Source: Candidatus Hermodarchaeota archaeon
Lineage (GTDB): Archaea > Asgardarchaeota > Thorarchaeia > Thorarchaeales > Thorarchaeaceae
DNA length: 64,000 nt
Direction of reading: 5' to 3'
NCBI GenBank assembly: GCA_048885865.1
Contig: JBHLLF010000001.1
Coordinates: 141,676-205,675, forward strand
The translations under genes and the position numbers were made by a program. This document shows positions 1-64,000 of the stretch, in pieces. Under the pieces are notes generated by a model. The model ran no database searches, was not told where the DNA came from, and worked only from the letters and a program-made list of their open reading frames with translations. The stretch's first letter is position 1. Every line of letters starts with the position of its first letter.

Positions 1-1207
1 GGTAGCTCAAGTGCTTCAAAGCATCAAGGAAGCCTTCAAGGAAAATGGACCCCCGCTAGAAAAGCTTGAGTTGAAAAGATGGATCACGGCCTTGGAGAAA
101 CTGGGTCGAGAACACCAACCCGGCATAGTTGAGATTATGGCTACGCTTGGAAACCATGGATTCCGATGGGTGACCAAGCTAATCAGAAATAACCTAGAAG
201 GTTTGAATATAGGTGCAATTGCCAGCATTCAGGAATTTCCTGAGAAGCACAGGTTTGCACTGGTACGACTCCTCTGTGAAGAAGCCTCACATCGAAAGCC
301 AGACTTATTGACATACATTGCAGGAGTTACTGATTCAAAATCAGTTAGATTCCTGAAGTCTTTTCTGTCGAGTGGAAAATGGAAAGATCGGAAAGAGGTT
401 GCTGAAGCTGTGGGTCGTGTGGGAATTACCTCCGCATCGGGTCTTGTCAGAGACCTTCTGAATGATCCTGATTGGAGAGTCAAGCAAGCTCTAGCTGAGA
501 ATATCAACGTATCTAAATCGAAGATTTCAAGCCTACTTAGAATAATGGAGATTCTTGTTGCAGATTCTCACACCAGGGTGAAACGTTCAGCTGGTAGAAC
601 ACTACTCAGAATGGGACTAAAGCCATGCATAGGTTCTAGTCTGGACGCCCAACGCGACAAGTTGATGAAACGATTTAGAGGTCAACTCTTGAAAGCGGCA
701 CCATTGAACAAGGAAATCGATTCAACTTGGTTGGGTGTTGATCTATCCGGAGAGAGTCCCTTCCCATCTAGTGCCCCCGATGATGCCCCATATTCGGCCA
801 AACCGCAACCAGTGGGACTTGGCGACCTTGCATCAGCCTTGTCAACACGGAAGGCGGAATCTACGAGTCCTGAAGTCGAGTTAGACCTCCGAACAGCGCT
901 GCTCAAGAAGATGTTGGAGTCTAAAGAATCGACAGATGCATCTGCAGTGATCGCAGAACCTACAACTAGCGACGCATCAAAGATAGATCAAAACCTCCCT
1001 CCACCCGCGCGATTCCTAGCACTAATGGATGAATTATCATCGACTCTTGGCAAAGCCCTCCCAGTCATGGTGATGAAGGCAAAGGCCTCAGAAATTGAGT
1101 TATCGTCTGATGAGTTTGATGAGGTACTTGGTCAGTTAGTGAAAGAAGGTACAGTCTATATGGTTGATGAGGATACTGTACGGCGAGCTGACATACTGAC
1201 CGAGTAG
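1..1207 (+). CDS. HEAT/PBS-lyase repeat protein with low-complexity linker and C-terminal winged-helix-like domain (5' partial)
   Basis: Repeats such as LLNDPDWRVKQALAENI and LVADSHTRVKRSAGRTL; frame open to the window start; C-terminal DEVLGQLVKEGTVY wHTH-like segment. Confidence 0.7.
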   Translation, partial: VAQVLQSIKEAFKENGPPLEKLELKRWITALEKLGREHQPGIVEIMATLGNHGFRWVTKLIRNNLEGLNIGAIASIQEFPEKHRFALVRLLCEEASHRKPDLLTYIAGVTDSKSVRFLKSFLSSGKWKDRKEVAEAVGRVGITSASGLVRDLLNDPDWRVKQALAENINVSKSKISSLLRIMEILVADSHTRVKRSAGRTLLRMGLKPCIGSSLDAQRDKLMKRFRGQLLKAAPLNKEIDSTWLGVDLSGESPFPSSAPDDAPYSAKPQPVGLGDLASALSTRKAESTSPEVELDLRTALLKKMLESKESTDASAVIAEPTTSDASKIDQNLPPPARFLALMDELSSTLGKALPVMVMKAKASEIELSSDEFDEVLGQLVKEGTVYMVDEDTVRRADILTE

Positions 1208-1270
1208 ATGGCGCTTGGGTAACACTAATCAGAACTTTGTAATCTTAACCAAGAAGGCGAGGAGAGAATA

Positions 1271-2593
1271 TTGTCTGAGAGCACATTGATTCAGGATGGC
1301 CTGGTCGTCACTGGGGACCGCAAAGGCACGATGTATTCGGATGGATATGTAAGAATCGAAGGCAATCAAATTGCGGAGCTGGGAAAGGGCAAGCCGAAAG
1401 GCAAAGCTGACAATGTCATAGATGCTAAGGGATGTGTTGTTATACCTGGGCTAATCACGGCTCATACGCATCTCTATGGCATTCTTTTGCGGGGTGCAAG
1501 TCTCAATATAGAGCCACCCACTGATTTCGCTCAGATACTTCAAAGAGTATGGTGGCCTCTCGATGAAACAATGAATCTGGAGGATGCGCATGCAAGTGCC
1601 CTTTCAGCATCTGCTGATATGCTTCGAAATGGCTCAACATTCTTCGCCGATACCTATTCCGGTCCCAACTCAATTGAAGGTGTGTTAGATAGTGTTGCTG
1701 ATGGATCGAATAGAGTCGGAATGCGGTCCATGCTTGCATTTGAAATGACTGAAAGAGACAGTGTAGAGATTGGTCACAGGGGACTTGAAGAGAATGTGAG
1801 ATTCTCAGGGTGTGCGAAATGTGGAGGACTCGCCTCCCTGATGATGAGCATCCATGCATCATTTACAGTCACAGATGAACTCATCCAAAAAGCAGTAGAG
1901 GAGGCTCGTAGACTGGATGTACCGATTACTATTCACACGTCTGAAGGTCTTGTTGACCTGTATCACAATTTGGAGCGCTATGGAGAGAGAACAGTTGAGC
2001 GTCTTGCCAGACTTGGCGTTCTTGGTCCTAAGACGGTTCTAGCACATTGTGTTCATGTCAATGACAGAGAGCTCGACCTCATTGCTGAACACAAGGCATC
2101 AGTTGCTCACAATCCCATGTCAAACATGCTGAATGCAGTTGGAACTGCTCCAGTTCCTGGAATGCTGAAACGAGGAATTCCTGTGGGGCTTGGAAATGAT
2201 GGGTGGATATATGATCCTTTCGAGAACATGAGATGTGCGCTGACTGTCCATCGTCTTGAAAACCGAGATCCTAGCATCATTGGTCCGGATGATATTTTCA
2301 GAATGGTCACCCTCGATGGTGCTCGATGCTATGGTCTTGAGAATCAAATAGGCAGTCTAGAAGTGGGCAAGCTGGCTGACATGGCAATTCTGAATGGTAC
2401 GCGAGTTCCCACGCCGTTGACTCCTGATTCAGTGATTGGACACCTCATAAACACCTTTGGGGGAAGAGATGTTGCGCATGTATTCGTAGATGGTGTTCAA
2501 GTAGTAAAGGACGGATCACTCACACTCATATCAGATGAAGAGGTTTCGGAGGTCTCTCGAGCAGCCAGTGCGAAGCTATGGTCGAGGTTATAG
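1271..2593 (+). CDS. Amidohydrolase, MtaD/SsnA (MTA/SAH deaminase-like) family
   Basis: PGLITAHTH metal motif, IHTSE, LAHCVH, HNPMSN, GLGND. Confidence 0.85.
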   Translation: MSESTLIQDGLVVTGDRKGTMYSDGYVRIEGNQIAELGKGKPKGKADNVIDAKGCVVIPGLITAHTHLYGILLRGASLNIEPPTDFAQILQRVWWPLDETMNLEDAHASALSASADMLRNGSTFFADTYSGPNSIEGVLDSVADGSNRVGMRSMLAFEMTERDSVEIGHRGLEENVRFSGCAKCGGLASLMMSIHASFTVTDELIQKAVEEARRLDVPITIHTSEGLVDLYHNLERYGERTVERLARLGVLGPKTVLAHCVHVNDRELDLIAEHKASVAHNPMSNMLNAVGTAPVPGMLKRGIPVGLGNDGWIYDPFENMRCALTVHRLENRDPSIIGPDDIFRMVTLDGARCYGLENQIGSLEVGKLADMAILNGTRVPTPLTPDSVIGHLINTFGGRDVAHVFVDGVQVVKDGSLTLISDEEVSEVSRAASAKLWSRL

Positions 2594-2639
2594 AAGCACC
2601 AGATGCAAACCGTTTTCAACTGGTCGTTAGTCGCCAAGA

Positions 2640-3587
2640 GTGGTGCTATCTCTGAATCGCAACTTCACCTTTAATCATGCAATCTTCGATGCACACACCC
2701 ATGGAATCGACCCTGACTCACTCGACCTTTTAGTCAGTATTCAAGGGAAATATGGAATTAAAAAAGCAGTCCTCATCTGCCACAGTCCTGCAATAATGGA
2801 ATATGCCAGAAGCACATATCCGGGTCGTTTCATCTGCGCCAAATACTTCTCTGGTACAATGCGATTCACTGAGGGCCCGCACAATCTTGCTCGAGAGGTT
2901 CTTGCAGCTCCTGAAGAAGGCTATGACCTCGTGAAAATGCAATCAGCTCCAGTAATGAGGGCCCGAGCTAAGGCAGACCCCGGTGAGCTTCGTCTTGATG
3001 GCGATGAGATGTCGCCTATGTTCGAAGCCATAATTGATGCTGGCATTCCATTCATTCTACACTTGTCCGATCCGGACACCTATTATGACAGCAGATACAC
3101 TGACACTGATTATTTTGGGACTAAGGAAAGAGACCTTGAAGAGCTGGAGGGAGTGCTGTCAAGGTATCCAGCAATTAAATTCCAAATAGCTCACTTCGCA
3201 GCACAACCAGAGATTCATCGCCTGGACAATCTTTCGCGGTGGTTCGATACATACAAGAACTTCAACATAGACACAAGTTCGGCTAGATGGATGTCCAGAG
3301 AATTGAGTAAGGATGTGGACCGGGCGAGTAACTTTCTGGCAAGACACAGCGATCGTATCCAATTTGGGACTGATTGTGTGGCATTCACGGACGATTCAAG
3401 CTATTATGATGGGCGGCATCTTGCTCTCAGACTGCTCCTGGAGAGCTCAGTTCGTGATACACCATTGCCCTTTCAGGATGCAGATACAGTGAACAGCGGC
3501 GGGACAATAATCAATGGACTAGAGCTTGCACAGGATGTCTTACAGAAGATTTACTGGAATAACGCGTGTGAATTCTATGGCATCTAG
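2640..3587 (+). CDS. Amidohydrolase_2 family protein
   Basis: DAHTH, ILH, IAHF, FGTD motifs and KIYWNNA tail. Confidence 0.75.
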   Translation: MVLSLNRNFTFNHAIFDAHTHGIDPDSLDLLVSIQGKYGIKKAVLICHSPAIMEYARSTYPGRFICAKYFSGTMRFTEGPHNLAREVLAAPEEGYDLVKMQSAPVMRARAKADPGELRLDGDEMSPMFEAIIDAGIPFILHLSDPDTYYDSRYTDTDYFGTKERDLEELEGVLSRYPAIKFQIAHFAAQPEIHRLDNLSRWFDTYKNFNIDTSSARWMSRELSKDVDRASNFLARHSDRIQFGTDCVAFTDDSSYYDGRHLALRLLLESSVRDTPLPFQDADTVNSGGTIINGLELAQDVLQKIYWNNACEFYGI

Positions 3588-3662
3588 AGCATGAAGCGCC
3601 ATGCCCTAGCGAGGCTATGATTTGGCGACCATATATTCCTAGGTCCGAGCTAATCTTCGACT

Positions 3663-4223
3663 CTAATATGTCACAGATCTCATGCCTGCTTCTCTTGCAT
3701 TTTGAACTGTATACAGGCTCTCACGCACTGAGCCTTTGCCATTCATCCCTGGAGCTATGATAGATTCAACATGGTCCATCCCTAGATACCGGCAGATTTC
3801 CTCAAACATTCCAACTGTATGCCGAGCATAATGTGAATTTCCTCCTCCCATTGGAATTGCGAGAATGACTCGCTTACCTTGGAAGGTTGATTGGTCCACT
3901 CCATACCATCTATCCAGAAATGCCTTGAATTGGGCTGTAGGTCCCCACCAGTAAATTGGAGTTCCCAAAACCCAAACGTCACTCTTCTTCATCAACTCAA
4001 GGACATGTTTCATGTCGTCGTCTTGTACACACTTCCCTGTTGTCTGACATCCATTGCAGGCTGTACAGGGAGATATGTTGAGGTCTCTGAGGGTGGCCTT
4101 TGCAGCTTCGGCTCCAGCTTCCACTGCTCCAGCCAGGACCTCATCGACCAATGTCTCTGTATTTCCTCCTCTACGAGGGCTCCCCACAATCCCCAGAACA
4201 TGTCTATAGCCTGAGGTCTCCAT
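3663..4223 (-). CDS. Flavodoxin-like iron-sulfur flavoprotein (NADPH-dependent FMN reductase family)
   Basis: GSPRRGGNT, CTACNGC...C cluster motif, GTPIYW. Confidence 0.9.
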   Translation of the reverse strand: METSGYRHVLGIVGSPRRGGNTETLVDEVLAGAVEAGAEAAKATLRDLNISPCTACNGCQTTGKCVQDDDMKHVLELMKKSDVWVLGTPIYWWGPTAQFKAFLDRWYGVDQSTFQGKRVILAIPMGGGNSHYARHTVGMFEEICRYLGMDHVESIIAPGMNGKGSVRESLYTVQNAREAGMRSVTY

Positions 4224-4247
4224 AGATCCTCCTCCACAATTGATGTT

Positions 4248-5189
4248 TCATTTCTCCTTGCGATAGATAAGGAATTTCTCGAAAGCTGTGAACTCGGGTT
4301 TCATTCTGACAATTGCTTCCGCTTCTACTCCATCTGTACTGAATCCGAAACTGGACATAATTGGAACATCAGTCCAACCAGCTTCTTTACAGTCCTTCGC
4401 AAGCTCAACCAGAAGTCGCTCCCAAGCATAGTCGTATCCCGGCTTCAAGGCTCTGAACCTAAGGATTAGTCGCTCACCGTCAGCTGGGATGTTGACGGTT
4501 TCGGGGCTGGTTCGTAGAGCGGCCGTTGCTCCAACAGCCTCATCGCCATCAAACAGGATTATTGGGGCTCTATTCGGGAAGACACGATCCTTGAAGTAGG
4601 ATACAAACCCCTCTCTATCTGCGAATGCTTCTCTGAGACGCTCATCAGCCAAGCACAAGTCAATCAGCTTATCGATATCGTCTTCAGTTGCTTTCCTTGC
4701 TTTCAGTTTTGCCGCCTTCCCCTCCACTTCCTTCTTGGCTGTCTCCTTGACATCAAAATCGACGCTGTACTGGTAGTATGTTTCATGGTCCGTAAAGCCG
4801 AGTTCCCGGAAGAACTTATCCTGCTTGTCCTTAATCTTTGAACGAAGGACAATGCCCGTGGTGATTCTGTCGATATCCTCTTTGCTCTTGAGATATTCGA
4901 ACTGCTCGGTGAAGAGCTTTTTCTGTACTTCCGGGGGACAATCTGGCATAGTCCAGCAATATCCAATATTCGCCCTACCAGGTTCATCATCAGAAACACT
5001 TGAAGTGACATAGGCAAGGGGCTTACCATCTTCCGTCAATGCGTACCTAGTTGCATCTTCGCCGCGTTGGATGTTGCGGTCTCGAATCTGCCAACCCTGA
5101 GCTGGAAGACCTGAAGCCTCAGTATAGATCTGGGCTTGAATATCCTCCAGTCCTTCATCGGCATTCCATTTCTTGTATACAACCTTCAT
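4248..5189 (-). CDS. Hypothetical protein, probable tandem GNAT-like fold
   Basis: Long ORF; start moved to MKVVYKKW; KARKATEDDIDKL and FFRELGF resemble GNAT motifs. Confidence 0.55.
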   Translation of the reverse strand: MKVVYKKWNADEGLEDIQAQIYTEASGLPAQGWQIRDRNIQRGEDATRYALTEDGKPLAYVTSSVSDDEPGRANIGYCWTMPDCPPEVQKKLFTEQFEYLKSKEDIDRITTGIVLRSKIKDKQDKFFRELGFTDHETYYQYSVDFDVKETAKKEVEGKAAKLKARKATEDDIDKLIDLCLADERLREAFADREGFVSYFKDRVFPNRAPIILFDGDEAVGATAALRTSPETVNIPADGERLILRFRALKPGYDYAWERLLVELAKDCKEAGWTDVPIMSSFGFSTDGVEAEAIVRMKPEFTAFEKFLIYRKEK

Positions 5190-5381
5190 TCTACTTCTCC
5201 TCTCAACACTATCCGAATCGAATACAGGGAAAATATACAGTGCGCATACAAATATTGTATATAATAAACCTTTGCTCTCACAACCATTTGTTCGACAAAA
5301 TACGAATTCCCTAGAACTCAAGAATCGGTAGGATTGATTAATTCTAACAAGTCAAAGGAAGAGTGAGATTCCAGCTGATTC

Positions 5382-5681
5382 CTATTTCTTCTTGCGCTTT
5401 CTTTTTGGCTTTATGAACTCCTCCAGCGAGCTCTGTTGAATTGGCCCAAGTTTCCATCTCTTGCCATCAGGATTCCTCTCGACAACCTTCTCTCGCTCCA
5501 TATTATGCAGATGATAGAGGATTGTCGCTGTTGTCACCTCGACACTCTCAGCAATCTCCCCCACAGTTTTCCAGTTTTCACTAGCCAGAGTCTGCAGTAT
5601 CTCAGTTCTACGAGCAAGTCCTCTGTCAATATTCCTAATCCAATGAAGGTATGCCCTACGGTCAAGAGTCAGATTGTTCAA
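5382..5681 (-). CDS. Winged helix-turn-helix (ArsR-like) DNA-binding protein
   Basis: TVGEIAESVEVTTATILYHLHNMEREKVVER HTH; basic C-terminal tail. Confidence 0.8.
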   Translation of the reverse strand: MNNLTLDRRAYLHWIRNIDRGLARRTEILQTLASENWKTVGEIAESVEVTTATILYHLHNMEREKVVERNPDGKRWKLGPIQQSSLEEFIKPKRKRKKK

Positions 5682-5725
5682 CCCATCAATGGTTGCACGC
5701 AGAACGAAATGTGTGTTTCTCTTGC

Positions 5726-6004
5726 CTATTTCCTTGAAAGACCCATTAAATCAAGAAAGGCTGCAGGTTCGCTCCCTTCGGTAATGGGTCTTATCCTGTA
5801 TTTTGGATACGTGTGACTCAACTTCGCAGCAATTCTTGTGCCGTAGAGTTTCTTGAACAGCTGAGCTTTGGCTCCTCGCCAAAGATAGATTACTTTCTCA
5901 TCGTGATCAATGAAAACTAGGACTTTATCAGTCTCAATTGTTGAGGCGCTTGCTTCAGTCTCAGTCATCTTGGCGTCTGAGTCTATTTCAAAGGCCTCTA
6001 CCAT
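5726..6004 (-). CDS. Single-domain gelsolin-like protein (92 aa)
   Basis: DKVLVFID, VIYLWRG and ITEGSEPAAFLDLMG match the gelsolin-repeat pattern; ATG at 6004 avoids overlap with the divergent gene. Confidence 0.8.
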   Translation of the reverse strand: MVEAFEIDSDAKMTETEASASTIETDKVLVFIDHDEKVIYLWRGAKAQLFKKLYGTRIAAKLSHTYPKYRIRPITEGSEPAAFLDLMGLSRK

Positions 6005-6119
6005 CAATATCCCTCGCATGAAGGTTACAAAGAAGGATGCATTCCCTCTTATGATACTTTTCCAAATGTATTGCACTCTTTGGTGATATTGATTAAGCAC
6101 AAGCAACTTACAAAAAGGG

Positions 6120-6878
6120 TTGCAGCGAGTCTTGATTCCGTGGGTGGAAAGGTTGACAGAAGAAATCCCGTCCCGGGTCAAATTCATTGATAGAGCAAGA
6201 AGGCGAATCGAGATCAAGATGAATGAGGTTACCCTTCAATTTCCCTTGAACGCAGTCCCTGATCCATTGTATCTTGCCATGGCAACAGCCTTCGACGGAG
6301 ATGAGCAGGTGGAGTGCAAGCTCCTGGCAGCCTACCACGACACAGTCATGAAGCCAACACTATGTTCTTCAGAACCCACCAGTATCTTCAAAGTCACCAC
6401 CGCAACGAAGATTGTAAGACTCACTTTGACTGATGAAGAGATAGAAAATCAGATCGAGGAGATTGAGGGTGAGATTCTATCATTTCAGGGGCGACCATTT
6501 GAAGAGACTGTTGACGATAGAATTGAGTTGTACAAAAGAATCTATCTTGATGACAAAAAGATTGACAGGTTTCGATTCGGCGCAGCAGAAATGTATGGTG
6601 ACACCACATACGGGAATATTCGACAGGATCCTAGAGTTGTGCTAAACTTTCAATGGCACAAGCCAGAGGAGAATGTCTACAGAGGATATCAGGTGAACTG
6701 CATCGCTGAGATTGTTCTACCTGGGGATCCCTTCTATCGATTCATGAGGAGCATGAGGTCTCTGTTCGTGCGGCGTTTCATCGACCTGCGAGCTTCAGAG
6801 TATCCTGCCGCTTACAAGTTATATGTGTGCGAAGCACATGACAAAAGCTTGTCTACAAGACCTGGATTCGTCCCCTAG
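6120..6878 (+). CDS. Hypothetical protein with C-terminal PNPOx-like split-barrel
   Basis: TYGNIRQDPRVVLNF...GYQVNC is typical of FMN-binding split barrels. Confidence 0.55.
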   Translation: MQRVLIPWVERLTEEIPSRVKFIDRARRRIEIKMNEVTLQFPLNAVPDPLYLAMATAFDGDEQVECKLLAAYHDTVMKPTLCSSEPTSIFKVTTATKIVRLTLTDEEIENQIEEIEGEILSFQGRPFEETVDDRIELYKRIYLDDKKIDRFRFGAAEMYGDTTYGNIRQDPRVVLNFQWHKPEENVYRGYQVNCIAEIVLPGDPFYRFMRSMRSLFVRRFIDLRASEYPAAYKLYVCEAHDKSLSTRPGFVP

Positions 6879-6882
6879 ACTA

Positions 6883-9426
6883 CTAGTAGTTGGTCAGTCG
6901 TAATAATCTCTCTGGGAGTTCTTCAACGGCACCTATGTCTAGCACCACGCCGTGTGACTTCTTTGCTAGCTTATCTGCCGCATTCAGGTCATAGGAACTC
7001 TTTGGAACAAGAATGATCATCTTGATGTCCTGGTGCTTGAATTTCTCAGCTAGTCTTTCACATTCAGCTTGGTCGCTTAAGTAGGCGTCAGTGGCAAAAA
7101 TGAAGATCTTCTCCTTGGCCCGAGTTTCCTCAAAATTGTTGAGAGCCCACTGCAGAGAAGTCCTTCCTCCGGTGCCCCCACTTGCTCGTACATCCAATAG
7201 GTCGGCTGCAACCTTTTCTACTGGTACCTGACGCTGGTCAATTCTCTTCACAACATGCATCACACTGTCAAACAGACAAACGCCAAAATCGTCCTTTTGC
7301 ACGCCATATAGCCCAGCCATCACGCTGATCGCGAGCATGCCAAGCTTCTCAGGTGAATGCATAGAGCCGCTCTTGTCGAGGGCCCAGACGAAGGAACGGT
7401 TTCCTTGATAGGTTTCGCAAATCAAAAAGTCCTCCACGTCAAGGACCTTGAAATTGGTGCGACCCTGTGATAAGAGTGAATCAATTGTTTCTTCCAAGTC
7501 AATGAGGTCGATGTCGTCGCCAATACGGAATGGTCTAACAGTGGTTGACTGCTGTATTCCGCCAAGCATTGATGATCCCATCGTGGCTCTAGCGTATCTC
7601 TTTCCAAGGTCTATAAGGAGCCTCTTCGCAATTTCCTTGAGCCTCTGCTTGATATGCTCTGGTAGAGAATCACGATAGGCATACCAAATCCTAACTATGT
7701 TTGTAGCTGGCCCGCCGAGCAACCCTCCGAAGACCATGTTTGCCCTTTCATCATCAATAGGTCCAGCCTCCCCGGGACGTCCAGCGTAGCTTACAGCGCG
7801 TCCGTATTGTTGCCTCGTACCCATTCCCATCGCAGCTCCAAAATTCTCATGAGCAATCGCCCCTAGTGCGGACTGATTTCCGGTCTGAGCCGATAGGTCT
7901 GCAAGCTCACGGAGCTGATGGTCACTCAGTCCAGCTGACGAGATGAGATTGTGCAGTCGCTCAAAGTCTTGCACACCCTGCTCAATGAGCTTCCTTATGA
8001 CACGATAGGATGGATTGAGCAGCTCGAGAATCTCCTCTTCCGTCATGCCCAGTTTTTCGCCAGCCTCCCTTACTGCCTTCTCTGAAGGCACAATACCTTG
8101 GCGAGAGAGTTCCCTCACAGTTTTTCTAAGGTGTGTCTTTGTTGGGGAGCGTTTGACAGCAGCGTCAGCTAGTTCCTGTTTTGCCTTCTGCCAAGATTCC
8201 TTTGGTTGATGCCCACCCACTTTGTCGTCAAGTCGGGACATGTCATTGATCTTCTGTCTGAGATAATCTGATGGCGACGACCTAGAATCAGCGTGCTCGA
8301 CGGTTTCTTTTGTCTTCTTATCCAAAAGACTCTTCCATGACTCAGTGTTCCTGGCGTTTTCAGCCAGCTGCCGAAGGTCAACATTGGTCGAAGCTCCCTT
8401 GTCATATTGCTGGTCATATTGCTCGAGAATATCATCCATTAGATCAGTGCTGTCAGGTGTGTGGCTCTTAACAGTTTCAGCAAACTCAGCAGCATCTGCG
8501 AGTTGGTAGAGTTGCGGTGCGCTTTTCAGATGTTCAGCGATGTTGTCTGGAAGCCTCTCAAGATGCCTGACATAAGCTGCAACTTCGCTAAGATTGTCTA
8601 GCGATTCTTGCAGTGCCTTGTCCATCGCCTTTCTCTGGGCCTTTGTTCCAGCTTCCATGTCCTCCATATGCCTTAGGGCACGAGCAGCAGTTGTTGGGTC
8701 TCTGTCAGCAAGTTCCTTGAACTCCTCGTCAATTCCTTTGTCTCCACGATAGGCTCTTGCAGCAATACTTTCTGCGGCGTTGGAAGACTCTGCCACATTG
8801 TCAAGGACTTCCAGAACCTTGGCATCCATAATGTTCTGTGAGGACAAACTGCCCATATCCTCAAGGAGCTCAGCTGACGCTTCTCTGCGAAGATCTTCGT
8901 CGCTTGTGAGTCCACGAAGTACAACATCACCCTCATTCAGGTAGTGCATTGATGCATCGTAGAGCGCGGTGTCTTTGCGCTTCCTAAGATCCTGAAGGTA
9001 CTCAAAACCTGCCTCGACTTTGTCCTTGTCGATCTTCTTGGCCAAGTCTTGCTCTCTCTTGATCTGTTCCATGACTGCAGCCAAAGCGTCTTTTCTCACC
9101 ATGGAGACTGTCTTTGCTGTTGGTTGCTTGGTCTGAGGAGTTGAGTCTCTTTTCTCTCGACCTAGGATAATGTCTTCTGCAACTATTCGCGCGATGGCTT
9201 GATCTGAAGGATAGGTAGTGCGGACAGCAGCGTCGATGAAATCATCCAGAGTAAGCGCTCCATTTCGAAAGTACCTCGCGGAGAGTATCTGTGGTATCGC
9301 TTGAGTTTGCCTCACACTAGGTCTAATCTTGACATCAGACCTTGCTCTCATTCTCTTAACAAACTCGTGTGCAAAATGTATTGTATTGCTGGGAATCGGT
9401 GATATCCTGGGTTGAGTTTGAGCCAT
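6883..9426 (-). CDS. Large VWA-domain protein (MoxR partner)
   Basis: MIDAS DKSGS, GGT, FATD; IDLEETI pre-VWA motif; 3 bp downstream of MoxR. Confidence 0.85.
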   Translation of the reverse strand: MAQTQPRISPIPSNTIHFAHEFVKRMRARSDVKIRPSVRQTQAIPQILSARYFRNGALTLDDFIDAAVRTTYPSDQAIARIVAEDIILGREKRDSTPQTKQPTAKTVSMVRKDALAAVMEQIKREQDLAKKIDKDKVEAGFEYLQDLRKRKDTALYDASMHYLNEGDVVLRGLTSDEDLRREASAELLEDMGSLSSQNIMDAKVLEVLDNVAESSNAAESIAARAYRGDKGIDEEFKELADRDPTTAARALRHMEDMEAGTKAQRKAMDKALQESLDNLSEVAAYVRHLERLPDNIAEHLKSAPQLYQLADAAEFAETVKSHTPDSTDLMDDILEQYDQQYDKGASTNVDLRQLAENARNTESWKSLLDKKTKETVEHADSRSSPSDYLRQKINDMSRLDDKVGGHQPKESWQKAKQELADAAVKRSPTKTHLRKTVRELSRQGIVPSEKAVREAGEKLGMTEEEILELLNPSYRVIRKLIEQGVQDFERLHNLISSAGLSDHQLRELADLSAQTGNQSALGAIAHENFGAAMGMGTRQQYGRAVSYAGRPGEAGPIDDERANMVFGGLLGGPATNIVRIWYAYRDSLPEHIKQRLKEIAKRLLIDLGKRYARATMGSSMLGGIQQSTTVRPFRIGDDIDLIDLEETIDSLLSQGRTNFKVLDVEDFLICETYQGNRSFVWALDKSGSMHSPEKLGMLAISVMAGLYGVQKDDFGVCLFDSVMHVVKRIDQRQVPVEKVAADLLDVRASGGTGGRTSLQWALNNFEETRAKEKIFIFATDAYLSDQAECERLAEKFKHQDIKMIILVPKSSYDLNAADKLAKKSHGVVLDIGAVEELPERLLRLTNY

Positions 9427-9429
9427 CGC

Positions 9430-10374
9430 CTACGAACTCCCGGGGGCGCTTGGGATACTAGAACCGCCTGAGCCGAGAACCCGTCTCACTAATGAGTTGA
9501 CCGCAGGTTCGGGGTCAATGCCCGGTCTAAACCTTAGAGCTCCAGCCAGGACATATGTGGCTGCCTTTGAGAGGATTCCATGTGTAACGTTCTTCCTTCC
9601 CTCTCGCTTCGCCATTTGTGCAGAGAGCCTGGCAATTGAGATGCCTGCGCGAATTGACGCTGGTATTTCAATATCGGTGCTCACTCTTGTGGCTGAAACC
9701 AGTCCATAAATGCTCTCTAGAGTCTTGTCCGAAAGAGTATACTCCGGACAGTTCAGCTTCACTATTTCAATCTCCGTGGATTTCCTAGGGTAGCCGAGTC
9801 GAATCCACACTCTGATACGGTCTCTTAATGCCTCGCTCAGTCGATGCGCTCCTGCCATCTCTTCAGGATTAAGGGTCAAGACAGGAAAGAAGTCATCTGC
9901 GGCTTTGATTCGGCCCAATCTAGGGACAACAGCACTCCACTCTTCAAATGGCTCCAACAAGCTATTCTGGACATACTCTGCTAGGCGGTTTGCTTCATTA
10001 AGGCCAAATACGCCTCCAAATATCATAGATTTCAGAAGAGGGCCCGGGTCAAACGACTCAAGAGTAAAACCTTTGCTCAATACTAGGCTTGGATTGAATG
10101 ATCCTATCAAGTGCGCTGGTCGAACTCCCTCATCTCCAGTCAGCCACTCAAAGTCACGATTGCTCTTCTCTGCATATGCCCTCAAAAGCAAAGTTTTCCC
10201 AACACCAGGTGGTCCTATAAGGCCTGGAATTAGACCCGAATTTTCACAGTCCTCAAGAATTTCGAAGGCCTCTTTGTACTGCTCCTTGATGACAATCCTG
10301 ACCTTCTCTTTCTTTGCGGCTTTGAGCCGCTCATCAAACCTCTCCGAGAATTCCTTAGTTGTCTTCTGCATCAT
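9430..10374 (-). CDS. MoxR-family AAA+ ATPase
   Basis: Walker A GPPGVGKT, LNEANR Walker B variant, TLNP, LSEALRDR. Confidence 0.9.
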   Translation of the reverse strand: MMQKTTKEFSERFDERLKAAKKEKVRIVIKEQYKEAFEILEDCENSGLIPGLIGPPGVGKTLLLRAYAEKSNRDFEWLTGDEGVRPAHLIGSFNPSLVLSKGFTLESFDPGPLLKSMIFGGVFGLNEANRLAEYVQNSLLEPFEEWSAVVPRLGRIKAADDFFPVLTLNPEEMAGAHRLSEALRDRIRVWIRLGYPRKSTEIEIVKLNCPEYTLSDKTLESIYGLVSATRVSTDIEIPASIRAGISIARLSAQMAKREGRKNVTHGILSKAATYVLAGALRFRPGIDPEPAVNSLVRRVLGSGGSSIPSAPGSS

Positions 10375-10505
10375 TCTATGCCCCCATAGACCAAAATGTT
10401 GTGACTTGAGACCATATTAAAGCATGTCCTTTTTGCGTTAGGCGAAGCAGGCGTGCGTGAGTTGATTCCTTCTCTAGTTACAAAAAGCTTGAGGTTTCTG
10501 ATATG

Positions 10506-11495
10506 TTAGCTCCCCAGCAGTTGTGAGCCATATTTGAAGAGGGCTGGCGAGCCTCCAGTATGCCAGAAAATCGTGGGCTCGTCCGGAGCTATCTCCCCAC
10601 CCATGGCCATTCTAAGCAGCGCAACCCCGGCTTTAGCTGTATAGACTGGATCCAGGATGATGCCTTGAGATTTCGCAAACATCTGGATGGCACTTCGAAC
10701 TGAGTCCTCCATCTCTCCGTAGCCTTTTCCAGTGAAACGATCATCCACCTTGATGTCAGGCTTGAACTTGTCTGTTAGTGCAGGGTAAGCGTCAAACATC
10801 CTGTCAATCATTTCACCGACCTTTTCTTTGGTGGTCTTTGCATCGCGTAGCACACTGATTCCTATGACGTCGGCATCGAACTCCGCCAGTTTCGCACCTA
10901 TTATCATTCCCGCCAGAGTTCCTCCGGTACCAACAGGGTGGAGTATCTTCTTTGGCTCTATGCCAATCTCGTCACATTGTTCCCTCAATTCCATCATTGC
11001 CTGAACATATGCTATGCAGCCCACAGGCATGAATGCGCCAGCTGGTATGCCATAGGGCCTTAGACCCAAATCTCTGAGCGTCTCAATGATCGAGTCCATT
11101 CTTTGGGAAACCTGGTCGAAGTCATCTTCTGGGAAGAACTGAATCTCTGCTCCAAACAGCCTGTCTAGAAGCACATTACCAGTGTAATCTTCTGGTTCAG
11201 ATCCTGCTAGTAGCAAAATGCACCTCAGTCCATTTTGAGCTGCTGCAGCGGCAGTCTGTCGGCAGTGGTTGCTTTGAACAGCTCCAACTGTGACAAGAGT
11301 ATCCGCCTCTTGCTGAAGGGCATCTCCTATCACGTACTCGAGTTTGCGTGTCTTGTTGCCGCCAAATGAAATGCCAGTGAGGTCATCTCTCTTGATCCAG
11401 AGTGATTTCATGTCCAAGGAATATGCAAGGTTCTTCATTTCCTGAAGGGGCGTTGGAAGATTAGCTAGTTTCACTCTTGGAAGGATATCAAGCAT
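10506..11495 (-). CDS. D-cysteine desulfhydrase / ACC deaminase family PLP enzyme
   Basis: IKRDDLTG, GGNKTRKLEY, QSNHCR, LDPVYTAK, FWHTGG. Confidence 0.92.
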   Translation of the reverse strand: MLDILPRVKLANLPTPLQEMKNLAYSLDMKSLWIKRDDLTGISFGGNKTRKLEYVIGDALQQEADTLVTVGAVQSNHCRQTAAAAAQNGLRCILLLAGSEPEDYTGNVLLDRLFGAEIQFFPEDDFDQVSQRMDSIIETLRDLGLRPYGIPAGAFMPVGCIAYVQAMMELREQCDEIGIEPKKILHPVGTGGTLAGMIIGAKLAEFDADVIGISVLRDAKTTKEKVGEMIDRMFDAYPALTDKFKPDIKVDDRFTGKGYGEMEDSVRSAIQMFAKSQGIILDPVYTAKAGVALLRMAMGGEIAPDEPTIFWHTGGSPALFKYGSQLLGS

Positions 11496-11497
11496 GG

Positions 11498-12145
11498 CTA
11501 ATGCCCCGCTCCTGTGAAGGCTGCGATGATGTACAAGAGAATTGCAGTAGCGATTCCTGCGAGAAGTGTCTTTGCTCCATAGATCCAGATGTTCTTCCTG
11601 GATATTGTTCCCAAGAATAAGCCGAGAGCAAAGAGAAGTCCCATGCAGATGATAATCGCAATATAAAACGCCAGAGAAACACTGAGTAATCCTGATGGCA
11701 CCAATAGCAATGGAGTGATGATAATGAATGCGGCAACCGAAGGGGCGAGTCCATCAACTAATGCGACAACTGCAGATGTTGTGCGTGTTGCCTTGGCGTA
11801 CATTGTGTTGCTCATGTCCGAGAGCATTGCCTTGCCTATTTCCTCAACCTCGCGGTCTCTCTCTGCACTTTCCGCAAGATAAGATCCACTGAATCCTGAG
11901 ACCGCCATCGCGACACTAGTACCAACCGCTGCGAGGAGAAGAGCGTCGAACACCACCTCTGGATTGGTGGTCTGCATAGTGATGAGACCGCCAAAAATCA
12001 GTCCAAGCATGGTGAGCGCGCCGTCAAACGCGTTCATCGCAAGGTAACGGCGGGCTATTTCAACACCTTGTGTGAGTTCCAGTGCCCTCATAGTCCTCTC
12101 AATTAGTCCAGGGCCCTTTTGCAGGTCATCTTCTGGTTCTGTCAC
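11498..12145 (-). CDS. VIT1/CCC1-like membrane protein
   Basis: NAFDGALTMLG, SMAVSGFSGSYLAESAE, about 5 TM segments. Confidence 0.75.
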   Translation of the reverse strand: MTEPEDDLQKGPGLIERTMRALELTQGVEIARRYLAMNAFDGALTMLGLIFGGLITMQTTNPEVVFDALLLAAVGTSVAMAVSGFSGSYLAESAERDREVEEIGKAMLSDMSNTMYAKATRTTSAVVALVDGLAPSVAAFIIITPLLLVPSGLLSVSLAFYIAIIICMGLLFALGLFLGTISRKNIWIYGAKTLLAGIATAILLYIIAAFTGAGH

Positions 12146-12264
12146 AGATACTTAGCTCCGTGAATCATGTCCAGCCTAGCAGGTTTCCCTACATGATATA
12201 AGCTATCCGGAATCACAGATTTCTCTTGATGCATGATTGCTGACGATATGGCTCTATGATTCTA

Positions 12265-12447
12265 CTAGTATAGCCAGAGCACCTCTGCGAATAGAATCAG
12301 GAAAATAAGTATCGCAATCAGGATGATTGCACATATCACCTGAACTGAACATGTGCAGCATCTTTCACAGCAGCCCTCTTGCTGCCGTGGTTCTCGAGGA
12401 CTTGGTGTGTAGTCATCTGGCATCGGGATCTCTGTCATAGGAACCAC
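12265..12447 (-). CDS. Small tail-anchored membrane protein with Cys-rich juxtamembrane segment
   Basis: Pro-rich N-terminus, GCCERCCTC, then about 22 hydrophobic residues; fills the intergenic gap. Confidence 0.6.
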   Translation of the reverse strand: MVPMTEIPMPDDYTPSPREPRQQEGCCERCCTCSVQVICAIILIAILIFLILFAEVLWLY

Positions 12448-12558
12448 ACTAGCTTCAAAGTGCTTCTTTCAAAGCCTGCTATCTGTGATGACTATCCTTC
12501 TTATGAGGATTACGTGGTTGTCTACACACACAGCCGCAAAGGTTGAAAAGCGAAGAAG

Positions 12559-14097
12559 GTGAATTTATGGCGAAGCGCGTGGAGGCTAGGAGAATTGTCG
12601 GAGAACGAAAAACCAACCACCATTTTCGATAGACCATTTGGCCTGCGGATTATCGGGCTGACTCAGATGGCTTTTGGAGTATTTGGCCTGCTTGCAGCAG
12701 TAGGTATCCTAGTTGCCTCCTTTGGAGCAACTCCAGCATTTGCTTCAGAGGGACCCTTGTATGCTCTGGTCATTTTCGTTGGAGTTGCCCTACCTTGCTT
12801 GATTATAGGAAATTATGTTGACGATCTCAGAAGAAACGCAGTGATTGCTCAAGCACTCTATAGCATCATCGCAGTTGGCTTGACAACCTACTTTTTGCTG
12901 AATTGGGGAGTCGCATACAGTTGGACTGTGCCTTGGTTTGAACTCAGTTTCAACATACAGATAGGGAATATTGCAGTCTTTGTCTTGGCGACTCAGGCGG
13001 CCTTTCTGTTTTACATGCTTATCTATTGGAACCGAATTGCACCTCCACCGGGGACTTTTGTCGTTAGAGACCGTAGACGAGCGCGCCTCATTGAAGAAGG
13101 ATTGATGGCTGTTCCACTCACACCTTCACTACTAAGCTCAGATGGGTCTGTATTGTCTCAGGATGAGGCTCGAAAAATCCTTGACGTTCGAAAAGTCACT
13201 ACCACTGAGGGGATGGCGATTCTTTGCTCAAATTGTGATGGAGCAACACCTCTGACCAAGATGGTGGATGATAACACAGTAGATTGTGATTACTGTGGAG
13301 TCACTCTTGCTGTAAGTAGTGTCTTCGTTCCATGTGAAGAACATCCAGAGTATCTCGCGGCTACAAACTGTGCCGTTTGTGGGGAGCATTTCTGCCGAAG
13401 GTGTCTAACTGCACAGGATCCTCCCATTGATAGGCGTTGGAAAGGCTCCACTGTCTATCTCTGCAGAAATTGCTTTGAGGGCAGATATCGTCCAGCTGTC
13501 ACAACCACTTCACTTGTCTTGCCAATTGAAGACTTATTTGGTCAGGCTGGGGGACGATTCTCAAAAGTAGGTGGAATGTATCGACGGTTTCTGGGAGCTT
13601 ATGGAAGCGCAATGGCAAAGGTATTCAGAGCCTCAGTCCATATCTTCTCTTCAATGGACTGGTCCAGCGGCGCGAGCTCCAGCGGCAGTAGCTGCGGCGG
13701 CGGCGGAGGAGGGGGTGGTGGAGGAGGCGGCGATGAATGCTGTGGAGCAATTCTAGTGATCATCATTATTATCATAGCAATTCCTATCCTAGTTGGCCTA
13801 GTGATGCTTCTTGGAGCGATAGTCATTGTTCCAGTTCTCTTCTATGCGGGACTCATTGGAGTGACAATAGAAGCAATCAGAATCATCAGAAAGACGGATT
13901 TTATGTCATTAGAGCAAGCACGGGAGAAGGGCTTGCTTGAGGGTCGCAAGGTCGAAGTCGAGAAGACTCCTCTTCGTAATGAAAGCCGGCCTTGGATGGA
14001 TGACCGCAGAGTCAGAGATACTGAGAGGCAGTATCAAAGAGATAGAGCTCGGGAGAGGAAAGAGGTCCCTGCCGACTCGTTCTGGAGGAGATACTGA
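12559..14097 (+). CDS. Membrane protein with zinc ribbon, B-box-type zinc finger and poly-Gly linker
   Basis: 4 N-terminal TM; CSNC..CDYC; CEEH-x7-CAVC-x4-CRRC; Gly run followed by CC and a hydrophobic hairpin; start uncertain. Confidence 0.7.
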   Translation: MNLWRSAWRLGELSENEKPTTIFDRPFGLRIIGLTQMAFGVFGLLAAVGILVASFGATPAFASEGPLYALVIFVGVALPCLIIGNYVDDLRRNAVIAQALYSIIAVGLTTYFLLNWGVAYSWTVPWFELSFNIQIGNIAVFVLATQAAFLFYMLIYWNRIAPPPGTFVVRDRRRARLIEEGLMAVPLTPSLLSSDGSVLSQDEARKILDVRKVTTTEGMAILCSNCDGATPLTKMVDDNTVDCDYCGVTLAVSSVFVPCEEHPEYLAATNCAVCGEHFCRRCLTAQDPPIDRRWKGSTVYLCRNCFEGRYRPAVTTTSLVLPIEDLFGQAGGRFSKVGGMYRRFLGAYGSAMAKVFRASVHIFSSMDWSSGASSSGSSCGGGGGGGGGGGGDECCGAILVIIIIIIAIPILVGLVMLLGAIVIVPVLFYAGLIGVTIEAIRIIRKTDFMSLEQAREKGLLEGRKVEVEKTPLRNESRPWMDDRRVRDTERQYQRDRARERKEVPADSFWRRY

Positions 14098-14921
14098 TGG
14101 CCTATCATACAGAGAACATTCTATGTCCTGTTTGTGGAGGACAAATCGGTGTCGAATACACAGACAAAGTCAATCGTTGTGAGTACTGTGCCAGCTCGGT
14201 CCTAGGACCAGGTCAAAGCAGAAACTGCGTCAACCACTCAGATATCTTAGCAAAGGCATCTTGTAATGTATGCGGTGATCTCATCTGCGAAGAGTGCATG
14301 CAAACTAGGATTGGAGATTATGGAGGGAAGCTTCTGACCATCGTGCATTGTAACAAGGATACTTGTATTGCAGAAAGTGATTGGGCAAAGCCCCTCAATA
14401 GAGAGTTTCAGGAATTGACTAACTTCGATTGGTCTGATAATAAGGACAACATTATCCTTAGAGTCGTTGGATTGGGTGCAATCCTAATGATGCTGTTCGA
14501 GCTCTTCTTCATTCTGGCAATGCTGTGGATTCAATACTATGATCCTTGGGGACAGTCAGTTCCTTCACCGATTCCATTTCTTTTTGTGCGGGGAGATACC
14601 ATCGTTATTCTAAATATCATCGGAAATGCATTGTCTGCCGTCATACTTCAAACGGCCCTGCAGATTTACATTCATGAAAGACAACTAGGCTCAGGTGTGT
14701 TCTTGCTTGGATTTCTACTCCTCGAGGCGGCATTTCTTCTTGCTAGAGGACTCTACTTCAATCTATTAGCTTACCCAGGAACTTGGCTTGTTCCATTCCT
14801 GCTTGGAGCATTTGGAATCGCCACACTGATGATATTCTTTGGCTCCTTAGCAGGTATCTATGTGGGATGGAAGAAACACAGCCAGATAGCGGATGCAAAG
14901 ATAAGACTAGGTCTTGAGTGA
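14097..14921 (+). CDS. Zinc ribbon / B-box zinc finger membrane protein
   Basis: CPVC..CEYC; CVNH-x7-CNVC-x4-CEEC; 4 C-terminal TM; TGATG coupling with the upstream gene. Confidence 0.7.
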   Translation: MAYHTENILCPVCGGQIGVEYTDKVNRCEYCASSVLGPGQSRNCVNHSDILAKASCNVCGDLICEECMQTRIGDYGGKLLTIVHCNKDTCIAESDWAKPLNREFQELTNFDWSDNKDNIILRVVGLGAILMMLFELFFILAMLWIQYYDPWGQSVPSPIPFLFVRGDTIVILNIIGNALSAVILQTALQIYIHERQLGSGVFLLGFLLLEAAFLLARGLYFNLLAYPGTWLVPFLLGAFGIATLMIFFGSLAGIYVGWKKHSQIADAKIRLGLE

Positions 14922-14949
14922 GAAGTGAGTTTTGCTTAACTCATTTTCC

Positions 14950-16698
14950 TCATTCTTTCGGCGTATCAAACAGGTCGATGAATCTGAACCTATCAACATC
15001 AACCAAGCCCCTATCAGTTATCTTGAGTTTTGGTATCACAGGCAAAGAGAGGAAAGCCATGGTCATGAAAGGCTCACTAAGTGTACTTCCGATGGTCTTT
15101 GCGGCATCTTTTAGTTCCTGTATCTTCTCACTGACTACTTCTATTGTCTGATCTGACATTAGACCTGCAATAGGAAGTGGCAATGAAGCAATGACCTTCT
15201 CATCTCTCACTATCGCCAATCCGCCTTGCATTCGGACAATCTGAACTGCAGCTGCGATTAGGTCTCTGTCGTTGGTTGCTACCGCAACTATGTTGTGACT
15301 ATCATGAGCAATGGAACTGACCATAGCTCCTTCCTTTAGACCAAGACCTTTCACAAATCCTATGCCAGTCACATCAGATGCATTGTGCCTTTCAATGATT
15401 GCAATCTTTGAAATGTCTCTGTCCACATCCGGAATTGCCAGCCCGTCCTCAATCCTAGTTTCCTCAACAAGATGTTTAGTGATAATCTGATCAGGTATAA
15501 TTCCTATGACATTCATCTTATCGCCCCGGGCCTTGACCTGGAAATCTTCTGGATCTAGCCATGTTATGTTGACCGATCTTCGGAGCCTTGGCGGTTCGTG
15601 CTCTCCAATATCCCAAATCAGCTTCCCTTTGGATGCAACCACTGCACCATTCTTGTAAACGCTATGGACGTTGATATCCTTCAGATTATCAAGTACTGCA
15701 ATGTCAGCATGATAGCCGGGTGCAATGGCTCCTCTATACTGGAGACCGTAGTGCAGAGCTGTCGATATAGTGGCTACTCGAATGGCTTGGACTGGATCCA
15801 CACCATAGGATACTGCATCACGAATCAGACTGTCAATATGCCCCCTTTCAAGTAAATCCAATGTGTTGCGGTCATCAGTCACAAAACTGCAGAGCAAGGA
15901 GGTGTGCGGCTGGATGAGCAGTGCAAGGTCCTTGAGGTTCTTTGCAGTCGATCCCTCCCTGATATGAATGTGCATCCCCACGGCAAGCTTGGCTTCTGCT
16001 TCCTCTAATGTGTAACACTCATGTTCAGATGTAATCCTAGCAGCAGCATACGCGTTCAGTTCCATTCCTGCAAGGTCAGGAGCATGACCATCAATTCTCT
16101 TTCCTGTTGCCAGTGTCACTCTGATCTTCTCAAGAATGTCGGGATCTCTATAAACAACTCCGGGATAGTTCATAGCTTCTGCGAGTCCCAAAACATAGTG
16201 CTCTGAAAGGAGTGGTTTGATGTCTAAGAAATCTAGGGCTACCCCATTTGTTTCCAAATCGGTTGATGGCACACATGATGGGAGCATGATGTAAAACTCA
16301 AGTGGTCCTCCTCTCATGGACTTGGACATGTACATGATTCCCTCGAGTCCTAACACATTTGCGATTTCATGAGGGTCGGCAACAACCGCCCCTGTCCCAT
16401 GGGGCACCACTGCTCTCGCATATTGGAGGGGCATGACCATGGATGACTCAATGTGCACATGGGCATCGAAGAACGAAGGAACAATGTACTTGCCCTTGAG
16501 ATCAACGGTATTGCTGCCAACATACTTTCCAATTCCTGCGATGTAGCCTTGGTGAATCGCAACATCTCCCTCGATTATATCTCCGGAAAAGACGTTGACC
16601 ACTGAAGCATTTTTCAGGACGAGATCAGATCGAGTTCTTCCAGCGGCAACATCAATCATCTGGTCAAGGGGGTAGGTATCGGTTTGCGGTGTAGCCAA
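14950..16698 (-). CDS. ade: Adenine deaminase
   Basis: DAHVHIESSM, DPHEIANV, EAMNYPG, DGHAP, IREGS, AHDSHN. Confidence 0.95.
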   Translation of the reverse strand: MATPQTDTYPLDQMIDVAAGRTRSDLVLKNASVVNVFSGDIIEGDVAIHQGYIAGIGKYVGSNTVDLKGKYIVPSFFDAHVHIESSMVMPLQYARAVVPHGTGAVVADPHEIANVLGLEGIMYMSKSMRGGPLEFYIMLPSCVPSTDLETNGVALDFLDIKPLLSEHYVLGLAEAMNYPGVVYRDPDILEKIRVTLATGKRIDGHAPDLAGMELNAYAAARITSEHECYTLEEAEAKLAVGMHIHIREGSTAKNLKDLALLIQPHTSLLCSFVTDDRNTLDLLERGHIDSLIRDAVSYGVDPVQAIRVATISTALHYGLQYRGAIAPGYHADIAVLDNLKDINVHSVYKNGAVVASKGKLIWDIGEHEPPRLRRSVNITWLDPEDFQVKARGDKMNVIGIIPDQIITKHLVEETRIEDGLAIPDVDRDISKIAIIERHNASDVTGIGFVKGLGLKEGAMVSSIAHDSHNIVAVATNDRDLIAAAVQIVRMQGGLAIVRDEKVIASLPLPIAGLMSDQTIEVVSEKIQELKDAAKTIGSTLSEPFMTMAFLSLPVIPKLKITDRGLVDVDRFRFIDLFDTPKE

Positions 16699-17006
16699 TC
16701 CTCTTCACTCCTTTAGTTTCTCTACTCAGACAGACAACAAGAAAGGGTTTCCGGTGTCATCATATTATGCATGGTTTTTTCCATATGCACCTGACCCGAG
16801 TCAAGGTTAACTTGTTAAACCTCACTCCTTGCTCTCCTCTAGGCTTCACTTGGATACAGCTGCAGCGGTCATACCCATTTTCTGAGTCAGAAAAGTCACC
16901 CTTCAAATGCCTCGAAATTTCAGGTTCATATACTCAGAAACTGAATATGGACGTCAATAGAGAATAATGCTTGTTTAGACAAAGCAGCAGAATTGCATAA
17001 CTGGTG

Positions 17007-17771
17007 TTAATCCTTCTTTACGCCAACAACGATCAGCCTTCTAGCTGTGTTATCATATACGCCCCCATCAAGTCCACCATAGGCACGCACATCTACGAAA
17101 CCCACTGATCTAAGTAATGACTTCAGCTCTGTGGCTGAGTAGATATAGTGAGTGACAATCCATTCATGTCTTGTCCCGTCCTGTGTAATCAATATCCAAG
17201 TGTTGTGAAACTTCCCCCAATCATCAACGGGTTTTCTTCGTTCAAGATAGATGCCATACTCCCCTTCGCTCCAGTCCGCTTCTTTGTATATTCTTGCTAG
17301 AATTTCCTTCCCCATTACATCAATGATGAGACGACCGCCAGGTCTGAGAGATTTGTATACATTATCCAGCACAATCATCTGCTGACTATCGTCATCGAAG
17401 TATCCAAACGAAGTGAACATACTCAAGACAACATCAAAGCTTTTCTCTCGCACAAACTCTCTCATGTCCATCAGCACAAACTCAGTTGAGAGGCCTTCAT
17501 TCTTTGCTGTGCCCTTGGCTATCTCTAGGTAGGACTTGGTTCTATCAACACCAGTGACCTTGTATCCTCTTCTTGCGAATTCATTTGAATGCCGGCCGAT
17601 TCCGCAACACAAGTCCAAGATTTCATCTTCAGTTGACATCTCTAATAGCTCGATGATCTTGTCTACTTCTTCGATGGTCATCTCAATCCTCTGTTCACTG
17701 AACATGACCCGCCCAAATCTTTCCCACAGTTCATCCCTTTCATACCAGGGTGTCTTATCATCAGCTGGCAT
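17007..17771 (-). CDS. Class I SAM-dependent methyltransferase
   Basis: ILDLCCGIGRH, FDVVLSMFTSFGY, LRPGG; start moved to MPADDK. Confidence 0.9.
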   Translation of the reverse strand: MPADDKTPWYERDELWERFGRVMFSEQRIEMTIEEVDKIIELLEMSTEDEILDLCCGIGRHSNEFARRGYKVTGVDRTKSYLEIAKGTAKNEGLSTEFVLMDMREFVREKSFDVVLSMFTSFGYFDDDSQQMIVLDNVYKSLRPGGRLIIDVMGKEILARIYKEADWSEGEYGIYLERRKPVDDWGKFHNTWILITQDGTRHEWIVTHYIYSATELKSLLRSVGFVDVRAYGGLDGGVYDNTARRLIVVGVKKD

Positions 17772-17933
17772 GGCGAATACCCCGATAGATAAACGGAAGA
17801 AGGTCCATTTCAACTTTCGGTCAAGAGTTGCTGTCCAATTCCATTTCGTTTGATTTTTAACTGACATCTGGCGGGGACAGATAGAGATTCAGTAGCAATA
17901 GCGACTGTATCTTTTGAGTTATGGAGACGATTA

Positions 17934-18611
17934 ATGATGACGTGGCTGGAAAGACACCCCATCAGAACGGACTCCAAGAGCATTGCCCTTTTGGCCATCT
18001 TCACTTCAATGGTCGTTGCACTTGAAGTATTCCCGATTGTTGGCGTGACCGACCTCGGACTTCCAGGCGGCTTCACAATTGATTGGACTGGAATCCCGAT
18101 TGTGATTGTCTTCTTAGGATTAGGCTTTGTCTATTCGCTTGTGGCAATAGCCGCAATGTGGATGGCAATTGCTTATCGCAATTTCAATGGTGCAGCCTTC
18201 AAGGGCTTTGCTGAACTTCACACAATAATGGGATTGCTTATCGCCAAGATTCTGATGATGCGTTTCCAATTCGACAAAAGAATTCGAATCCTTGTCTATC
18301 TAATATTCGGGACCGTCTTTAGAGTCATAGGCATGTTCTTCACGAACATCTACCTACTGCAGTTCTTCTATGGATTTACTCCTGAGGCTGCTATCTTGGG
18401 TGCGGCTGGGTATTCCCTGCCAAACGTGCTTCAAGCAATCATCAATATATTGGGTGGAGTGGTGCTTTATCACCTAATCCCCGAGTCATTGGCACTTCAG
18501 GCGGGCCTAGGGGATGACGCCGGCAGCGCGTCTTCTAGGGTTGAAGAGCTTCCGTTAGAAGAAATTGAGAGTTCTCAGTCAGATGACCCCGCGTTCGGAG
18601 GTCAGGGATGA
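17934..18611 (+). CDS. ECF transporter S-component-like membrane protein
   Basis: DSKSIALLAIFTSMVVAL N-terminus and about 6 TM segments. Confidence 0.55.
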   Translation: MMTWLERHPIRTDSKSIALLAIFTSMVVALEVFPIVGVTDLGLPGGFTIDWTGIPIVIVFLGLGFVYSLVAIAAMWMAIAYRNFNGAAFKGFAELHTIMGLLIAKILMMRFQFDKRIRILVYLIFGTVFRVIGMFFTNIYLLQFFYGFTPEAAILGAAGYSLPNVLQAIINILGGVVLYHLIPESLALQAGLGDDAGSASSRVEELPLEEIESSQSDDPAFGGQG

Positions 18612-18618
18612 ATCAGCA

Positions 18619-19374
18619 ATGAAGAATCGAGAACTCACCATAGTGCCAATTCGGGAGATTCCCCTGATTAAACCAGGGGATGACCTCCCCTCTCTTTTTG
18701 CTGAGAAGCTGAGCGGCATTCGAGAGGAGATTGAATCAGGCGATGTCCTCGTGGTATCACACACGATTGTGTCTATGGCTGAGGGACGACTCTATTTGCT
18801 TTCAGAGATTGAGGTTTCTGATAAAGCAAAGCAACTCTCATTGAAGTTGGAAAGAGAACCAGAGTATATACAGCTAGCATTGGACAATTCCGTCGAAATA
18901 ATCCGGGAAGCACCTGTATTGATTACGAGAACTGCCCAGGGACTTATTACTGACTTTTCTGGTGTCGACAAGAGCAATGCTCCACCAGGTCATGCATTGG
19001 CACTTCCCGTCGACCCGGACAATTCGGCTCAAGCGATACATCATGCCATTTCTAATGAGCTTGGGATTAGGATACCTGTAATCATTGCTGACACCCAAGG
19101 TCGACCTTGGAGGAGAGGTGCGATCAACCTGGCAATTGGCATCGCTGGCATGACACCTTTTGCTGAGAATGCCGGCAGAATGGACCGCTTTGGAAGAACG
19201 CTTAGGAGCTCCCGTGTGTGCCTTGCTGATGAACTTGCGGCAGCAGCCGAGCTTGTCATGGGCCAAACTGGAGAAGGGATTCCAGCTGCCATAATACGGG
19301 GATTGAATCTTGAAGATGAACAGGGGTCTGTTCAAGAGGTCCTTAGAAATTCCGATAGAAACCTCTTTAGTTAG
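18619..19374 (+). CDS. cofE: Coenzyme F420-0:L-glutamate ligase
   Basis: IPLIKPGDDL, SGVDKSN, IADTQGRPWRRG, DELAAAAELVMG. Confidence 0.92.
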   Translation: MKNRELTIVPIREIPLIKPGDDLPSLFAEKLSGIREEIESGDVLVVSHTIVSMAEGRLYLLSEIEVSDKAKQLSLKLEREPEYIQLALDNSVEIIREAPVLITRTAQGLITDFSGVDKSNAPPGHALALPVDPDNSAQAIHHAISNELGIRIPVIIADTQGRPWRRGAINLAIGIAGMTPFAENAGRMDRFGRTLRSSRVCLADELAAAAELVMGQTGEGIPAAIIRGLNLEDEQGSVQEVLRNSDRNLFS

Positions 19375-19378
19375 AATA

Positions 19379-19921
19379 TCAACCCATCAACAGGGCTAAG
19401 GTTTCAGCCATGTCGTTCTCACTCCAGAGACCTACATGGTACCATCTTACATACCCTTCTTTATCAATAATCACGATTGAAGGGATATACTGGACATTGA
19501 AATAACTGGTGAAGACACTCTGACTATCAAGACCATGTGGCCAAGGTAGATTCTTGTCCTCCATATAGGCTGCCATCATGGCGGCGGTTTCGTCTTTATC
19601 AACAGTGAGGGATATCAAATAGATGCTCTTGCTCATATTGTTGTATAGGGTCTTAAAATTCTCATTTTGAGTTTCGCAGGCACCGCACCAAGTTGCCATA
19701 AGATCAATGACCACAAACCGACTGCGTAACGAATGCAGAGAAATAATGCTCTCATTAGACAACATGAGATTCCAGTCAGGCAATTGTATTCCCCTACTCT
19801 TTAGGTCAACATCCTCTTCGATGCTGCCTTCATCAAATGTGAGGAACGTAAAACCAACAGCGAATCCAATAACAACAATGGACGCAACAGCTATGACTAC
19901 AAGTGCCTTCTCTGCTTGCAT
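19379..19921 (-). CDS. Membrane-anchored TlpA/redoxin family thiol-disulfide oxidoreductase
   Basis: N-terminal TM, ATWCGAC, YIPSIVIIDKEG. Confidence 0.88.
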   Translation of the reverse strand: MQAEKALVVIAVASIVVIGFAVGFTFLTFDEGSIEEDVDLKSRGIQLPDWNLMLSNESIISLHSLRSRFVVIDLMATWCGACETQNENFKTLYNNMSKSIYLISLTVDKDETAAMMAAYMEDKNLPWPHGLDSQSVFTSYFNVQYIPSIVIIDKEGYVRWYHVGLWSENDMAETLALLMG

Positions 19922-20053
19922 TTTGCAACCTCAACAGAGCTCGGATGTGCATACATATCGCACACCGCTAATAAGAATTGGGAAGTGGACAAAGTCTTGA
20001 AGGTGGAAGTGCACGCCACAGATATCCTTAGATATTCTAGAACTCATCTCGTC

Positions 20054-21010
20054 ATGAGCAAAATGGCTGAAGGAAAAGGAAGGTTCATACCTGCATTCAT
20101 TTTCACTATTGCTGGGATTGCTGCAGCCGTATACGCGGTTGTCAGGGTCACTGGGATAATCGGTGGTCCATTGGCATCAACTGACCTCGTTCGACAGATA
20201 GACGGTGGATTTGCTATCGATACGATTACTGTCATGGCTATTGTGCTCCCGATCTATTTGATAGAGTTCATCTTGCTCTCTGTTCCATTTGCTGCCATCA
20301 TGATGCTTATGAACAGGCTCTATCGGGCGAAATCCTACACCCAGAGTGTAATAGCCGTTGGAATTAGATTCGGAGCCATGCGCATCATTCGAAGAGCTTT
20401 AGTGCCTTCACTATTTGCATTGTCATTCAGCGAAATCATGATTCAAATATTCCCTGATACAATCTTGGCCGTTCCCGTATATCCTGCGGAAGTTGCCTAT
20501 ACTGGTGTAGTACGCCTAACTGAACCACTAATCTGGCTCCTAGGAGCTCTGATTGCTGTGGTAATTGCGGTTCCGTTGTATTCACCAACATGGATTCTCA
20601 ATGACTCTGGTATTGTGACTCATTTGAAGAAGAATGAATTAGAGATGAGGAGATGCCCAGATACGGAGGGCGTGGGCAAATGGTTCGGCCAGTATCTAAC
20701 CGGATTTGCGATTCTCTCCTACCCGGTTGCGATTGCTAGCAAGTTCATTATAGTTCTGCCGCGACTCATCCTTGAACGTGGCGGCATAATAGGTTGGGAT
20801 TATATCATTGAAAGTCTTGTCTGGATAGCTGGTCTGCCTCTTATCGTGATGGCATTCATTCTGCCTGTGATTATTGTGAACGAATTCGCTCTCCCCAAAA
20901 CATCATCCATTATACAAAGGGCTGCACGAAGGTTCGGTGCAGAAGACCTTAGACATGTGGACGTAGAGCCGTTTCTAAATCGGGATGAAACTGGGTATTC
21001 AGTGCAGTAG
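20054..21010 (+). CDS. Hypothetical multi-pass membrane protein
   Basis: About 6 hydrophobic segments; start moved to MSKMAEG. Confidence 0.65.
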   Translation: MSKMAEGKGRFIPAFIFTIAGIAAAVYAVVRVTGIIGGPLASTDLVRQIDGGFAIDTITVMAIVLPIYLIEFILLSVPFAAIMMLMNRLYRAKSYTQSVIAVGIRFGAMRIIRRALVPSLFALSFSEIMIQIFPDTILAVPVYPAEVAYTGVVRLTEPLIWLLGALIAVVIAVPLYSPTWILNDSGIVTHLKKNELEMRRCPDTEGVGKWFGQYLTGFAILSYPVAIASKFIIVLPRLILERGGIIGWDYIIESLVWIAGLPLIVMAFILPVIIVNEFALPKTSSIIQRAARRFGAEDLRHVDVEPFLNRDETGYSVQ

Positions 21011-21608
21011 GGTTTGGATCCCATGGAGTATCGACGAATAGCACCCTATGCGGTCGTGATTTGCGATCGATTATGACATGACCTCTCTCTGCTAGTACCT
21101 TGACATACTTCTGGACTTTCCCCTTCTTGATTTTGCTCCCTGCAGAGAGGTCTGCGTATGTCCCTCCTCTGGATTCCTGGATGACGCAGAGCAGCTGATA
21201 CTCAGGTAGATTGAGAACCACCGATCGTAGTGCGTCGTTTTCGCGAAGCACACCCTCCTCATCTGCCAAGAGTAGTCTGGAGACCTTTGCCTTCAATTTC
21301 GAGATTTCAGCCAAGAGCTTGACTCTATCAGATTCAAAACGAGAGAAGATGCCGCTAGAGGTATGTAGCAGCTCTGTGCTCAAGTCATTTGCGAGCCCGT
21401 CAATTGCCTCTCTGGACGCTAGACGTGCCTCTCTCACTAGACCAGTGAGGTCACTAGAGTCAAGCCATTCCCCATCAATGAGTTTCTCCACTTCAGAATA
21501 GTAATTCTCTAATCGACGTACCCAGAGATCACGTTTGCCTTGAAGCACACCAGCGATTCTCAGGGTTGACCTTGCCGCAGTATCTTCATGACTACTCATA
21601 TGGCTCAC
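20949..21608 (-). CDS. Hypothetical coiled-coil protein with C-terminal winged helix
   Basis: Heptad-like LLAEISKLKAKVSRL; TYADLSAG..KVQKYVKVLAERGHV. Confidence 0.6.
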   Translation of the reverse strand: MSHMSSHEDTAARSTLRIAGVLQGKRDLWVRRLENYYSEVEKLIDGEWLDSSDLTGLVREARLASREAIDGLANDLSTELLHTSSGIFSRFESDRVKLLAEISKLKAKVSRLLLADEEGVLRENDALRSVVLNLPEYQLLCVIQESRGGTYADLSAGSKIKKGKVQKYVKVLAERGHVIIDRKSRPHRVLFVDTPWDPNPTALNTQFHPDLETALRPHV

Positions 21609-21679
21609 TCTAGACTCTACTGCATTGACAGAAAATAGGAGCTAGTGTCACGTAGATATGATGGACTATCATACATAGT

Positions 21680-22492
21680 CTAGATCCAAGTAATGGTGTT
21701 CAGCAATTCTTCGATAGGTCGTGGGAAGTAGTCTTGGTGCCTTAATCTGGAGTCAGCAGCAAGTTCAGTGCCTTCATCGAAGACTAGGTGCTCAAGCTTC
21801 ATTGCTCCAAAGATGGAAGAGATGTTCAATGTATTGAAATGATTGCCGTTCAAAAGCAGATATCGCAGGTCGGTGAATCTTGCCAGCGGTGAAAGGTCTA
21901 GCCGTGTTAGGTTGTTGTTAGCTAGAACCAGGTACTGCAGACGGGTGCATCTGACTAAGGGCATGAGGTTCACTTCACTTAGCTGGTTGTTTGATAGGTA
22001 GAGCCACTTGATGCCTCTTAGATCCGCAAGTGGTGAAAGGTCGATGGTGTTCAATCTATTCTGTGACAAGTCAAGAGCTTGCAGCTTGGATGACCGGCTG
22101 AGAGGAGAAAGATCGATTGTTTCAATCTGATTGTCGCTTAGAATCAACATCCTCATGTTGGCACATTCATACAAAGGATCAAGGTCAACCTCTGATATGG
22201 CATTGGACTTCAAGTTCACAGTTTCCAGGTCTCTAAACGAGGCTAATGGGACCAAGCTAATATTGGCTATATTCATGCCCTTCAGGTCGAGGTCAGTGAC
22301 ATAGATGTCTTTGTCTGTTTGAAGTTGCTCGCCTACCTCTGTGGTAAATCTAATTACGACCCTACCCAGTTCTACCGACTCCTCTCTCAGGCTGATTTTT
22401 ACAATACAAATTGCCTCATGACTTTTACGCTCTTCGCGTGCCGCACATATTTCCATTTGTGCATCGATGTAAAAAGGTTCTGGGAAGTACAA
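21680..22492 (-). CDS. Leucine-rich repeat protein (true start probably downstream of the ORF-track start)
   Basis: About eight 22-aa repeats of LxxLxLSxNxLxxIDLSPL. Confidence 0.9.
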   Translation of the reverse strand: MYFPEPFYIDAQMEICAAREERKSHEAICIVKISLREESVELGRVVIRFTTEVGEQLQTDKDIYVTDLDLKGMNIANISLVPLASFRDLETVNLKSNAISEVDLDPLYECANMRMLILSDNQIETIDLSPLSRSSKLQALDLSQNRLNTIDLSPLADLRGIKWLYLSNNQLSEVNLMPLVRCTRLQYLVLANNNLTRLDLSPLARFTDLRYLLLNGNHFNTLNISSIFGAMKLEHLVFDEGTELAADSRLRHQDYFPRPIEELLNTITWI

Positions 22493-22537
22493 AATGAAAC
22501 CAAATCATGCCATTTGCATCGTGCGGTATGTTCGTTC

Positions 22538-23095
22538 CTAGTACTTAACAATACGAGTCTTTTCGACGTGTGCCCATGGAATCGGATCTGGTGTTGTACT
22601 CTTTATTCGATTCACAAGTTCTAGCATCCCTTCTGGATTATGAATGTCACCAAACTCCATTATAGCTTCCTCCTCGTCGTCCTTTGTGTATATTCTGAGG
22701 GCGCCTAGGTTTATCACCCTGGACTGAGGTGGGGTGTGAATCTCGAATCTGTCAATCTCATCATAGAAGACTCGAGTTGTCATTCTATTATACGAGCCTT
22801 TCATCACACGCAGATTCCATGTTGTGACAACATAGACAGTGTATCTTTTCTTGTATTCCCCAATGCCCCATAAGAGCAGAGCGAAGAGCATTCCTCCCAT
22901 CCCCAACCACCACGCAAGCTCATCATATGCAACGACTCCCGCAGCCACTGATATCATGAAGAGCCACCCTATAATGAAAAAAACGGCACCGAGAACATAC
23001 AGATACAAGAATCCTGTTCGTGCGGGATGAAATGTCGCCAGAAGTTTCTCGCGGTTCTCCTGTGGAATGACTAACTGCTCGGTCATGGAGATCAC
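22538..23095 (-). CDS. Membrane protein with bacterial PH (bPH_2)-like domain
   Basis: 2 TM followed by YVVTTWNLRVMKG...RVINLGALRI. Confidence 0.7.
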   Translation of the reverse strand: MISMTEQLVIPQENREKLLATFHPARTGFLYLYVLGAVFFIIGWLFMISVAAGVVAYDELAWWLGMGGMLFALLLWGIGEYKKRYTVYVVTTWNLRVMKGSYNRMTTRVFYDEIDRFEIHTPPQSRVINLGALRIYTKDDEEEAIMEFGDIHNPEGMLELVNRIKSTTPDPIPWAHVEKTRIVKY

Positions 23096-23139
23096 GGAAG
23101 GTGACCATCACATCGGTCTTATCAAGTTGTCGCGGGCAA

Positions 23140-23778
23140 TCATCTAGGAATTATCGCTCCTTCTTCGGGAATGATACATTTTCCATCAGGAAATTCATAT
23201 TGGAATTGCTTGCAGAACGATTTTGGCCTTCTAAAGAGCCAATGCATGGGAACGACAGTTGGGAGAGGGGTATTGAACTTGGCCAGTTGTTCAATAGCAG
23301 AATTTGGGGAGGTAGCGACAAGGCCACTAATTGGAAGTGCGAACAGGTCTAGATTCTTATCACCAAATCGCTCTAGGTCGACCGAATCTCCGCAGTGACC
23401 AAAGGCGAATCCATCTGATTTAATGATGACTCCATAGACCACAATCCCTCGGAAGAAACCATGTTCACATTCTACGAATTCTAAAGTGAATTCATCGAAG
23501 TTTATCTCTTCACCCAGCTTTGCTTCGACAGCTCTCTCTCTCCATTTTCCCAACGCATCTATCACTTGTCCATTTCCAACCAGTAATGCCTCAGGATTTC
23601 GCTCAAGGAAAATGCCTACTCCTCTTGTATGATCAAGGTGTTTGTGAGTACAATAGACAACGTCGCCATCATGATCTCCTGACTTCTTGTTTGACGGATC
23701 GATCAGAAGGCTCTTAGTCCCAAACCTAATTTGAAATCCGGATTGTCCTAGGAATCTTATTTCTGGCCATTTTGACAT
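23140..23778 (-). CDS. Metallo-beta-lactamase-fold hydrolase (UPF0173-like)
   Basis: FLGQSGF, THKHLDH, HCGDS, VPMHW. Confidence 0.9.
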   Translation of the reverse strand: MSKWPEIRFLGQSGFQIRFGTKSLLIDPSNKKSGDHDGDVVYCTHKHLDHTRGVGIFLERNPEALLVGNGQVIDALGKWRERAVEAKLGEEINFDEFTLEFVECEHGFFRGIVVYGVIIKSDGFAFGHCGDSVDLERFGDKNLDLFALPISGLVATSPNSAIEQLAKFNTPLPTVVPMHWLFRRPKSFCKQFQYEFPDGKCIIPEEGAIIPR

Positions 23779-23903
23779 ACTTAGCACCAAGCTCAATGCT
23801 TCAGATGATTAGCATGCGCTCAGCTTTATATTCATTCAGGAGAATCATACCCCGAGTCTGAGACTATGAATCCCTCAGACTCCCTCGGGGTGTATTAGCG
23901 AGC

Positions 23904-24851
23904 ATGCAGGATGTCGTGGTAATTGCGGCTTTACTAAGGGAGATATCATTTGGAATTCTTCTCGTTGGACTATTCTATACATTTGGAATGTTTCTGATTG
24001 GTAGATTGGTTTCAGCAATAGGCGAACATGGTACAGATCATGATGTCGAGAAGGAGGTTGACCATGATGTGGAACATGACGTTGACCATGGTGAGATAGA
24101 ACACGAATTGGATCATGAATATGATATGGATCATGGAGACATCGATCATAGTATTGAACATGAATATGAGGCGGACCACGAGCTAGATGCTGGCTACGAA
24201 CACGAGATTGGGCATGAATTGGAAAAGGAAATTGATCATAGTATTGACTATGATGTTGACCATGAAGTTGACCACGATGTGGACCATGATGTGGATATGG
24301 ACCATGACGTGGAGAAGGAATGGGATCAAGAGGTTGATATCGACCATGAACTGGATGTGGAGAAGCAATCAGGTTTCTTCGAGAGCGATAGAGGGGCACC
24401 TCTTGGTGTGACAATCGGAACTTCATTGCTAAGTTTTGGCTTCTTTGGCTCTATCATTTACTACGATGGTATTGTGATTCCGTTTGCAGGCAAGTTCCTT
24501 CTTCATTTTCTTGGAGCTGTTTTAGTGGTGTACGCAGTTAGAACCGTTCTTGGAAAAGTGTTTGTTGAGTCCGGATTCATGATAGAGCCACGTCATCTTG
24601 TAGGCAGGCATGTTGAAGCAGTTTCGACTATCAGTGACAATTTTGGCGAAGTGCGAACTGACACTGACATGGGCTTGAGACGGTTTCATGCGCGTCCCTT
24701 TCAGAAGGGAGTTGTTTTTGAGAGAGGTACTGGCCTATATGTGGTGTCCGCGAACGAGAAGTTTGTCTATGTGGATCCGCGAAAAGAAGCACTGAAGTGG
24801 AGCCATAGGCAAAGCCAGAAACGCAGTGAAAGTGAAAAAGAAGAAGCCTAG
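23904..24851 (+). CDS. NfeD/YqiJ-like flotillin partner with long His/Asp/Glu repeat
   Basis: TM - (D/E)H(D/E)x repeat - 2 TM - OB-like C-terminus (LVGRHVEAVSTI..GEV); directly upstream of the SPFH gene. Confidence 0.75.
   Translation: MQDVVVIAALLREISFGILLVGLFYTFGMFLIGRLVSAIGEHGTDHDVEKEVDHDVEHDVDHGEIEHELDHEYDMDHGDIDHSIEHEYEADHELDAGYEHEIGHELEKEIDHSIDYDVDHEVDHDVDHDVDMDHDVEKEWDQEVDIDHELDVEKQSGFFESDRGAPLGVTIGTSLLSFGFFGSIIYYDGIVIPFAGKFLLHFLGAVLVVYAVRTVLGKVFVESGFMIEPRHLVGRHVEAVSTISDNFGEVRTDTDMGLRRFHARPFQKGVVFERGTGLYVVSANEKFVYVDPRKEALKWSHRQSQKRSESEKEEA
24024..24364 (+). repeat. Coding 12-bp-period repeat encoding (D/E)H(D/E)x
   Basis: GAYCAYGAN units, e.g. DHDVEHDVDHGEIEHELDHEY. Confidence 0.9.
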
Positions 24852-25123
24852 AAGGCATTTCTGTGCGCAGGTTTATATCAAGAGAAATCGATAGTCATAC
24901 AGGTGCGTCTGACCTCAGTGAACTACCATCTGAGAGATGATTCAACAGGAGATTCGAAGGCAAGGACTGAATCCACGAGGGCCAAGTCTGACTCAGAGAG
25001 TCTGCATGTGATGGATGCAGGGGCCAAGGCAATGACTTGGAGACTGAAAATGCATATTCAGAGGACAATAGGTCAACTGAGGAGGAGTACTTGAAAACAC
25101 AATTGTGTGAGTAGAAAGAAAAA

Positions 25124-26440
25124 ATGCAAGCAGGAATACTTGATTGGTTAGCAGCAAACCCAGCTCTTGCCATCGCACTGTTTGGCATTCTGGGTATACT
25201 TTTGCTATCCTTCTACATAGTGAAGTATGTCAGGATCTTTGATCCAAACATATTCTATGTACATCTTAGGAAGGGTAAGGCAATTAAGCAAGGAGAGGGC
25301 GGCATGGTAATTCGAATTCCATTCTTGGATAGAATACTTGCCGTGGATAGAACCGTTCAGCAGCTCAATATCTCTGCTGAGTCTGTGCTCTCAAAGGAGA
25401 AGCAGAAGATTCGGTTGAGTGCTGTACTTCAATGGCAGGCAGAGAATGCTATCGCCACGATAAACAATGTGAAGTGGGGAGAGATACCTCCTCGGCTTAC
25501 AGCTATCATTGAATCGGTCATCCGTACCTCTTGTGCTCAATTGGAGGTCGAGAGTATTCTAGAGGAACGTCAGCTGATCATCGAGGCAATCAAGAAGGAA
25601 CTGACTGACATCGTCAGTGAGTGGGGGCTCAAAATCGTTACAGTCGAATTAGTAGACGTAGTAGTGGTTAACGAGCTGTTTCTCCAAGACATGTCAAAAC
25701 CAAGAGAAGCAGAAATGCATAGGCTTGCTCAGATTGCTCAAATCGAGGCAGAGCAAGAAACAGGTGTCAAAGACATCGAGAGATCTAGGATGCTAAGGCA
25801 GAAGGAAATCGAACGTGACCAGCAAATTGGTGTGCAGGAACAAGCCCAACTCAGAGCTATTCAGGAATCAGAGAAGCAACGTGAGCAAAGCGTTCTAGAG
25901 ATAGATCTTCAGAAAGACCTCATGCAGAAGCGATATGAAAAGCAGCAGGCTGAGGTCGAAGCTGCGAAGGATCTAGAGGTTGCTAAGTTTGCTGCTGAAG
26001 CTGAGAAGCAGAAGAAGATCAAGCAGGAGGTTGAGGTGCAAGCTCAGAGAATTCTGCAAGAAGCAAAGGCCGATGCAGAGAAGATCAGCATTGTAGCTGC
26101 AGCTGATGCCGAGAAGATCATAAAGGTCACAAGCGCTGAAGCTGAGGGTATCAAGAAGACTCTAGCCGCTGCGAAGGATTATACGCCGCAGGCATTTGCG
26201 AGAGATTTTCTCCAGATTCTTCCAAAAATCTACGAGCAGATAGACATTGGCGACATCACGCTGTTTGGCGGCGGAGGCAATGGTTCAGATGCTGGTGAGG
26301 ATGGAGGAGGAGCCGGTGCATTCCAGATATTCGGAAATGTACTACTTCCCATGATGCTGATGGCTAGAATGATGGGCTTTGACTTCCAGGGCTTGATGAA
26401 AGACTCTCTTGGAAGCATGGCGATAGATAAAGCTGCTTAA
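25124..26440 (+). CDS. SPFH/band-7 flotillin-like protein
   Basis: N-terminal TM, SPFH core (IRIPFLDR, WGLKIVTVEL), long EA-rich coiled coil. Confidence 0.9.
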   Translation: MQAGILDWLAANPALAIALFGILGILLLSFYIVKYVRIFDPNIFYVHLRKGKAIKQGEGGMVIRIPFLDRILAVDRTVQQLNISAESVLSKEKQKIRLSAVLQWQAENAIATINNVKWGEIPPRLTAIIESVIRTSCAQLEVESILEERQLIIEAIKKELTDIVSEWGLKIVTVELVDVVVVNELFLQDMSKPREAEMHRLAQIAQIEAEQETGVKDIERSRMLRQKEIERDQQIGVQEQAQLRAIQESEKQREQSVLEIDLQKDLMQKRYEKQQAEVEAAKDLEVAKFAAEAEKQKKIKQEVEVQAQRILQEAKADAEKISIVAAADAEKIIKVTSAEAEGIKKTLAAAKDYTPQAFARDFLQILPKIYEQIDIGDITLFGGGGNGSDAGEDGGGAGAFQIFGNVLLPMMLMARMMGFDFQGLMKDSLGSMAIDKAA

Positions 26441-26454
26441 CATGTATATTCCGG

Positions 26455-26487
26455 AGCCTGGAGATGGACTGAAAGCCTCTCCAGGCT
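26455..26487. terminator. Hairpin between convergent genes
   Basis: AGCCTGGAGA-N13-TCTCCAGGCT, perfect 10-bp stem. Confidence 0.6.
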
Positions 26488-26512
26488 GCACCTATTTTGA
26501 AAAGTTCAATCA

Positions 26513-28288
26513 CTAGAGCCCTTTGTAGCAGGGCTTGCCTAGCATTTGAAGGAGTTCCTTTCTCAGACTCTGTTCTTGAATGAATCCATTCAATTCAACA
26601 TCACAGAGCTTAATCGTTGGCAATACGGGCATCTCATCCTCAGGCAATTCTACACTAGGATCATCGACATTGATGGATTCTATGATTGAGCTAGCAATGC
26701 TGAGTTCTTCCATGACTCGCAGCAACAGGTCATAGACAGGCTCACACCAGAAGCAGTGAGTCGATTTATAGAAGGTGATGCATTTCTTGCCACCGCAAGG
26801 CAAGTCAGTTTCATCAGTCCACGCTGGGAAGACACAGACAAACTTGGCTCCTTGTGACGGGTCTCCCTCAACGCGATCCTCAACCCAAATCTGCCCATTG
26901 AGACTTCTTACAATATTGTCAGCCAGTGTAAGTCCAAGACCTCTCCCTACCACTTGCGCATCAGGATGTCCGCTCCTCTTGAAGATGAACTCCTTTAATG
27001 GATCTAGAATGCCGGGGCCATAGTCAGCGAACTCTATGCGTACAAGCCGTGAGTCAATAATCTGCGCAATGATGTCTATCTCCACCAAATCCCTCTCATC
27101 ATACATTGCAGAATTGTGGATTATGTTGAAAAGAACCTGTGAGAGGTACTGATGCCCTGGTATGTGGAACTTCCCCTCACTGATATTCGTATTGACCTTC
27201 AACTCCTTCCAATGGAAATCTATTCTTACTGATTCGACTGCGGCGACTAGGTGACTATAGATGTCTGTCTTTTCTAGACTTGGGGGCTGGTCTCTAAGTG
27301 CCATGATTGTCCTCATATTGGCAATCATTCTCGCAGATCTTCTGACATTCCAATTCGCCTGTTCCATTTGTGCCTGCAAGCTCTCTGGAATTTCCATCTG
27401 TGATTCTAGCAAGCCCATCGCAAACAAGATAGATTGGTTAATGTTGTTGAGGTCATGAGTAGCAACTTCTAGATAGAGATTCGCCCTCTCCTCTTCCATC
27501 CTTTCCCTTTTCTCTGCAGTCTTTCTTCGATCAATATCAAGGGCCATTAGTCCAATTCGACTGGACCTGCCCGGCTTGTCCAAAGGGCCAGCTGTGACAG
27601 TTACCCAAATGGGCTTTCCATCAGCCCTCCTCATCATGATCTCTACTCCGTTTACTGCTCCTCCTTGAAGTATCTCATTGAAGACAAGCTTTCCTGCCTG
27701 ACTATCCATTGGGTCTCCGGGAAGAAATATTTCAATATTCCTTCGAATCATCTGTTCTTCTTTATGTCCAAGGAGTCGCATTGCGGCTTGATTAACCTGG
27801 AGAATAATGCCTCGAGGGCTTAGCGTGAAGTACGCTATTGGTGAGGAGTCAAACAACTGGCGGTATCGTGATTCAGATTGCTCAATCGCAGCTTCCAGCT
27901 TGAGCTGCTGTGTGATATCACGCACAATTCCAACCTTGGCAGGTGCTCCTTGGTAAACAAAGTCTGCAAGACTGATCTCCGCCATAACCGAACGACCAGT
28001 TCTTGTGACCAAATGGATTCGATAGCTTGGGGAAATGTCTGACGTTATGTCAAAACTCTCAATCTGCTCTTTGAACTGATGAGATGATGCTGGATCAAGT
28101 AGGCTAACGAATTCCTTTCCAAGAAGTTCGCTCTCTTCAAACTCTAGCAGCTTTGAGAATGCTGGATTGACCATCGATATCAGGTCGTCCTGAATCACCA
28201 CTATTCCATCATTTGCCATCTGGAGGATGCTCTTGTACCTGTCATTTGATACAACACGTTCCTCAGGCACATGAAACACATCCGGCAT
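26513..28288 (-). CDS. PAS-PAS histidine kinase with C-terminal thioredoxin-like domain
   Basis: Two PAS domains; H-box ATHDLNN; N-box NIIHNS; DYGPG; GRGLGL; tail FYKSTHCFWCEPV...LPTI; start approximate. Confidence 0.88.
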   Translation of the reverse strand: MPDVFHVPEERVVSNDRYKSILQMANDGIVVIQDDLISMVNPAFSKLLEFEESELLGKEFVSLLDPASSHQFKEQIESFDITSDISPSYRIHLVTRTGRSVMAEISLADFVYQGAPAKVGIVRDITQQLKLEAAIEQSESRYRQLFDSSPIAYFTLSPRGIILQVNQAAMRLLGHKEEQMIRRNIEIFLPGDPMDSQAGKLVFNEILQGGAVNGVEIMMRRADGKPIWVTVTAGPLDKPGRSSRIGLMALDIDRRKTAEKRERMEEERANLYLEVATHDLNNINQSILFAMGLLESQMEIPESLQAQMEQANWNVRRSARMIANMRTIMALRDQPPSLEKTDIYSHLVAAVESVRIDFHWKELKVNTNISEGKFHIPGHQYLSQVLFNIIHNSAMYDERDLVEIDIIAQIIDSRLVRIEFADYGPGILDPLKEFIFKRSGHPDAQVVGRGLGLTLADNIVRSLNGQIWVEDRVEGDPSQGAKFVCVFPAWTDETDLPCGGKKCITFYKSTHCFWCEPVYDLLLRVMEELSIASSIIESINVDDPSVELPEDEMPVLPTIKLCDVELNGFIQEQSLRKELLQMLGKPCYKGL

Positions 28289-28402
28289 GCAGTTAACGCA
28301 CATCCAATGTTCTGGGATACAATGCAATAGACCTAGCTGATTTGGAACGCTCATAATGTTTGCTAGTCTAGTGTTATCATCATCATTCAGAAGGCCGCAT
28401 AG

Positions 28403-28435
28403 ACAATATTTTAATACTTATTCAAATGTTAAAAT
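28403..28435 (+). promoter_or_regulatory. BRE/TATA plus imperfect ArsR/CadC-type operator
   Basis: ACAATA-TTTTAATA followed by imperfect inverted repeat ATTCAAATGTTAAAAT just before the GTG start. Confidence 0.45.
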
Positions 28436-28438
28436 GTT

Positions 28439-28762
28439 GTGACTACGCAAGCTAATGACCAAAATGAGGCTGACCTAGACCAGATAGACGCGCAGAATAT
28501 ATCACGGTTGTTCAGCGCACTTAATGATGAGTCAAGGGTTAGAATAGTCAACCTGTTAATGCGGGAAGAGAAGATCTTTGTTTCTGAGATTGCAAAAAGG
28601 ACAGGCCAGCATATCAGTAGCGTGAGTCACCATCTGCGAATTCTCAAAGACCTTGGCTTTGTGAAACATGAGCGCGACGGAAAGCATGTCTATCACATGC
28701 TGGACGACGATTGTATCAGAGACATCATGGAGAGAGCGATAGAACATGTTGCTGGAAAGTGA
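28439..28762 (+). CDS. ArsR/SmtB family metal-responsive regulator
   Basis: FSALNDESRVRI, SVSHHLRILK, ERDGKHVY. Confidence 0.92.
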   Translation: MTTQANDQNEADLDQIDAQNISRLFSALNDESRVRIVNLLMREEKIFVSEIAKRTGQHISSVSHHLRILKDLGFVKHERDGKHVYHMLDDDCIRDIMERAIEHVAGK

Positions 28763-30650
28763 AGCAGCTTGCACTCATTGCGCAAAGCATGAAGAAGAGG
28801 ACACCAAGACAAGCATGACTGAAAAGTATGCTCTTGCAGTACTTGCAACCGTCACTTGGTCGGCCGCAATTCTTGTAGAGCTGCTTTGGCAAAATCAGTT
28901 GTTTGTCTATGGACTATCAATCGCCGCACTTCTAATGGCAGGGAGATGGATTATCCCAAGAGGACTCCGAGGTGCCGCTAAGATTCATCTGGACATCAAT
29001 TTCCTGATGACATTTGCAGCTTTTGCTGCACTTATCATAGGTGCACCTTTGGAGGGAGCCGCAGCTATGTATCTCTTCTTCATTGCCAATCTTCTAGAGG
29101 ACAGAGCGAGTGAGCAGGTTCGGAATGACATCCAGGGACTGTTAGAGCTAGCACCACCTATGATCTCGATTAAGGCCTCTGGGGGAATAGTGGAGGTACC
29201 AGTAGAATCAGGCCAGATAGGCGAAGTCTTCGTTGTCAAACCGGGAGACAGAATCGGCCTTGATGGAATTGTTGTTTCTGGCACCACCAGTGTGAACCAG
29301 AGTCCGATCACCGGAGAATCCGTGCCGGTCTCAAAACAGGCTGGCGACACAGTATACGCTGGAACAATAAACATGGATGGTTCTGTTGAGATTGAAATTA
29401 CCCATCCGTCCAATGAAACCGTGCTCTCTCGAATAGTTTCACTTGTAGATGATGCCCGTAACAAGAGGTCACCAACTGAAAAATTGGTTTCCAGGGTTTC
29501 TCATCGATACACTCCAATGGTAGTGGTTGCCTCCGTTGCAATGGCGTTACTAACCTTCGCTTTTGGATTCACATTAGAGGAGGCTATCTATAGAGGACTA
29601 ACATTGCTTGTCACATCTTGCCCGTGCGCATTTGTCATCTCAATTCCGGTTAGCATGGTCAGTTCAATTGCGGGATCTGCAAGGAGTGGTGTTCTTGTCA
29701 AGGGATCCGAATACATAGAAGCACTAAGCAAATCATCAGTAGTTGCTTTTGATAAGACTGGCACCCTAACTGAGGGAGTGCTTCAAGTTGAAAGCATTAC
29801 ACCAGTAAATGGAGCGACCAGAGAGGAAGTGTTGCGACTGGCAGGATCATTAGAGATGTTTTCGGAGCACCCAATTTCCCGGGCAATAACACAACTAACT
29901 GAGATAGAAAGGATTACCCCAAGTGAAGTAGATTCCTTTCAAGCAATAGCTGGACGCGGAGTCACAGGAATAATTGCTGGCGAAAGAGTCGTCGCTGGAA
30001 ACAAGGGCTTGATGGTGGATGAGGGGATTGATGTCGATGGCGGTGTATCTTCTACGATTGGCACAAATGTCTATGTAGCAAGGAATAGCACTCACGTTGG
30101 GACCATCAGACTCATGGACTCAGTTCGTCACACCGCAAGGAGAGCAATCCAGAACCTTTCCGCAATGGGAGTAAGGTCGATAATGCTTACAGGGGATAAT
30201 CATGCCACAGCCCGTCATGTAGCTGAAATTCTTCAGGTAGATGAATTTCATGCGGACCTCCTCCCTCATGAGAAGGTGGAGGCTGTGAAGGCAATCTCTG
30301 ATGAAGGAACTCATCTATTCATTGGCGATGGGATTAATGATGCACCTGCGATGGCCGCATCTGATGTTTCCGTCGCGATGGGCGTTATCGGATCTGATTT
30401 AGCTTTGGAAACAGCGGATGTGGCTCTGATGGAGGATGACTTGGAGAAGATTCCCATTCTGATTCGACAAGCCAAGAAGACAATGTCTATTGTGAAACAA
30501 AACATTGCGGTTTCAATTGGAATAAAGGCGGCGGTAGCAATATTGGCCATAGCAGGATTGGCAACACTCTGGCTAGCGGTTGGAGTGGGTGACATGGGAG
30601 TTTCATTACTTGTGATTGCAAATGCTCTGAGACTTGCTGTGCGTCGCTAG
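28746..30650 (+). CDS. P1B-type heavy-metal (Zn/Cd/Pb-type) ATPase
   Basis: TGES, SCPC, DKTGTLT, SEHP, GDGINDAP. Confidence 0.92.
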   Translation: MLLESEAACTHCAKHEEEDTKTSMTEKYALAVLATVTWSAAILVELLWQNQLFVYGLSIAALLMAGRWIIPRGLRGAAKIHLDINFLMTFAAFAALIIGAPLEGAAAMYLFFIANLLEDRASEQVRNDIQGLLELAPPMISIKASGGIVEVPVESGQIGEVFVVKPGDRIGLDGIVVSGTTSVNQSPITGESVPVSKQAGDTVYAGTINMDGSVEIEITHPSNETVLSRIVSLVDDARNKRSPTEKLVSRVSHRYTPMVVVASVAMALLTFAFGFTLEEAIYRGLTLLVTSCPCAFVISIPVSMVSSIAGSARSGVLVKGSEYIEALSKSSVVAFDKTGTLTEGVLQVESITPVNGATREEVLRLAGSLEMFSEHPISRAITQLTEIERITPSEVDSFQAIAGRGVTGIIAGERVVAGNKGLMVDEGIDVDGGVSSTIGTNVYVARNSTHVGTIRLMDSVRHTARRAIQNLSAMGVRSIMLTGDNHATARHVAEILQVDEFHADLLPHEKVEAVKAISDEGTHLFIGDGINDAPAMAASDVSVAMGVIGSDLALETADVALMEDDLEKIPILIRQAKKTMSIVKQNIAVSIGIKAAVAILAIAGLATLWLAVGVGDMGVSLLVIANALRLAVRR

Positions 30651-30651
30651 A

Positions 30652-32235
30652 TTAACGGAATGAGTTCATCGCACGGACTCCTGCTTCTAGAAACGTGAAT
30701 ACAATTGTCAATGTGAAGAACGGAAGCGCGACAAGTATCAGTTGGTCATGAGCTAATGCAGCAACCAAGCCGATCAAAGCTGCACCCAATGTGAGGTTGA
30801 CTACTGGAAATGAAAATGCCAAAGGAACGGGCAGTACCTTTGGGTCATTTGTGATAACTGGGACATATGCACCGATAGCTACACCAGTAGCTGTAAACAT
30901 CAGAATCAGAGGAGCTGCTAGAGTAAGCAAAGACGCAAAACCTTCCACACGGAAGAAATAGGATATGAACCCTAGAACTGGAATTGACGCCAGTCCTACC
31001 TCAATGAGACTAAGTAGATATTTCGCGAGAATTATATCCATGGGCTTGAACGGACTCGCCTTCAGGAGGTAGATGTTTTCTTGTTCATCTACGAAACTAA
31101 GGAGACTAGTAACACTGCTAAGCTGTATCAAGAGAAGCACAATGAGCAGAAAGGCTGGGATTGCTGTTGAGCTGAGCGCAGGAGGAATCTGAAGGGGAGC
31201 GAGGTTGGCAGGTCGAAATGCGTTGATATATACTACGAAGATTGTCCCGAAGATGACATAGACATATTTCCAGATCTGAAGGGGGCTCCGCATTCTAGAC
31301 CAAAAGTCTTTGAGCATAATCCATGACATCGGGTCCGAAAATCTGGTTTGTGTGAAGTCGACTTGGCCTCTGACAATTCTGCTGAAGCGGCCCTCGACTT
31401 TTTCTCTACCTACTGCGGCCGCAAAGACCTCGTAGTAGTCGAAATCGCATAGGGCAGCTAGGAAAAGAAATGAGATGAGAAAACCAAGAATGAGGAAAAC
31501 TAGACCCAAGTTTGGACCATATCCCCAAGCCAAAATCCCCGTGACTTCAGTCACTATGAAAGCATAGGCGTTCGATGGAAACAGAATGGTTTCTGGGTAG
31601 CTTCCCGTTATCTGAGGGAGCGTTGGGAGAATTGCGGCTAATCCGAAAACAGCAACTAGGATATGCCTTGCAGGATTGCGAGTGCGCTGCTGAACCTTGA
31701 TCCTAAGGTAGGATGCAATACTTCCCAGGAAGTAGTTCACTTCAAAATACACAATTGTAGTGACAAGAAGCAGAAACACAGGAATGAACAAGAGGTTTGC
31801 CGAGGTCACTATAGGCAATATTGCAATGACTCCTGCAATAACAAAGACGAGTTTTCGAACAAATCTCCGAATGTATCTACTCATGAATAGCTGAAATGGC
31901 TTAACAGGCGCGCCAAGGATAATTGACTCATCATCATCGGTCAATGAAGCAGCGACACCGATTCCGAAATATCCCCCCACGACAGATGATAATGTCAGGA
32001 TTCCCATTCCGGCGAATAATGTCCCACGTTCAAGAACATCCTCAATCATCGCCCCAGCCATGTATACTACTCCTTGAAAGCTCAAAACTGTGGTTAATAT
32101 TGCACTGACAAAATACACACCAATAATGGTAATTCCATAGAACATCAACATCGATGGAGTTCTAATAGCGCGCTTGAACTGGTTCCACAACATCCTGACT
32201 TCATTTCTAGCCAGTGCATAAGTAGTGTTGACCAA
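30652..32235 (-). CDS. Putative ABC exporter permease
   Basis: About 12 TM in two repeated halves; follows the ABC ATPase. Confidence 0.75.
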   Translation of the reverse strand: MVNTTYALARNEVRMLWNQFKRAIRTPSMLMFYGITIIGVYFVSAILTTVLSFQGVVYMAGAMIEDVLERGTLFAGMGILTLSSVVGGYFGIGVAASLTDDDESIILGAPVKPFQLFMSRYIRRFVRKLVFVIAGVIAILPIVTSANLLFIPVFLLLVTTIVYFEVNYFLGSIASYLRIKVQQRTRNPARHILVAVFGLAAILPTLPQITGSYPETILFPSNAYAFIVTEVTGILAWGYGPNLGLVFLILGFLISFLFLAALCDFDYYEVFAAAVGREKVEGRFSRIVRGQVDFTQTRFSDPMSWIMLKDFWSRMRSPLQIWKYVYVIFGTIFVVYINAFRPANLAPLQIPPALSSTAIPAFLLIVLLLIQLSSVTSLLSFVDEQENIYLLKASPFKPMDIILAKYLLSLIEVGLASIPVLGFISYFFRVEGFASLLTLAAPLILMFTATGVAIGAYVPVITNDPKVLPVPLAFSFPVVNLTLGAALIGLVAALAHDQLILVALPFFTLTIVFTFLEAGVRAMNSFR

Positions 32236-32254
32236 GTTCGATCACCTGCATACG

Positions 32255-33166
32255 CTATTCTGGGATTCCTCCGGTAAGTTCGAGAAAGACTTCTTCCAGA
32301 TTCGTTGCACGCTTGCCCTCATTGAGCAGCTCTTTCAGAGTCCCGCGCCCTACGACCTTTGCTTCATTCATTATGACAAATCTATCACACAGACTTTCAG
32401 CTACCTCCAAGATATGAGTGGATATGAGAATGGCTGACTTCTCTTTCTTCAGATCATTGAGATGTGCTTTGAGGCTCCAAGCACCACGCGGGTCAAGTCC
32501 ATAGATTGGCTCGTCGAAAGCCAGCACGAAAGGTGGCTCTCTAACAAATATACCAACCAAGAGGGCTCTTTGCAGATTTCCCTTGGAGAGCGTTCCAATG
32601 TAGTTATCTAAATACTCCCGAAGCTGGAACATGTCAAGATAGTGACTCATGCGAACTAGCGTTTCTTCATTTGGGACATCATAAATCCGACCCATGAACA
32701 TCAGGTATTCTCTTACCGTTAAACTAGGATAGCAGGTGGGTTTCTCTGGAATATATCCGATTAGGTCTTTCGCTGGAATTGGCGATTTCTGGATATCATG
32801 GCCACCAACATAGACTTCTCCTCCACTCGGCTTGATGATTCCTGTTAGGACACGTAGTGTTGTTGTTTTGCCTGCGCCATTTGGTCCCACAAGACCAACA
32901 ATCTCTCCAGGAGAGACCTTGAGGTCTAGTTTATCCACTGCCAGTGTCTTACTGAAGCGCTTGGACATTCCCTTTATTTCTACGGCAGGATTAGGCAACA
33001 TCTTCGGTTTGTCAAGTCTCTTGTCCTTTCTCTCCTGCATGGCATTAGTCAATTCTTCGACAAGCCAGCTTCGTTTCACAGTGCGACTGGCGATTGGCAC
33101 TTTCAGAATTCGTGCAAGTCTGACAAGTTCTTCATCGGTCATACTCTGAATCACAGAGAGTTCCAC
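32255..33166 (-). CDS. ABC transporter ATP-binding protein with N-terminal helical extension
   Basis: GPNGAGKTT, LSKGN signature, FDEP, STH. Confidence 0.92.
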   Translation of the reverse strand: MELSVIQSMTDEELVRLARILKVPIASRTVKRSWLVEELTNAMQERKDKRLDKPKMLPNPAVEIKGMSKRFSKTLAVDKLDLKVSPGEIVGLVGPNGAGKTTTLRVLTGIIKPSGGEVYVGGHDIQKSPIPAKDLIGYIPEKPTCYPSLTVREYLMFMGRIYDVPNEETLVRMSHYLDMFQLREYLDNYIGTLSKGNLQRALLVGIFVREPPFVLAFDEPIYGLDPRGAWSLKAHLNDLKKEKSAILISTHILEVAESLCDRFVIMNEAKVVGRGTLKELLNEGKRATNLEEVFLELTGGIPE

Positions 33167-33278
33167 ACTCAGTCGAAACGCCTCCAGATCACTATCTTAA
33201 TGAGCAGTCAATTGTCCAGACGTGGATTCATGACATAATAAGTCATGGGTACAAGTATTATCCATTGAAAAGCAAGGC

Positions 33279-33983
33279 TCAGTATTCTTGCACGTATGGA
33301 ATAACTTGTCGGAACTCGAGCAACCAATTTTTGACTTCTGTCACTAGTGGGTAGACCTCTACTCCTTTCTTATGAGCACTCTCGAGCTCAAGTGCGAATT
33401 CAGGATCTGTGTCCGCCTTTGGAGAGAAGACTTTTGCATCAGGTCTTTGGATGACAAAGACAACTGCAGCCCTGTTAGCCGATCCATCTTGAAGTGACCT
33501 GGCAAGATTTCTGAGATGTCTTGCTCCCCTTTCCGTTGGCGCATCTGGAAAGAGGGCATGTCCATCCTCAACTAGTGTGCAGGACTTGACCTCAATGAAT
33601 GTGGTTCCCTTCGCACCTTCCAACTTGAAGTCGAAGCGACCATCATAGATCCGAGGCTCAGGAATTACAGTATCATAAGGCAGAAACCAGTCAAAGGCAT
33701 GATTCAGTAGGTTTGATTTCATGAAGCGGTTAGGCAGATTGGAGTCAATAGAGATTAGGACTCCATCGTGGGAAACACCGATCATGTCATACTCTGTCTT
33801 GCGATGGGCTCCGGATTTGCGTCGAAGGTAGACCTGCCTCCTAGGAATCATCAATTCATGCATCCTGCCAGGATTAGGAATGAATACTTCTATGATTCTC
33901 CGATTGAGCTCGACTCTTCCAAGAAATCTATTCGGTCTTTCGATAAACTGAGCTTCTACTACATCACCATCTGCTACCATCAT
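33279..33983 (-). CDS. sfsA: SfsA DNA/RNA nuclease
   Basis: RPNRF, PNPGRM, RFDF, IEVKSCTL, FPDAPTERGARHL. Confidence 0.93.
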   Translation of the reverse strand: MMVADGDVVEAQFIERPNRFLGRVELNRRIIEVFIPNPGRMHELMIPRRQVYLRRKSGAHRKTEYDMIGVSHDGVLISIDSNLPNRFMKSNLLNHAFDWFLPYDTVIPEPRIYDGRFDFKLEGAKGTTFIEVKSCTLVEDGHALFPDAPTERGARHLRNLARSLQDGSANRAAVVFVIQRPDAKVFSPKADTDPEFALELESAHKKGVEVYPLVTEVKNWLLEFRQVIPYVQEY

Positions 33984-34053
33984 GAGACGAGTGTGATGAG
34001 TGAGTGTTGCACATTGCTCTTCCGGTCTGGCAATCAACTATCGTGCCACCATT

Positions 34054-35154
34054 TCAGAAGAATTCAGAAAGAGTCGATTGAGTACTTCCTTCGGAGAGTC
34101 CCGATACTTTCACACCAATGAGTCTCAGGTACTTATCCGGATTCCTCTTTCTTTCAAAGATTTCAACTGCGATTTGCTGGAGCATATCTTGGTCATCGGT
34201 TTCCACTGGAATTGACTTACTTCTCTGTATAGTTGAGTAATCTGCATATCGCATCTTGACAGTGACCGTCTTGAACTTGAGAGATTTCTGTCGAAGCCGG
34301 TCACCTATCCTTCCACACATTCTCGTAATTGTACCATGAAGGAAGTCTAACTCGTCTGGATCAACATCCTCCATGAACGTGAAGTCCTTTGATATTGACT
34401 TCCTTATACGAGGTCCATTATCTAGTAAGGGTCGATCATCTATTCCATGTGCCCGATTGTATAACCAGCGCGACCCTCTTCCCATAATAGGCCAGAGGTC
34501 CGTGATTGTCATCTCATGTATCTGTCCAAGCGTTTCTATGTCATGTTTACGAAGTCTTTGGGCAGTTTTTGCACCAACTCCATTGAGTGCATCAACAGGC
34601 AATGGAGCTAGAAATCTCAGTACTTCCTCGGGGTCATTACCCACCAGTGTGATTCCTAGAGGTTTATTCATACCCGTGGCAATTTTGGCTACGCTCATGT
34701 TCGGAGCTACACCTATTGAACAAGGCAGCTTTGTCTGCAATCGGATTTCACTTTGGATCGTCTGTGCTAATGAGTAGGGCCCTTCATAGTCTCGAACAAG
34801 CTCAGTTGCTTCTATGTAGGCCTCATCGATGCTGGCTCTTCGCACCCTGCCTTCGTCTGAGAAGCTTCGAAGGACATGCATTACTTCTGCAGAAGCTTCA
34901 CTGTATGATGAGAACTCGCCAGACACGAAAACAGCATCTGGACATAAACGATATGCCTTCGAAACCGGCATCCCCGAGTGAATGCCAAATGCCCTTGCTT
35001 CATAGGACGCGGTTCTCACCACGCCTCGCCCACGACCACCCTTTGGATCATGACCCACGCAGACTGGCAATCCAGCTAACTCAGGATGATTTCGGTACTG
35101 TTCTACCGCGGCAAAGAACGCATCCATATCTACGTGCATTATCCAGCGTTCCAA
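34054..35154 (-). CDS. dinB: DNA polymerase IV (Y family)
   Basis: HVDMDAFFAAVE, SYEARAFG, SIDEAY; start moved downstream of the ORF-track start. Confidence 0.95.
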   Translation of the reverse strand: MERWIMHVDMDAFFAAVEQYRNHPELAGLPVCVGHDPKGGRGRGVVRTASYEARAFGIHSGMPVSKAYRLCPDAVFVSGEFSSYSEASAEVMHVLRSFSDEGRVRRASIDEAYIEATELVRDYEGPYSLAQTIQSEIRLQTKLPCSIGVAPNMSVAKIATGMNKPLGITLVGNDPEEVLRFLAPLPVDALNGVGAKTAQRLRKHDIETLGQIHEMTITDLWPIMGRGSRWLYNRAHGIDDRPLLDNGPRIRKSISKDFTFMEDVDPDELDFLHGTITRMCGRIGDRLRQKSLKFKTVTVKMRYADYSTIQRSKSIPVETDDQDMLQQIAVEIFERKRNPDKYLRLIGVKVSGLSEGSTQSTLSEFF

Positions 35155-35319
35155 CTTGTTTCCCGAGTCTTTACTATCCGAAACTGTTTTTGCATTTCTC
35201 CAGTCCTTTATACTATTGGACGAATTATTCGCGGACGGGGAGTTGACCGAACCTATTGCTCTTCCAACAGAGTGATATGGACCATCTATAGGCCAAGCGA
35301 GTATTCTGGAGGAACACAT

Positions 35320-35928
35320 TTGACCGATTTTGACAGGCTTTCTCAGCAGATGCGTTTTATTGTGGAGATAGACAAACTCAAACATGTTGTTCGGCAGTCC
35401 GCCTTGACTGATGGCACACGGCAAGAGAACGACTCTGAGCACTCCTGGCACATTGCAGCCATGGCTGTCCTTCTCTCGGAATATTCCAATACTCCGGATC
35501 TTGACCTTCTCAAAGTCGTTAAGATGCTTCTAATCCATGACCTTGTAGAGATAGATGCTGGTGACACATTTCTCTACGATGTCATGGGCAATTCCACTAA
35601 AGCCAGAAGAGAGCAAGCAGCTGCAGCAAGGATATTTGGATTGCTACCCGACGACCAAGCCAAAGAAATGCTCTTGCTTTGGGAGGAATATGAGGCACGA
35701 GAAAGTCCAGAAGCCAAGTTCGCTTTTGCTATGGATGCAATTCAGCCTCTCATCCTCAGCTTTCACAATAAGGGATGGTCATGGAAGAAGCATGGTATTG
35801 TCAAATCTCAGATTGTGGACAAGAAGAAACCCCTGAAGATTGGTTCAGAGAAACTTTGGGAATATGCCCAAACATTGATTGCAGAAGCTGTGGATGAAGG
35901 CTTTCTTATTGATGATGAGGTAGCCTAG
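35320..35928 (+). CDS. HD-domain hydrolase (YfbR/HDDC2-like)
   Basis: ENDSEHSWH, LIHDLVEIDAGD; TTG start with GGAGGA SD. Confidence 0.9.
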   Translation: MTDFDRLSQQMRFIVEIDKLKHVVRQSALTDGTRQENDSEHSWHIAAMAVLLSEYSNTPDLDLLKVVKMLLIHDLVEIDAGDTFLYDVMGNSTKARREQAAAARIFGLLPDDQAKEMLLLWEEYEARESPEAKFAFAMDAIQPLILSFHNKGWSWKKHGIVKSQIVDKKKPLKIGSEKLWEYAQTLIAEAVDEGFLIDDEVA

Positions 35929-36893
35929 ACGGCATACTGTGAGAAGAACGGCTCCAAGTCCACGTTTCCTCCGCTAAGAATGACTCCAATCCGTCTTTCT
36001 TTCAGCTGATCGCATATCTGCAAAAGAGCCGCAAGAGAAACGGCACCTGAGGGTTCTACGACGATTTTCATTCTTTCCCAGAGCAGACGCATTGCTCTCA
36101 CGATTTCTTGATCACTCACTGTGACTATTCTGTCTACATTCTTCCGGATTATTGAGAAGGTCAATTCGGAGAGTGAAGTTAGAAGTCCATCAGCGATGGT
36201 GTGTGGATTCACCGAGGGGTGAATCTTTCCAGCTGTAAATGATCGATACGCGTCATCAGCACCCTTTGGTTCTCCTGCAATGACATGAGCCTCAGGCAGG
36301 AGACCTTTGGTAGCAATGGAAGTGCCGCTCAATAGCCCTCCGCCTCCAACAGGCACGAAAACTATGTCAAGAGATCCTATTTCCTTAATGAGCTCGTATG
36401 CAGCTGTCCCTGCTCCAGCAATTATGTTGGGGTTGTCATAGGGATGTACGAGAGTATATCCATGTTTCTCAATTAACGCCGCAGCAGTGCTCTGCCGGGA
36501 TGCCAATGTTGGCTCACATACCACGACCTCTGCACCATAACCTTTGGTGGCTTCCATCTTCACTGCAGGAGAACTGCTTGGCATCACCACCGTGCATCTC
36601 ACGTCTTGTTTTGATGCCGCTAGTGCTAGAGCTTGAGCGTGATTCCCCGAGGAATGAGTTATCACCCCTCTCTTGCGCTCCTCTTCGCCCAGCAATGAAA
36701 TCGCATTGAAGGCGCCGCGGAACTTGAACGCTCCAACGCGCTGGAAGTTCTCACACTTAAAGAAGACCTCGGAGCTGGTGAGTTTATCAATGGTAGTTGA
36801 AGTCATGACGGGAGTCTTTACAACAGAATCTTTGATTCTCCCATATGCAGCTTCAACATCAGAAAAGCCTACCATAGCTGGAAGGCTCTGCAT
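35925..36893 (-). CDS. PLP-dependent serine/threonine dehydratase (serine racemase-like)
   Basis: KCENFQRVGAFKFRGA, SSGNHAQA, VGGGGL, EPSGA. Confidence 0.92.
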   Translation of the reverse strand: MQSLPAMVGFSDVEAAYGRIKDSVVKTPVMTSTTIDKLTSSEVFFKCENFQRVGAFKFRGAFNAISLLGEEERKRGVITHSSGNHAQALALAASKQDVRCTVVMPSSSPAVKMEATKGYGAEVVVCEPTLASRQSTAAALIEKHGYTLVHPYDNPNIIAGAGTAAYELIKEIGSLDIVFVPVGGGGLLSGTSIATKGLLPEAHVIAGEPKGADDAYRSFTAGKIHPSVNPHTIADGLLTSLSELTFSIIRKNVDRIVTVSDQEIVRAMRLLWERMKIVVEPSGAVSLAALLQICDQLKERRIGVILSGGNVDLEPFFSQYAV

Positions 36894-37006
36894 CCTGCAG
36901 AAAAGGATTGCTTTCATTCATTGACGACATTCGAAAAGCTTAATCCTCGCCATTGACGAATGACTCGAATCAGTGAATCAGTATTTTCCAGGAGTATGAT
37001 TTCTAG

Positions 37007-37747
37007 ATGAGTAACAAGTTCCTGAGTTCACAAATGGATTACATCCGAGTTCTTGCTGTTATTGTAATCTTGGGACTGGAAGCAATTGCTGCATTTACAG
37101 GAATAACAAATCCCTGGTTTCTAGGTGCCTCAATCGCTCTAGTGATGCTGGCTATTATCAACTATATTGATGTTCAATCTCAAGAGTGGTCACGCTATGC
37201 ATTGTTTCTCCTAGCAGCAATGATTTTTGGCTCAATTGGCGATTTCTTGATGGCGGATATCTTCCGTATCACACCAATCCCTGTCTTGAATGGCATAATC
37301 TTTTTCGGGATTGGTCATATTTTCTATCTCCTGGGCCTTCGAGATAGATCTAGCATGCTCCTCCGATCTCCAGGGAAAAATCAGTCCAGATTGATCACAA
37401 AGAATCTTGCAATGTGGCTAGTGGTTTCTGTTCTCGTGGTTTTATTTTTCGTGACGACAGTCTTCAATCCAGCAATGTTCGAGCTAGGAATTGGAATGCT
37501 AGGCTATGGTCTTCTTATTGGAACGGTTTTGGCGTTTGCTATCACAAAGTGGTTTGATGACTTTCCATTCACATTTACCTTCTGCTTATCAATTGGATTT
37601 CTCTTCTTCTTCTTCTCAGATTGGTTGCTTGGCTATCATATGATGACAGATGCAAGCTTCCTCTCTGGTCCGTATGTCGGATTGACATATATCATCGGGC
37701 AGCTACTGATTCACCTATCAACCATGTTTGGTTCAAAAGGAACCTGA
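37007..37747 (+). CDS. YhhN / lysoplasmalogenase family membrane protein
   Basis: GSIGDFLM, FFGIGHIFY, FFFSDWLL, TYIIGQ. Confidence 0.8.
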   Translation: MSNKFLSSQMDYIRVLAVIVILGLEAIAAFTGITNPWFLGASIALVMLAIINYIDVQSQEWSRYALFLLAAMIFGSIGDFLMADIFRITPIPVLNGIIFFGIGHIFYLLGLRDRSSMLLRSPGKNQSRLITKNLAMWLVVSVLVVLFFVTTVFNPAMFELGIGMLGYGLLIGTVLAFAITKWFDDFPFTFTFCLSIGFLFFFFSDWLLGYHMMTDASFLSGPYVGLTYIIGQLLIHLSTMFGSKGT

Positions 37748-37781
37748 AAGATGAAACATTAGCAACCTTGGTCGTGATACG

Positions 37782-38273
37782 ATGCGAGGCATTCGAAGAA
37801 AAGAGAAGGAGATTACTGAAACTGCAGAAATGATTGCTATTCTGAAGCAGGCAAAATACATCACTGTAGCTATGTGTCTTGATGATGAGCCATACCTAGC
37901 GACGTTGAGTCACGGCTTTGATGTTGAGAATAACTGTATCTACTTCCATTGTGCTCAAGAGGGGAAGAAGGTCGACATTCTAAAACAGAACAACCTGGTT
38001 TGGGGACAGGCTCTGAAGGACGACGGATATGCCACGGGCAAATGTGACCATCTGTATGCGACTACTCAGTTCAGGGGGAGAGTCATTTTCATTACCGATG
38101 AGAATGAGAAGAGGCATGCTCTGAGAGTGATGATTGATCAATTAGAGGAAGCACCGGACGAAGTCTATGCAGAGCAGGTGACAGACAAATCAGTCAAGCG
38201 AGTGGGCATTGGACGCATTGATATCGAAGAGATGAGCGGCAAGAGGGCCTCGGAGGTAATTATCCAAACGTAG
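37782..38273 (+). CDS. Pyridoxamine 5'-phosphate oxidase / NimA family flavoprotein
   Basis: RRKEKEI, IYFHCAQEGKK, MSGK. Confidence 0.88.
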   Translation: MRGIRRKEKEITETAEMIAILKQAKYITVAMCLDDEPYLATLSHGFDVENNCIYFHCAQEGKKVDILKQNNLVWGQALKDDGYATGKCDHLYATTQFRGRVIFITDENEKRHALRVMIDQLEEAPDEVYAEQVTDKSVKRVGIGRIDIEEMSGKRASEVIIQT

Positions 38274-38678
38274 CTAAGGATTGTCCGAGAGGGCTTGAAG
38301 CACCTCCAATGCTTCCTCGCCATCTTCAAAGGGCACAAAGAGATGGTCATGGTAGTAGGCTGAAACTACATTCACGCTAATTCCTTCTTTGGCGAGCTCC
38401 GTCGATACCTTTGCAATGAATCCAATCGCCTCAAGGTCTGAGTGGACTGACAATGTGATCAAAGCCCAAGTCGCTAGATACTCTAACCCACGGGAATCAG
38501 CTATGCCTCTCTCAAGAATGAAGCTGACTCCCTCATCTTCTCTGAACATAAGAAGTGCGTCGTCTTTGAGGTCTTCGATAAGACTCTCTTCCACCGAAAC
38601 AAACACGTATTCTACATCTGACAATGTGGGTTCCATAGACCTTAGAAGAGTGCCTAGATCGTGTTCGCCACGCTTCAT
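38274..38678 (-). CDS. ACT-domain protein (DUF2241-like)
   Basis: GEHDLGTLLRSMEP, ITLSVHSDLEAIG, AYYHDHLFV. Confidence 0.88.
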   Translation of the reverse strand: MKRGEHDLGTLLRSMEPTLSDVEYVFVSVEESLIEDLKDDALLMFREDEGVSFILERGIADSRGLEYLATWALITLSVHSDLEAIGFIAKVSTELAKEGISVNVVSAYYHDHLFVPFEDGEEALEVLQALSDNP

Positions 38679-38698
38679 CCAATCCCCCTCGCAATGAC

Positions 38699-39214
38699 TT
38701 AGCTTCTCTTTCCGCCAAAGGTCTCCCAGGAAACAATTTCATCTAGCGAGCGTCGATTGCTTGTTCTTTCTTGGTCACCATAACCTACTGAAACTGAGCA
38801 AACAACTCTAAGACCATCAGGCACGTTCAAGAGTTTCCGGAATACAGGCTCGATGTCTGTGTCGCGTACCCCCATCCAGCATGTGCTCAATCCCTGCCCG
38901 TAAGCGGCTAATAGCATGTTTTGAACAGCATTGTGAGGATCAGCCAAATTATATCTCTGGTGTCGGGCTGGCTCACCAAGGACCACAATGACGACAGGTG
39001 ATTCCTTCATGAATCGTCCATATGTGTGAGCATCAGCGAGTTTTTCACGAGTTGCCTTGTCACGGACTACTATGAAATGCCAGGGCTGCCTGTTTGAGGC
39101 AGAGGGTGCCCATTGTCCAGCCTCCAGAATCACATTCACCTTGTCATCCTCGACCTCAGTGTCTTTGTACTTCCTGATGCTTCTCCTGTTTCTAATTGCT
39201 TCCAGAACATCCAT
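38699..39214 (-). CDS. Nitroreductase family protein
   Basis: RRSIRKY, APSASNRQPWHF. Confidence 0.93.
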   Translation of the reverse strand: MDVLEAIRNRRSIRKYKDTEVEDDKVNVILEAGQWAPSASNRQPWHFIVVRDKATREKLADAHTYGRFMKESPVVIVVLGEPARHQRYNLADPHNAVQNMLLAAYGQGLSTCWMGVRDTDIEPVFRKLLNVPDGLRVVCSVSVGYGDQERTSNRRSLDEIVSWETFGGKRS

Positions 39215-39347
39215 GTTTAGTCTTGATGCGAATGATGCATGACCAATATAAGCCATCGCACATGGCAATCGAATGATAATGTCTTGATGGCAAACCTAAA
39301 AGGAGCTGCGTGTTGGCCCAGAATCATCCGGGACGGCGAATTCTACC

Positions 39348-40787
39348 ATGCGAATAAAGACCCACCAAAAATTGTTGACAAGCGTTGGCGTCGATATTGG
39401 CACTTCTACATCACATGTCGTCTTTAGTAGCATCCTTCTTGAAAGAGACCTAAAGAGCCGTACTGAGAAGTTTGAAATCAAAGAGAAGAAAGTGCTTCAC
39501 AAGGGGCCCATTCATTTCACGCCCTTCTCTGACCCAGACACAATCGATTTTGAGGCACTCAGGAATCTCATTCTTGCAGACTACGCTGATGCTGGTTTCG
39601 AGCTTACTCAAATCGATACAGGTGCTGTGATTATCACAGGAGAAACCGCTCGCAAAGAGAACGCTGAGGAAATCGTGGAAGCTCTCGCAGGTGAAACTGG
39701 CAAATTCGTGGCAGCAACAGCAGGCCCCAATTTTGAGAGTGTCTTGGCGGCTCACGGTGCTGGAGCTGTGATGAAGTCGGCAGAAACGGGTCTGACTATT
39801 CTGTCATGCGATATCGGGGGTGGCTCATCTAACATTGCAGTCTGCAGAGATGGGAAGGTAGTCGCGACCGCAGCGATTAATGTCGGTGGTCGTTTGGTAG
39901 CTACAGATAACGCAGGTACTATCATCCGACTCGAAGAAACCGGAAAGCGAATTGGCGAAAAGGTCGGCCTTACTCTGAGGCTTGGCCAGTATCTTGACGA
40001 ACCATCAAAGCGATTGCTAGCACAAGCACTCGCAGATGCCCTAATTGAAGCATTGGAAGGGAAGCAGGAGTCAGAGATCACAAAGTCGCTCATGATGACG
40101 ACACCTCTTGACTTCAAGGACAAAGTGGATGAAGTCATGTTTTCAGGCGGCGTTGCGGAGTTTATCTATGGGCTAGAAATCAATGAGTATAATGATTTAG
40201 GACGATTGCTGGCTCAATCAATTATGAAATTGGTCGATAAATACGAGATTCCCATGGCGGAGCCAGAACACCGCATCCGCGCAACTGTAATTGGAGCAGG
40301 CCAATCAAGTCTTCAAGTGAGCGGGTCAACAACCTTTCTTTCCTCAGGGCTAGAATATCCTCTGAGGAATCTGCCCGTCATCACTCCCCATGTACCGAAA
40401 GGAAAGACATCAATGGAGAAAGTGCGAGATGCAATCCAGAATGCTCTCAAGAGATTTGATATCAAGGAAGGCATTGACCCTCTTATTCTTGCTTTTGAGG
40501 ATGCAGTTCGTCCATCCTATGAGAGCCTCACCGAATTTGCCAAGGGTATTGTAGCTGGTTTGCCTAGAACCACTGCTAATGGTTCGCCTATTTTGATGTG
40601 CTTTGACACAGATATAGGCAATAGTGTCGGAAATGTGATTAAGCGCGAGACTGGGGTGACCAATGAGATTCTTTCCATTGATGAGATATCTCTGCATGAA
40701 GGTGATTTCGTCGACATTGGCGAGCCTATAATCGAAAACGTCGTGGTTCCAGTAGTCGTGAAGACACTGGTCTTCGAGGAACGATAG
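39348..40787 (+). CDS. eutA: EutA-like reactivating factor (ASKHA/actin-fold ATPase)
   Basis: SVGVDIGTSTS, GAVIITGETARKENA, DIGGGSSN, IRATVIGAG, VVPVVVKTL. Confidence 0.9.
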   Translation: MRIKTHQKLLTSVGVDIGTSTSHVVFSSILLERDLKSRTEKFEIKEKKVLHKGPIHFTPFSDPDTIDFEALRNLILADYADAGFELTQIDTGAVIITGETARKENAEEIVEALAGETGKFVAATAGPNFESVLAAHGAGAVMKSAETGLTILSCDIGGGSSNIAVCRDGKVVATAAINVGGRLVATDNAGTIIRLEETGKRIGEKVGLTLRLGQYLDEPSKRLLAQALADALIEALEGKQESEITKSLMMTTPLDFKDKVDEVMFSGGVAEFIYGLEINEYNDLGRLLAQSIMKLVDKYEIPMAEPEHRIRATVIGAGQSSLQVSGSTTFLSSGLEYPLRNLPVITPHVPKGKTSMEKVRDAIQNALKRFDIKEGIDPLILAFEDAVRPSYESLTEFAKGIVAGLPRTTANGSPILMCFDTDIGNSVGNVIKRETGVTNEILSIDEISLHEGDFVDIGEPIIENVVVPVVVKTLVFEER

Positions 40788-40795
40788 GAGGGCAA

Positions 40796-42085
40796 TTATC
40801 CTTCATCTGTCACCCACAAGTCGTCAGATTTGGCCCAATCTGCCTTATGAGGATCTGATTCTGAGCTCGTACTAATCTCCGATGATGATTCCATTTTCGG
40901 AGATTTTAAGCTCGATTTAGTATCAGGTGCAGATTTAATGTTCGGTGACCGCAGGCTCCTTAGTTTCGAGAGTATCAGATAAGTAAAAGGAACTCTTACA
41001 GTGACGTGAGCTTCGGAATGAATAGCCTGCTTTCCTGATGGCGGGTTGCCCATTACCACAATCTCTGGGTCCTTCTCAAACCACATCTGGACTGCCCTAT
41101 CTTCCCAAATGGTCTGCCTGGGAGGAACCTGCTTTTGGAGAAAGACAACTAGAAAACCTAACACAATCAACACGGGGATTGGGAAAGCTGTCATAAATGG
41201 CGATATAATCATGAAGAAGGCAGCTGGCGCTATAATCGATAGTGCAGCATAGGCAAGAACCCTCGTCTTTTCAGTGTGAGTCTGTATATATTGAAGAACT
41301 GAATATGCAAATACAAGCGAGAAAATATTCATCAAATATGTCAAAATCACGCCAAATGCGGGCATTATGTAGAATGAAAAGTAACCATATCCAAAGCCTG
41401 ACGAATAGTATCCTATCCAGATTGCTGTTATCATACCAAAATTCAATCCCGTCTCGTAGGGACTGAAGTAAGAGTAGAAATATGCAATGCTTGGGAAGCA
41501 GAGTGCTATTATCCCTAAGATATAACTTAGAATCCCGAATCTGCCTGGGCGAATGCCCCCTTCATGAATCAAGGACTCGGGTGTCTGAGAGAAGTACGCT
41601 GCTTTTCTGTCAGAATCAATATACGAACCCTGCCGACCCAACACTGGAAGGACCACAAACACTGCTATCACCCATGGAACAATCGATTGAATCATGGAAC
41701 CTACATAGTATGGCATTGGTACATACGGGCCTCCATAGGGCACAAGAATCGATAGAGGATATACTATGAGTGATATGAAAACCGCCGCAGCTAATGCCAT
41801 CTTCTTGATTGCCTTTTCCCTAGGTTGCTGAGTCAGCCATCTAGTGAAATAGATTCCAGGAAAGCACACGGCAAATGCCAGCCCAATTGTAAGGAAATCG
41901 AAGGAAATTGGAGAAAAGAATGGAGGCTGCATGTAGTAGTCATAGTATGGGTACATTCCAAATGAGAAGATTAGGGATACGTATTGAAAAGATATGGGAA
42001 CACCAAAATCAATGTTTAGAGCAAGAGGTACAATTAGAATGGCAATCATCCTGATGATAGTCTTGGCCAGGAAACTTCGATTCAA
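40796..42085 (-). CDS. Hypothetical multi-pass membrane protein
   Basis: About 8 hydrophobic segments and a Ser-rich tail. Confidence 0.65.
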   Translation of the reverse strand: MNRSFLAKTIIRMIAILIVPLALNIDFGVPISFQYVSLIFSFGMYPYYDYYMQPPFFSPISFDFLTIGLAFAVCFPGIYFTRWLTQQPREKAIKKMALAAAVFISLIVYPLSILVPYGGPYVPMPYYVGSMIQSIVPWVIAVFVVLPVLGRQGSYIDSDRKAAYFSQTPESLIHEGGIRPGRFGILSYILGIIALCFPSIAYFYSYFSPYETGLNFGMITAIWIGYYSSGFGYGYFSFYIMPAFGVILTYLMNIFSLVFAYSVLQYIQTHTEKTRVLAYAALSIIAPAAFFMIISPFMTAFPIPVLIVLGFLVVFLQKQVPPRQTIWEDRAVQMWFEKDPEIVVMGNPPSGKQAIHSEAHVTVRVPFTYLILSKLRSLRSPNIKSAPDTKSSLKSPKMESSSEISTSSESDPHKADWAKSDDLWVTDEG

Positions 42086-42224
42086 GTCTAACCCTCAGTT
42101 CCTCTTGACATGTGAACTTGCGCATCTTTCTCTAATAAGACTATCAATTGAATGAGGTCTGTACCCCTGAGTCCTTTGGGAGAATTGAAATAGGTGAATA
42201 TTCCGACACGAGAAATGAATTCAG

Positions 42225-43151
42225 ATGATGCAGGAAACTCCTCCCGATTTCTTAATCGATCCGATTGGCTATCTACAATTCTACTGGAATCAAATTTCAC
42301 CCTATGTCTTCCTCGTAGCCACACTCATCGTTATCGGGTTGATCTACATTATTGTGACAAGACTGGCAAAGAGATCATTGCTAGCTCTTGGAATGGGAAG
42401 GGAGGCTACAATTGGACTTGTTCTCATTCTCAGGCTTATCTTCTTCATGTTTGCAGTCTTAATGCTAGTTAGCTTCTTTGAAGCGAGCTATACAGCAATA
42501 CTCTCAATATCAGCGATTTTTGGTACTGCACTCGGTCTCGCTTTCTCAACTGCCCTTAGCAATATTGTGAGCGGTCTCTATGTGTTAACTGCTAGACCTT
42601 TCAGAGTAGGAGACTACGTGCGGATTGGTTCAGTCGAAGGAATAGTCCGGGAAATTACTCTCAACTACACTCGCGTTCTATTGACTGATGAAAACATTCA
42701 GCTTGTGCCGAACAATAAAGTTGTCAGTAGTGAGGTCACAAATTTCAGGATAGACCTGTCGAAATACATTGAGAAGAAACAGGAAGAGGCCCTTCAAGAA
42801 GCAGAAGCAAATACTAGGCATTCATACCGAGAAACACTTGATGAAGCATGGAAACAGCTCAAAATGCTTACATCAGAAGAATTCGCGTATAGATATACCT
42901 TCGACATTAATGTCCATATGAATCAAGATCACATGGCGATACTGAAGACTTTTGAAAAAGTCTGTGATAAGTGGTCGAATGTATTCCTAACACGCCCCAA
43001 TTATATCGTGTGGGCCAAGCCAGTTGCTGCCATCACTTACAGATTCTCATTCATAGTAAGTGATCCTATGGTGATCATCAAAAGAGGCTCTGACTTTATG
43101 CAGGAACTCCTGACCAACTATTATGAATCTGCTGAATCGATTCAAGAGTGA
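42225..43151 (+). CDS. MscS-family mechanosensitive channel
   Basis: GLAFSTALSNIVSG, RPFRVGDYV, EITLNYT, VPNN. Confidence 0.88.
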   Translation: MMQETPPDFLIDPIGYLQFYWNQISPYVFLVATLIVIGLIYIIVTRLAKRSLLALGMGREATIGLVLILRLIFFMFAVLMLVSFFEASYTAILSISAIFGTALGLAFSTALSNIVSGLYVLTARPFRVGDYVRIGSVEGIVREITLNYTRVLLTDENIQLVPNNKVVSSEVTNFRIDLSKYIEKKQEEALQEAEANTRHSYRETLDEAWKQLKMLTSEEFAYRYTFDINVHMNQDHMAILKTFEKVCDKWSNVFLTRPNYIVWAKPVAAITYRFSFIVSDPMVIIKRGSDFMQELLTNYYESAESIQE

Positions 43152-43180
43152 GAGCAGAGAGAATGAGAAAGAAGAGATTA

Positions 43181-43211
43181 GAGGCATAGGCGTTGACTTC
43201 GTCTATGCCTC
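43181..43211. terminator. Hairpin between convergent mscS and SSB-like genes
   Basis: GAGGCATAGGCG-N7-CGTCTATGCCTC, followed by a pyrimidine tract on the minus strand. Confidence 0.65.
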
Positions 43212-43227
43212 CAAATTATAGCAAGCT

Positions 43228-43725
43228 CTAATATCTGCGATCACGGTCGCGATCTCGATATCCGCCGCCGCCACGTCTATCTCTGTAGCCGCCACCACCG
43301 CGACGGTCTCTGTAATCTCCGCCGCCGCCACGTCCGCCATATCTTCTTGGTGGACGTTCATGCTCTTCGGCTGAGACGTCGTTTTCCTCGTTGACTTCTT
43401 CAATTGGCTCCTCAGCTTCATTGATAATACCATATCTTCCAATATTGAGCCGAAGATTCCTTTGAAATAGTCCAGTATATCCGTTTTCAAGCTTGTAGGT
43501 CTTGCCAACCTCTAGTGCGTCAATGGAGTCATCCCACAGAGGCATTACAACTGTGCCACTGGCATCTCCAATGACAATATCTGCAACACGATGGGTTTCG
43601 CCATCATGCCTTGAGGTCACCTCGCGAGCCTCGCCCTTTGATAGGACCTTGAACGAGATTGTTAGGTTCTTCATACGGGGTTTAAGGTCTGAGATGATAG
43701 CAAGAACAGGTTCCGGTTCGCTCAT
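43228..43725 (-). CDS. Single OB-fold SSB-like nucleic acid-binding protein with RGG/RD tail (paralogue 1)
   Basis: VIGDASGTV..LWD, NGYTGLFQRNLRLNIGRYG; tail YRDRRGGGG repeats. Confidence 0.88.
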   Translation of the reverse strand: MSEPEPVLAIISDLKPRMKNLTISFKVLSKGEAREVTSRHDGETHRVADIVIGDASGTVVMPLWDDSIDALEVGKTYKLENGYTGLFQRNLRLNIGRYGIINEAEEPIEEVNEENDVSAEEHERPPRRYGGRGGGGDYRDRRGGGGYRDRRGGGGYRDRDRDRRY

Positions 43726-43870
43726 GTTAATTCACTCTGGTTTCGGATTAACAGGTTTACAAAACGAGTAGGGGTCATCCGGGAATCGGCCCGGGAATCG
43801 GGATCGTATTCGTTGGTGACGACAGGCTCGTCTTACCTGCACTCCTAGACCACTCTGTTTTGCTAATAAA
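43726..43870 (-). promoter_or_regulatory. TATA box plus ~120-nt structured 5' leader of SSB-like paralogue 1
   Basis: TTTATTAG then GGAGTGCAGGTA...GTTTTG..CCTGT..AGAGT, motifs shared with the paralogue 2 leader. Confidence 0.6.
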
Positions 43871-43901
43871 GCTGTGTGAGGGGTTGAATTGCCGTCTTAC
43901 C

Positions 43902-44366
43902 CTAGCCTAGCTTCTGAGGAGGATTCAACCTACTCACGTAGTACATGCCAGCGACAAGGACCAGAGGTCCAAGGAAGATAATTGCGGAGCCAATACTCCA
44001 AAGCAAGCTGAACTCAACATTTAGATTGACCAGAATATTCCCCGCGATGAACATGATGATCCCGGATAGCATGATGATGAGTCCAGGTCTGGTGTCCCTC
44101 CTTTCAATCACAGGCTCAGGAGCAGACGCGATGGTTGGTGCATCGGATGTCTTGGCATCAGATCTGTAGAAGCGGCTTCCATCTGATGTCAGTCTTCCAG
44201 ATAGCTTGCCTTCCTCTACCAGCTCCATAAGCATCTTCTGAGTTTCTTCAGGTGATAAGCCAATCCGCGAGCTCAACATGTCGATTGAACTGACATTGTT
44301 CTCCACAAGGTCAACTAGATTGACTACACTCTCCGAACGAATGTTTCTCGTTTCGCTACCTATCAT
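43902..44366 (-). CDS. PCI-like winged-helix protein with two C-terminal TM helices
   Basis: LSSRIGLSPEETQKMLMELVEEGKLSGRL and two hydrophobic segments. Confidence 0.6.
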   Translation of the reverse strand: MIGSETRNIRSESVVNLVDLVENNVSSIDMLSSRIGLSPEETQKMLMELVEEGKLSGRLTSDGSRFYRSDAKTSDAPTIASAPEPVIERRDTRPGLIIMLSGIIMFIAGNILVNLNVEFSLLWSIGSAIIFLGPLVLVAGMYYVSRLNPPQKLG

Positions 44367-44537
44367 TGTCTATCACTGTTGAAAACATACCGAGTCAGAA
44401 TATAACACATAGCCACTATCTAGGCTCACAATTAAGGTTCACATATTGTGGACTCAAGTAGTGACTTCTCGTTTTCGTTCAACGCAATTCTGCAGGCGCG
44501 TCAATTCTTCATTCACAATATTTATATAATGTAATAC

Positions 44538-44550
44538 GTAATACTATTAC
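44538..44550. promoter_or_regulatory. Palindromic operator GTAATA-C-TATTAC (unit 1)
   Basis: Perfect palindrome about 10 bp downstream of TTTATATA (44521). Confidence 0.75.
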
Positions 44551-44603
44551 ATGAAAGACTGAAATCCGCTGGTATTCGGCGGTACAGTCGCGAGGTGAGA
44601 TGG

Positions 44604-44747
44604 ATGACTAACAAGAAGAATCGCAAATGGTGGAATCGGATTGCCAGGCGTATTGCCAAGCGCTACAAGAATGAATCGATCTATCGCGATTACACGGGAA
44701 GGTCTAACTGGCCTAGTGTGGCGTTTTGGTCAAGTCTGTACAAGTGA
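44604..44747 (+). CDS. Small basic peptide A, 47 aa: MTNKKNRKWWNRIARRIAKRYKNESIYRDYTGRSNWPSVAFWSSLYK
   Basis: GAGGTGA SD 5 nt upstream; own promoter; homologous to peptide B with synonymous changes. Confidence 0.75.
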   Translation: MTNKKNRKWWNRIARRIAKRYKNESIYRDYTGRSNWPSVAFWSSLYK

Positions 44748-44803
44748 TATGACGTTGAATGACAGTCATAATACAATTCCACAATACTTATATAGAATAA
44801 CAT

Positions 44804-44816
44804 GTAATACTATTAC
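44804..44816. promoter_or_regulatory. Palindromic operator GTAATA-C-TATTAC (unit 2)
   Basis: Identical to unit 1, same spacing from TTATATA (44788). Confidence 0.75.
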
Positions 44817-44872
44817 GTGGAATACTGAAAGCGCGCGGGAAACCGGGCGGTGACAGCCACGAGGTGAGATGA

Positions 44873-44977
44873 ATGACAGACAGGATAAATCGCAATCAGT
44901 CAAAGAGGATTGGCAGGCGAATTGGAAGGCGCTTCACGCATGAGTCGATTTACTACGACTACTTTGCGGAGGCATAG
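44873..44977 (+). CDS. Small basic peptide B, 34 aa: MTDRINRNQSKRIGRRIGRRFTHESIYYDYFAEA
   Basis: GAGGTGA SD 5 nt upstream; 16 of the first 30 residues identical to peptide A. Confidence 0.75.
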   Translation: MTDRINRNQSKRIGRRIGRRFTHESIYYDYFAEA

Positions 44978-45037
44978 ATGATGGCCTCTTTCGTGCGGAT
45001 GATCATGTCTGGACAAGCAAAAAGGAAGTAGGTCATT

Positions 45038-45136
45038 ATGGCAATAGAAAAGAATGAGAACAGGAAGAAGGCAATTGGAAAGCAGATCCAGAGTACCAGA
45101 GCCATCGCATGGGCTTACCAGTATAAGAGTGGGTAG
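45038..45136 (+). CDS. Small basic peptide C, 32 aa: MAIEKNENRKKAIGKQIQSTRAIAWAYQYKSG
   Basis: Ungapped match to A/B at N6, I13, G/A14, K/R15, I17, Y27; weak SD AGGTCA; T-rich tract follows. Confidence 0.5.
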   Translation: MAIEKNENRKKAIGKQIQSTRAIAWAYQYKSG

Positions 45137-45246
45137 TTGAGATGGCTCTTTTGGAGCTCTTTCTTCTTAGCGCTTCTAGTGAGCCCGTGCTTGTGTTCTT
45201 TGGGGCATGAGCACTCTCACACCTTTACTGTTTTTAGAAACTCGAC

Positions 45247-45684
45247 TCATTTTGTGTATCGTTTCTTGAGATCCTTGAACCACTCAGGGACCAATGCATC
45301 ATCAACTCTGTCGGACGATGGGAGATAGGGTTTGATATCCACAATAGGAGTTTCGTCCTTGGCATCTATCTGGTCTATCTCTATGGCTTTTTGCTCTTCA
45401 TGCAGACCAAGAAGTTTCACGATGGAAAGGCAAAGGAGGTTTGGCCTTGCAGGAGAGCGGCTAGCAAAGACACCTGATAGCTCTGCTCCTTCAGCAGGGG
45501 GAACATCCTGCAGATGCGTTCTATACTCAGGCATGTCAAAGCCAGCCGCCCACCATATCACGTGAATGTGCGAGAACTTGTCTACATTCAATGTACCATC
45601 CCAGAACTTAGAGCCAATCTGCAGGAATATCCTCCCATCGTCGTGCTTCTTCACAAATCCTATTGGCTCAATCTTGAACTCCAT
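45247..45684 (-). CDS. trmO: TrmO/TsaA-family tRNA m6t6A37 methyltransferase
   Basis: IEPIG, FSHIHVIWW, GVFASRSPARPN, TPIVDIKPY. Confidence 0.85.
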   Translation of the reverse strand: MEFKIEPIGFVKKHDDGRIFLQIGSKFWDGTLNVDKFSHIHVIWWAAGFDMPEYRTHLQDVPPAEGAELSGVFASRSPARPNLLCLSIVKLLGLHEEQKAIEIDQIDAKDETPIVDIKPYLPSSDRVDDALVPEWFKDLKKRYTK

Positions 45685-45693
45685 TTTTTCACC

Positions 45694-46989
45694 TCATTTT
45701 GCTACCACTGCTCGAATCGCGGAAAGCGTCTTCTCAATGTCATCCTTTGTATGAGAGAAGGACATCGCTCCAAGCCCATGATAACCATAGACTCCCTCTT
45801 GCATCAAGAGGCTTTGGAACTTATCGAGCGCATCGTGGTCCAGTTGATTGCCAATATCCGTGCCCGTGCGTGGAGGTTTCTCCATCCTATTATAAAGCGC
45901 GTGTATATAGATTAGAGACCCATGACCCGTGGATACTGCCTTGTATTTGTGTTCGTCAAAGACCTTGTTTATTTCATTTCTGAAATCCGTGCATCTCTTG
46001 CTCAGAGCTGGATACTCATCTTTCTTCTTTTTGAGCTGGTCGAGTGTCGCACATCCTGCGGTCATTGCCAATGGATGACTTGAGAAAGTTCCTCCACCAA
46101 CCCATCGACCACCCTCTGCCCCAGGAGTAGCAAGGCTCATTACATCCTCGCGTCCGCCATAGACACCCAGATGCATTCCGCCGCCAATGATCTTCCCCAT
46201 TGTCATGACATCTGGAATGACACCAAATTCTTTCTCCCCTGCGGATCCATATGAGAATCTGAAGCCGGTGATGATTTCGTCGAGGATTAGTAGGATTCCC
46301 CGACTCTCAGTTTCTTCACGAAGGTATGGCAGGAAGTCAGCATCAGGAGGAACTGCACCGCCCGCTCCGAGGACGGGCTCGATTATCACAGCAGCAAGCT
46401 CAGTCCCATGTTCTTTCATAAGAATGTCAAAGCTGTCTTTGTCGTTGAAGTTGAATGAAACGCCATTGAAGTATGCATCATCGGTGTATGGTGCTTTGAG
46501 GTGATATGCCAAAGCATCGTTGCCGCCATGCCAGCCACCAAGGGTCTTTGCTACAAGCTTCCTCTTAGTGAAGAGCCGCGCTAGTCGAGTGGCATACATC
46601 GTTGCTTCTGCACCTGTTGAACAGAATCGCATCTTCTCAAGGAAAGTGACCGCCTCCTTGAGCTTCTCCGCTAGCAGAACCATCTGCTCGTTGAGACCAC
46701 CAAAATGTATCCCTTGGTCAATCTGTGCTGCAAGAGCCTCTCGCACAGCTGGATTATTGTGACCAAGGATTTGAGAGTAATGTGTCATCCACCAGTCAAT
46801 GTACTCATTGCCATCAATGTCCCACACATGTGAGCCGTTTCCTCGTTTGATATAAGGTGGATAAGCTCCACAGCTGTCAAGCCCGAAAGTTCTGATGTTA
46901 TGGTTGATTCCGCCACAGAAAAGACCCACAGCTCTCTCCCAGAGATTCTTGGAGGATGGAGTCCTTTCTTTGTACTTCTCGATCGCCAT
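45694..46989 (-). CDS. Class III aminotransferase, glutamate-1-semialdehyde aminomutase-like
   Basis: WDIDGNEYID, DEIITGFR, GKIIGGG, GTFSSHP. Confidence 0.88.
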   Translation of the reverse strand: MAIEKYKERTPSSKNLWERAVGLFCGGINHNIRTFGLDSCGAYPPYIKRGNGSHVWDIDGNEYIDWWMTHYSQILGHNNPAVREALAAQIDQGIHFGGLNEQMVLLAEKLKEAVTFLEKMRFCSTGAEATMYATRLARLFTKRKLVAKTLGGWHGGNDALAYHLKAPYTDDAYFNGVSFNFNDKDSFDILMKEHGTELAAVIIEPVLGAGGAVPPDADFLPYLREETESRGILLILDEIITGFRFSYGSAGEKEFGVIPDVMTMGKIIGGGMHLGVYGGREDVMSLATPGAEGGRWVGGGTFSSHPLAMTAGCATLDQLKKKKDEYPALSKRCTDFRNEINKVFDEHKYKAVSTGHGSLIYIHALYNRMEKPPRTGTDIGNQLDHDALDKFQSLLMQEGVYGYHGLGAMSFSHTKDDIEKTLSAIRAVVAK

Positions 46990-47061
46990 GAGAGTCACCT
47001 TGCTAAATGCGATTGATTCACTACCCAGCTGCGATTTATTCTTTGGGTAAACTAGTTTACC

Positions 47062-48693
47062 CTAGATGCTGTGACGAAGTACAACTCCAGGTAGCTCGTC
47101 TGTCTGTTTTCCATCGCTCACAACTAGTGTTCCATTTACAAAGACTTCATGAATGCCCTCGGGAAACTGATGGGAGTCTGTGAATGTTGCTCTATCAATC
47201 ACGGTCTTTGGATCGAACACGACAAGGTCTGCAACCATGCCTGCTTGAATTTTCCCTCTGTCACTAAGTCCAAGCTGTTTTGCAGGGAATCCTGTCATCT
47301 TCCAGATTGCACTTTCAAGCGTCAAGAGACCCTCCTCTCTAGCATATTTCCCTAGAATTCGTGGGTAGGTACCATAGAAGCGTGGATGTGGTTTTCCATA
47401 TCCCAAAACCCCTGTCGGGGATACCCCTTCTCCATCAGTTCCAACCATTGTATATGGAGACCTCATAATTCTGTGGATGTCTTCCTCTCCCATGCTCTCC
47501 ATTGTCATTCCAACCTCACCTTTCTCATCTAGAAGGAGCTCGACAAGCATTTCAAAGGGATTGGAATATCCGCGCTGTACAGCGATGGCTTGAAGGCTAT
47601 GTCCCTCAATACCTGCCCATTTCTCTGTCTTGGTGGATGAGATATAGATGCCCTCCCATCCAGCCTCCTTGATTATGTTCTCCCAGCCCTCAATCCCAGT
47701 CTCAACGTCATTTTCAATCTGTTTCCGAATATGTGTATCTTGCAGATTCTCAAGAATCGCGTCAATTCCTCCCTCATGGACCCAAGGTGGTAGTACAGTT
47801 ATGAGCGACGTTGCTCCTCGATTGTAGGGATATTGATCACATGCGATCATAAGCCCCTTCTCATTGGCTTCCGCAATCATCCTCAATGTAATTTCACTGG
47901 CGCCCCAGAAGGGTTTGCCCGCAACCTTGTGATGGGCAATCTGCCCCCCTCTGCATCCAGACTCCGCTACAATGCTAATCAGCTCCCTTACTGCCTGAAT
48001 CAGAGTTGCCCCTTCTCCTCTGATGTGCGAGAAATAGAGTCCGCTGTATTGAGCTACTACCCTAGCCAGTTCCAGAATCTCTGATGTGTCTGCATAGACC
48101 TGAGGGGCATAGATGAGCCCCGTGCTTAACCCAAATGCTCCTGCATTCATTGCTTCTTTTACCAGTATCTTCATTCCTTCTACCTCGTCTGAGGTGGGAC
48201 TACGATTCTCATATCCCGGCCCAGCCGCTATGCGTACAGCTCCAAATCCAACCAGCGGCACGATATTCATGGAAGCCTTGTTGTATTCCAAGGATTCGAG
48301 GTATTCTTTGAAGGTCCTCCACGTGATGCTAACATCTTGGCCTGGGGGTGCAAAGAGCTCAATCTCCTTCTTCATTAAGTCGATTCTCTCTTCGATCACA
48401 GGAGCCAAGGAAAAACCACAATTGCCAATGACAGAAGTAGTAACGCCTTGTCTAATCATGGACTCGAGTCGATTATCAAATAGCAGCGCCATATCGTTAT
48501 GACTATGCATGTCAATGAAACCCGGGGCGCAGGCAAGTCCCTCGCCTTCAATGATTATCTTTGAGTCAATCCTAATTTCTCCAATGTCGGCGATCAGCCC
48601 ATCGCGGATACCAATATCTCCCTTGAATCCGGAGCTACCAGTTCCATCAAAGATGGTCACGCTCTTTACCAGAATATCATACTCATGGCCCAT
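47062..48693 (-). CDS. N-acyl-D-amino-acid deacylase (D-aminoacylase)
   Basis: PGFIDMHSHND, GNCGFS, STGLIYAP, PHPRFYGTYPR. Confidence 0.92.
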   Translation of the reverse strand: MGHEYDILVKSVTIFDGTGSSGFKGDIGIRDGLIADIGEIRIDSKIIIEGEGLACAPGFIDMHSHNDMALLFDNRLESMIRQGVTTSVIGNCGFSLAPVIEERIDLMKKEIELFAPPGQDVSITWRTFKEYLESLEYNKASMNIVPLVGFGAVRIAAGPGYENRSPTSDEVEGMKILVKEAMNAGAFGLSTGLIYAPQVYADTSEILELARVVAQYSGLYFSHIRGEGATLIQAVRELISIVAESGCRGGQIAHHKVAGKPFWGASEITLRMIAEANEKGLMIACDQYPYNRGATSLITVLPPWVHEGGIDAILENLQDTHIRKQIENDVETGIEGWENIIKEAGWEGIYISSTKTEKWAGIEGHSLQAIAVQRGYSNPFEMLVELLLDEKGEVGMTMESMGEEDIHRIMRSPYTMVGTDGEGVSPTGVLGYGKPHPRFYGTYPRILGKYAREEGLLTLESAIWKMTGFPAKQLGLSDRGKIQAGMVADLVVFDPKTVIDRATFTDSHQFPEGIHEVFVNGTLVVSDGKQTDELPGVVLRHSI

Positions 48694-48863
48694 TACCAAT
48701 CACTTCCGAGGTTGACTCTGTTATATGTTCCAACTCGTTTTACTTCAATGACATAAACAGTTCGGCCTATTCTTCGTCACACATCCGAACATCTATAACA
48801 AAAAAGATGGGGGTTTCTTTAACCTCCATCTAGGAGGACAGCACGACAAGGCTGATTCTGGAA

Positions 48864-50261
48864 ATGGATGACCTTCAGGAAAATGTCGCAGCAGAGCCCG
48901 TAATACAAGAGAAGGCTGAGGAAGACGATGTTTCAGCTTTATCTTGGTGGCAATCAGTCAAGAAGGTCTTAAGCAATCGAAATTGGGCTATCTATCTTGG
49001 GACAGTTTGGATCTACAGTAGTATGAATGTGCTGAACCAGTACTTCACTCTCTATTTCCGTGATATTGGTGTATCATACATCATGGTTGGCATCGTAATC
49101 TCACTTATGTTTGTAGTGAACATGATTGGCACAACATTCTCTGGATATATAGCAGATAACTTCGACCGTCGGAAACTCTCAGGAATAACCTTGACGATCA
49201 ATGGAATCGCATTCATCATGCTTTCTTTTGCAACAGAGATTATTGCAATAGTTATTGCAATCCTAATCTTTGGATTTTCTTCTTTCACTAGCACCGGTGG
49301 ACAAGCTTATAGTATGGAACAGATTGACAGAAGACTGGGTGGAGTCGCAAATAGCCTGTTCACTTTAGGTACAACTTGGGGTCTGGTGCCGCTGTTCGTT
49401 GTAACAATCTTGTTGGACATTGGGACTCCATTTGTCGCTGTAATGCAGATGCTGATGTTTGCGGCAGGGATTCTGTTTCTGATCTCTGCGCTCATTAGGT
49501 TCACCGTGTTGAAATCTCTTCCAAGACCGGAACGGATCAAGAAGGAAGGCAATATTCTGCGGGACTTTCTTAGCGAAAATGTACGCGGCCTGAAGCTCCT
49601 GTTCAAGGTTTTTCCCGTATTCGTCCTTATAATCGGTTTAGATGCTTTTAGTGACTCCTTCTATAGGTTCGCGAGTTGGTATTTTGTCAATGAGACTCTC
49701 TCATTCTCAATAGGTGAGATCAATCTCATGATTTTGGTAACCCTTGCATTCTCAGTACCATTGACGCTATATCTCGGTCGTGTATTCGACCAGAGAGGAG
49801 GAAGGGAGCTTACAATTGCTGTCTACGCTGTTATGCCCATAGCGGTTGGCCTTCTAGTGCTAGCTGTGCAAGTGCCCTATATAGCTCCTATTGAGTGGCT
49901 GGTTGCAGCTGACAATGTGTTTCCAGGTCTAAGCGTAGTCTTCTCACTAGCCTTCATTGCTACAGCTTTGAAGACTATCAATGATACCCTATGGTTCTCC
50001 ATCCTTGGCACCTACATCCTGAAATCACTACCTCGGCCAGATTTGGGGAAGATGCTGAGCTTGACTATGGTCGTTGTATTCCTATTCATCTCAGTCGGTC
50101 CAATTCCTGCTGGATTCATCTACGATGCATTTCAGGGCCTCCCACTGCTTCTCTCAGTAATAGCTATCAATGTGTGTATTCTCATAGTGCTCATTACTAG
50201 GAGCATTGAGCCAAGAATTGATGTTGAAGAGCTAGAACGTGAGCCCAATCTGCAAGTCTAG
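48864..50261 (+). CDS. MFS transporter
   Basis: GYIADNFDRRK and GRVFDQRGGR motif A in both halves; about 12 TM. Confidence 0.88.
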   Translation: MDDLQENVAAEPVIQEKAEEDDVSALSWWQSVKKVLSNRNWAIYLGTVWIYSSMNVLNQYFTLYFRDIGVSYIMVGIVISLMFVVNMIGTTFSGYIADNFDRRKLSGITLTINGIAFIMLSFATEIIAIVIAILIFGFSSFTSTGGQAYSMEQIDRRLGGVANSLFTLGTTWGLVPLFVVTILLDIGTPFVAVMQMLMFAAGILFLISALIRFTVLKSLPRPERIKKEGNILRDFLSENVRGLKLLFKVFPVFVLIIGLDAFSDSFYRFASWYFVNETLSFSIGEINLMILVTLAFSVPLTLYLGRVFDQRGGRELTIAVYAVMPIAVGLLVLAVQVPYIAPIEWLVAADNVFPGLSVVFSLAFIATALKTINDTLWFSILGTYILKSLPRPDLGKMLSLTMVVVFLFISVGPIPAGFIYDAFQGLPLLLSVIAINVCILIVLITRSIEPRIDVEELEREPNLQV

Positions 50262-50305
50262 CCTGTCCGGAAGGAATATGATGGAGGAATTGTTTACCTC
50301 TTCTT

Positions 50306-51355
50306 GTGATGAAGATGTCAGATACACTGACCGTTGGAACAGCGGAAGCAAAGAGAGGAGAATTGGCAAGGGGTGTCATTAAAGGTATTGAACTCAATAC
50401 ATCTGACCGAATTGACATCCCTGTTCTGGTGATGAATGGCACCCGGGATGGACCGACACTTTTGGTGGTATCAACACAGCATGGCATTGAGATACAAGGA
50501 ATTGAGGTCATACACCAGGTCATGCGTGAGAGAGTGAATCCAAAGCAGCTGCGAGGTGCTATCATAGGAATTCCTGTGGAGAACCCTCTGGCATACATGC
50601 ATCACCAATATTTGTCTTGGATTGACAATCAGGACCTCGGAGGTGGAGGAAGTGCAAGTCCACTCACAGCAGACAAGCCTGATGGTACAGCGACTGAACG
50701 CCTCGCTCACGCCCTATGGACTGAAGCATGGTCCAAGGCAGATATGGTAATTAATATTCACTGCAACACCCGCCCTGATTCTCTCATCTTTCAAGAAATC
50801 CTGGTTGGAAATCCCAAGACCAAAGATGCCCTGTGGAAGATGGCAAAGGCATTTGGAGTCACTACTATTGTTGATGAAACCCCCTTCGAAGAGGATTCAC
50901 CACCAACTCTTGCGAATCTAGTTGCCAAGAAAGGAGTTCCTGACCTTCTTATGGAACTCATTGATGGAAGATGGATATCTGAGCCTTCAACCACCGCAGG
51001 TGTGAGAGGGGTCCTCAACATCATGAAAGCCTTCGATATGCTGGATGGCGAAATCGAACCTCAGGAGGGCTTTCCCATCATCAAAGGTGCATGCAAGTGG
51101 GAGGGCATCTTGCGGGCTAATAGAGGCGGGCTGATACGCCTTCTGAGGGCACCCGGGGAGTTCCTGAAGAAAGGGGAGAAGTTTGCTGAGATATACGATC
51201 TATATGGAGATGTTCTCGAGGAGGTCACCATACCTATTGATGGCTACATATGGGCATATCCATGTGGTGACATTCTTGGCACACCTGGATCGATGCAGAC
51301 CGTGCAGACTGGAGCAAACATCGCCTACTACTTCACTAGTTCGGAGCAGAAGTAG
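50306..51355 (+). CDS. Succinylglutamate desuccinylase/aspartoacylase (M14-like) family protein
   Basis: GPTL...QHGIEIQG, INIH, catalytic ME, C-terminal lipoyl-like domain. Confidence 0.85.
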   Translation: MMKMSDTLTVGTAEAKRGELARGVIKGIELNTSDRIDIPVLVMNGTRDGPTLLVVSTQHGIEIQGIEVIHQVMRERVNPKQLRGAIIGIPVENPLAYMHHQYLSWIDNQDLGGGGSASPLTADKPDGTATERLAHALWTEAWSKADMVINIHCNTRPDSLIFQEILVGNPKTKDALWKMAKAFGVTTIVDETPFEEDSPPTLANLVAKKGVPDLLMELIDGRWISEPSTTAGVRGVLNIMKAFDMLDGEIEPQEGFPIIKGACKWEGILRANRGGLIRLLRAPGEFLKKGEKFAEIYDLYGDVLEEVTIPIDGYIWAYPCGDILGTPGSMQTVQTGANIAYYFTSSEQK

Positions 51356-51400
51356 GAGAGAACCACTCGAGTTCTCTCCCATTCAATGAGCAATCGTTTA

Positions 51401-52222
51401 TCAAATGCTGTTATGTTTCTCTTTTTTTGCTGAAACAATGATTGAGTTGGGAAAGATCTGGTTAGTATCAATAAATGGATAATAGGGATCCTTGGACTCA
51501 CGATAGGGCATAGCCTCTGGGGGCACTGCTTCAATTTCCTTCCGATTGTACCCTCTTGGTTCATAGATGCCTTCGATTCTGAGCCCTGCAAAAATCAGAC
51601 CGTTGATTATCTGGCCTAGACGCCAACCTGTGGACTCGAAGGTAGCTATGGACTCTCCATCATAGTCCGTCCAATCCCAGATCTCTCGCTCGTCCTTGAA
51701 GTAATTGACTATCTTTGAGAGGTCATTGAGCTCCATCGCCTCACCGAATACGAGCCAAATTGGATGACTCATACATGTCACAAATCTGCCACCAACTCTA
51801 AGTACTCGTGAGCATTCATTGAAGACCTTCTGAATATCAGACACATAATTCATGGCATGCATTGATACAATTAGATCGAAGGTGGCATCCTCAAGAACAG
51901 ACATGTCCTCCATATCACTCTTGATGAAGCTAACATCAACGCCAACGCTGTCTGCAACTCGCCTAGCATACTCAAGCTGTTTGTCTGATTGGTCTAGTCC
52001 AACCACAGACTTGGCACCCCATTTGGCCAGTACAATGCTGTTCTGGCCTCCTCCACAGCCGACCTCAAGAACATCAAGTCCTTTCACGTTTCCAATTATT
52101 CCAAGCTCACGTTCTCCTGGGCCATAGGCATTGTAATGGATATTTTCCAGCGAGATTATCTGAGCAGCCTGGTAGTGGTCAGACAACTTGTCCCATGACT
52201 CTTCATTGCGTTTATTGGACAT
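51401..52222 (-). CDS. Class I SAM-dependent methyltransferase
   Basis: VLEVGCGGGQ, RVLRVGG; start moved to MSNKRN. Confidence 0.9.
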   Translation of the reverse strand: MSNKRNEESWDKLSDHYQAAQIISLENIHYNAYGPGERELGIIGNVKGLDVLEVGCGGGQNSIVLAKWGAKSVVGLDQSDKQLEYARRVADSVGVDVSFIKSDMEDMSVLEDATFDLIVSMHAMNYVSDIQKVFNECSRVLRVGGRFVTCMSHPIWLVFGEAMELNDLSKIVNYFKDEREIWDWTDYDGESIATFESTGWRLGQIINGLIFAGLRIEGIYEPRGYNRKEIEAVPPEAMPYRESKDPYYPFIDTNQIFPNSIIVSAKKEKHNSI

Positions 52223-52311
52223 TGTGGTCCCTTCCAATGGGTCTCTTCGTTCGCAGAATTCGCGAAGAAATATATTCTTCGCCGTCAACGCTGCCTGAGC
52301 ACAGCAAGAAG

Positions 52312-53241
52312 GTGGTTCTGCTGGATACAATAGACAAGAAACTCATACTAGAACTCGATGAGAATTGCAGAGCGACATTCCAAGAGCTTGCGCATAAGCT
52401 TGGGATGACTGCAAATGCAGTTAGGAAAAGAGTCACGAAACTTGTCGAACAAGGTGTCATAGAGGAATTTGTTGTCATTATGAGGCCAGCAATGACTGGA
52501 GCTGAATTTCTTCTTGCTCTTCTCCACACTGATGGTCTTGAAGATGATGAGGCGCTCCTTAAGGAGATGGGTGATTATCCCGGAGTGGTCCAGACTGGCT
52601 TGATCGCATCTGTCAAAGGGCGTACATATCTAGTGTTCGCAGAATATATCGGAGCTGCTGGATTGATGGACCTGCGGAAGTTTCTTTGTGGTCTTGAATC
52701 AGTACAAGAAGTCGAGCTGCATACCCTTCTCAGACAAAAGGGCACAAAAATCGAGCTGAGCAAGCTGCATCTGAGAGTCCTGCGACAGTTAATAGAAGAT
52801 GCCAGAATGTCTATCACGGATATAGCAAACAATACCGGGCTTTCAGCAAAGAGAGTTAGAAGGGCATTATCAGACATCACGGAGAGTGGTGCGTTCTGGC
52901 TTGCAGCTAGATGGAATCTAAGTGCTGGAGAGGATACGGAGTTTTACGCCAGGATTGAGATTGACGAACGGGTGGCGGATAGAGAAGCTGTGGATGAATA
53001 TTTGCGATCCAATCATCCTAGTGAGTATTGGCTATCATTTCATTCAGCCATTGAGCCAACGGTATTTGCGAAATTCGTTACAGAGCATTTCAGGGAATCA
53101 GATGAAATTGCAAAGGCATTGAAGAATGCACCATTTGTCAAATCGATTGACGTGCTAATTTGCTATCCTGTGTATAAGTTCGAAAGACTGAGTCAGCTAA
53201 TGCTCAAAGAGAAGCTGACTGAAGCTGGACTCTGGCCCTAG
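52312..53241 (+). CDS. Tandem Lrp/AsnC-family transcriptional regulator
   Basis: LDTIDKKLILELDENCR..HTH and a second EDARMSITDIA HTH. Confidence 0.88.
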   Translation: MVLLDTIDKKLILELDENCRATFQELAHKLGMTANAVRKRVTKLVEQGVIEEFVVIMRPAMTGAEFLLALLHTDGLEDDEALLKEMGDYPGVVQTGLIASVKGRTYLVFAEYIGAAGLMDLRKFLCGLESVQEVELHTLLRQKGTKIELSKLHLRVLRQLIEDARMSITDIANNTGLSAKRVRRALSDITESGAFWLAARWNLSAGEDTEFYARIEIDERVADREAVDEYLRSNHPSEYWLSFHSAIEPTVFAKFVTEHFRESDEIAKALKNAPFVKSIDVLICYPVYKFERLSQLMLKEKLTEAGLWP

Positions 53242-53291
53242 AATCACTAGATATATCTAGTTCATTTTCTCCTTCTTGTTGTTTCAAGTGG

Positions 53292-54131
53292 GTGAGTTCC
53301 ATGATGTTAGATATTCACAAACTGCGAAGCGAGTTTGGTGAAAAACACAGTCTTTTGACTACTTCTGATGGTGTCACTCTTTTCATTAGGGAGTGGGAAC
53401 CTGAGGGTCAACCCAGAAGCACCGCCATTCTCATTCTCCATGGAATTACCGCCTACAGCGGTCCCTATAGCGAGATTGCGACACCGTTCGCTTCAAGGGG
53501 CTTTGCGGTCTTCGGAATGGACCTCCGAGGCCATGGTCTTTCTGACGGAAATAGAGGTGACACTCCTGGGAGAGAGAGATACGTGAAGGATCTCTGCGAA
53601 GCAATTGCATTCGTGAAGGAACGGCATCCCAGCATTGTTATTCTAGGACATAGTCTCGGTGTTCTTTCGTCTATCTTGGCAATGAGTGCGTGCATCAACC
53701 AGATTGATGGTGCGATATTTCTCAGTGCGGCAAGAGATACACGGCCGGGAGTTTATCCCTCCATAGGTGGGGCGCAGAAGCTGAAGATTCTTCTTAGCTC
53801 AATTTTCTTTCCAAGCAGGCCTGTTATGGAGTATCGTCGGGAGGGAATGGTAGGGCTGGAAGATCCCTTGTTTACATTCAGCTACACACTTCGTTTTATG
53901 AGAACAACAGTCTTGTCGGACTTCAGCTTTCCTTCTGAGATGCCATTCCCTGTTCTCGTAGCTATAGGAAACGAGGACGAGCTATTTGCAGTCGATGCTG
54001 CCAGAGCCCTATTCGAGGAGATTCCATCAAAGACCAAGGAGTTCCTAGTTGCTGAAGGTGCCAGGCATGCAGTTTTTCCAAAAGGCTGTTTGAATCCTAT
54101 ATTCGAATGGGCTGATTCCACATTCAAGTAG
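53292..54131 (+). CDS. Alpha/beta hydrolase (lysophospholipase-like)
   Basis: LHG, DLRGHGLS, GHSLG nucleophile, terminal H. Confidence 0.9.
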   Translation: MSSMMLDIHKLRSEFGEKHSLLTTSDGVTLFIREWEPEGQPRSTAILILHGITAYSGPYSEIATPFASRGFAVFGMDLRGHGLSDGNRGDTPGRERYVKDLCEAIAFVKERHPSIVILGHSLGVLSSILAMSACINQIDGAIFLSAARDTRPGVYPSIGGAQKLKILLSSIFFPSRPVMEYRREGMVGLEDPLFTFSYTLRFMRTTVLSDFSFPSEMPFPVLVAIGNEDELFAVDAARALFEEIPSKTKEFLVAEGARHAVFPKGCLNPIFEWADSTFK

Positions 54132-54741
54132 GTTGGAAGTTCCTCTTCTGGAATGTATTAATGACAAGCAAACCAACGAAAAGGAGTGAGCCAAAGACGG
54201 TGAACCACTCAACAAGTGGACCACCAAAGAATATCTGAAAACCTAATGTTAGGAAGTCAATCGAAATCCCATAGACCGCAATCAGTTTCCAGAAATCTGA
54301 ATTTAGTACAAGTGCGAGGTTGACAATTAATAGCACAAAGAAGTTCAAGAGAAAGAAAGTTGAGGACGCCACCATATGAGGAGTCCCCTGGTCCTCCGAA
54401 AACACTCCTATCAATATGAGAGCCACTGCAGAGCAGAGTCCAATAACTTGACCTGTGATGAGAGGCACCTTTTGATACAGACGATCTGTATGCCATTGAT
54501 AGAATCCGATGTAGAAAGGAAATAGAGCGATACCTGTTAGAATGCAGCCAATATTGTAGAAATAGGCACCAAATGGGCTATAGTTGAAGTTTCCAAGACG
54601 ACTAAGATAGTGTGTGGATGGGCCATAGCTATCCGGATAGAATCCCCATGAGATGAATGTGAATGCTATATAGAGAATGATTACTAAACAGCCACCAATC
54701 GTCAGTAGTGGCCATTTCGACAAAATATGCTTCATTAGCAA
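54124..54741 (-). CDS. DUF998/Frag1-like membrane protein
   Basis: HYLSRLG, LIGVFSED, PH, VEW. Confidence 0.7.
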   Translation of the reverse strand: MLMKHILSKWPLLTIGGCLVIILYIAFTFISWGFYPDSYGPSTHYLSRLGNFNYSPFGAYFYNIGCILTGIALFPFYIGFYQWHTDRLYQKVPLITGQVIGLCSAVALILIGVFSEDQGTPHMVASSTFFLLNFFVLLIVNLALVLNSDFWKLIAVYGISIDFLTLGFQIFFGGPLVEWFTVFGSLLFVGLLVINTFQKRNFQPT

Positions 54742-54830
54742 ATCCTCTCAAGAGGAGGTGTACTGCCTCCTCTTAAGGCCTCGGCAGAGGGAATTACAGC
54801 GACCACTACTGCCACACTCTATGAATTCAT

Positions 54831-55937
54831 CTATTCATTTGGAGGTGGATACTGCGCTACAATAGGCTCATCATCCTCAATGCCCATCTCGCTAACTATG
54901 TCATTGGGATAGACGTCCATCTTGGACCTTAGCGCAATCATGATGCCATCATGTTCTGTGCGAATGAAGCCATCTCCAATAGGCCTGCCATGGATATCGG
55001 TAATCTTGGCGATGGGGTCTCCAGCCTTCACAAGATCACCAGGATTAACCAGAAGCTTAACAATCCCAGATTCAGGCGCACGTGGATGCTCAATTCTCCT
55101 GACTCGATATGGAGGCTTTTTGATACCAAAATCGGATATCTCCTCCATTGGGCTATCTAGCATACCTGCCCATCTCAGGACATTTCGTGTAGCCTTAATT
55201 GATTCAGCAACAATCTCCGGAACAAGTACATTATTACTTCCCAGCTCTACAGTAAATGCCGGTCTTCGCAGAGAATTAAGTACGGCACCAGAAGCAGAAC
55301 GATGATATTTCAAATTGATATACTTCTTGGCAGGAAAGTCAGCTGATCCGACCATTCCGAACGCTTCGACCATGGCCTTCTGCTGTTCTGCCAGTTTCTC
55401 AGCTTCTTCTTTGTCTGAGTCATCTTTGTAAAAGATACGATCGAGAATCGAGTAGGGTATTGATCTTAACGTATGATTATGGAAGTCAAGATGATAATCG
55501 GCATACTTATCGTAATAGTCATAGAGCTTCTTTGCGACCTGCTCATAGGGCTTTGGATACTGCTTGTCTTCGTCATCTTCTTCCTTTTTAGCAAACCTCC
55601 CCTCTGGGAATGTTCTGTTGGGATCCCTCTCGTCGTAATCTGGGTATCGTGCATAGCGACGAAAGCCCGCTGGATTCTGTGTGGGAATAGCCACAACTGT
55701 CCCCTTCAGTGATTTGGCCAAGTCTATGGTCATCACTTCATGAATGATTGCGATTCCAGTCAGCTCATTTCCATGAATATTCGCCGTCAAGAAGAAGGTA
55801 GGACCATCCTCGGTTCCCTGTGCGATTATCACTGGTATCTGATCAACAATCCCGGTTGGCAAATCCATGGCGTCAATATGCCCGTAGGTGAGCTTGCCAG
55901 GTTCGCTCTTCGCGGTTCCTATCGTTATGGATTTCAT
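54831..55937 (-). CDS. Succinylglutamate desuccinylase/aspartoacylase family protein
   Basis: IHGNELTG, DPNRTFP, LDFH, TVELG. Confidence 0.88.
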   Translation of the reverse strand: MKSITIGTAKSEPGKLTYGHIDAMDLPTGIVDQIPVIIAQGTEDGPTFFLTANIHGNELTGIAIIHEVMTIDLAKSLKGTVVAIPTQNPAGFRRYARYPDYDERDPNRTFPEGRFAKKEEDDEDKQYPKPYEQVAKKLYDYYDKYADYHLDFHNHTLRSIPYSILDRIFYKDDSDKEEAEKLAEQQKAMVEAFGMVGSADFPAKKYINLKYHRSASGAVLNSLRRPAFTVELGSNNVLVPEIVAESIKATRNVLRWAGMLDSPMEEISDFGIKKPPYRVRRIEHPRAPESGIVKLLVNPGDLVKAGDPIAKITDIHGRPIGDGFIRTEHDGIMIALRSKMDVYPNDIVSEMGIEDDEPIVAQYPPPNE

Positions 55938-56036
55938 TGTAGAATCACGAGAACAGGTCAATCTATGGGAGTCTTTAATCCATCGAAATGCACCACTGTA
56001 GTTAGCTATATCAGCAATCAGCCAAGATATTGAAGC

Positions 56037-57188
56037 ATGACTTCATCCATCGATCGATTGCGGGCTTTAGACGTAGGAAGCTTCCCATTGGATGCGGATA
56101 TGTCGAGGTATATCGAGGGAGCAAGGATGATCGAGAATGATCCAGAAGCTGAGCATGAGGATGTATCCTACTTCGTGGCTAAACACAATGAAGCTTTTCG
56201 ATTAAAGGCCGACGCAATGGGACCGTATGCATCTGTCACAGGCTTTGCTCAGAGCAGAGGGATGATTGCTCAGTATCTTGAACCACTTTTCATGGAAGCG
56301 ACTGGAGAGACGAACCTGAAATCTGACAAGATTCTCACCAAGTCAAATGCTCAGAGAGTAGCTGCAGAAATCGCAACAGGGCAGCTCTCTTTGGATGCGA
56401 TCCCCACTAGAGTTGCTGAAGTCGTTGCACTTGAGATAGGAGCTGAGTGGCTGAGCGAGGCACTTGCAGTAAGCAAGATATCATACAAGGCATCAATCAC
56501 AGGGCCTTTGGAACTCACCATGAACCTGCAGAGGCTTGCAGGCTTTCCTCGTGGTTATGATGTGAAATTAATGGACTTTTTTTCGGACTTAGTTGAGAAA
56601 TATGTGAAGGGAGCATTAGTTTCCTCAAGGCACCTAAGACCAGAAGTCATCACATTGGATGATCCTTCCTTTGGCCTCGAGGGGCTAGCTGATTTCTTTA
56701 CAGATACGAAAAGTGATGAATCACTTAATCATATGATTTCATGCTGGGACAGAATATACGCCAACGTGCCACGTAACGTATACAGAGGATTGCATCTCCA
56801 CACCTCCCCCTTCGAACATCTATTTCCTGCAGGCTGGAATCTTCTTGAAGCACATGTTGGCGTCTATGTCAATCCAGAGTGGCTTGTAGAAAATGACAAG
56901 TATCTTCGTGCAGCAATCATGAGAACTGATGGTCCTTCATTCCCTTCAGATGCTGATTTGAAGGCTGCATGGAATGAAATAAAGGAAGGAAGATTTGAGA
57001 AGTACCTTCAGACTGAATCAGAGATGAGACGCTATCTTGATGAAAATCTGGAGCTTTATGGTTCAGAAAGAGTTCCATTTGCAGGACCTGAATGTGGTGT
57101 GGGGCCATGGGATTGGAAATACGGGGCTGAAATGGCGTTATCTAATCTCAGGACCGTGAAGAGAGTCGTGTCAACTTCACAAAGCTAA
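56037..57188 (+). CDS. Divergent MetE/UROD-like TIM-barrel protein
   Basis: DVGSFP, KASITGPL, LDDPS, GPECG. Confidence 0.55.
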   Translation: MTSSIDRLRALDVGSFPLDADMSRYIEGARMIENDPEAEHEDVSYFVAKHNEAFRLKADAMGPYASVTGFAQSRGMIAQYLEPLFMEATGETNLKSDKILTKSNAQRVAAEIATGQLSLDAIPTRVAEVVALEIGAEWLSEALAVSKISYKASITGPLELTMNLQRLAGFPRGYDVKLMDFFSDLVEKYVKGALVSSRHLRPEVITLDDPSFGLEGLADFFTDTKSDESLNHMISCWDRIYANVPRNVYRGLHLHTSPFEHLFPAGWNLLEAHVGVYVNPEWLVENDKYLRAAIMRTDGPSFPSDADLKAAWNEIKEGRFEKYLQTESEMRRYLDENLELYGSERVPFAGPECGVGPWDWKYGAEMALSNLRTVKRVVSTSQS

Positions 57189-57252
57189 GAAGTCCTGTGA
57201 GGAAGATATACTTCCCTTTTCAAGTCACCAACTTACATGGAAATAGAGATGA

Positions 57253-57275
57253 ATGGCTCCCAGTATGGGAGCCAT
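57253..57275. terminator. Hairpin between convergent genes
   Basis: ATGGCTCCCA-GTA-TGGGAGCCAT, perfect 10-bp stem. Confidence 0.6.
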
Positions 57276-57335
57276 CCAATCAGTTCAGATTCTATGGAAT
57301 AATCGAACTCAATGCAAATTCATTCATGTCTTAGG

Positions 57336-58991
57336 TCAATTCATATTGTCAGCTTGAACCCACACAAAGTCTTGACCCTGTATCGGCGTTCCTCCCGCAT
57401 CCTCTTTGAGATTGCCTGTGACAATCAAAGCAACAGAACTTCCCTTGAAGTCAGCCAGGCTAAGTGCAATTACGACCTCTTGAGTGTCGAAGTGCAGGAC
57501 AAGATCCAGATACGTATCAGGACCCTCTTCATGTCCACCACCTTCTTCTCCGTCATAGGGCGTCGCTACATCCTCATAGCTCCAGCGCAGTGGAGCAACT
57601 CCATCTTCAACACCCTCAATCGTAAGTCGAATGCTGGCGGGATCAATGGTCGTGACATCGAAGTCCTCCAAGCCACAAATAGCTAGAGGCATGACACCCT
57701 TGCTCTCAGTGTTTATTGGGTTGGGCCAAGATTCTGGTTTGATGTCAACGAAGACTGTTATCACCGGTGGCGGTGGAGCTACTCTTTCTAGAGTAAGAAG
57801 TGCCCATATGGTAGAGAGGACTTCACCAGACCAGCGACCTACATAGGTGGGATAGGCATAACATGGGGAAGTAGCCCAATGACCGTCCGGATATTGCTGG
57901 CTCACAAGCACTTCAGCAAATTCCTGATACCAGTCATGTTCTGGTGTGTCATCAAGATCAAGATCGATAAGCTCTATTTGGCTATATTCAAACCCTTTCA
58001 TCAGACAGTACATTGCCTGATAGTATGCTGGTGTTTGGAGGTAGCCCCATCCCGCATGATAGTTCGCCTGTTGCCAATTCCGTTCAACCCAATCCATTGC
58101 CTTAATGAAACGTGTAGAAGTCGTTTCATCCCTGCAGAATGTCATCTCGAAGATAAGATTGCCAGTTTTTAGTTGGTTGACCCAGGCCGAAGGGGCGTGA
58201 TACCCAGAACCACCATCTTGATCATCAGGCCATGGGCCATCATCTCCTGGACCATCATCATTTTGGATGTAATCAATCCAGATGCTGAGCTCATCCTTCA
58301 CCCATTGTCGAATTGTACAACCAAATCCCTCTGCAGCTGCAAGCCCCAGCACAGCATATCCCGAAATGGAGTTGTCACCGCGGCCAGAAATATAGTAGCT
58401 CCATGCACCTCTCTGAGGGCCCGAATCAAGCTGAGCGACATCAAGCCACTCAACGACGTCTTGAGCTATCTGACCAAAGGTGTCGACAGATGAATCACCA
58501 TCGAAATCTATTCCGGATTCTTTTCCTGGTGCTTTGCTAGCTGCAAGGGCCATTAGGGTGATACCAGTACTATAGACATAGCTTGAGAAATCCTTCAAGC
58601 AATTTATTCCGATACCATTCTCATTCAAGTCTTCAACATAACCGGTTAAGTCCATGGTTGATAGACGACCGAACAAGTAATCCCATCCATCGTTGACGTT
58701 GGCAGCATATTCATAGTAGTCAGGCTCTGTTTCAGTTTCTTGAAATGGATTCTTTCCTAGCTCATACGCTCGATCCTGCAGTTTGATAAGCACGAATGCA
58801 GTGATCGCTTCAACTGGCATATCGGCTGAATGCCAAGAACCATCAGGATACTGCTGTACCACGAGCCAATCCAGTCCTAACTCTATGGCATCTTCGATTT
58901 CAACCTCAGTTGCTGCTGCGGCCATCTGAATAGGTAAGGCGTAGGCGAACAGGAGTAGCACTACAAGTACTCCACACAAATACTTCTTCAT
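57336..58991 (-). CDS. Secreted prenyltransferase/squalene-cyclase (QW) repeat alpha/alpha-barrel protein with C-terminal beta domain
   Basis: Signal peptide; QQYPDGSW and QQYPDGHW repeats; C-terminal VDIKPESWPNPIN domain. Confidence 0.75.
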   Translation of the reverse strand: MKKYLCGVLVVLLLFAYALPIQMAAAATEVEIEDAIELGLDWLVVQQYPDGSWHSADMPVEAITAFVLIKLQDRAYELGKNPFQETETEPDYYEYAANVNDGWDYLFGRLSTMDLTGYVEDLNENGIGINCLKDFSSYVYSTGITLMALAASKAPGKESGIDFDGDSSVDTFGQIAQDVVEWLDVAQLDSGPQRGAWSYYISGRGDNSISGYAVLGLAAAEGFGCTIRQWVKDELSIWIDYIQNDDGPGDDGPWPDDQDGGSGYHAPSAWVNQLKTGNLIFEMTFCRDETTSTRFIKAMDWVERNWQQANYHAGWGYLQTPAYYQAMYCLMKGFEYSQIELIDLDLDDTPEHDWYQEFAEVLVSQQYPDGHWATSPCYAYPTYVGRWSGEVLSTIWALLTLERVAPPPPVITVFVDIKPESWPNPINTESKGVMPLAICGLEDFDVTTIDPASIRLTIEGVEDGVAPLRWSYEDVATPYDGEEGGGHEEGPDTYLDLVLHFDTQEVVIALSLADFKGSSVALIVTGNLKEDAGGTPIQGQDFVWVQADNMN

Positions 58992-59119
58992 TCTCTCTCC
59001 TCCTTTATTGGCATGCAAGAAAACAAAGAATAGTGGCGTTTGTCTAGCCTCAATGCGAATTACGCCAAACTATCTTTTGAACTTCTAAAAAAGCGTTTCC
59101 ATAAACTGGGTGGAAACCT

Positions 59120-60583
59120 CTATTCCTCAATGTTTGCGAGATTCCTAGCAAGCTTCTTCTTCTTCTCGATGTTGCTGAGTCTGCTAATCATGATCCTCTG
59201 TGCCTGGGGAGACCCAGCTCCATGCATTGATTCAGTTAGATATCCCACAGCAGCTCTACCCAAGGTGAGATTCTCAATCAATCGCAGCATCTTGATTCTG
59301 TCCTCAGTGCTGACATTCTCGGCTCCACCAAGATACCTGTCAATTATCTCACGAGTTTCAGGATTGCTCATCTCTTTGGCACTGGGGCATGTAACAAATA
59401 GGCCCCCTGCGATATCCTGCAAAAGCCTTGAGATTTCATATGGGAATCTTGTGACATTCTGCTTACACACATTTGCCAGAAGAATATCAACTAGATAGTT
59501 GCCTGCTGGAGTCTGCTCCCCTGCGGCGGAACATGCAATGCCGCAAGAGAATAGCGTTTCGTTGAGATGGGTCATCTCCGTTATCTTATCACGGATATGA
59601 GAGGCTTTTGGAACGCCATTATATTCAGCAATACTGGCTGCTGCTCCAATGAGAACGTCGCCAACTCCAACTTTGCATCCACCATAGCTCTGCCGGTGAT
59701 AGGCTGCAAATGACTCGACTAATCTTCCGCAGAATTCACTTTCACCATTCATGAAGATGCGTTCATCAGGCACAAAGACATCATCAAAGACAATCAAACA
59801 TTCCTGACCGCCGTAGACTGGATTCCCACAGTCGATATCACCAGCTTCAGTTTCATCAAGTCTTCGAAGATCACAGGACTGTCGACCATAGAAGTATGTT
59901 ATTCCTTCAGCGTCTGCAGGAACGGCACAGCAGATGGCATAGTCTTTGTCTTCGTTTCTCATGGCTAATGTGGGCATAATGAGATGCTCGTGTGAGTTCA
60001 CAGCCCCTGTCTGATGAGCCTTTGCTCCTCGTATCACCACACCATCTTCTCGTCTTTCAACTACATGAACATAGACATCAGGATTCCTTTGTTCAGAAGG
60101 CCGTTTGCTTCTATCACCCTTTGGATCCGTCATACAACCATCAATAACGAGATCCTGAGCTTCAGCCATCTTCGCATATTCGATGAATCTCTGATGATAA
60201 TCCGTACCAAGCTTCTCATCAATCTCATATGTTGTTAGATAGACGGCATTCAAAGCATCCATTCCAACGCAACGCTGAAAACAGGTTCCAGACTTCTGAC
60301 CAAGCACACGCAGCATTTTTACCTTGTTCTGAAGGTCCTCCGTGCTACTGTGCAAATGACAGAATCGATTGATAGTTTCACCGGTCAAGACAGATTTTGT
60401 TTTCATTAGTTCTCCATTTGCTGCGTCATGTGCTAAGTCATACGTGAGAGCGACAGAATTGATTGAAGATTTGATAATAGGGTGTTCGGTCGGATCCTCA
60501 ATTTGCTCACCAAGATAATACACCTTGAGCGGTTTCCTCTTCTTGAGGCTGGCTCTATACTCTTCGCCGGTCATTAGTCCCAT
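59120..60583 (-). CDS. abfD: 4-hydroxybutyryl-CoA dehydratase / vinylacetyl-CoA isomerase
   Basis: CFQRCVGMD, TDPKGDRS, GAKAHQTG, HRQSYGGCK, ESMHGAGSPQAQR. Confidence 0.93.
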   Translation of the reverse strand: MGLMTGEEYRASLKKRKPLKVYYLGEQIEDPTEHPIIKSSINSVALTYDLAHDAANGELMKTKSVLTGETINRFCHLHSSTEDLQNKVKMLRVLGQKSGTCFQRCVGMDALNAVYLTTYEIDEKLGTDYHQRFIEYAKMAEAQDLVIDGCMTDPKGDRSKRPSEQRNPDVYVHVVERREDGVVIRGAKAHQTGAVNSHEHLIMPTLAMRNEDKDYAICCAVPADAEGITYFYGRQSCDLRRLDETEAGDIDCGNPVYGGQECLIVFDDVFVPDERIFMNGESEFCGRLVESFAAYHRQSYGGCKVGVGDVLIGAAASIAEYNGVPKASHIRDKITEMTHLNETLFSCGIACSAAGEQTPAGNYLVDILLANVCKQNVTRFPYEISRLLQDIAGGLFVTCPSAKEMSNPETREIIDRYLGGAENVSTEDRIKMLRLIENLTLGRAAVGYLTESMHGAGSPQAQRIMISRLSNIEKKKKLARNLANIEE

Positions 60584-60762
60584 GAAGCATTTCTCCTGAT
60601 TAACTGGTTTCTGCTATATCATTTCTCAACCTTAAGAGGTCTATTATTGAGGTTGAGGTATAGTGAAATCAGCTGGATCCTTCCGTTGAATGTGACTGAA
60701 AATGGTCTGAAGTTACAGCCACTAACAGATGTTCATCCATTACAGTGCAAAAAGGAAGAAAT

Positions 60763-60790
60763 GATGGGCAACTCCTGAGGAGCTCCCATC
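60763..60790 (-). terminator. Hairpin downstream of SSB-like paralogue 2
   Basis: GATGGG..CTCCT-G-AGGAG..CCCATC followed by a T-rich tract on the minus strand. Confidence 0.5.
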
Positions 60791-60818
60791 AAGATGCTAT
60801 TTGATGTGTTTCGAAGAA

Positions 60819-61355
60819 TTAGTATCGACGACGTCTGTCGCGATCGCGACCGCCACCATAGCCGCCGCCGCCGCCACGCCTATCTCTTCCGCCATAACCA
60901 CCACGTCGGTCGCCGCCATAGCCACCGCCGCCGTAGCCGCCGCCGCCTCTTCCACCGCCGTAGTCTCTACGACGTCGAAAGTCTTCATGCTCTTCAGCAG
61001 ACATGTCGTTGTCCATATTGACTTCTTCGATAGCTTCCTCTGCATCAGAAAGCTCACCATATTTGCCAATATTCAATCTTAGATTTCCTTTGAACAAGCC
61101 CGTGTACCCATTCTTCAAGAGGTAGGTCTTGTCAGCCTCGAGGGCATCGATAGTGTCGTCCCATAGAGGAACCGCTACCGTACCGGTGCTGTCTCCAACA
61201 ATCGCATCTAGGACGCGGTGTGTGGTCATATCACGGCGGGATGAAACCTCGCGCTCTTCGCCTTTCTCTAAAACTTTGAAGGTGATGGTGATGTTCTTCA
61301 TTCTTGGCCGAAGTTCGGCAACTGTAGCCTCAATCGGCTCTCTTTCGTAACTCAT
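60819..61355 (-). CDS. Single OB-fold SSB-like protein with RGG/YGG tail (paralogue 2)
   Basis: Colinear with 43228..43725; tail GGGYGG/RDRR repeats. Confidence 0.88.
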   Translation of the reverse strand: MSYEREPIEATVAELRPRMKNITITFKVLEKGEEREVSSRRDMTTHRVLDAIVGDSTGTVAVPLWDDTIDALEADKTYLLKNGYTGLFKGNLRLNIGKYGELSDAEEAIEEVNMDNDMSAEEHEDFRRRRDYGGGRGGGGYGGGGYGGDRRGGYGGRDRRGGGGGYGGGRDRDRRRRY

Positions 61356-61511
61356 AGTGAATACTCTCGTATCTATTGCAGGACGGTCAAAACAAGCGTG
61401 TTCCTCGGTGATGTGCGATTCGGGTTATACCCCTCTCTCTAGACCACGTATCAGAATTGCGCCTAGTAGTCGGTGTACCTGCACTCCAGAGTCCAGAGCG
61501 TTTGCTTATTA
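61356..61511 (-). promoter_or_regulatory. TATA box plus ~130-nt structured 5' leader of SSB-like paralogue 2
   Basis: ATAATAAG then GGAGTGCAGGTA...GTTTTG..CCTGC..AGAGT. Confidence 0.6.
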
Positions 61512-61539
61512 TCTTGTTCATTGCGCTGATTTTAACGCG

Positions 61540-61986
61540 CTAGTAGCACTTACAAAACTCTCGCAGCTCATCGACTTGGCGTTTTTGAAGCTGAGCCAGG
61601 TATTCAAGGAGTTGACTGATGAGTGATGACTTGGCTCGAGTTGCCAGTTTCAGATAAAGTGTATATGTCTTGATGCTCCTTTCCAGAACTTGATTACAGA
61701 CATAGATTCTTGGATCTGTTTCAGCTCGAGATGGATCAAATGGAGTTGGATCAGGAACAGTGTCATCAGATGCATTGAGTTCCTCCAACTCATCAACTAT
61801 TCCTGTCACCATCATATGTTGTATCTTGTCAATCATTCTTGATTCAGATTCGACGAGATGCATCAGCAATGCCTTGACCTCTTCTATCTCAGACTCCTCA
61901 GCAATATTCTTGAAAAACTCGTACTGGGATTTCGCAGTCGATAAGGCGATTTTTAGCATAGGGCTTGTAGGATCTATGATGGTCAA
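61540..61986 (-). CDS. Ferritin/rubrerythrin-like protein (degenerate)
   Basis: Two helical-hairpin repeats (ALSTAKSQYEFF..LVESESR; VLERSIKTYTLY..LAQLQKR) lacking ExxH. Confidence 0.5.
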   Translation of the reverse strand: MTIIDPTSPMLKIALSTAKSQYEFFKNIAEESEIEEVKALLMHLVESESRMIDKIQHMMVTGIVDELEELNASDDTVPDPTPFDPSRAETDPRIYVCNQVLERSIKTYTLYLKLATRAKSSLISQLLEYLAQLQKRQVDELREFCKCY

Positions 61987-62103
61987 GGCTACCGAATATC
62001 CTCGACAAAACTCCGAAAATAGCCCTTCCTGTCATAGACTCGATACAAATAGATAATGAGACCATGTCCTCATACTGGTGATTGTTTTGCCATCATAAGG
62101 CAC

Positions 62104-62529
62104 CTATATCAGGAGCTGATTGTATCCCAAGTCCTTTAGCACTTCAACATAAACAGCCTCGAGTGGCTTGATCTTGCCAATCAGACCCAAGGCTTTCGGC
62201 ACAGATCCTTTGAGTTTTACATCGCCTTTGGCGATTGCTACCGAAGTTCTCAATTTGCCCTGCCAGAACTTGTTTGTAACATCTGACTTGCTAGAAACAA
62301 CAATGTCAGGCTCTTCAGTTCCTGGTTCGAATGTCAAGGTACCAATTTGCCCATCAGGTCCTTCGTTTTTGAAGTCGATGACCATTGTGACATCAGGCTG
62401 GGTCACATCGAATCTCACGAGGATCCGTGACTCAAGGAGCTTGTCATAGACGTCTTGAATCTTGATTGCTCGAGACCAGAATGTTTCAAAGACTTGGATA
62501 TATTGCTCTTTGCTTTCAAAGAATGTCAA
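62104..62529 (-). CDS. SCP2 sterol/lipid-binding domain protein
   Basis: PDIVV...FWQGKL...AIAKGDVKLKG..KAL. Confidence 0.85.
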   Translation of the reverse strand: MTFFESKEQYIQVFETFWSRAIKIQDVYDKLLESRILVRFDVTQPDVTMVIDFKNEGPDGQIGTLTFEPGTEEPDIVVSSKSDVTNKFWQGKLRTSVAIAKGDVKLKGSVPKALGLIGKIKPLEAVYVEVLKDLGYNQLLI

Positions 62530-64000
62530 TGCTTCACTTCCTGGTTTGTGTCTGTTGTACCTGAGATATAGTGGGATGAATCAGAGACCCCATTCGGGTC
62601 AAAGGTTGATTTAATCCTTCTGAGCCATCTTGGATAGTCCATGGTTCGTGGCCCAAAATACTCATGGACTGAATCGCCCACTACAAAGAAAGGCATGCCT
62701 AGGGCGTTCTTCAAGTCCACTTCATTGCACTCATCCTGATATTCTGCGTAGCCTAGGCATGACTCCTTGGATGCGGCATCATAGACTGTTGGGACCTCCT
62801 GATGGGCCATGTGGCCAGCTTCATAACCTGTAATCCAGACACCTTCCCCACGGTCATCTCCTATAACACCCTTCTCGATGTATTTGTCCTTGATTGGTTG
62901 GTTAATCTGTGATATTCTCACAGCCAACGCGATAGTGTCCATTCCTCCGTGAGTGCTCTGGAAGCAGTTAGAGAACCTGAATGCATGTCCACCAAGCATA
63001 TTCCTGATTGACTCCGCATAGTGGGACGATCTTGGAGAAACGAGTCCTTCTTCAATGAGGTCCTCACCACCGTACTTCTCCATTATCGCTCTCATCAGCT
63101 TGAGTCGATAGTTGTACTCTCTCTCAGTGTGGGCTGCAATGAGTACAATGAAGTATCTCTTGGTTCGCTCAAGGAGCCCTTGAGCGAAGATTGTCTCAAT
63201 GGCTTCCATCTTGGTATCCGTGAAGAGAGCCGCAAGCCCTTCAGCCGAAGAGGCCGTAGCCATCATGACTGCATCAGAGGCATTGACTTCGTAGAATGCA
63301 CCTTCGAAGGATTCCCAATCTTGAAAGTTGAGCGCGAGTAATTTCCAGTATGGTGGGACCTCCCACTCGTAATGAGGAATTGTTCCTGTCATTTTCCATT
63401 CCCAGTCTTTAGGGGCAGGGAACGAAAACAGTCTGATTGCAGCTTTTGTAAAGACACCAAGCCCTCCATATGCACCTAGCCATCCTCTGATCACTCCTCG
63501 GAGACTGAATCCAGGACCATCTCCTGTGAACCATTTTCCTGTGTGATCATGGGAACCTAATCGCAACAGGTTTCCTGTTGGAGCTACCCACTCTGCACCC
63601 AGAAGATTTCGCCCGCTGAATCCTGTATAAGGAGAGGTGAATCCTGGCCCCACGAATGAGGTATGACTGGCTAGCGGAGAGGTCTGTGGGCCAGCACCTT
63701 GTGCATGATGCATGAGACCGTGCTGGAATAACTCGGATTGCAGCTCTGCATTTGTCACGTATGGCTCGATGACGGCATACATATTTTGCGGGTCTACCTC
63801 AATGACTCTATTCATCCTTCGCAGGTCGATCTGAATCGCCCTCTCCTTCGAGACCCCCGCCCATGGCCCCATTCCCGTGCTGTAAGCTTTGAATGTCACA
63901 GCATGTTCATTGCAGATCTTTACTATCGACTGAACTTCTTCGGTCGTCTTTGGGAGGACAACTGCATCAGGTCTTGTGCCGAACCTAGAGGGTTCTTCTC
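62526..64000 (-). CDS. FAD-binding oxidoreductase, VAO/PCMH family (5' partial)
   Basis: PDAVVLPKTTEEV upstream of the ORF-track start, IDLRRMNR, GGLGVFTK, IKSTFDPNG. Confidence 0.88.
   Translation of the reverse strand, partial: EEPSRFGTRPDAVVLPKTTEEVQSIVKICNEHAVTFKAYSTGMGPWAGVSKERAIQIDLRRMNRVIEVDPQNMYAVIEPYVTNAELQSELFQHGLMHHAQGAGPQTSPLASHTSFVGPGFTSPYTGFSGRNLLGAEWVAPTGNLLRLGSHDHTGKWFTGDGPGFSLRGVIRGWLGAYGGLGVFTKAAIRLFSFPAPKDWEWKMTGTIPHYEWEVPPYWKLLALNFQDWESFEGAFYEVNASDAVMMATASSAEGLAALFTDTKMEAIETIFAQGLLERTKRYFIVLIAAHTEREYNYRLKLMRAIMEKYGGEDLIEEGLVSPRSSHYAESIRNMLGGHAFRFSNCFQSTHGGMDTIALAVRISQINQPIKDKYIEKGVIGDDRGEGVWITGYEAGHMAHQEVPTVYDAASKESCLGYAEYQDECNEVDLKNALGMPFFVVGDSVHEYFGPRTMDYPRWLRRIKSTFDPNGVSDSSHYISGTTDTNQEVKH

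What the first reader, a model, noticed from the sequence alone, without database searches (positions are those of the whole stretch)
43726..43870. Conserved structured 5' UTR shared by two distant OB-fold/RGG genes (partner at 61356-61511)
Seen on the minus strand: both leaders begin with the identical 12-mer GGAGTGCAGGTA (43834-43845; 61476-61487) about 25 nt after the start of a TATA-like box. Both end with GTTTTG-N4/5-CCTGY..AAT..GAWAC-N-AGAGT-N7/8-ATG. GCAGG pairs with CCUGY and closes the whole leader. Leader 1 also stacks GACGAG/CUCGUU and GUCA/UGAC and contains a CCGGGAATCGG direct repeat. The middles are unrelated. Inference: a cis-regulatory RNA (autoregulatory site or thermosensor, analogous to cold-shock mRNA leaders). 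Many neighbouring genes appear to have little or no leader.
Basis: partly seen in the sequence, partly recalled or inferred. Interest (0 to 1): 0.7.

Follow-up and report, generated by a model that had tools for sequence, protein, structure and literature searches.

The report
Conserved mRNA leader of Thorarchaeota SSB-like genes
Two genes in this Asgard (Thorarchaeota) genome for single-strand nucleic-acid-binding proteins with RGG tails carry a conserved, transcribed 115-127-nt mRNA leader whose first bases pair with a site about 30 nt before the start codon; it matches no catalogued RNA family and is a candidate control element for probable RNA chaperones.

Summary
The 12-mer, the TATA spacing and the 3' motif sit at the stated coordinates. 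A third paralogue on another contig carries the same leader.

A covariance model built here finds three copies in this genome and 37 in 20 of 27 sampled genomes of the same family (own genome included). Each of the 37 ends on the ATG of an Ssb-like OB-fold/RGG gene. The model found none in 124 other Asgard genomes, but hand inspection shows diverged versions in Hermodarchaeota-like and one further family. Rfam has no match.

A fixed 22-nt spacer after the TATA box and a T|G junction predict that transcription starts at the G of GCAGG, so the closing helix GCAGG/CCUGY begins at the mRNA 5' end. Diverged leaders keep this helix with different sequences (AUCAG/CUGAU, GCGGACAG/CUGUCCGU, GCGAGACUG/CAGUCUUGC).

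Wetland metatranscriptome contigs carry leader and coding sequence together. They stop 10 nt inside the predicted start.

The interior varies (about 26-100 nt), and neither covariation nor folding energy supports a structure there. A weak SD-like GAGAG usually lies partly inside a small hairpin.

Function is inferred: post-transcriptional control, most likely feedback by the encoded protein. Predictions show no thermosensor-like switch. The scan noted the same leader on another genome.

The parts
43863..43870 (-). TATA-like box of leader 1 (TTTATTAG)
   Evidence: Read. It is followed by a 22-nt spacer to the G of GCAGG, the geometry shared by about 73 of 78 distinct promoters of the family.
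43835..43840 (-). Predicted transcription start (G43840) and 5' strand of closing helix P1 (GCAGGU), leader 1
   Evidence: Promoter geometry and the T|G junction. The MFE fold pairs it with 43751-43756. It lies in the covariance-model match 43723-43843.
43827..43834 (-). 5' strand of P2 (AAGACGAG), leader 1
   Evidence: Pairs with CUCGUUUU 43761-43768 in the MFE and centroid structures.
43779..43801 (-). Direct repeat CCGATTCCCGG x2 that forms the apical hairpin of leader 1; copy-specific
   Evidence: Not seen in orthologous leaders.
43760..43768 (-). Conserved U-tract block CUCGUUUUG (3' strand of P2), leader 1
   Evidence: GUUUUG is nearly invariant in 66 aligned leaders.
43751..43756 (-). 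3' strand of P1 (ACCUGU), leader 1; CCUG starts 30 nt before the AUG
   Evidence: The P1 pairs are 93% paired over 90 distinct leaders.
43733..43738 (-). Weak Shine-Dalgarno-like AGAGUG, leader 1
   Evidence: It occupies the position where this genome's genes carry GGAGGUGA (peak at -13).
43228..43725 (-). Ssb-like OB-fold gene with RGG/RD tail (165 aa)
   Evidence: Pfam PF21473, E 5e-12.
61505..61512 (-). TATA-like box of leader 2 (ATAATAAG)
61478..61482 (-). Predicted transcription start (G61482) and 5' strand of P1 (GCAGG), leader 2
   Evidence: RNA contigs from wetland metatranscriptomes end at 61472/61473, which is +10 of the predicted start.
61388..61393 (-). Conserved U-tract GUUUUG, leader 2
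61378..61382 (-). 3' strand of P1 (CCUGC), leader 2
   Evidence: The ensemble probability of P1 is about 1.0 at 5-37 C.
61363..61368 (-). Weak Shine-Dalgarno-like GAGAGU, leader 2 (in the loop of a small GAUAC/GUAUU hairpin)
61353..61485 (-). Full match of covariance model R1 (leader 2 plus ATG)
   Evidence: 80.4 bits, E 4.9e-12 in the whole genome.
60819..61355 (-). Ssb-like OB-fold gene with RGG/YGG tail (178 aa)
   Evidence: Pfam PF21473, E 4.5e-14.

Best explanation
This is a lineage-specific cis-acting 5' untranslated leader on the monocistronic mRNAs of Ssb-like OB-fold/RGG proteins in Thorarchaeota. Diverged relatives occur in Hermodarchaeota-like and at least one other Asgard family. 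Transcription is predicted to start at the G of GCAGG. These first 5-7 nt pair with CCUGY about 30 nt upstream of the AUG (helix P1). P1 is extended by a purine-rich strand that pairs with the conserved GUUUUG (P2). Together they close a variable domain of about 26-100 nt. A roughly 30-nt A/U-rich tail follows. It carries a deliberately weak SD-like GAGAG/GAGUG, which usually lies partly inside a small hairpin. Shown: conservation, exclusive association with these genes, co-transcription with the coding sequence, and P1 covariation. Inferred: the leader sets protein output after transcription. The most likely mechanism is feedback. Excess protein would bind the single-stranded U-rich and tail region next to the structured domain and occlude the weak ribosome-binding site, as in phage T4 gene 32 and the cspA cold box. 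The base-paired 5' end would also protect the mRNA from 5'-end-dependent decay.
For: The same leader is present upstream of orthologues in most genera of the family. Model R1 gives 3 hits in the own genome and 37 hits in 20 of 27 sampled family genomes (own included). All end on the ATG of an Ssb-like gene. Tandem paralogues each keep their own promoter and leader. The TATA-to-GCAGG spacer is 22 nt in about 73 of 78 distinct promoters, and the -1|+1 junction is T|G in 64 of 78. P1 is 93% paired over 90 distinct leaders. Diverged leaders preserve it with other sequences, placed at or within a few nt of the predicted +1: AUCAG/CUGAU, GUCAG/CUGAC, UACAGA/UCUGUA, GCAGGCG/CGUCUGC, CAGGCGU/ACGCCUG, GCGGACAG/CUGUCCGU and GCGAGACUG/CAGUCUUGC. 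P1 has an ensemble probability of at least 0.85 in 10 of 12 leaders folded from the predicted +1. One RNA contig covers the coding sequence plus leader, and four contigs from three wetland metatranscriptome runs end at 61472/61473. The genome's normal SD is GGAGGUGA at -13, so GAGAG is a conserved weak site. A related archaeal single-OB SSB is a cold-shock RNA chaperone that is toxic when overexpressed and whose regulation is unknown (PMC10684826). In 41 genomes of the family, CSD genes were found in only 4 and no stand-alone TRAM gene was found. Genus g12, which has CSD genes, gave no leader hits.
Against: There are no binding, probing or reporter data, so function rests on analogy. Covariation does not support the interior helices. 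Folding energies are only slightly better than shuffles (mean z -0.74 over 79 leaders; z -2.1 and -0.8 for the two window copies). The RNA contigs stop 10 nt inside the predicted start, so they do not show that GCAGG is in the RNA. The three wetland runs may also belong to one campaign. The covariation counts were made on an alignment fitted to the model. The covariation in diverged types was read by eye and not scored formally.
Confidence: 0.5

Rival explanations
1. The leader is only an mRNA stabiliser. The helix formed by the very 5' end protects an abundant transcript from 5'-to-3' exonucleases and has no regulatory input.
For: P1 starts at the predicted +1 in several leader types. The interior is variable and can shrink to about 26 nt (L036). 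This fits a requirement for the closing helix alone.
Against: It does not explain the near-invariant GUUUUG, the conserved weak SD-like GAGAG with its hairpin, the conserved interior sequence blocks, or the restriction to one gene family.
Confidence: 0.2
2. The leader is an RNA thermosensor like the cspA 5' UTR. Alternative leader folds at low and high temperature would expose or hide the ribosome-binding site.
For: The encoded proteins resemble the Saccharolobus SSB that acts as a cold-shock chaperone. The leaders are long and carry a 5' box shared among paralogues, as in cspA, cspB and cspG (my own knowledge). The SD-like region is partly paired.
Against: Predicted SD and AUG accessibility changes only gradually between 5 and 37 C, and P1 stays formed. 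The Rfam cspA and thermometer models do not match.
Confidence: 0.12
3. The leader is a transcription attenuator. The conserved U4-6 tract about 95 nt into the leader would act as a premature archaeal termination signal, and an RNA-binding antiterminator, possibly the protein itself, would modulate read-through.
For: The U-tract is nearly invariant and reaches 5-6 U in several leaders. Saccharolobus SSB shows anti-termination activity in E. coli.
Against: Most leaders have only 4 U. One RNA contig reads through into the whole coding sequence. No short leader-only RNA was looked for or seen.
Confidence: 0.08
4. The 5' box is a DNA-level promoter or initiator element only, and its complementarity to CCTG is incidental.
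For: The box sits at a fixed distance from the TATA box. The RNA contigs do not cover it.
Against: The two strands change together in diverged leaders, including an 8-bp and a 9-bp helix of unrelated sequence. A start downstream of the box would put the TATA box about 35 nt upstream, which is atypical for archaea (my own knowledge).
Confidence: 0.05
5. The leader is a ligand-binding riboswitch.
For: It is a long conserved leader with a closing helix.
Against: The interior is unrelated between paralogues of one genome and nearly absent in L036. There is no Rfam match. The regulated gene is a nucleic-acid-binding protein, not a metabolic or transport gene.
Confidence: 0.03

Closest known systems
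E. coli cspA-family 5' UTR (cold box and upstream box; Rfam cspA thermoregulator)
   Same: Both are long leaders on multicopy genes for small OB-type nucleic-acid chaperones. Both have a short 5'-terminal box shared among paralogues and a second conserved block next to the ribosome-binding site. Autoregulation is proposed for both.
   Different: There is no sequence or model similarity. The gene family differs (Ssb-like_OB, not CSD). No temperature switch is predicted. The system is archaeal, with a TATA promoter.
Phage T4 gene 32 translational operator (autoregulation of an SSB)
   Same: Both genes encode a single-strand binding protein. In both, a 5' structured element is followed by a roughly 30-40-nt A/U-rich, weakly structured tail that holds the ribosome-binding site.
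   Different: T4 uses a pseudoknot; here a long-range helix closes a variable domain. Binding by the protein is untested here. The comparison comes from my own knowledge.
Saccharolobus islandicus SSB as cold-shock RNA chaperone (PMC10684826)
   Same: Both are single-OB archaeal SSB-type proteins with a flexible Gly/Arg-rich tail. The Saccharolobus protein rises in the cold, is toxic when overexpressed, and its regulation is stated to be unknown.
   Different: That work describes the protein, not a leader. The Thorarchaeota proteins end in a basic tip and are multicopy. No experiment exists for them.
5'-terminal stabiliser stem-loops (for example the ompA 5' UTR)
   Same: The helix involves the first nucleotides of the transcript.
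   Different: Here the partner strand lies about 95-110 nt downstream and the element carries additional conserved blocks. Stability was not tested.

Membership tests
Any Rfam family (release 15) | A match to a curated covariance model | tested here: not met
   No match with E up to 10 in the leader 1 region apart from two chance hits inside the coding sequence. No match with E up to 1 in loci holding leader 2, the C88 copy, a canonical Thor leader and a Hermod-type leader.
cspA-type cold-shock leader | It lies upstream of a cold-shock-domain (CSD) gene | tested here: not met
   The genes are Pfam Ssb-like_OB. No CSD gene was found in this 87%-complete genome.
cspA-type cold-shock leader | A 5'-terminal box shared among paralogous leaders, plus a conserved block near the SD | tested here: met
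   This is an analogy of layout, not homology.
cspA-type cold-shock leader / RNA thermometer | A temperature-dependent alternative structure that changes SD/AUG accessibility | tested here: inconclusive
   In-silico ensembles at 5-37 C show only gradual change in 12 leaders. No probing data exist.
Autoregulatory SSB operator (T4 gene 32 type) | The gene product is a single-strand nucleic-acid-binding protein | tested here: met
   PF21473, E 5e-12 and 4.5e-14.
Autoregulatory SSB operator (T4 gene 32 type) | A structured 5' element followed by a weakly structured tail that contains the ribosome-binding site | tested here: met
   Predicted folds. CCUG starts 27-31 nt before the AUG in the Thor and Hermod-type leaders I counted and 35 nt before it in one f18 leader.
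Autoregulatory SSB operator (T4 gene 32 type) | The protein binds its own leader and represses translation | not testable with these tools
   This needs EMSA, toeprinting or reporter assays.
Riboswitch | A conserved ligand-binding core inside the closing helix | tested here: not met
   The interior differs between paralogues. It ranges from about 26 to 100 nt. No coherent covarying helices were found.
5'-terminal stabiliser helix | The helix begins at or within a few nt of the transcript 5' end | tested here: inconclusive
   Promoter geometry predicts it. RNA contigs end at +10 and cannot show the true end.

The most novel reading that the evidence does not exclude
Most Thorarchaeota lack bacterial-type Csp and stand-alone TRAM proteins. 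They may instead run a cold-shock-like RNA-chaperone system built from multicopy Ssb-like OB-fold proteins with eukaryote-style RGG tails. A family-specific autoregulatory leader, whose 5'-terminal helix and U-tract act as the operator, would tune each copy. [quoted passage not shown]
Probability: 0.3. Interest if true: 0.75.

Novelty: new member of a known kind. Interest (0 to 1): 0.6.

Why it matters
Cis-regulatory RNAs of Asgard archaea are almost undescribed, and this leader matches no catalogued RNA family. It gives a concrete, testable candidate for a question the literature leaves open: how archaeal SSB-type RNA chaperones are kept at the right level (PMC10684826). The leader RNA and the proteins are small enough for in-vitro binding, probing and cell-free translation, even though the organisms are uncultured. 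The predicted rule that the transcript's first nucleotides form the closing helix also offers a sequence-based way to annotate transcription starts for this gene family in Asgard metagenomes.

Tried and rejected
- **RNAalifold on MAFFT alignments.** It returned no structure or only P1, P7 and a local hairpin. mafft-qinsi was not installed.
- **Unbiased scans for covarying column pairs.** On A3 and on the model-fitted A4 they gave only P1 plus isolated, clade-driven pairs. The interior 'rod' seen in individual MFE folds is therefore not claimed.
- **Folding-energy z-scores.** They are weak.
- **Alternative pairing of UUUUG with the SD-like CGAGA.** Rejected because leaders with GAGUG break it.
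- **A leaderless uORF starting at GUG.** Rejected because it is not kept in orthologues with CCGCAGG and 1-nt indels.
- **C/D-box sRNA.** No conserved boxes were found.
- **Thermometer.** No switch appeared in silico.
- **Run X18.** It covers only the low-complexity RGG region and says nothing about the leader.
- **Formal pair count for P1 on an alignment including the diverged leader types.** Not obtained. The diverged-type covariation therefore rests on reading.
- **Model R1 and the Hermod-type leaders.** R1 does not detect them. '0 of 124 other Asgard genomes' (strict filters) therefore understates the spread of the architecture.

Full report
**Observation.** The 12-mer GGAGTGCAGGTA is exact at 43834-43845 and 61476-61487. 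No other match with up to 1 mismatch exists in the window, against 0.21 expected. Each 12-mer starts 25 nt after the first base of a TATA-like box. Each leader ends GTTTTG-N4/5-CCTGY...AGAGT-N7/8-ATG. The downstream genes (43228-43725 and 60819-61355) are Pfam Ssb-like_OB proteins with RGG/RD tails.

**Organism and gene family.**
- Titles of the closest public contigs identify the organism as a Thorarchaeota MAG, an Asgard (Promethearchaeota) lineage.
- The assembly (3.58 Mb, 87% complete) holds four close paralogues.
- The copy on contig C88 has the same leader. The 57%-identical copy on C23 does not.

**Conservation.**
- Upstream regions of about 100 orthologues from the same family show one promoter-plus-leader design. 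It reads: TATA (WTMWTAAG), 22 nt, T|GCAGG, a variable interior with conserved blocks, CUAGUUUUG, 4-6 nt, CCUGY, a small hairpin, GAGAG or GAGUG, 7-9 nt, AUG.
- I built covariance model R1 from 66 of these leaders.
- R1 finds exactly three matches in the own genome, each ending on the ATG of an Ssb-like gene.
- In a sample of 151 Asgard genomes it gives 37 matches in 20 genomes, all in the window's family: 19 of 26 genomes plus the own genome. It gives none in 124 genomes of other families, under strict filters.
- Every match abuts an Ssb-like gene start, by coordinate comparison and by tblastn on the 30 fetched loci. Tandem paralogues each keep their own copy.
- Rfam has nothing comparable.

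**Predicted transcription start.**
- The spacer from the end of the TATA box to the G of GCAGG is 22 nt in about 73 of 78 distinct promoters. The junction is T|G in 64 of 78 and pyrimidine|purine in 74 of 78.
- With the usual archaeal geometry (TATA centred near -26/-27, purine start after a pyrimidine; my own knowledge), the G of GCAGG is +1.
- The leaders would then be 115 nt (from G43840) and 127 nt (from G61482). The family range is 115-140 nt.

**RNA evidence.**
- I laid Logan contigs of four metatranscriptome runs on 60700-61700.
- Relatives about 90-95% identical give one 583-nt contig that covers 60856-61473, which is the coding sequence plus leader.
- Four whole contigs from three wetland runs end at 61472/61473. 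Nothing covers 61482-61700.
- Loose ends carry the 3' leader motifs of other relatives.
- This shows the leader is transcribed with the gene, so the start is not near the ATG.
- The common end lies at +10 of the predicted start. That fits the usual loss of extreme 5' ends in such libraries (my own knowledge), but contigs cannot prove a start. The three runs may also come from one campaign.

**Structure.**
- Folded from the predicted +1, both window leaders pair their first 5-6 nt with CCUGY and close the leader. The ensemble probability of this helix is at least 0.85 in 10 of 12 leaders at 5-37 C.
- Within the main Thor type the helix is almost invariant: 93% paired, mostly G-C to G-U changes, with U-A to C-G changes at its inner end.
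- Diverged leaders are more telling, because the two strands change together. Examples are AUCAG/CUGAU (Hermod-type), GUCAG/CUGAC, UACAGA/UCUGUA (another Asgard family), GCAGGCG/CGUCUGC, CAGGCGU/ACGCCUG, GCGGACAG/CUGUCCGU and GCGAGACUG/CAGUCUUGC.
- In several of these types the 5' strand again begins at or within a few nt of the position 22 nt after the TATA box.
- The conserved GUUUUG pairs with a purine-rich strand next to P1 in all types examined.
- A small hairpin that overlaps or precedes the SD-like element recurs with different sequences, with 8-9 double changes in two of its pairs.
- This genome's ordinary SD is GGAGGUGA, peaking at -13. GAGAG at that position is therefore a conserved weak site.
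- The interior is not supported as a defined structure. Column-pair scans find no coherent covarying helices. Mean z of folding energy is -0.74. Interior length ranges from about 26 nt (L036) to about 100 nt.

**Functional context.**
- S. islandicus SSB, a single-OB protein with a Gly/Arg-rich tail, is dispensable for replication and acts as a cold-shock RNA chaperone. It has anti-termination activity and is harmful when overexpressed. Its authors state that its regulation is unknown and point to 5' UTR control of bacterial Csps (PMC10684826).
- In the window's genome I found neither a CSD nor a TRAM domain.
- Among 41 genomes of the family, CSD genes occur only in genus g12 (3 of 3, multicopy) and in one g9 genome. 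TRAM occurs only inside enzymes of about 440 aa.
- The g12 genomes gave no R1 match, and one of them has a single, distant Ssb-like gene. This hints that the two systems are alternatives. It rests on one clade.

**Mechanism.** I commit to a cis-acting leader that controls output after transcription. Feedback by the encoded single-strand binder on the U-rich and tail region beside the structured domain is the most likely mode. 5'-end protection by P1 would be a built-in second effect. The rivals, weighed in their own section, are a pure stabiliser, a thermosensor, a U-tract attenuator, a DNA-only element and a riboswitch.

**Comparison and novelty.** The layout parallels the cspA-family leaders and the T4 gene 32 operator, but the element belongs to neither and to no Rfam family. 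It is best filed as a new member of the known kind 'structured regulatory mRNA leader'. An earlier first-reader note on another genome (e1-5793663) described the same leader, so the scan has seen it before on other DNA.

Noticed in passing
Family-wide; own genome: Bacterial-type cold-shock-domain genes occur only in genus g12 (3 of 3 genomes, 2-3 copies each) and in one g9 genome of the family. The g12 genomes gave no match to the leader model. TRAM occurs only as a domain of ORFs of about 430-460 aa. No stand-alone TRAM gene was found.
   Followed up: partly
L021, L041, L044, L052, L054, L067 (upstream of the gene start): A sub-type of the leader carries an extra 6-7-bp hairpin (UUAUGC-loop-GCAUAA) with a variable loop (UUCG, GGAA, UUUG, GUA). 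The hairpin sits just before a better SD-like GUGAGUGAU.
   Followed up: no
L077, L084-L086, L088, L090, L093, L095, L096, L098, L099, L101, L105: Hermodarchaeota-like orthologues have a different leader of about 110 nt. It follows a TTTTTATA box and ends in the invariant GUGGUACCGAAAAUG. It keeps GGAAGCCUG and the 5'-terminal complementary strand. Model R1 does not detect it.
   Followed up: partly
L036 / L059: A minimal leader of about 75 nt has an 8-bp closing helix that encloses only about 26 nt. It suggests the closing helix, the U-tract and the tail are the essential parts.
   Followed up: no
window 61513-61530 and the equivalent stretch in orthologues: A conserved block lies just upstream of the TATA box (CAATGCAYAA / CTGTRCACAAG). 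It may be a BRE or a binding site for a shared transcription factor.
   Followed up: no
G000 contig C23:12623-13078: The fourth close paralogue (57% identity) has an N-terminal extension and a basic tail. It has an A/T-rich upstream region with no such leader. Similar copies in sister genomes also lack it.
   Followed up: partly
window 43902-44366 (-): The gene upstream of leader 1 encodes a 154-aa protein with weak winged-helix/PCI-like hits at the N-terminus and a hydrophobic C-terminal half.
   Followed up: no

Follow-up and report, generated by a model that had tools for sequence, protein, structure and literature searches.

Small acid-soluble spore proteins (alpha/beta SASP) and Coxiella ScvA are small, lineage-specific, nucleic-acid-binding proteins of a dormancy program, and SASPs form dispersed multigene families. 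Small basic ribosome-associated peptides, such as eL41 and SRA/bS22, have 20 to 45 amino acids, are Lys/Arg rich and helical, and are often missed by annotation, but they are single copy and nearly all basic. Other short peptides are encoded by the type I toxin mRNAs hok and aapA/IsoA, short multicopy mRNAs with a 5'-3' long-distance helix over the initiation region (PMC6733600), or serve as dispersed RiPP precursors of the PqqA/MftA type, with 20 to 40 amino acids and a conserved C-terminal Tyr.

In this study, we closely examined three tiny genes (here named A, B, and C) in a stretch of 64,000 nucleotides (here called the window; contig JBHLLF010000001.1, positions 141,676 to 205,675) from a genome of the Thorarchaeota, an Asgard lineage related to eukaryotes. 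A first-pass annotation, made from the sequence alone, had described them as a tandem array of cationic micropeptide genes with dedicated promoters and a shared amphipathic RI(A/G)RRI core and had proposed a regulated family of RNA/ribosome-binding, nucleoid-condensing, or membrane-active microproteins. We found that the genes are real and belong to an unannotated family of about 30-residue, positively charged peptides that is far larger than that annotation suggested.

Results

The locus lies between a winged-helix membrane protein gene and a convergent TrmO-like gene and has the following features (positions in the window).

44514 to 44528 (+): BRE-like element and TATA box of unit A, inferred from sequence and position; the same layout precedes orthologous operons in two genera
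44538 to 44550 (no strand): palindromic operator M1 (GTAATA-c-TATTAC) between TATA and the predicted start, probable site of an autoregulated ribbon-helix-helix (RHH) repressor
44557 to 44589 (+): 5' leader hairpin of A (z -1.8); a hairpin occupies this position in orthologues
44592 to 44598 (+): Shine-Dalgarno (SD) of A
44604 to 44747 (+): ORF A, 47 amino acids, pep0-type peptide with a genus-specific 14-residue tail
44780 to 44794 (+): BRE-like element and TATA box of unit B
44804 to 44816 (no strand): second M1 operator
44816 to 44861 (+): 5' leader hairpin of B (z -4.3)
44861 to 44867 (+): SD of B, which can pair with the 3' TCTCAC at 45215 to 45220
44873 to 44977 (+): ORF B, 34 amino acids, tandem duplicate of A truncated by a frameshift, with the same truncation in one relative
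44978 to 45039 (+): decayed A-type tail, now a predicted hairpin (z -2.3) that covers the SD and start of C
45038 to 45136 (+): ORF C, 32 amino acids, member of the family-wide C-type peptides (basic arm plus S-T-x-A-I-x-x-A-Y helix)
45187 to 45236 (+): 3' hairpin (GTGCT...AGCAC) and T-rich run, the probable terminator; the same hairpin ends the other arrays, where it overlaps the end of the acidic pep3 gene that is missing here

The observation made in the first-pass annotation is confirmed. The net charges of A, B, and C are +11, +4, and +5, 16 of the first 30 residues of A and B are identical, and exactly 7 of those codons differ synonymously. The promoter units repeat at 266 nt and the ORF units at 269 nt (74 to 82% identity), and the TATA box, the 13-bp palindrome, the leader hairpin, the GAGGTGA SD, and the 5-nt spacer are as described. 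However, three corrections apply. Only A and B have promoters, while C is the second gene of B's transcript. The gapless register proposed for C is not the conserved one, since I13 occurs in 3/76, G/A14 in 4/76, and the RI(A/G)RRI motif in 0/76 C-type relatives, and profile comparison aligns I23/Y27 of C with I26/Y30 of A and B (offset +3). Furthermore, B is an A-type gene whose tail was lost by a frameshift, and the remains of this tail lie at 44978 to 45030.

To verify that the ORFs reflect more than chance, we compared the locus with relatives and estimated selection; conserved ORFs with dN/dS below 1 had been named beforehand as support. Four same-genus genomes keep the locus in the same place: one has A, B, and C, two have a single A/B-type gene followed by C, and one has A and a decayed C, a pseudogene. 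This indicates that A and B arose by a recent tandem duplication, after which B lost its tail. Pooled Nei-Gojobori dN/dS was 0.50 for A/B codons 2 to 30, 0.35 for the A tail, and 0.16 for C, as well as 0.17 to 0.67 for peptides of another array. The pairs are not independent and the sites are few, but the direction is consistent. Also, the conserved Ser, Thr, Ala, Ala, and Tyr positions use all synonymous codons, including both Ser boxes, across 78 copies. A fourth ORF at 45142 to 45210 was rejected, as its dN/dS was about 3 (on very few sites) and it overlaps the 3' hairpins.

We next analyzed how widely the peptides occur. A profile of C-like peptides found 7 genes in 5 loci of this genome, the array studied here being one of five, and matches in 82 of 85 Thorarchaeota genomes, with 1 to 13 copies each. 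Only 2 of 314 other Asgard genomes matched, and both hits are internal stretches of long genes. A search of 1.84 billion representative proteins returned 56 hits, all but one (a repetitive 416-residue frame) carrying the same short motif, with taxonomy checked for only a few. Apparent database fusions of pep2 and pep3 look like stop-as-Gln gene-calling artifacts. The consensus is an M-A-L-A-K start, a basic arm of variable sequence, and then K-x-(I/Q/L)-S-T-(D/E/R/K)-A-(I/L)-x-(Y/H/F)-A-Y-x-Y-R-R, with a mean net charge of +6. C is modeled as a helix (mean pLDDT, 77). The conserved element is a C-terminal Ser-Thr-capped helix, S-T-x-A-(I/L)-x-x-A-Y, whereas the RI(A/G)RRI stretch was seen only in five genomes of one genus.

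The usual operon is [pep0]-pep1-pep2-[pep3], i.e., two to four translationally coupled genes, in which terminal Arg codons and the stop spell the next SD and a GTGCTC/GAGCAC hairpin plus T-run ends the unit. A and B are this genus's version of the leading pep0 peptide, whose core, T-(L/H)-(E/D)-S-(L/I)-Y-x-(D/E)-Y, aligns with the C core at offset +3 (hhalign E value, 0.044; shuffle P of about 0.04 each). This link is weak by score, but intermediates exist and the operon position is shared. In one genome (here G024; loci L028, L041, and L043 to L045), near-identical three-peptide M2 cassettes lie at five unlinked sites, with identity starting at the operator and ending at the 3' hairpin, which suggests concerted evolution or recent spread.

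Searches of the peptides and their profiles against Pfam, NCBIfam, PHROGs, and PDB gave no significant match, with viruses covered only by PHROGs, and Rfam gave no match for the locus. The ESM Atlas returned no usable hit, and a search of RNA runs returned no run with the sequence, which is no evidence either way. Homologues are named "hypothetical" in their source records, the NCBI names of A's homologues identify the lineage as Thorarchaeota, and literature searches, incomplete in coverage, found no description of the family.

Three operator types precede the arrays. M1, the palindrome of this locus, has five exact copies in the genome, two of the loci lying beside RHH-type genes, and occurs with a TATA box in 37/86 family genomes against one hit for the reversed-pattern control. 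It marks the promoter of an RHH-type gene (weak RHH_1 and AbmR hits) in most loci inspected and also precedes ARPP-1, a sulfhydrogenase-beta-like gene (recognized by eye only), a probable small RNA, and pep0+C operons in a second genus. The probable small noncoding RNAs (L117, L118, and L120 to L122; contig C1 of this genome, here G000, 94480 to 94586, minus strand) appear to be driven by the M1 promoter divergent from the RHH gene, which lies at G000:C1:94820-95152, and several share a CGGTCCC core. At L136, L138, and L140, a leaderless 33- to 35-amino-acid peptide with a core resembling pep0 lies under M1 ahead of a secreted protein. A 56-amino-acid ORF with an SD lies under an M1 palindrome just downstream of an L40e-like gene end (L021:1395-1562; G000:C13:70394-70561) and has no family match.

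M2 (GTCACA-n3-TGTGAC) precedes most arrays and, in all six genomes examined, a 415- to 435-amino-acid protein that scores above the Bactofilin cutoff in this genome (417 amino acids; L175:1091-2341, contig G000:C6). The literature search found no paper with both Thorarchaeota and bactofilin. M3 (GGTTTG-n6-CAAACC) goes with a divergent ArsR/PadR-like regulator, seen at 14 loci. The assignment of regulators to operators is inferred from position. An M3/M2 promoter is also followed by a long, apparently structured leader ahead of an MFS transporter (L176:1845-2010, i.e., G000:C2:99345-99510; L149; L164).

Among the recurrent neighbors of 52 loci with 1.5-kb flanks, no conserved adjacent enzyme, transporter, or protease was found, a convergent methyltransferase in 7 loci being the only recurrent enzyme of that sort. 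A recurrent neighbor is an uncharacterized Zn-ribbon (CxxC...CxxH) two-helix membrane protein (L018:2705-3298 and L177:1473-2060), present in 75/86 family genomes. Both paralogues of this genome lie next to arrays, and 21 of the 30 top homologues have an array within 1.5 kb, in convergent and divergent layouts across genera. Fold searches of this protein matched only its helical hairpin, and complex prediction with a C-type peptide gave no evidence either way. Elsewhere in the window, we found a single-OB SSB-like protein with a repeated Gly/Arg/Asp-rich C-terminal tail (43228 to 43725, minus strand) and a EutA-family protein (39348 to 40787; E value, 2.7e-139), with no other ethanolamine utilization gene evident among its neighbors.

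At the RNA level, transcripts fold better than shuffles in most loci, and leader and 3' hairpins persist even where pep3 is lost. In the M1 operons of the second genus, RNAalifold predicts a helix between the first start codon and the 3' untranslated region (95.7% paired, 4 pairs with double changes, 0/500 shuffles), although relatedness inflates such covariation counts. In the lineage of this window, only a 6-bp SD-to-3' contact remains, which is not statistically significant, and the other operon types show no conserved equivalent. SECIS, riboswitch, and k-turn readings of the leader were dropped, as there was no Rfam hit and the loop is not conserved as a k-turn.

To assess membrane activity, we calculated Kyte-Doolittle hydropathy. 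The best 15-residue value was -0.66 to 0.17 for A, B, and C, with a family mean of 0.05 and a maximum of 0.95, i.e., there is no hydrophobic or transmembrane segment. A and B have a strongly amphipathic stretch (hydrophobic moment of about 1.0), which is genus specific.

Discussion

The interpretation given in the first-pass annotation is partly supported. A real, selected microprotein family, with regulation read from shared operators, no described family, and no adjacent modifying enzyme, is supported, and RNA/ribosome or nucleoid binding is plausible as an inference. In contrast, the RI(A/G)RRI stretch as functional center, promoters for all three genes, and a membrane-lytic role are not supported, and neither the scale of the family nor the family-wide regulon had been seen.

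Our analysis establishes that the ORFs are under purifying selection, multicopy, and translationally coupled and that they share operators with a small set of other genes. From layout and conservation, we infer that the RHH protein represses this copy through the palindrome between TATA and start, that two other regulators drive the other copies, and that mRNA folding restrains translation. The weakest inference concerns function: each peptide would use its Lys/Arg-rich arm of variable sequence to bind nucleic acid and its short Ser-Thr-capped, Ala/Tyr-faced helix to dock on RNA/DNA or on other copies. It would then coat or park ribosomes or chromatin, in the way spore SASPs or stationary-phase ribosome-associated peptides do, without being related to them, being made in high dosage when a stress or growth-phase program is switched on. 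We tentatively favor such dosage-amplified nucleic-acid-binding microproteins, at less than even confidence. Many copies, a variable basic arm, and a fixed capped helix fit an abundant cytoplasmic nucleic-acid binder made on cue. The copy number and the near-identical cassettes fit dosage selection, and the lack of a hydrophobic segment and of a conserved adjacent enzyme, transporter, or protease fits an unmodified cytoplasmic effector. However, binding, expression, and the inducing condition rest on inference alone, and the conserved half is the weakly charged helix rather than the basic arm. Moreover, the companion pep3 and some pep0 peptides are neutral or acidic, which suits a protein partner at least as well, no similarity to any solved ribosomal or chromatin protein was found, and C is a pseudogene in one close relative.

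The main rival, which we consider unlikely but possible, is that the peptides are regulatory docking peptides whose helix binds a lineage-specific protein (the Zn-ribbon membrane protein, the bactofilin, or one of the regulators), with the paralogous operons feeding three signals into the same target. Conservation concentrated in a short helix face, the adjacency of the Zn-ribbon and ArsR-like genes, and the shared M2 operator of the bactofilin-like gene speak for it. Yet adjacency can be inherited synteny from one old duplication, the array of this window has none of these neighbors, and up to 13 copies and apparent concerted evolution suit a bulk structural role better.

A RiPP precursor role, with an aromatic-x-Tyr-x-Tyr C terminus cross-linked by a stand-alone maturase, is doubtful. 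The short ORFs lie in tandem and have alternating aromatic residues at core positions 4, 6, and 8, and a PqqD/RRE domain was found in 54/76 family genomes, nearly always single copy and fused to a radical SAM-SPASM enzyme in those examined. However, no enzyme of this kind lies next to any of the 52 arrays, and the RRE enzyme also occurs in Asgard families lacking the peptides. It lies at G000:C2:33752-35170 and has a likelier substrate, a divergent 722- to 729-amino-acid secreted or membrane protein ending in Cys/His repeats (C-H-S-A units; both genes together at G000:C2:33752-37912, L257; also L279 to L282), and its orthologues in other Asgard families are coupled to proteins ending in Cys-Ala repeats. 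This looks like a RiPP-type modification of a large protein tail, widespread in Asgard. No YcaO was found in 5 genomes, and the ExxxY pattern of PqqA is not conserved (acidic residue in 43/75).

Type I toxin-like or membrane-active peptides that arrest growth and are held silent by mRNA folding are similarly improbable. The covarying fold-back of the second genus, the amphipathic stretch of A and B, and multicopy dispersal speak for this reading. In contrast, there is no transmembrane segment, the start-codon fold-back is absent in the lineage of this window and not conserved in the other operon types, the amphipathic stretch is genus specific, no antisense RNA gene was identified (without an exhaustive search or a dedicated one for an antisense promoter), and near-universal, conserved, polycistronic presence is unlike the patchy distribution we would expect of antagonistic toxins. 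That the structured RNA is the functional molecule and the ORFs are incidental is very unlikely, given dN/dS below 1, full synonymous-codon turnover at the conserved residues, an SD or coupled start before the ORFs, and no Rfam match.

A more far-reaching possibility, which we regard as remote, is a lineage-wide differentiation or dormancy program in which three transcription factors drive multicopy micropeptide effectors together with a bactofilin cytoskeleton. The peptides would be free-standing modules of a basic arm and an alpha3-like helix that dock on histone polymers or on a lineage-specific membrane receptor, a peptide-based control layer not described in archaea and relevant to how tail-like chromatin control arose near the root of eukaryotes.

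A gene family that is nearly universal and highly multicopy in one Asgard lineage, yet largely invisible to annotation, is probably central to that lineage's physiology. It comes with three readable operator motifs and their target genes, one of few regulon maps for uncultured Asgard archaea, and the peptides are short enough to be synthesized, so that their function is accessible without a culture. It bears on small-protein control of ribosomes, chromatin, or cell shape in Asgard archaea, an open question.

As a sequence family and operon layout, the peptides are undescribed in the databases and literature searched. Their resemblance to the histone-fold L2-alpha3 segment and the histone H3 tail is visual (basic residues, a hydrophobic residue, a Ser/Thr cap, and then a helix with Ala-Tyr in the same register as the Thorarchaeota histone) and not significant (hhalign P of 0.019 post hoc, probability of 2.5%; PSSM rank 1343 of 7273; no histone in PDB at an E value of ≤10), and the conserved histone Asp is Ala here. 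Besides the single canonical histone of this genome (G000:C47:6086-6268), there is a second, alpha3-truncated histone of about 55 to 60 amino acids (G000:C45:9093-9293; L220 to L225), below the Pfam threshold here and seen in six other Thorarchaeota. Likenesses to RHH helix B and PIP boxes were seen by eye only and put down to a generic helix-capping pattern, and a proteasome HbYX motif was dismissed because the C termini vary by 0 to 3 residues.

Compared with PqqA/MftA-type precursors, the peptides share the multicopy nature and the conserved C-terminal Tyr, but the invariant Glu is absent, the arm is strongly basic, and there is no linked maturase. Compared with hok and aapA/IsoA, the second genus alone has a predicted 5'-3' helix over the initiation region, while the family lacks a hydrophobic toxin helix and is polycistronic. 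Like eL41 and SRA/bS22, the peptides are small, Lys/Arg rich, predicted to be helical, and missed by annotation, but they have a conserved Ala/Tyr helix, up to 13 copies, and, as inferred, dedicated regulons, and showed no PDB match. Like the SASPs, they are small and lineage specific and form a dispersed multigene family. However, A, B, and C gave no SASP Pfam hit, and the peptides (27 to 48 amino acids) are shorter, archaeal, and encoded in translationally coupled polycistrons. Under the explanation we tentatively favor, they would work like known small basic stress proteins, by analogy only and without belonging to them.
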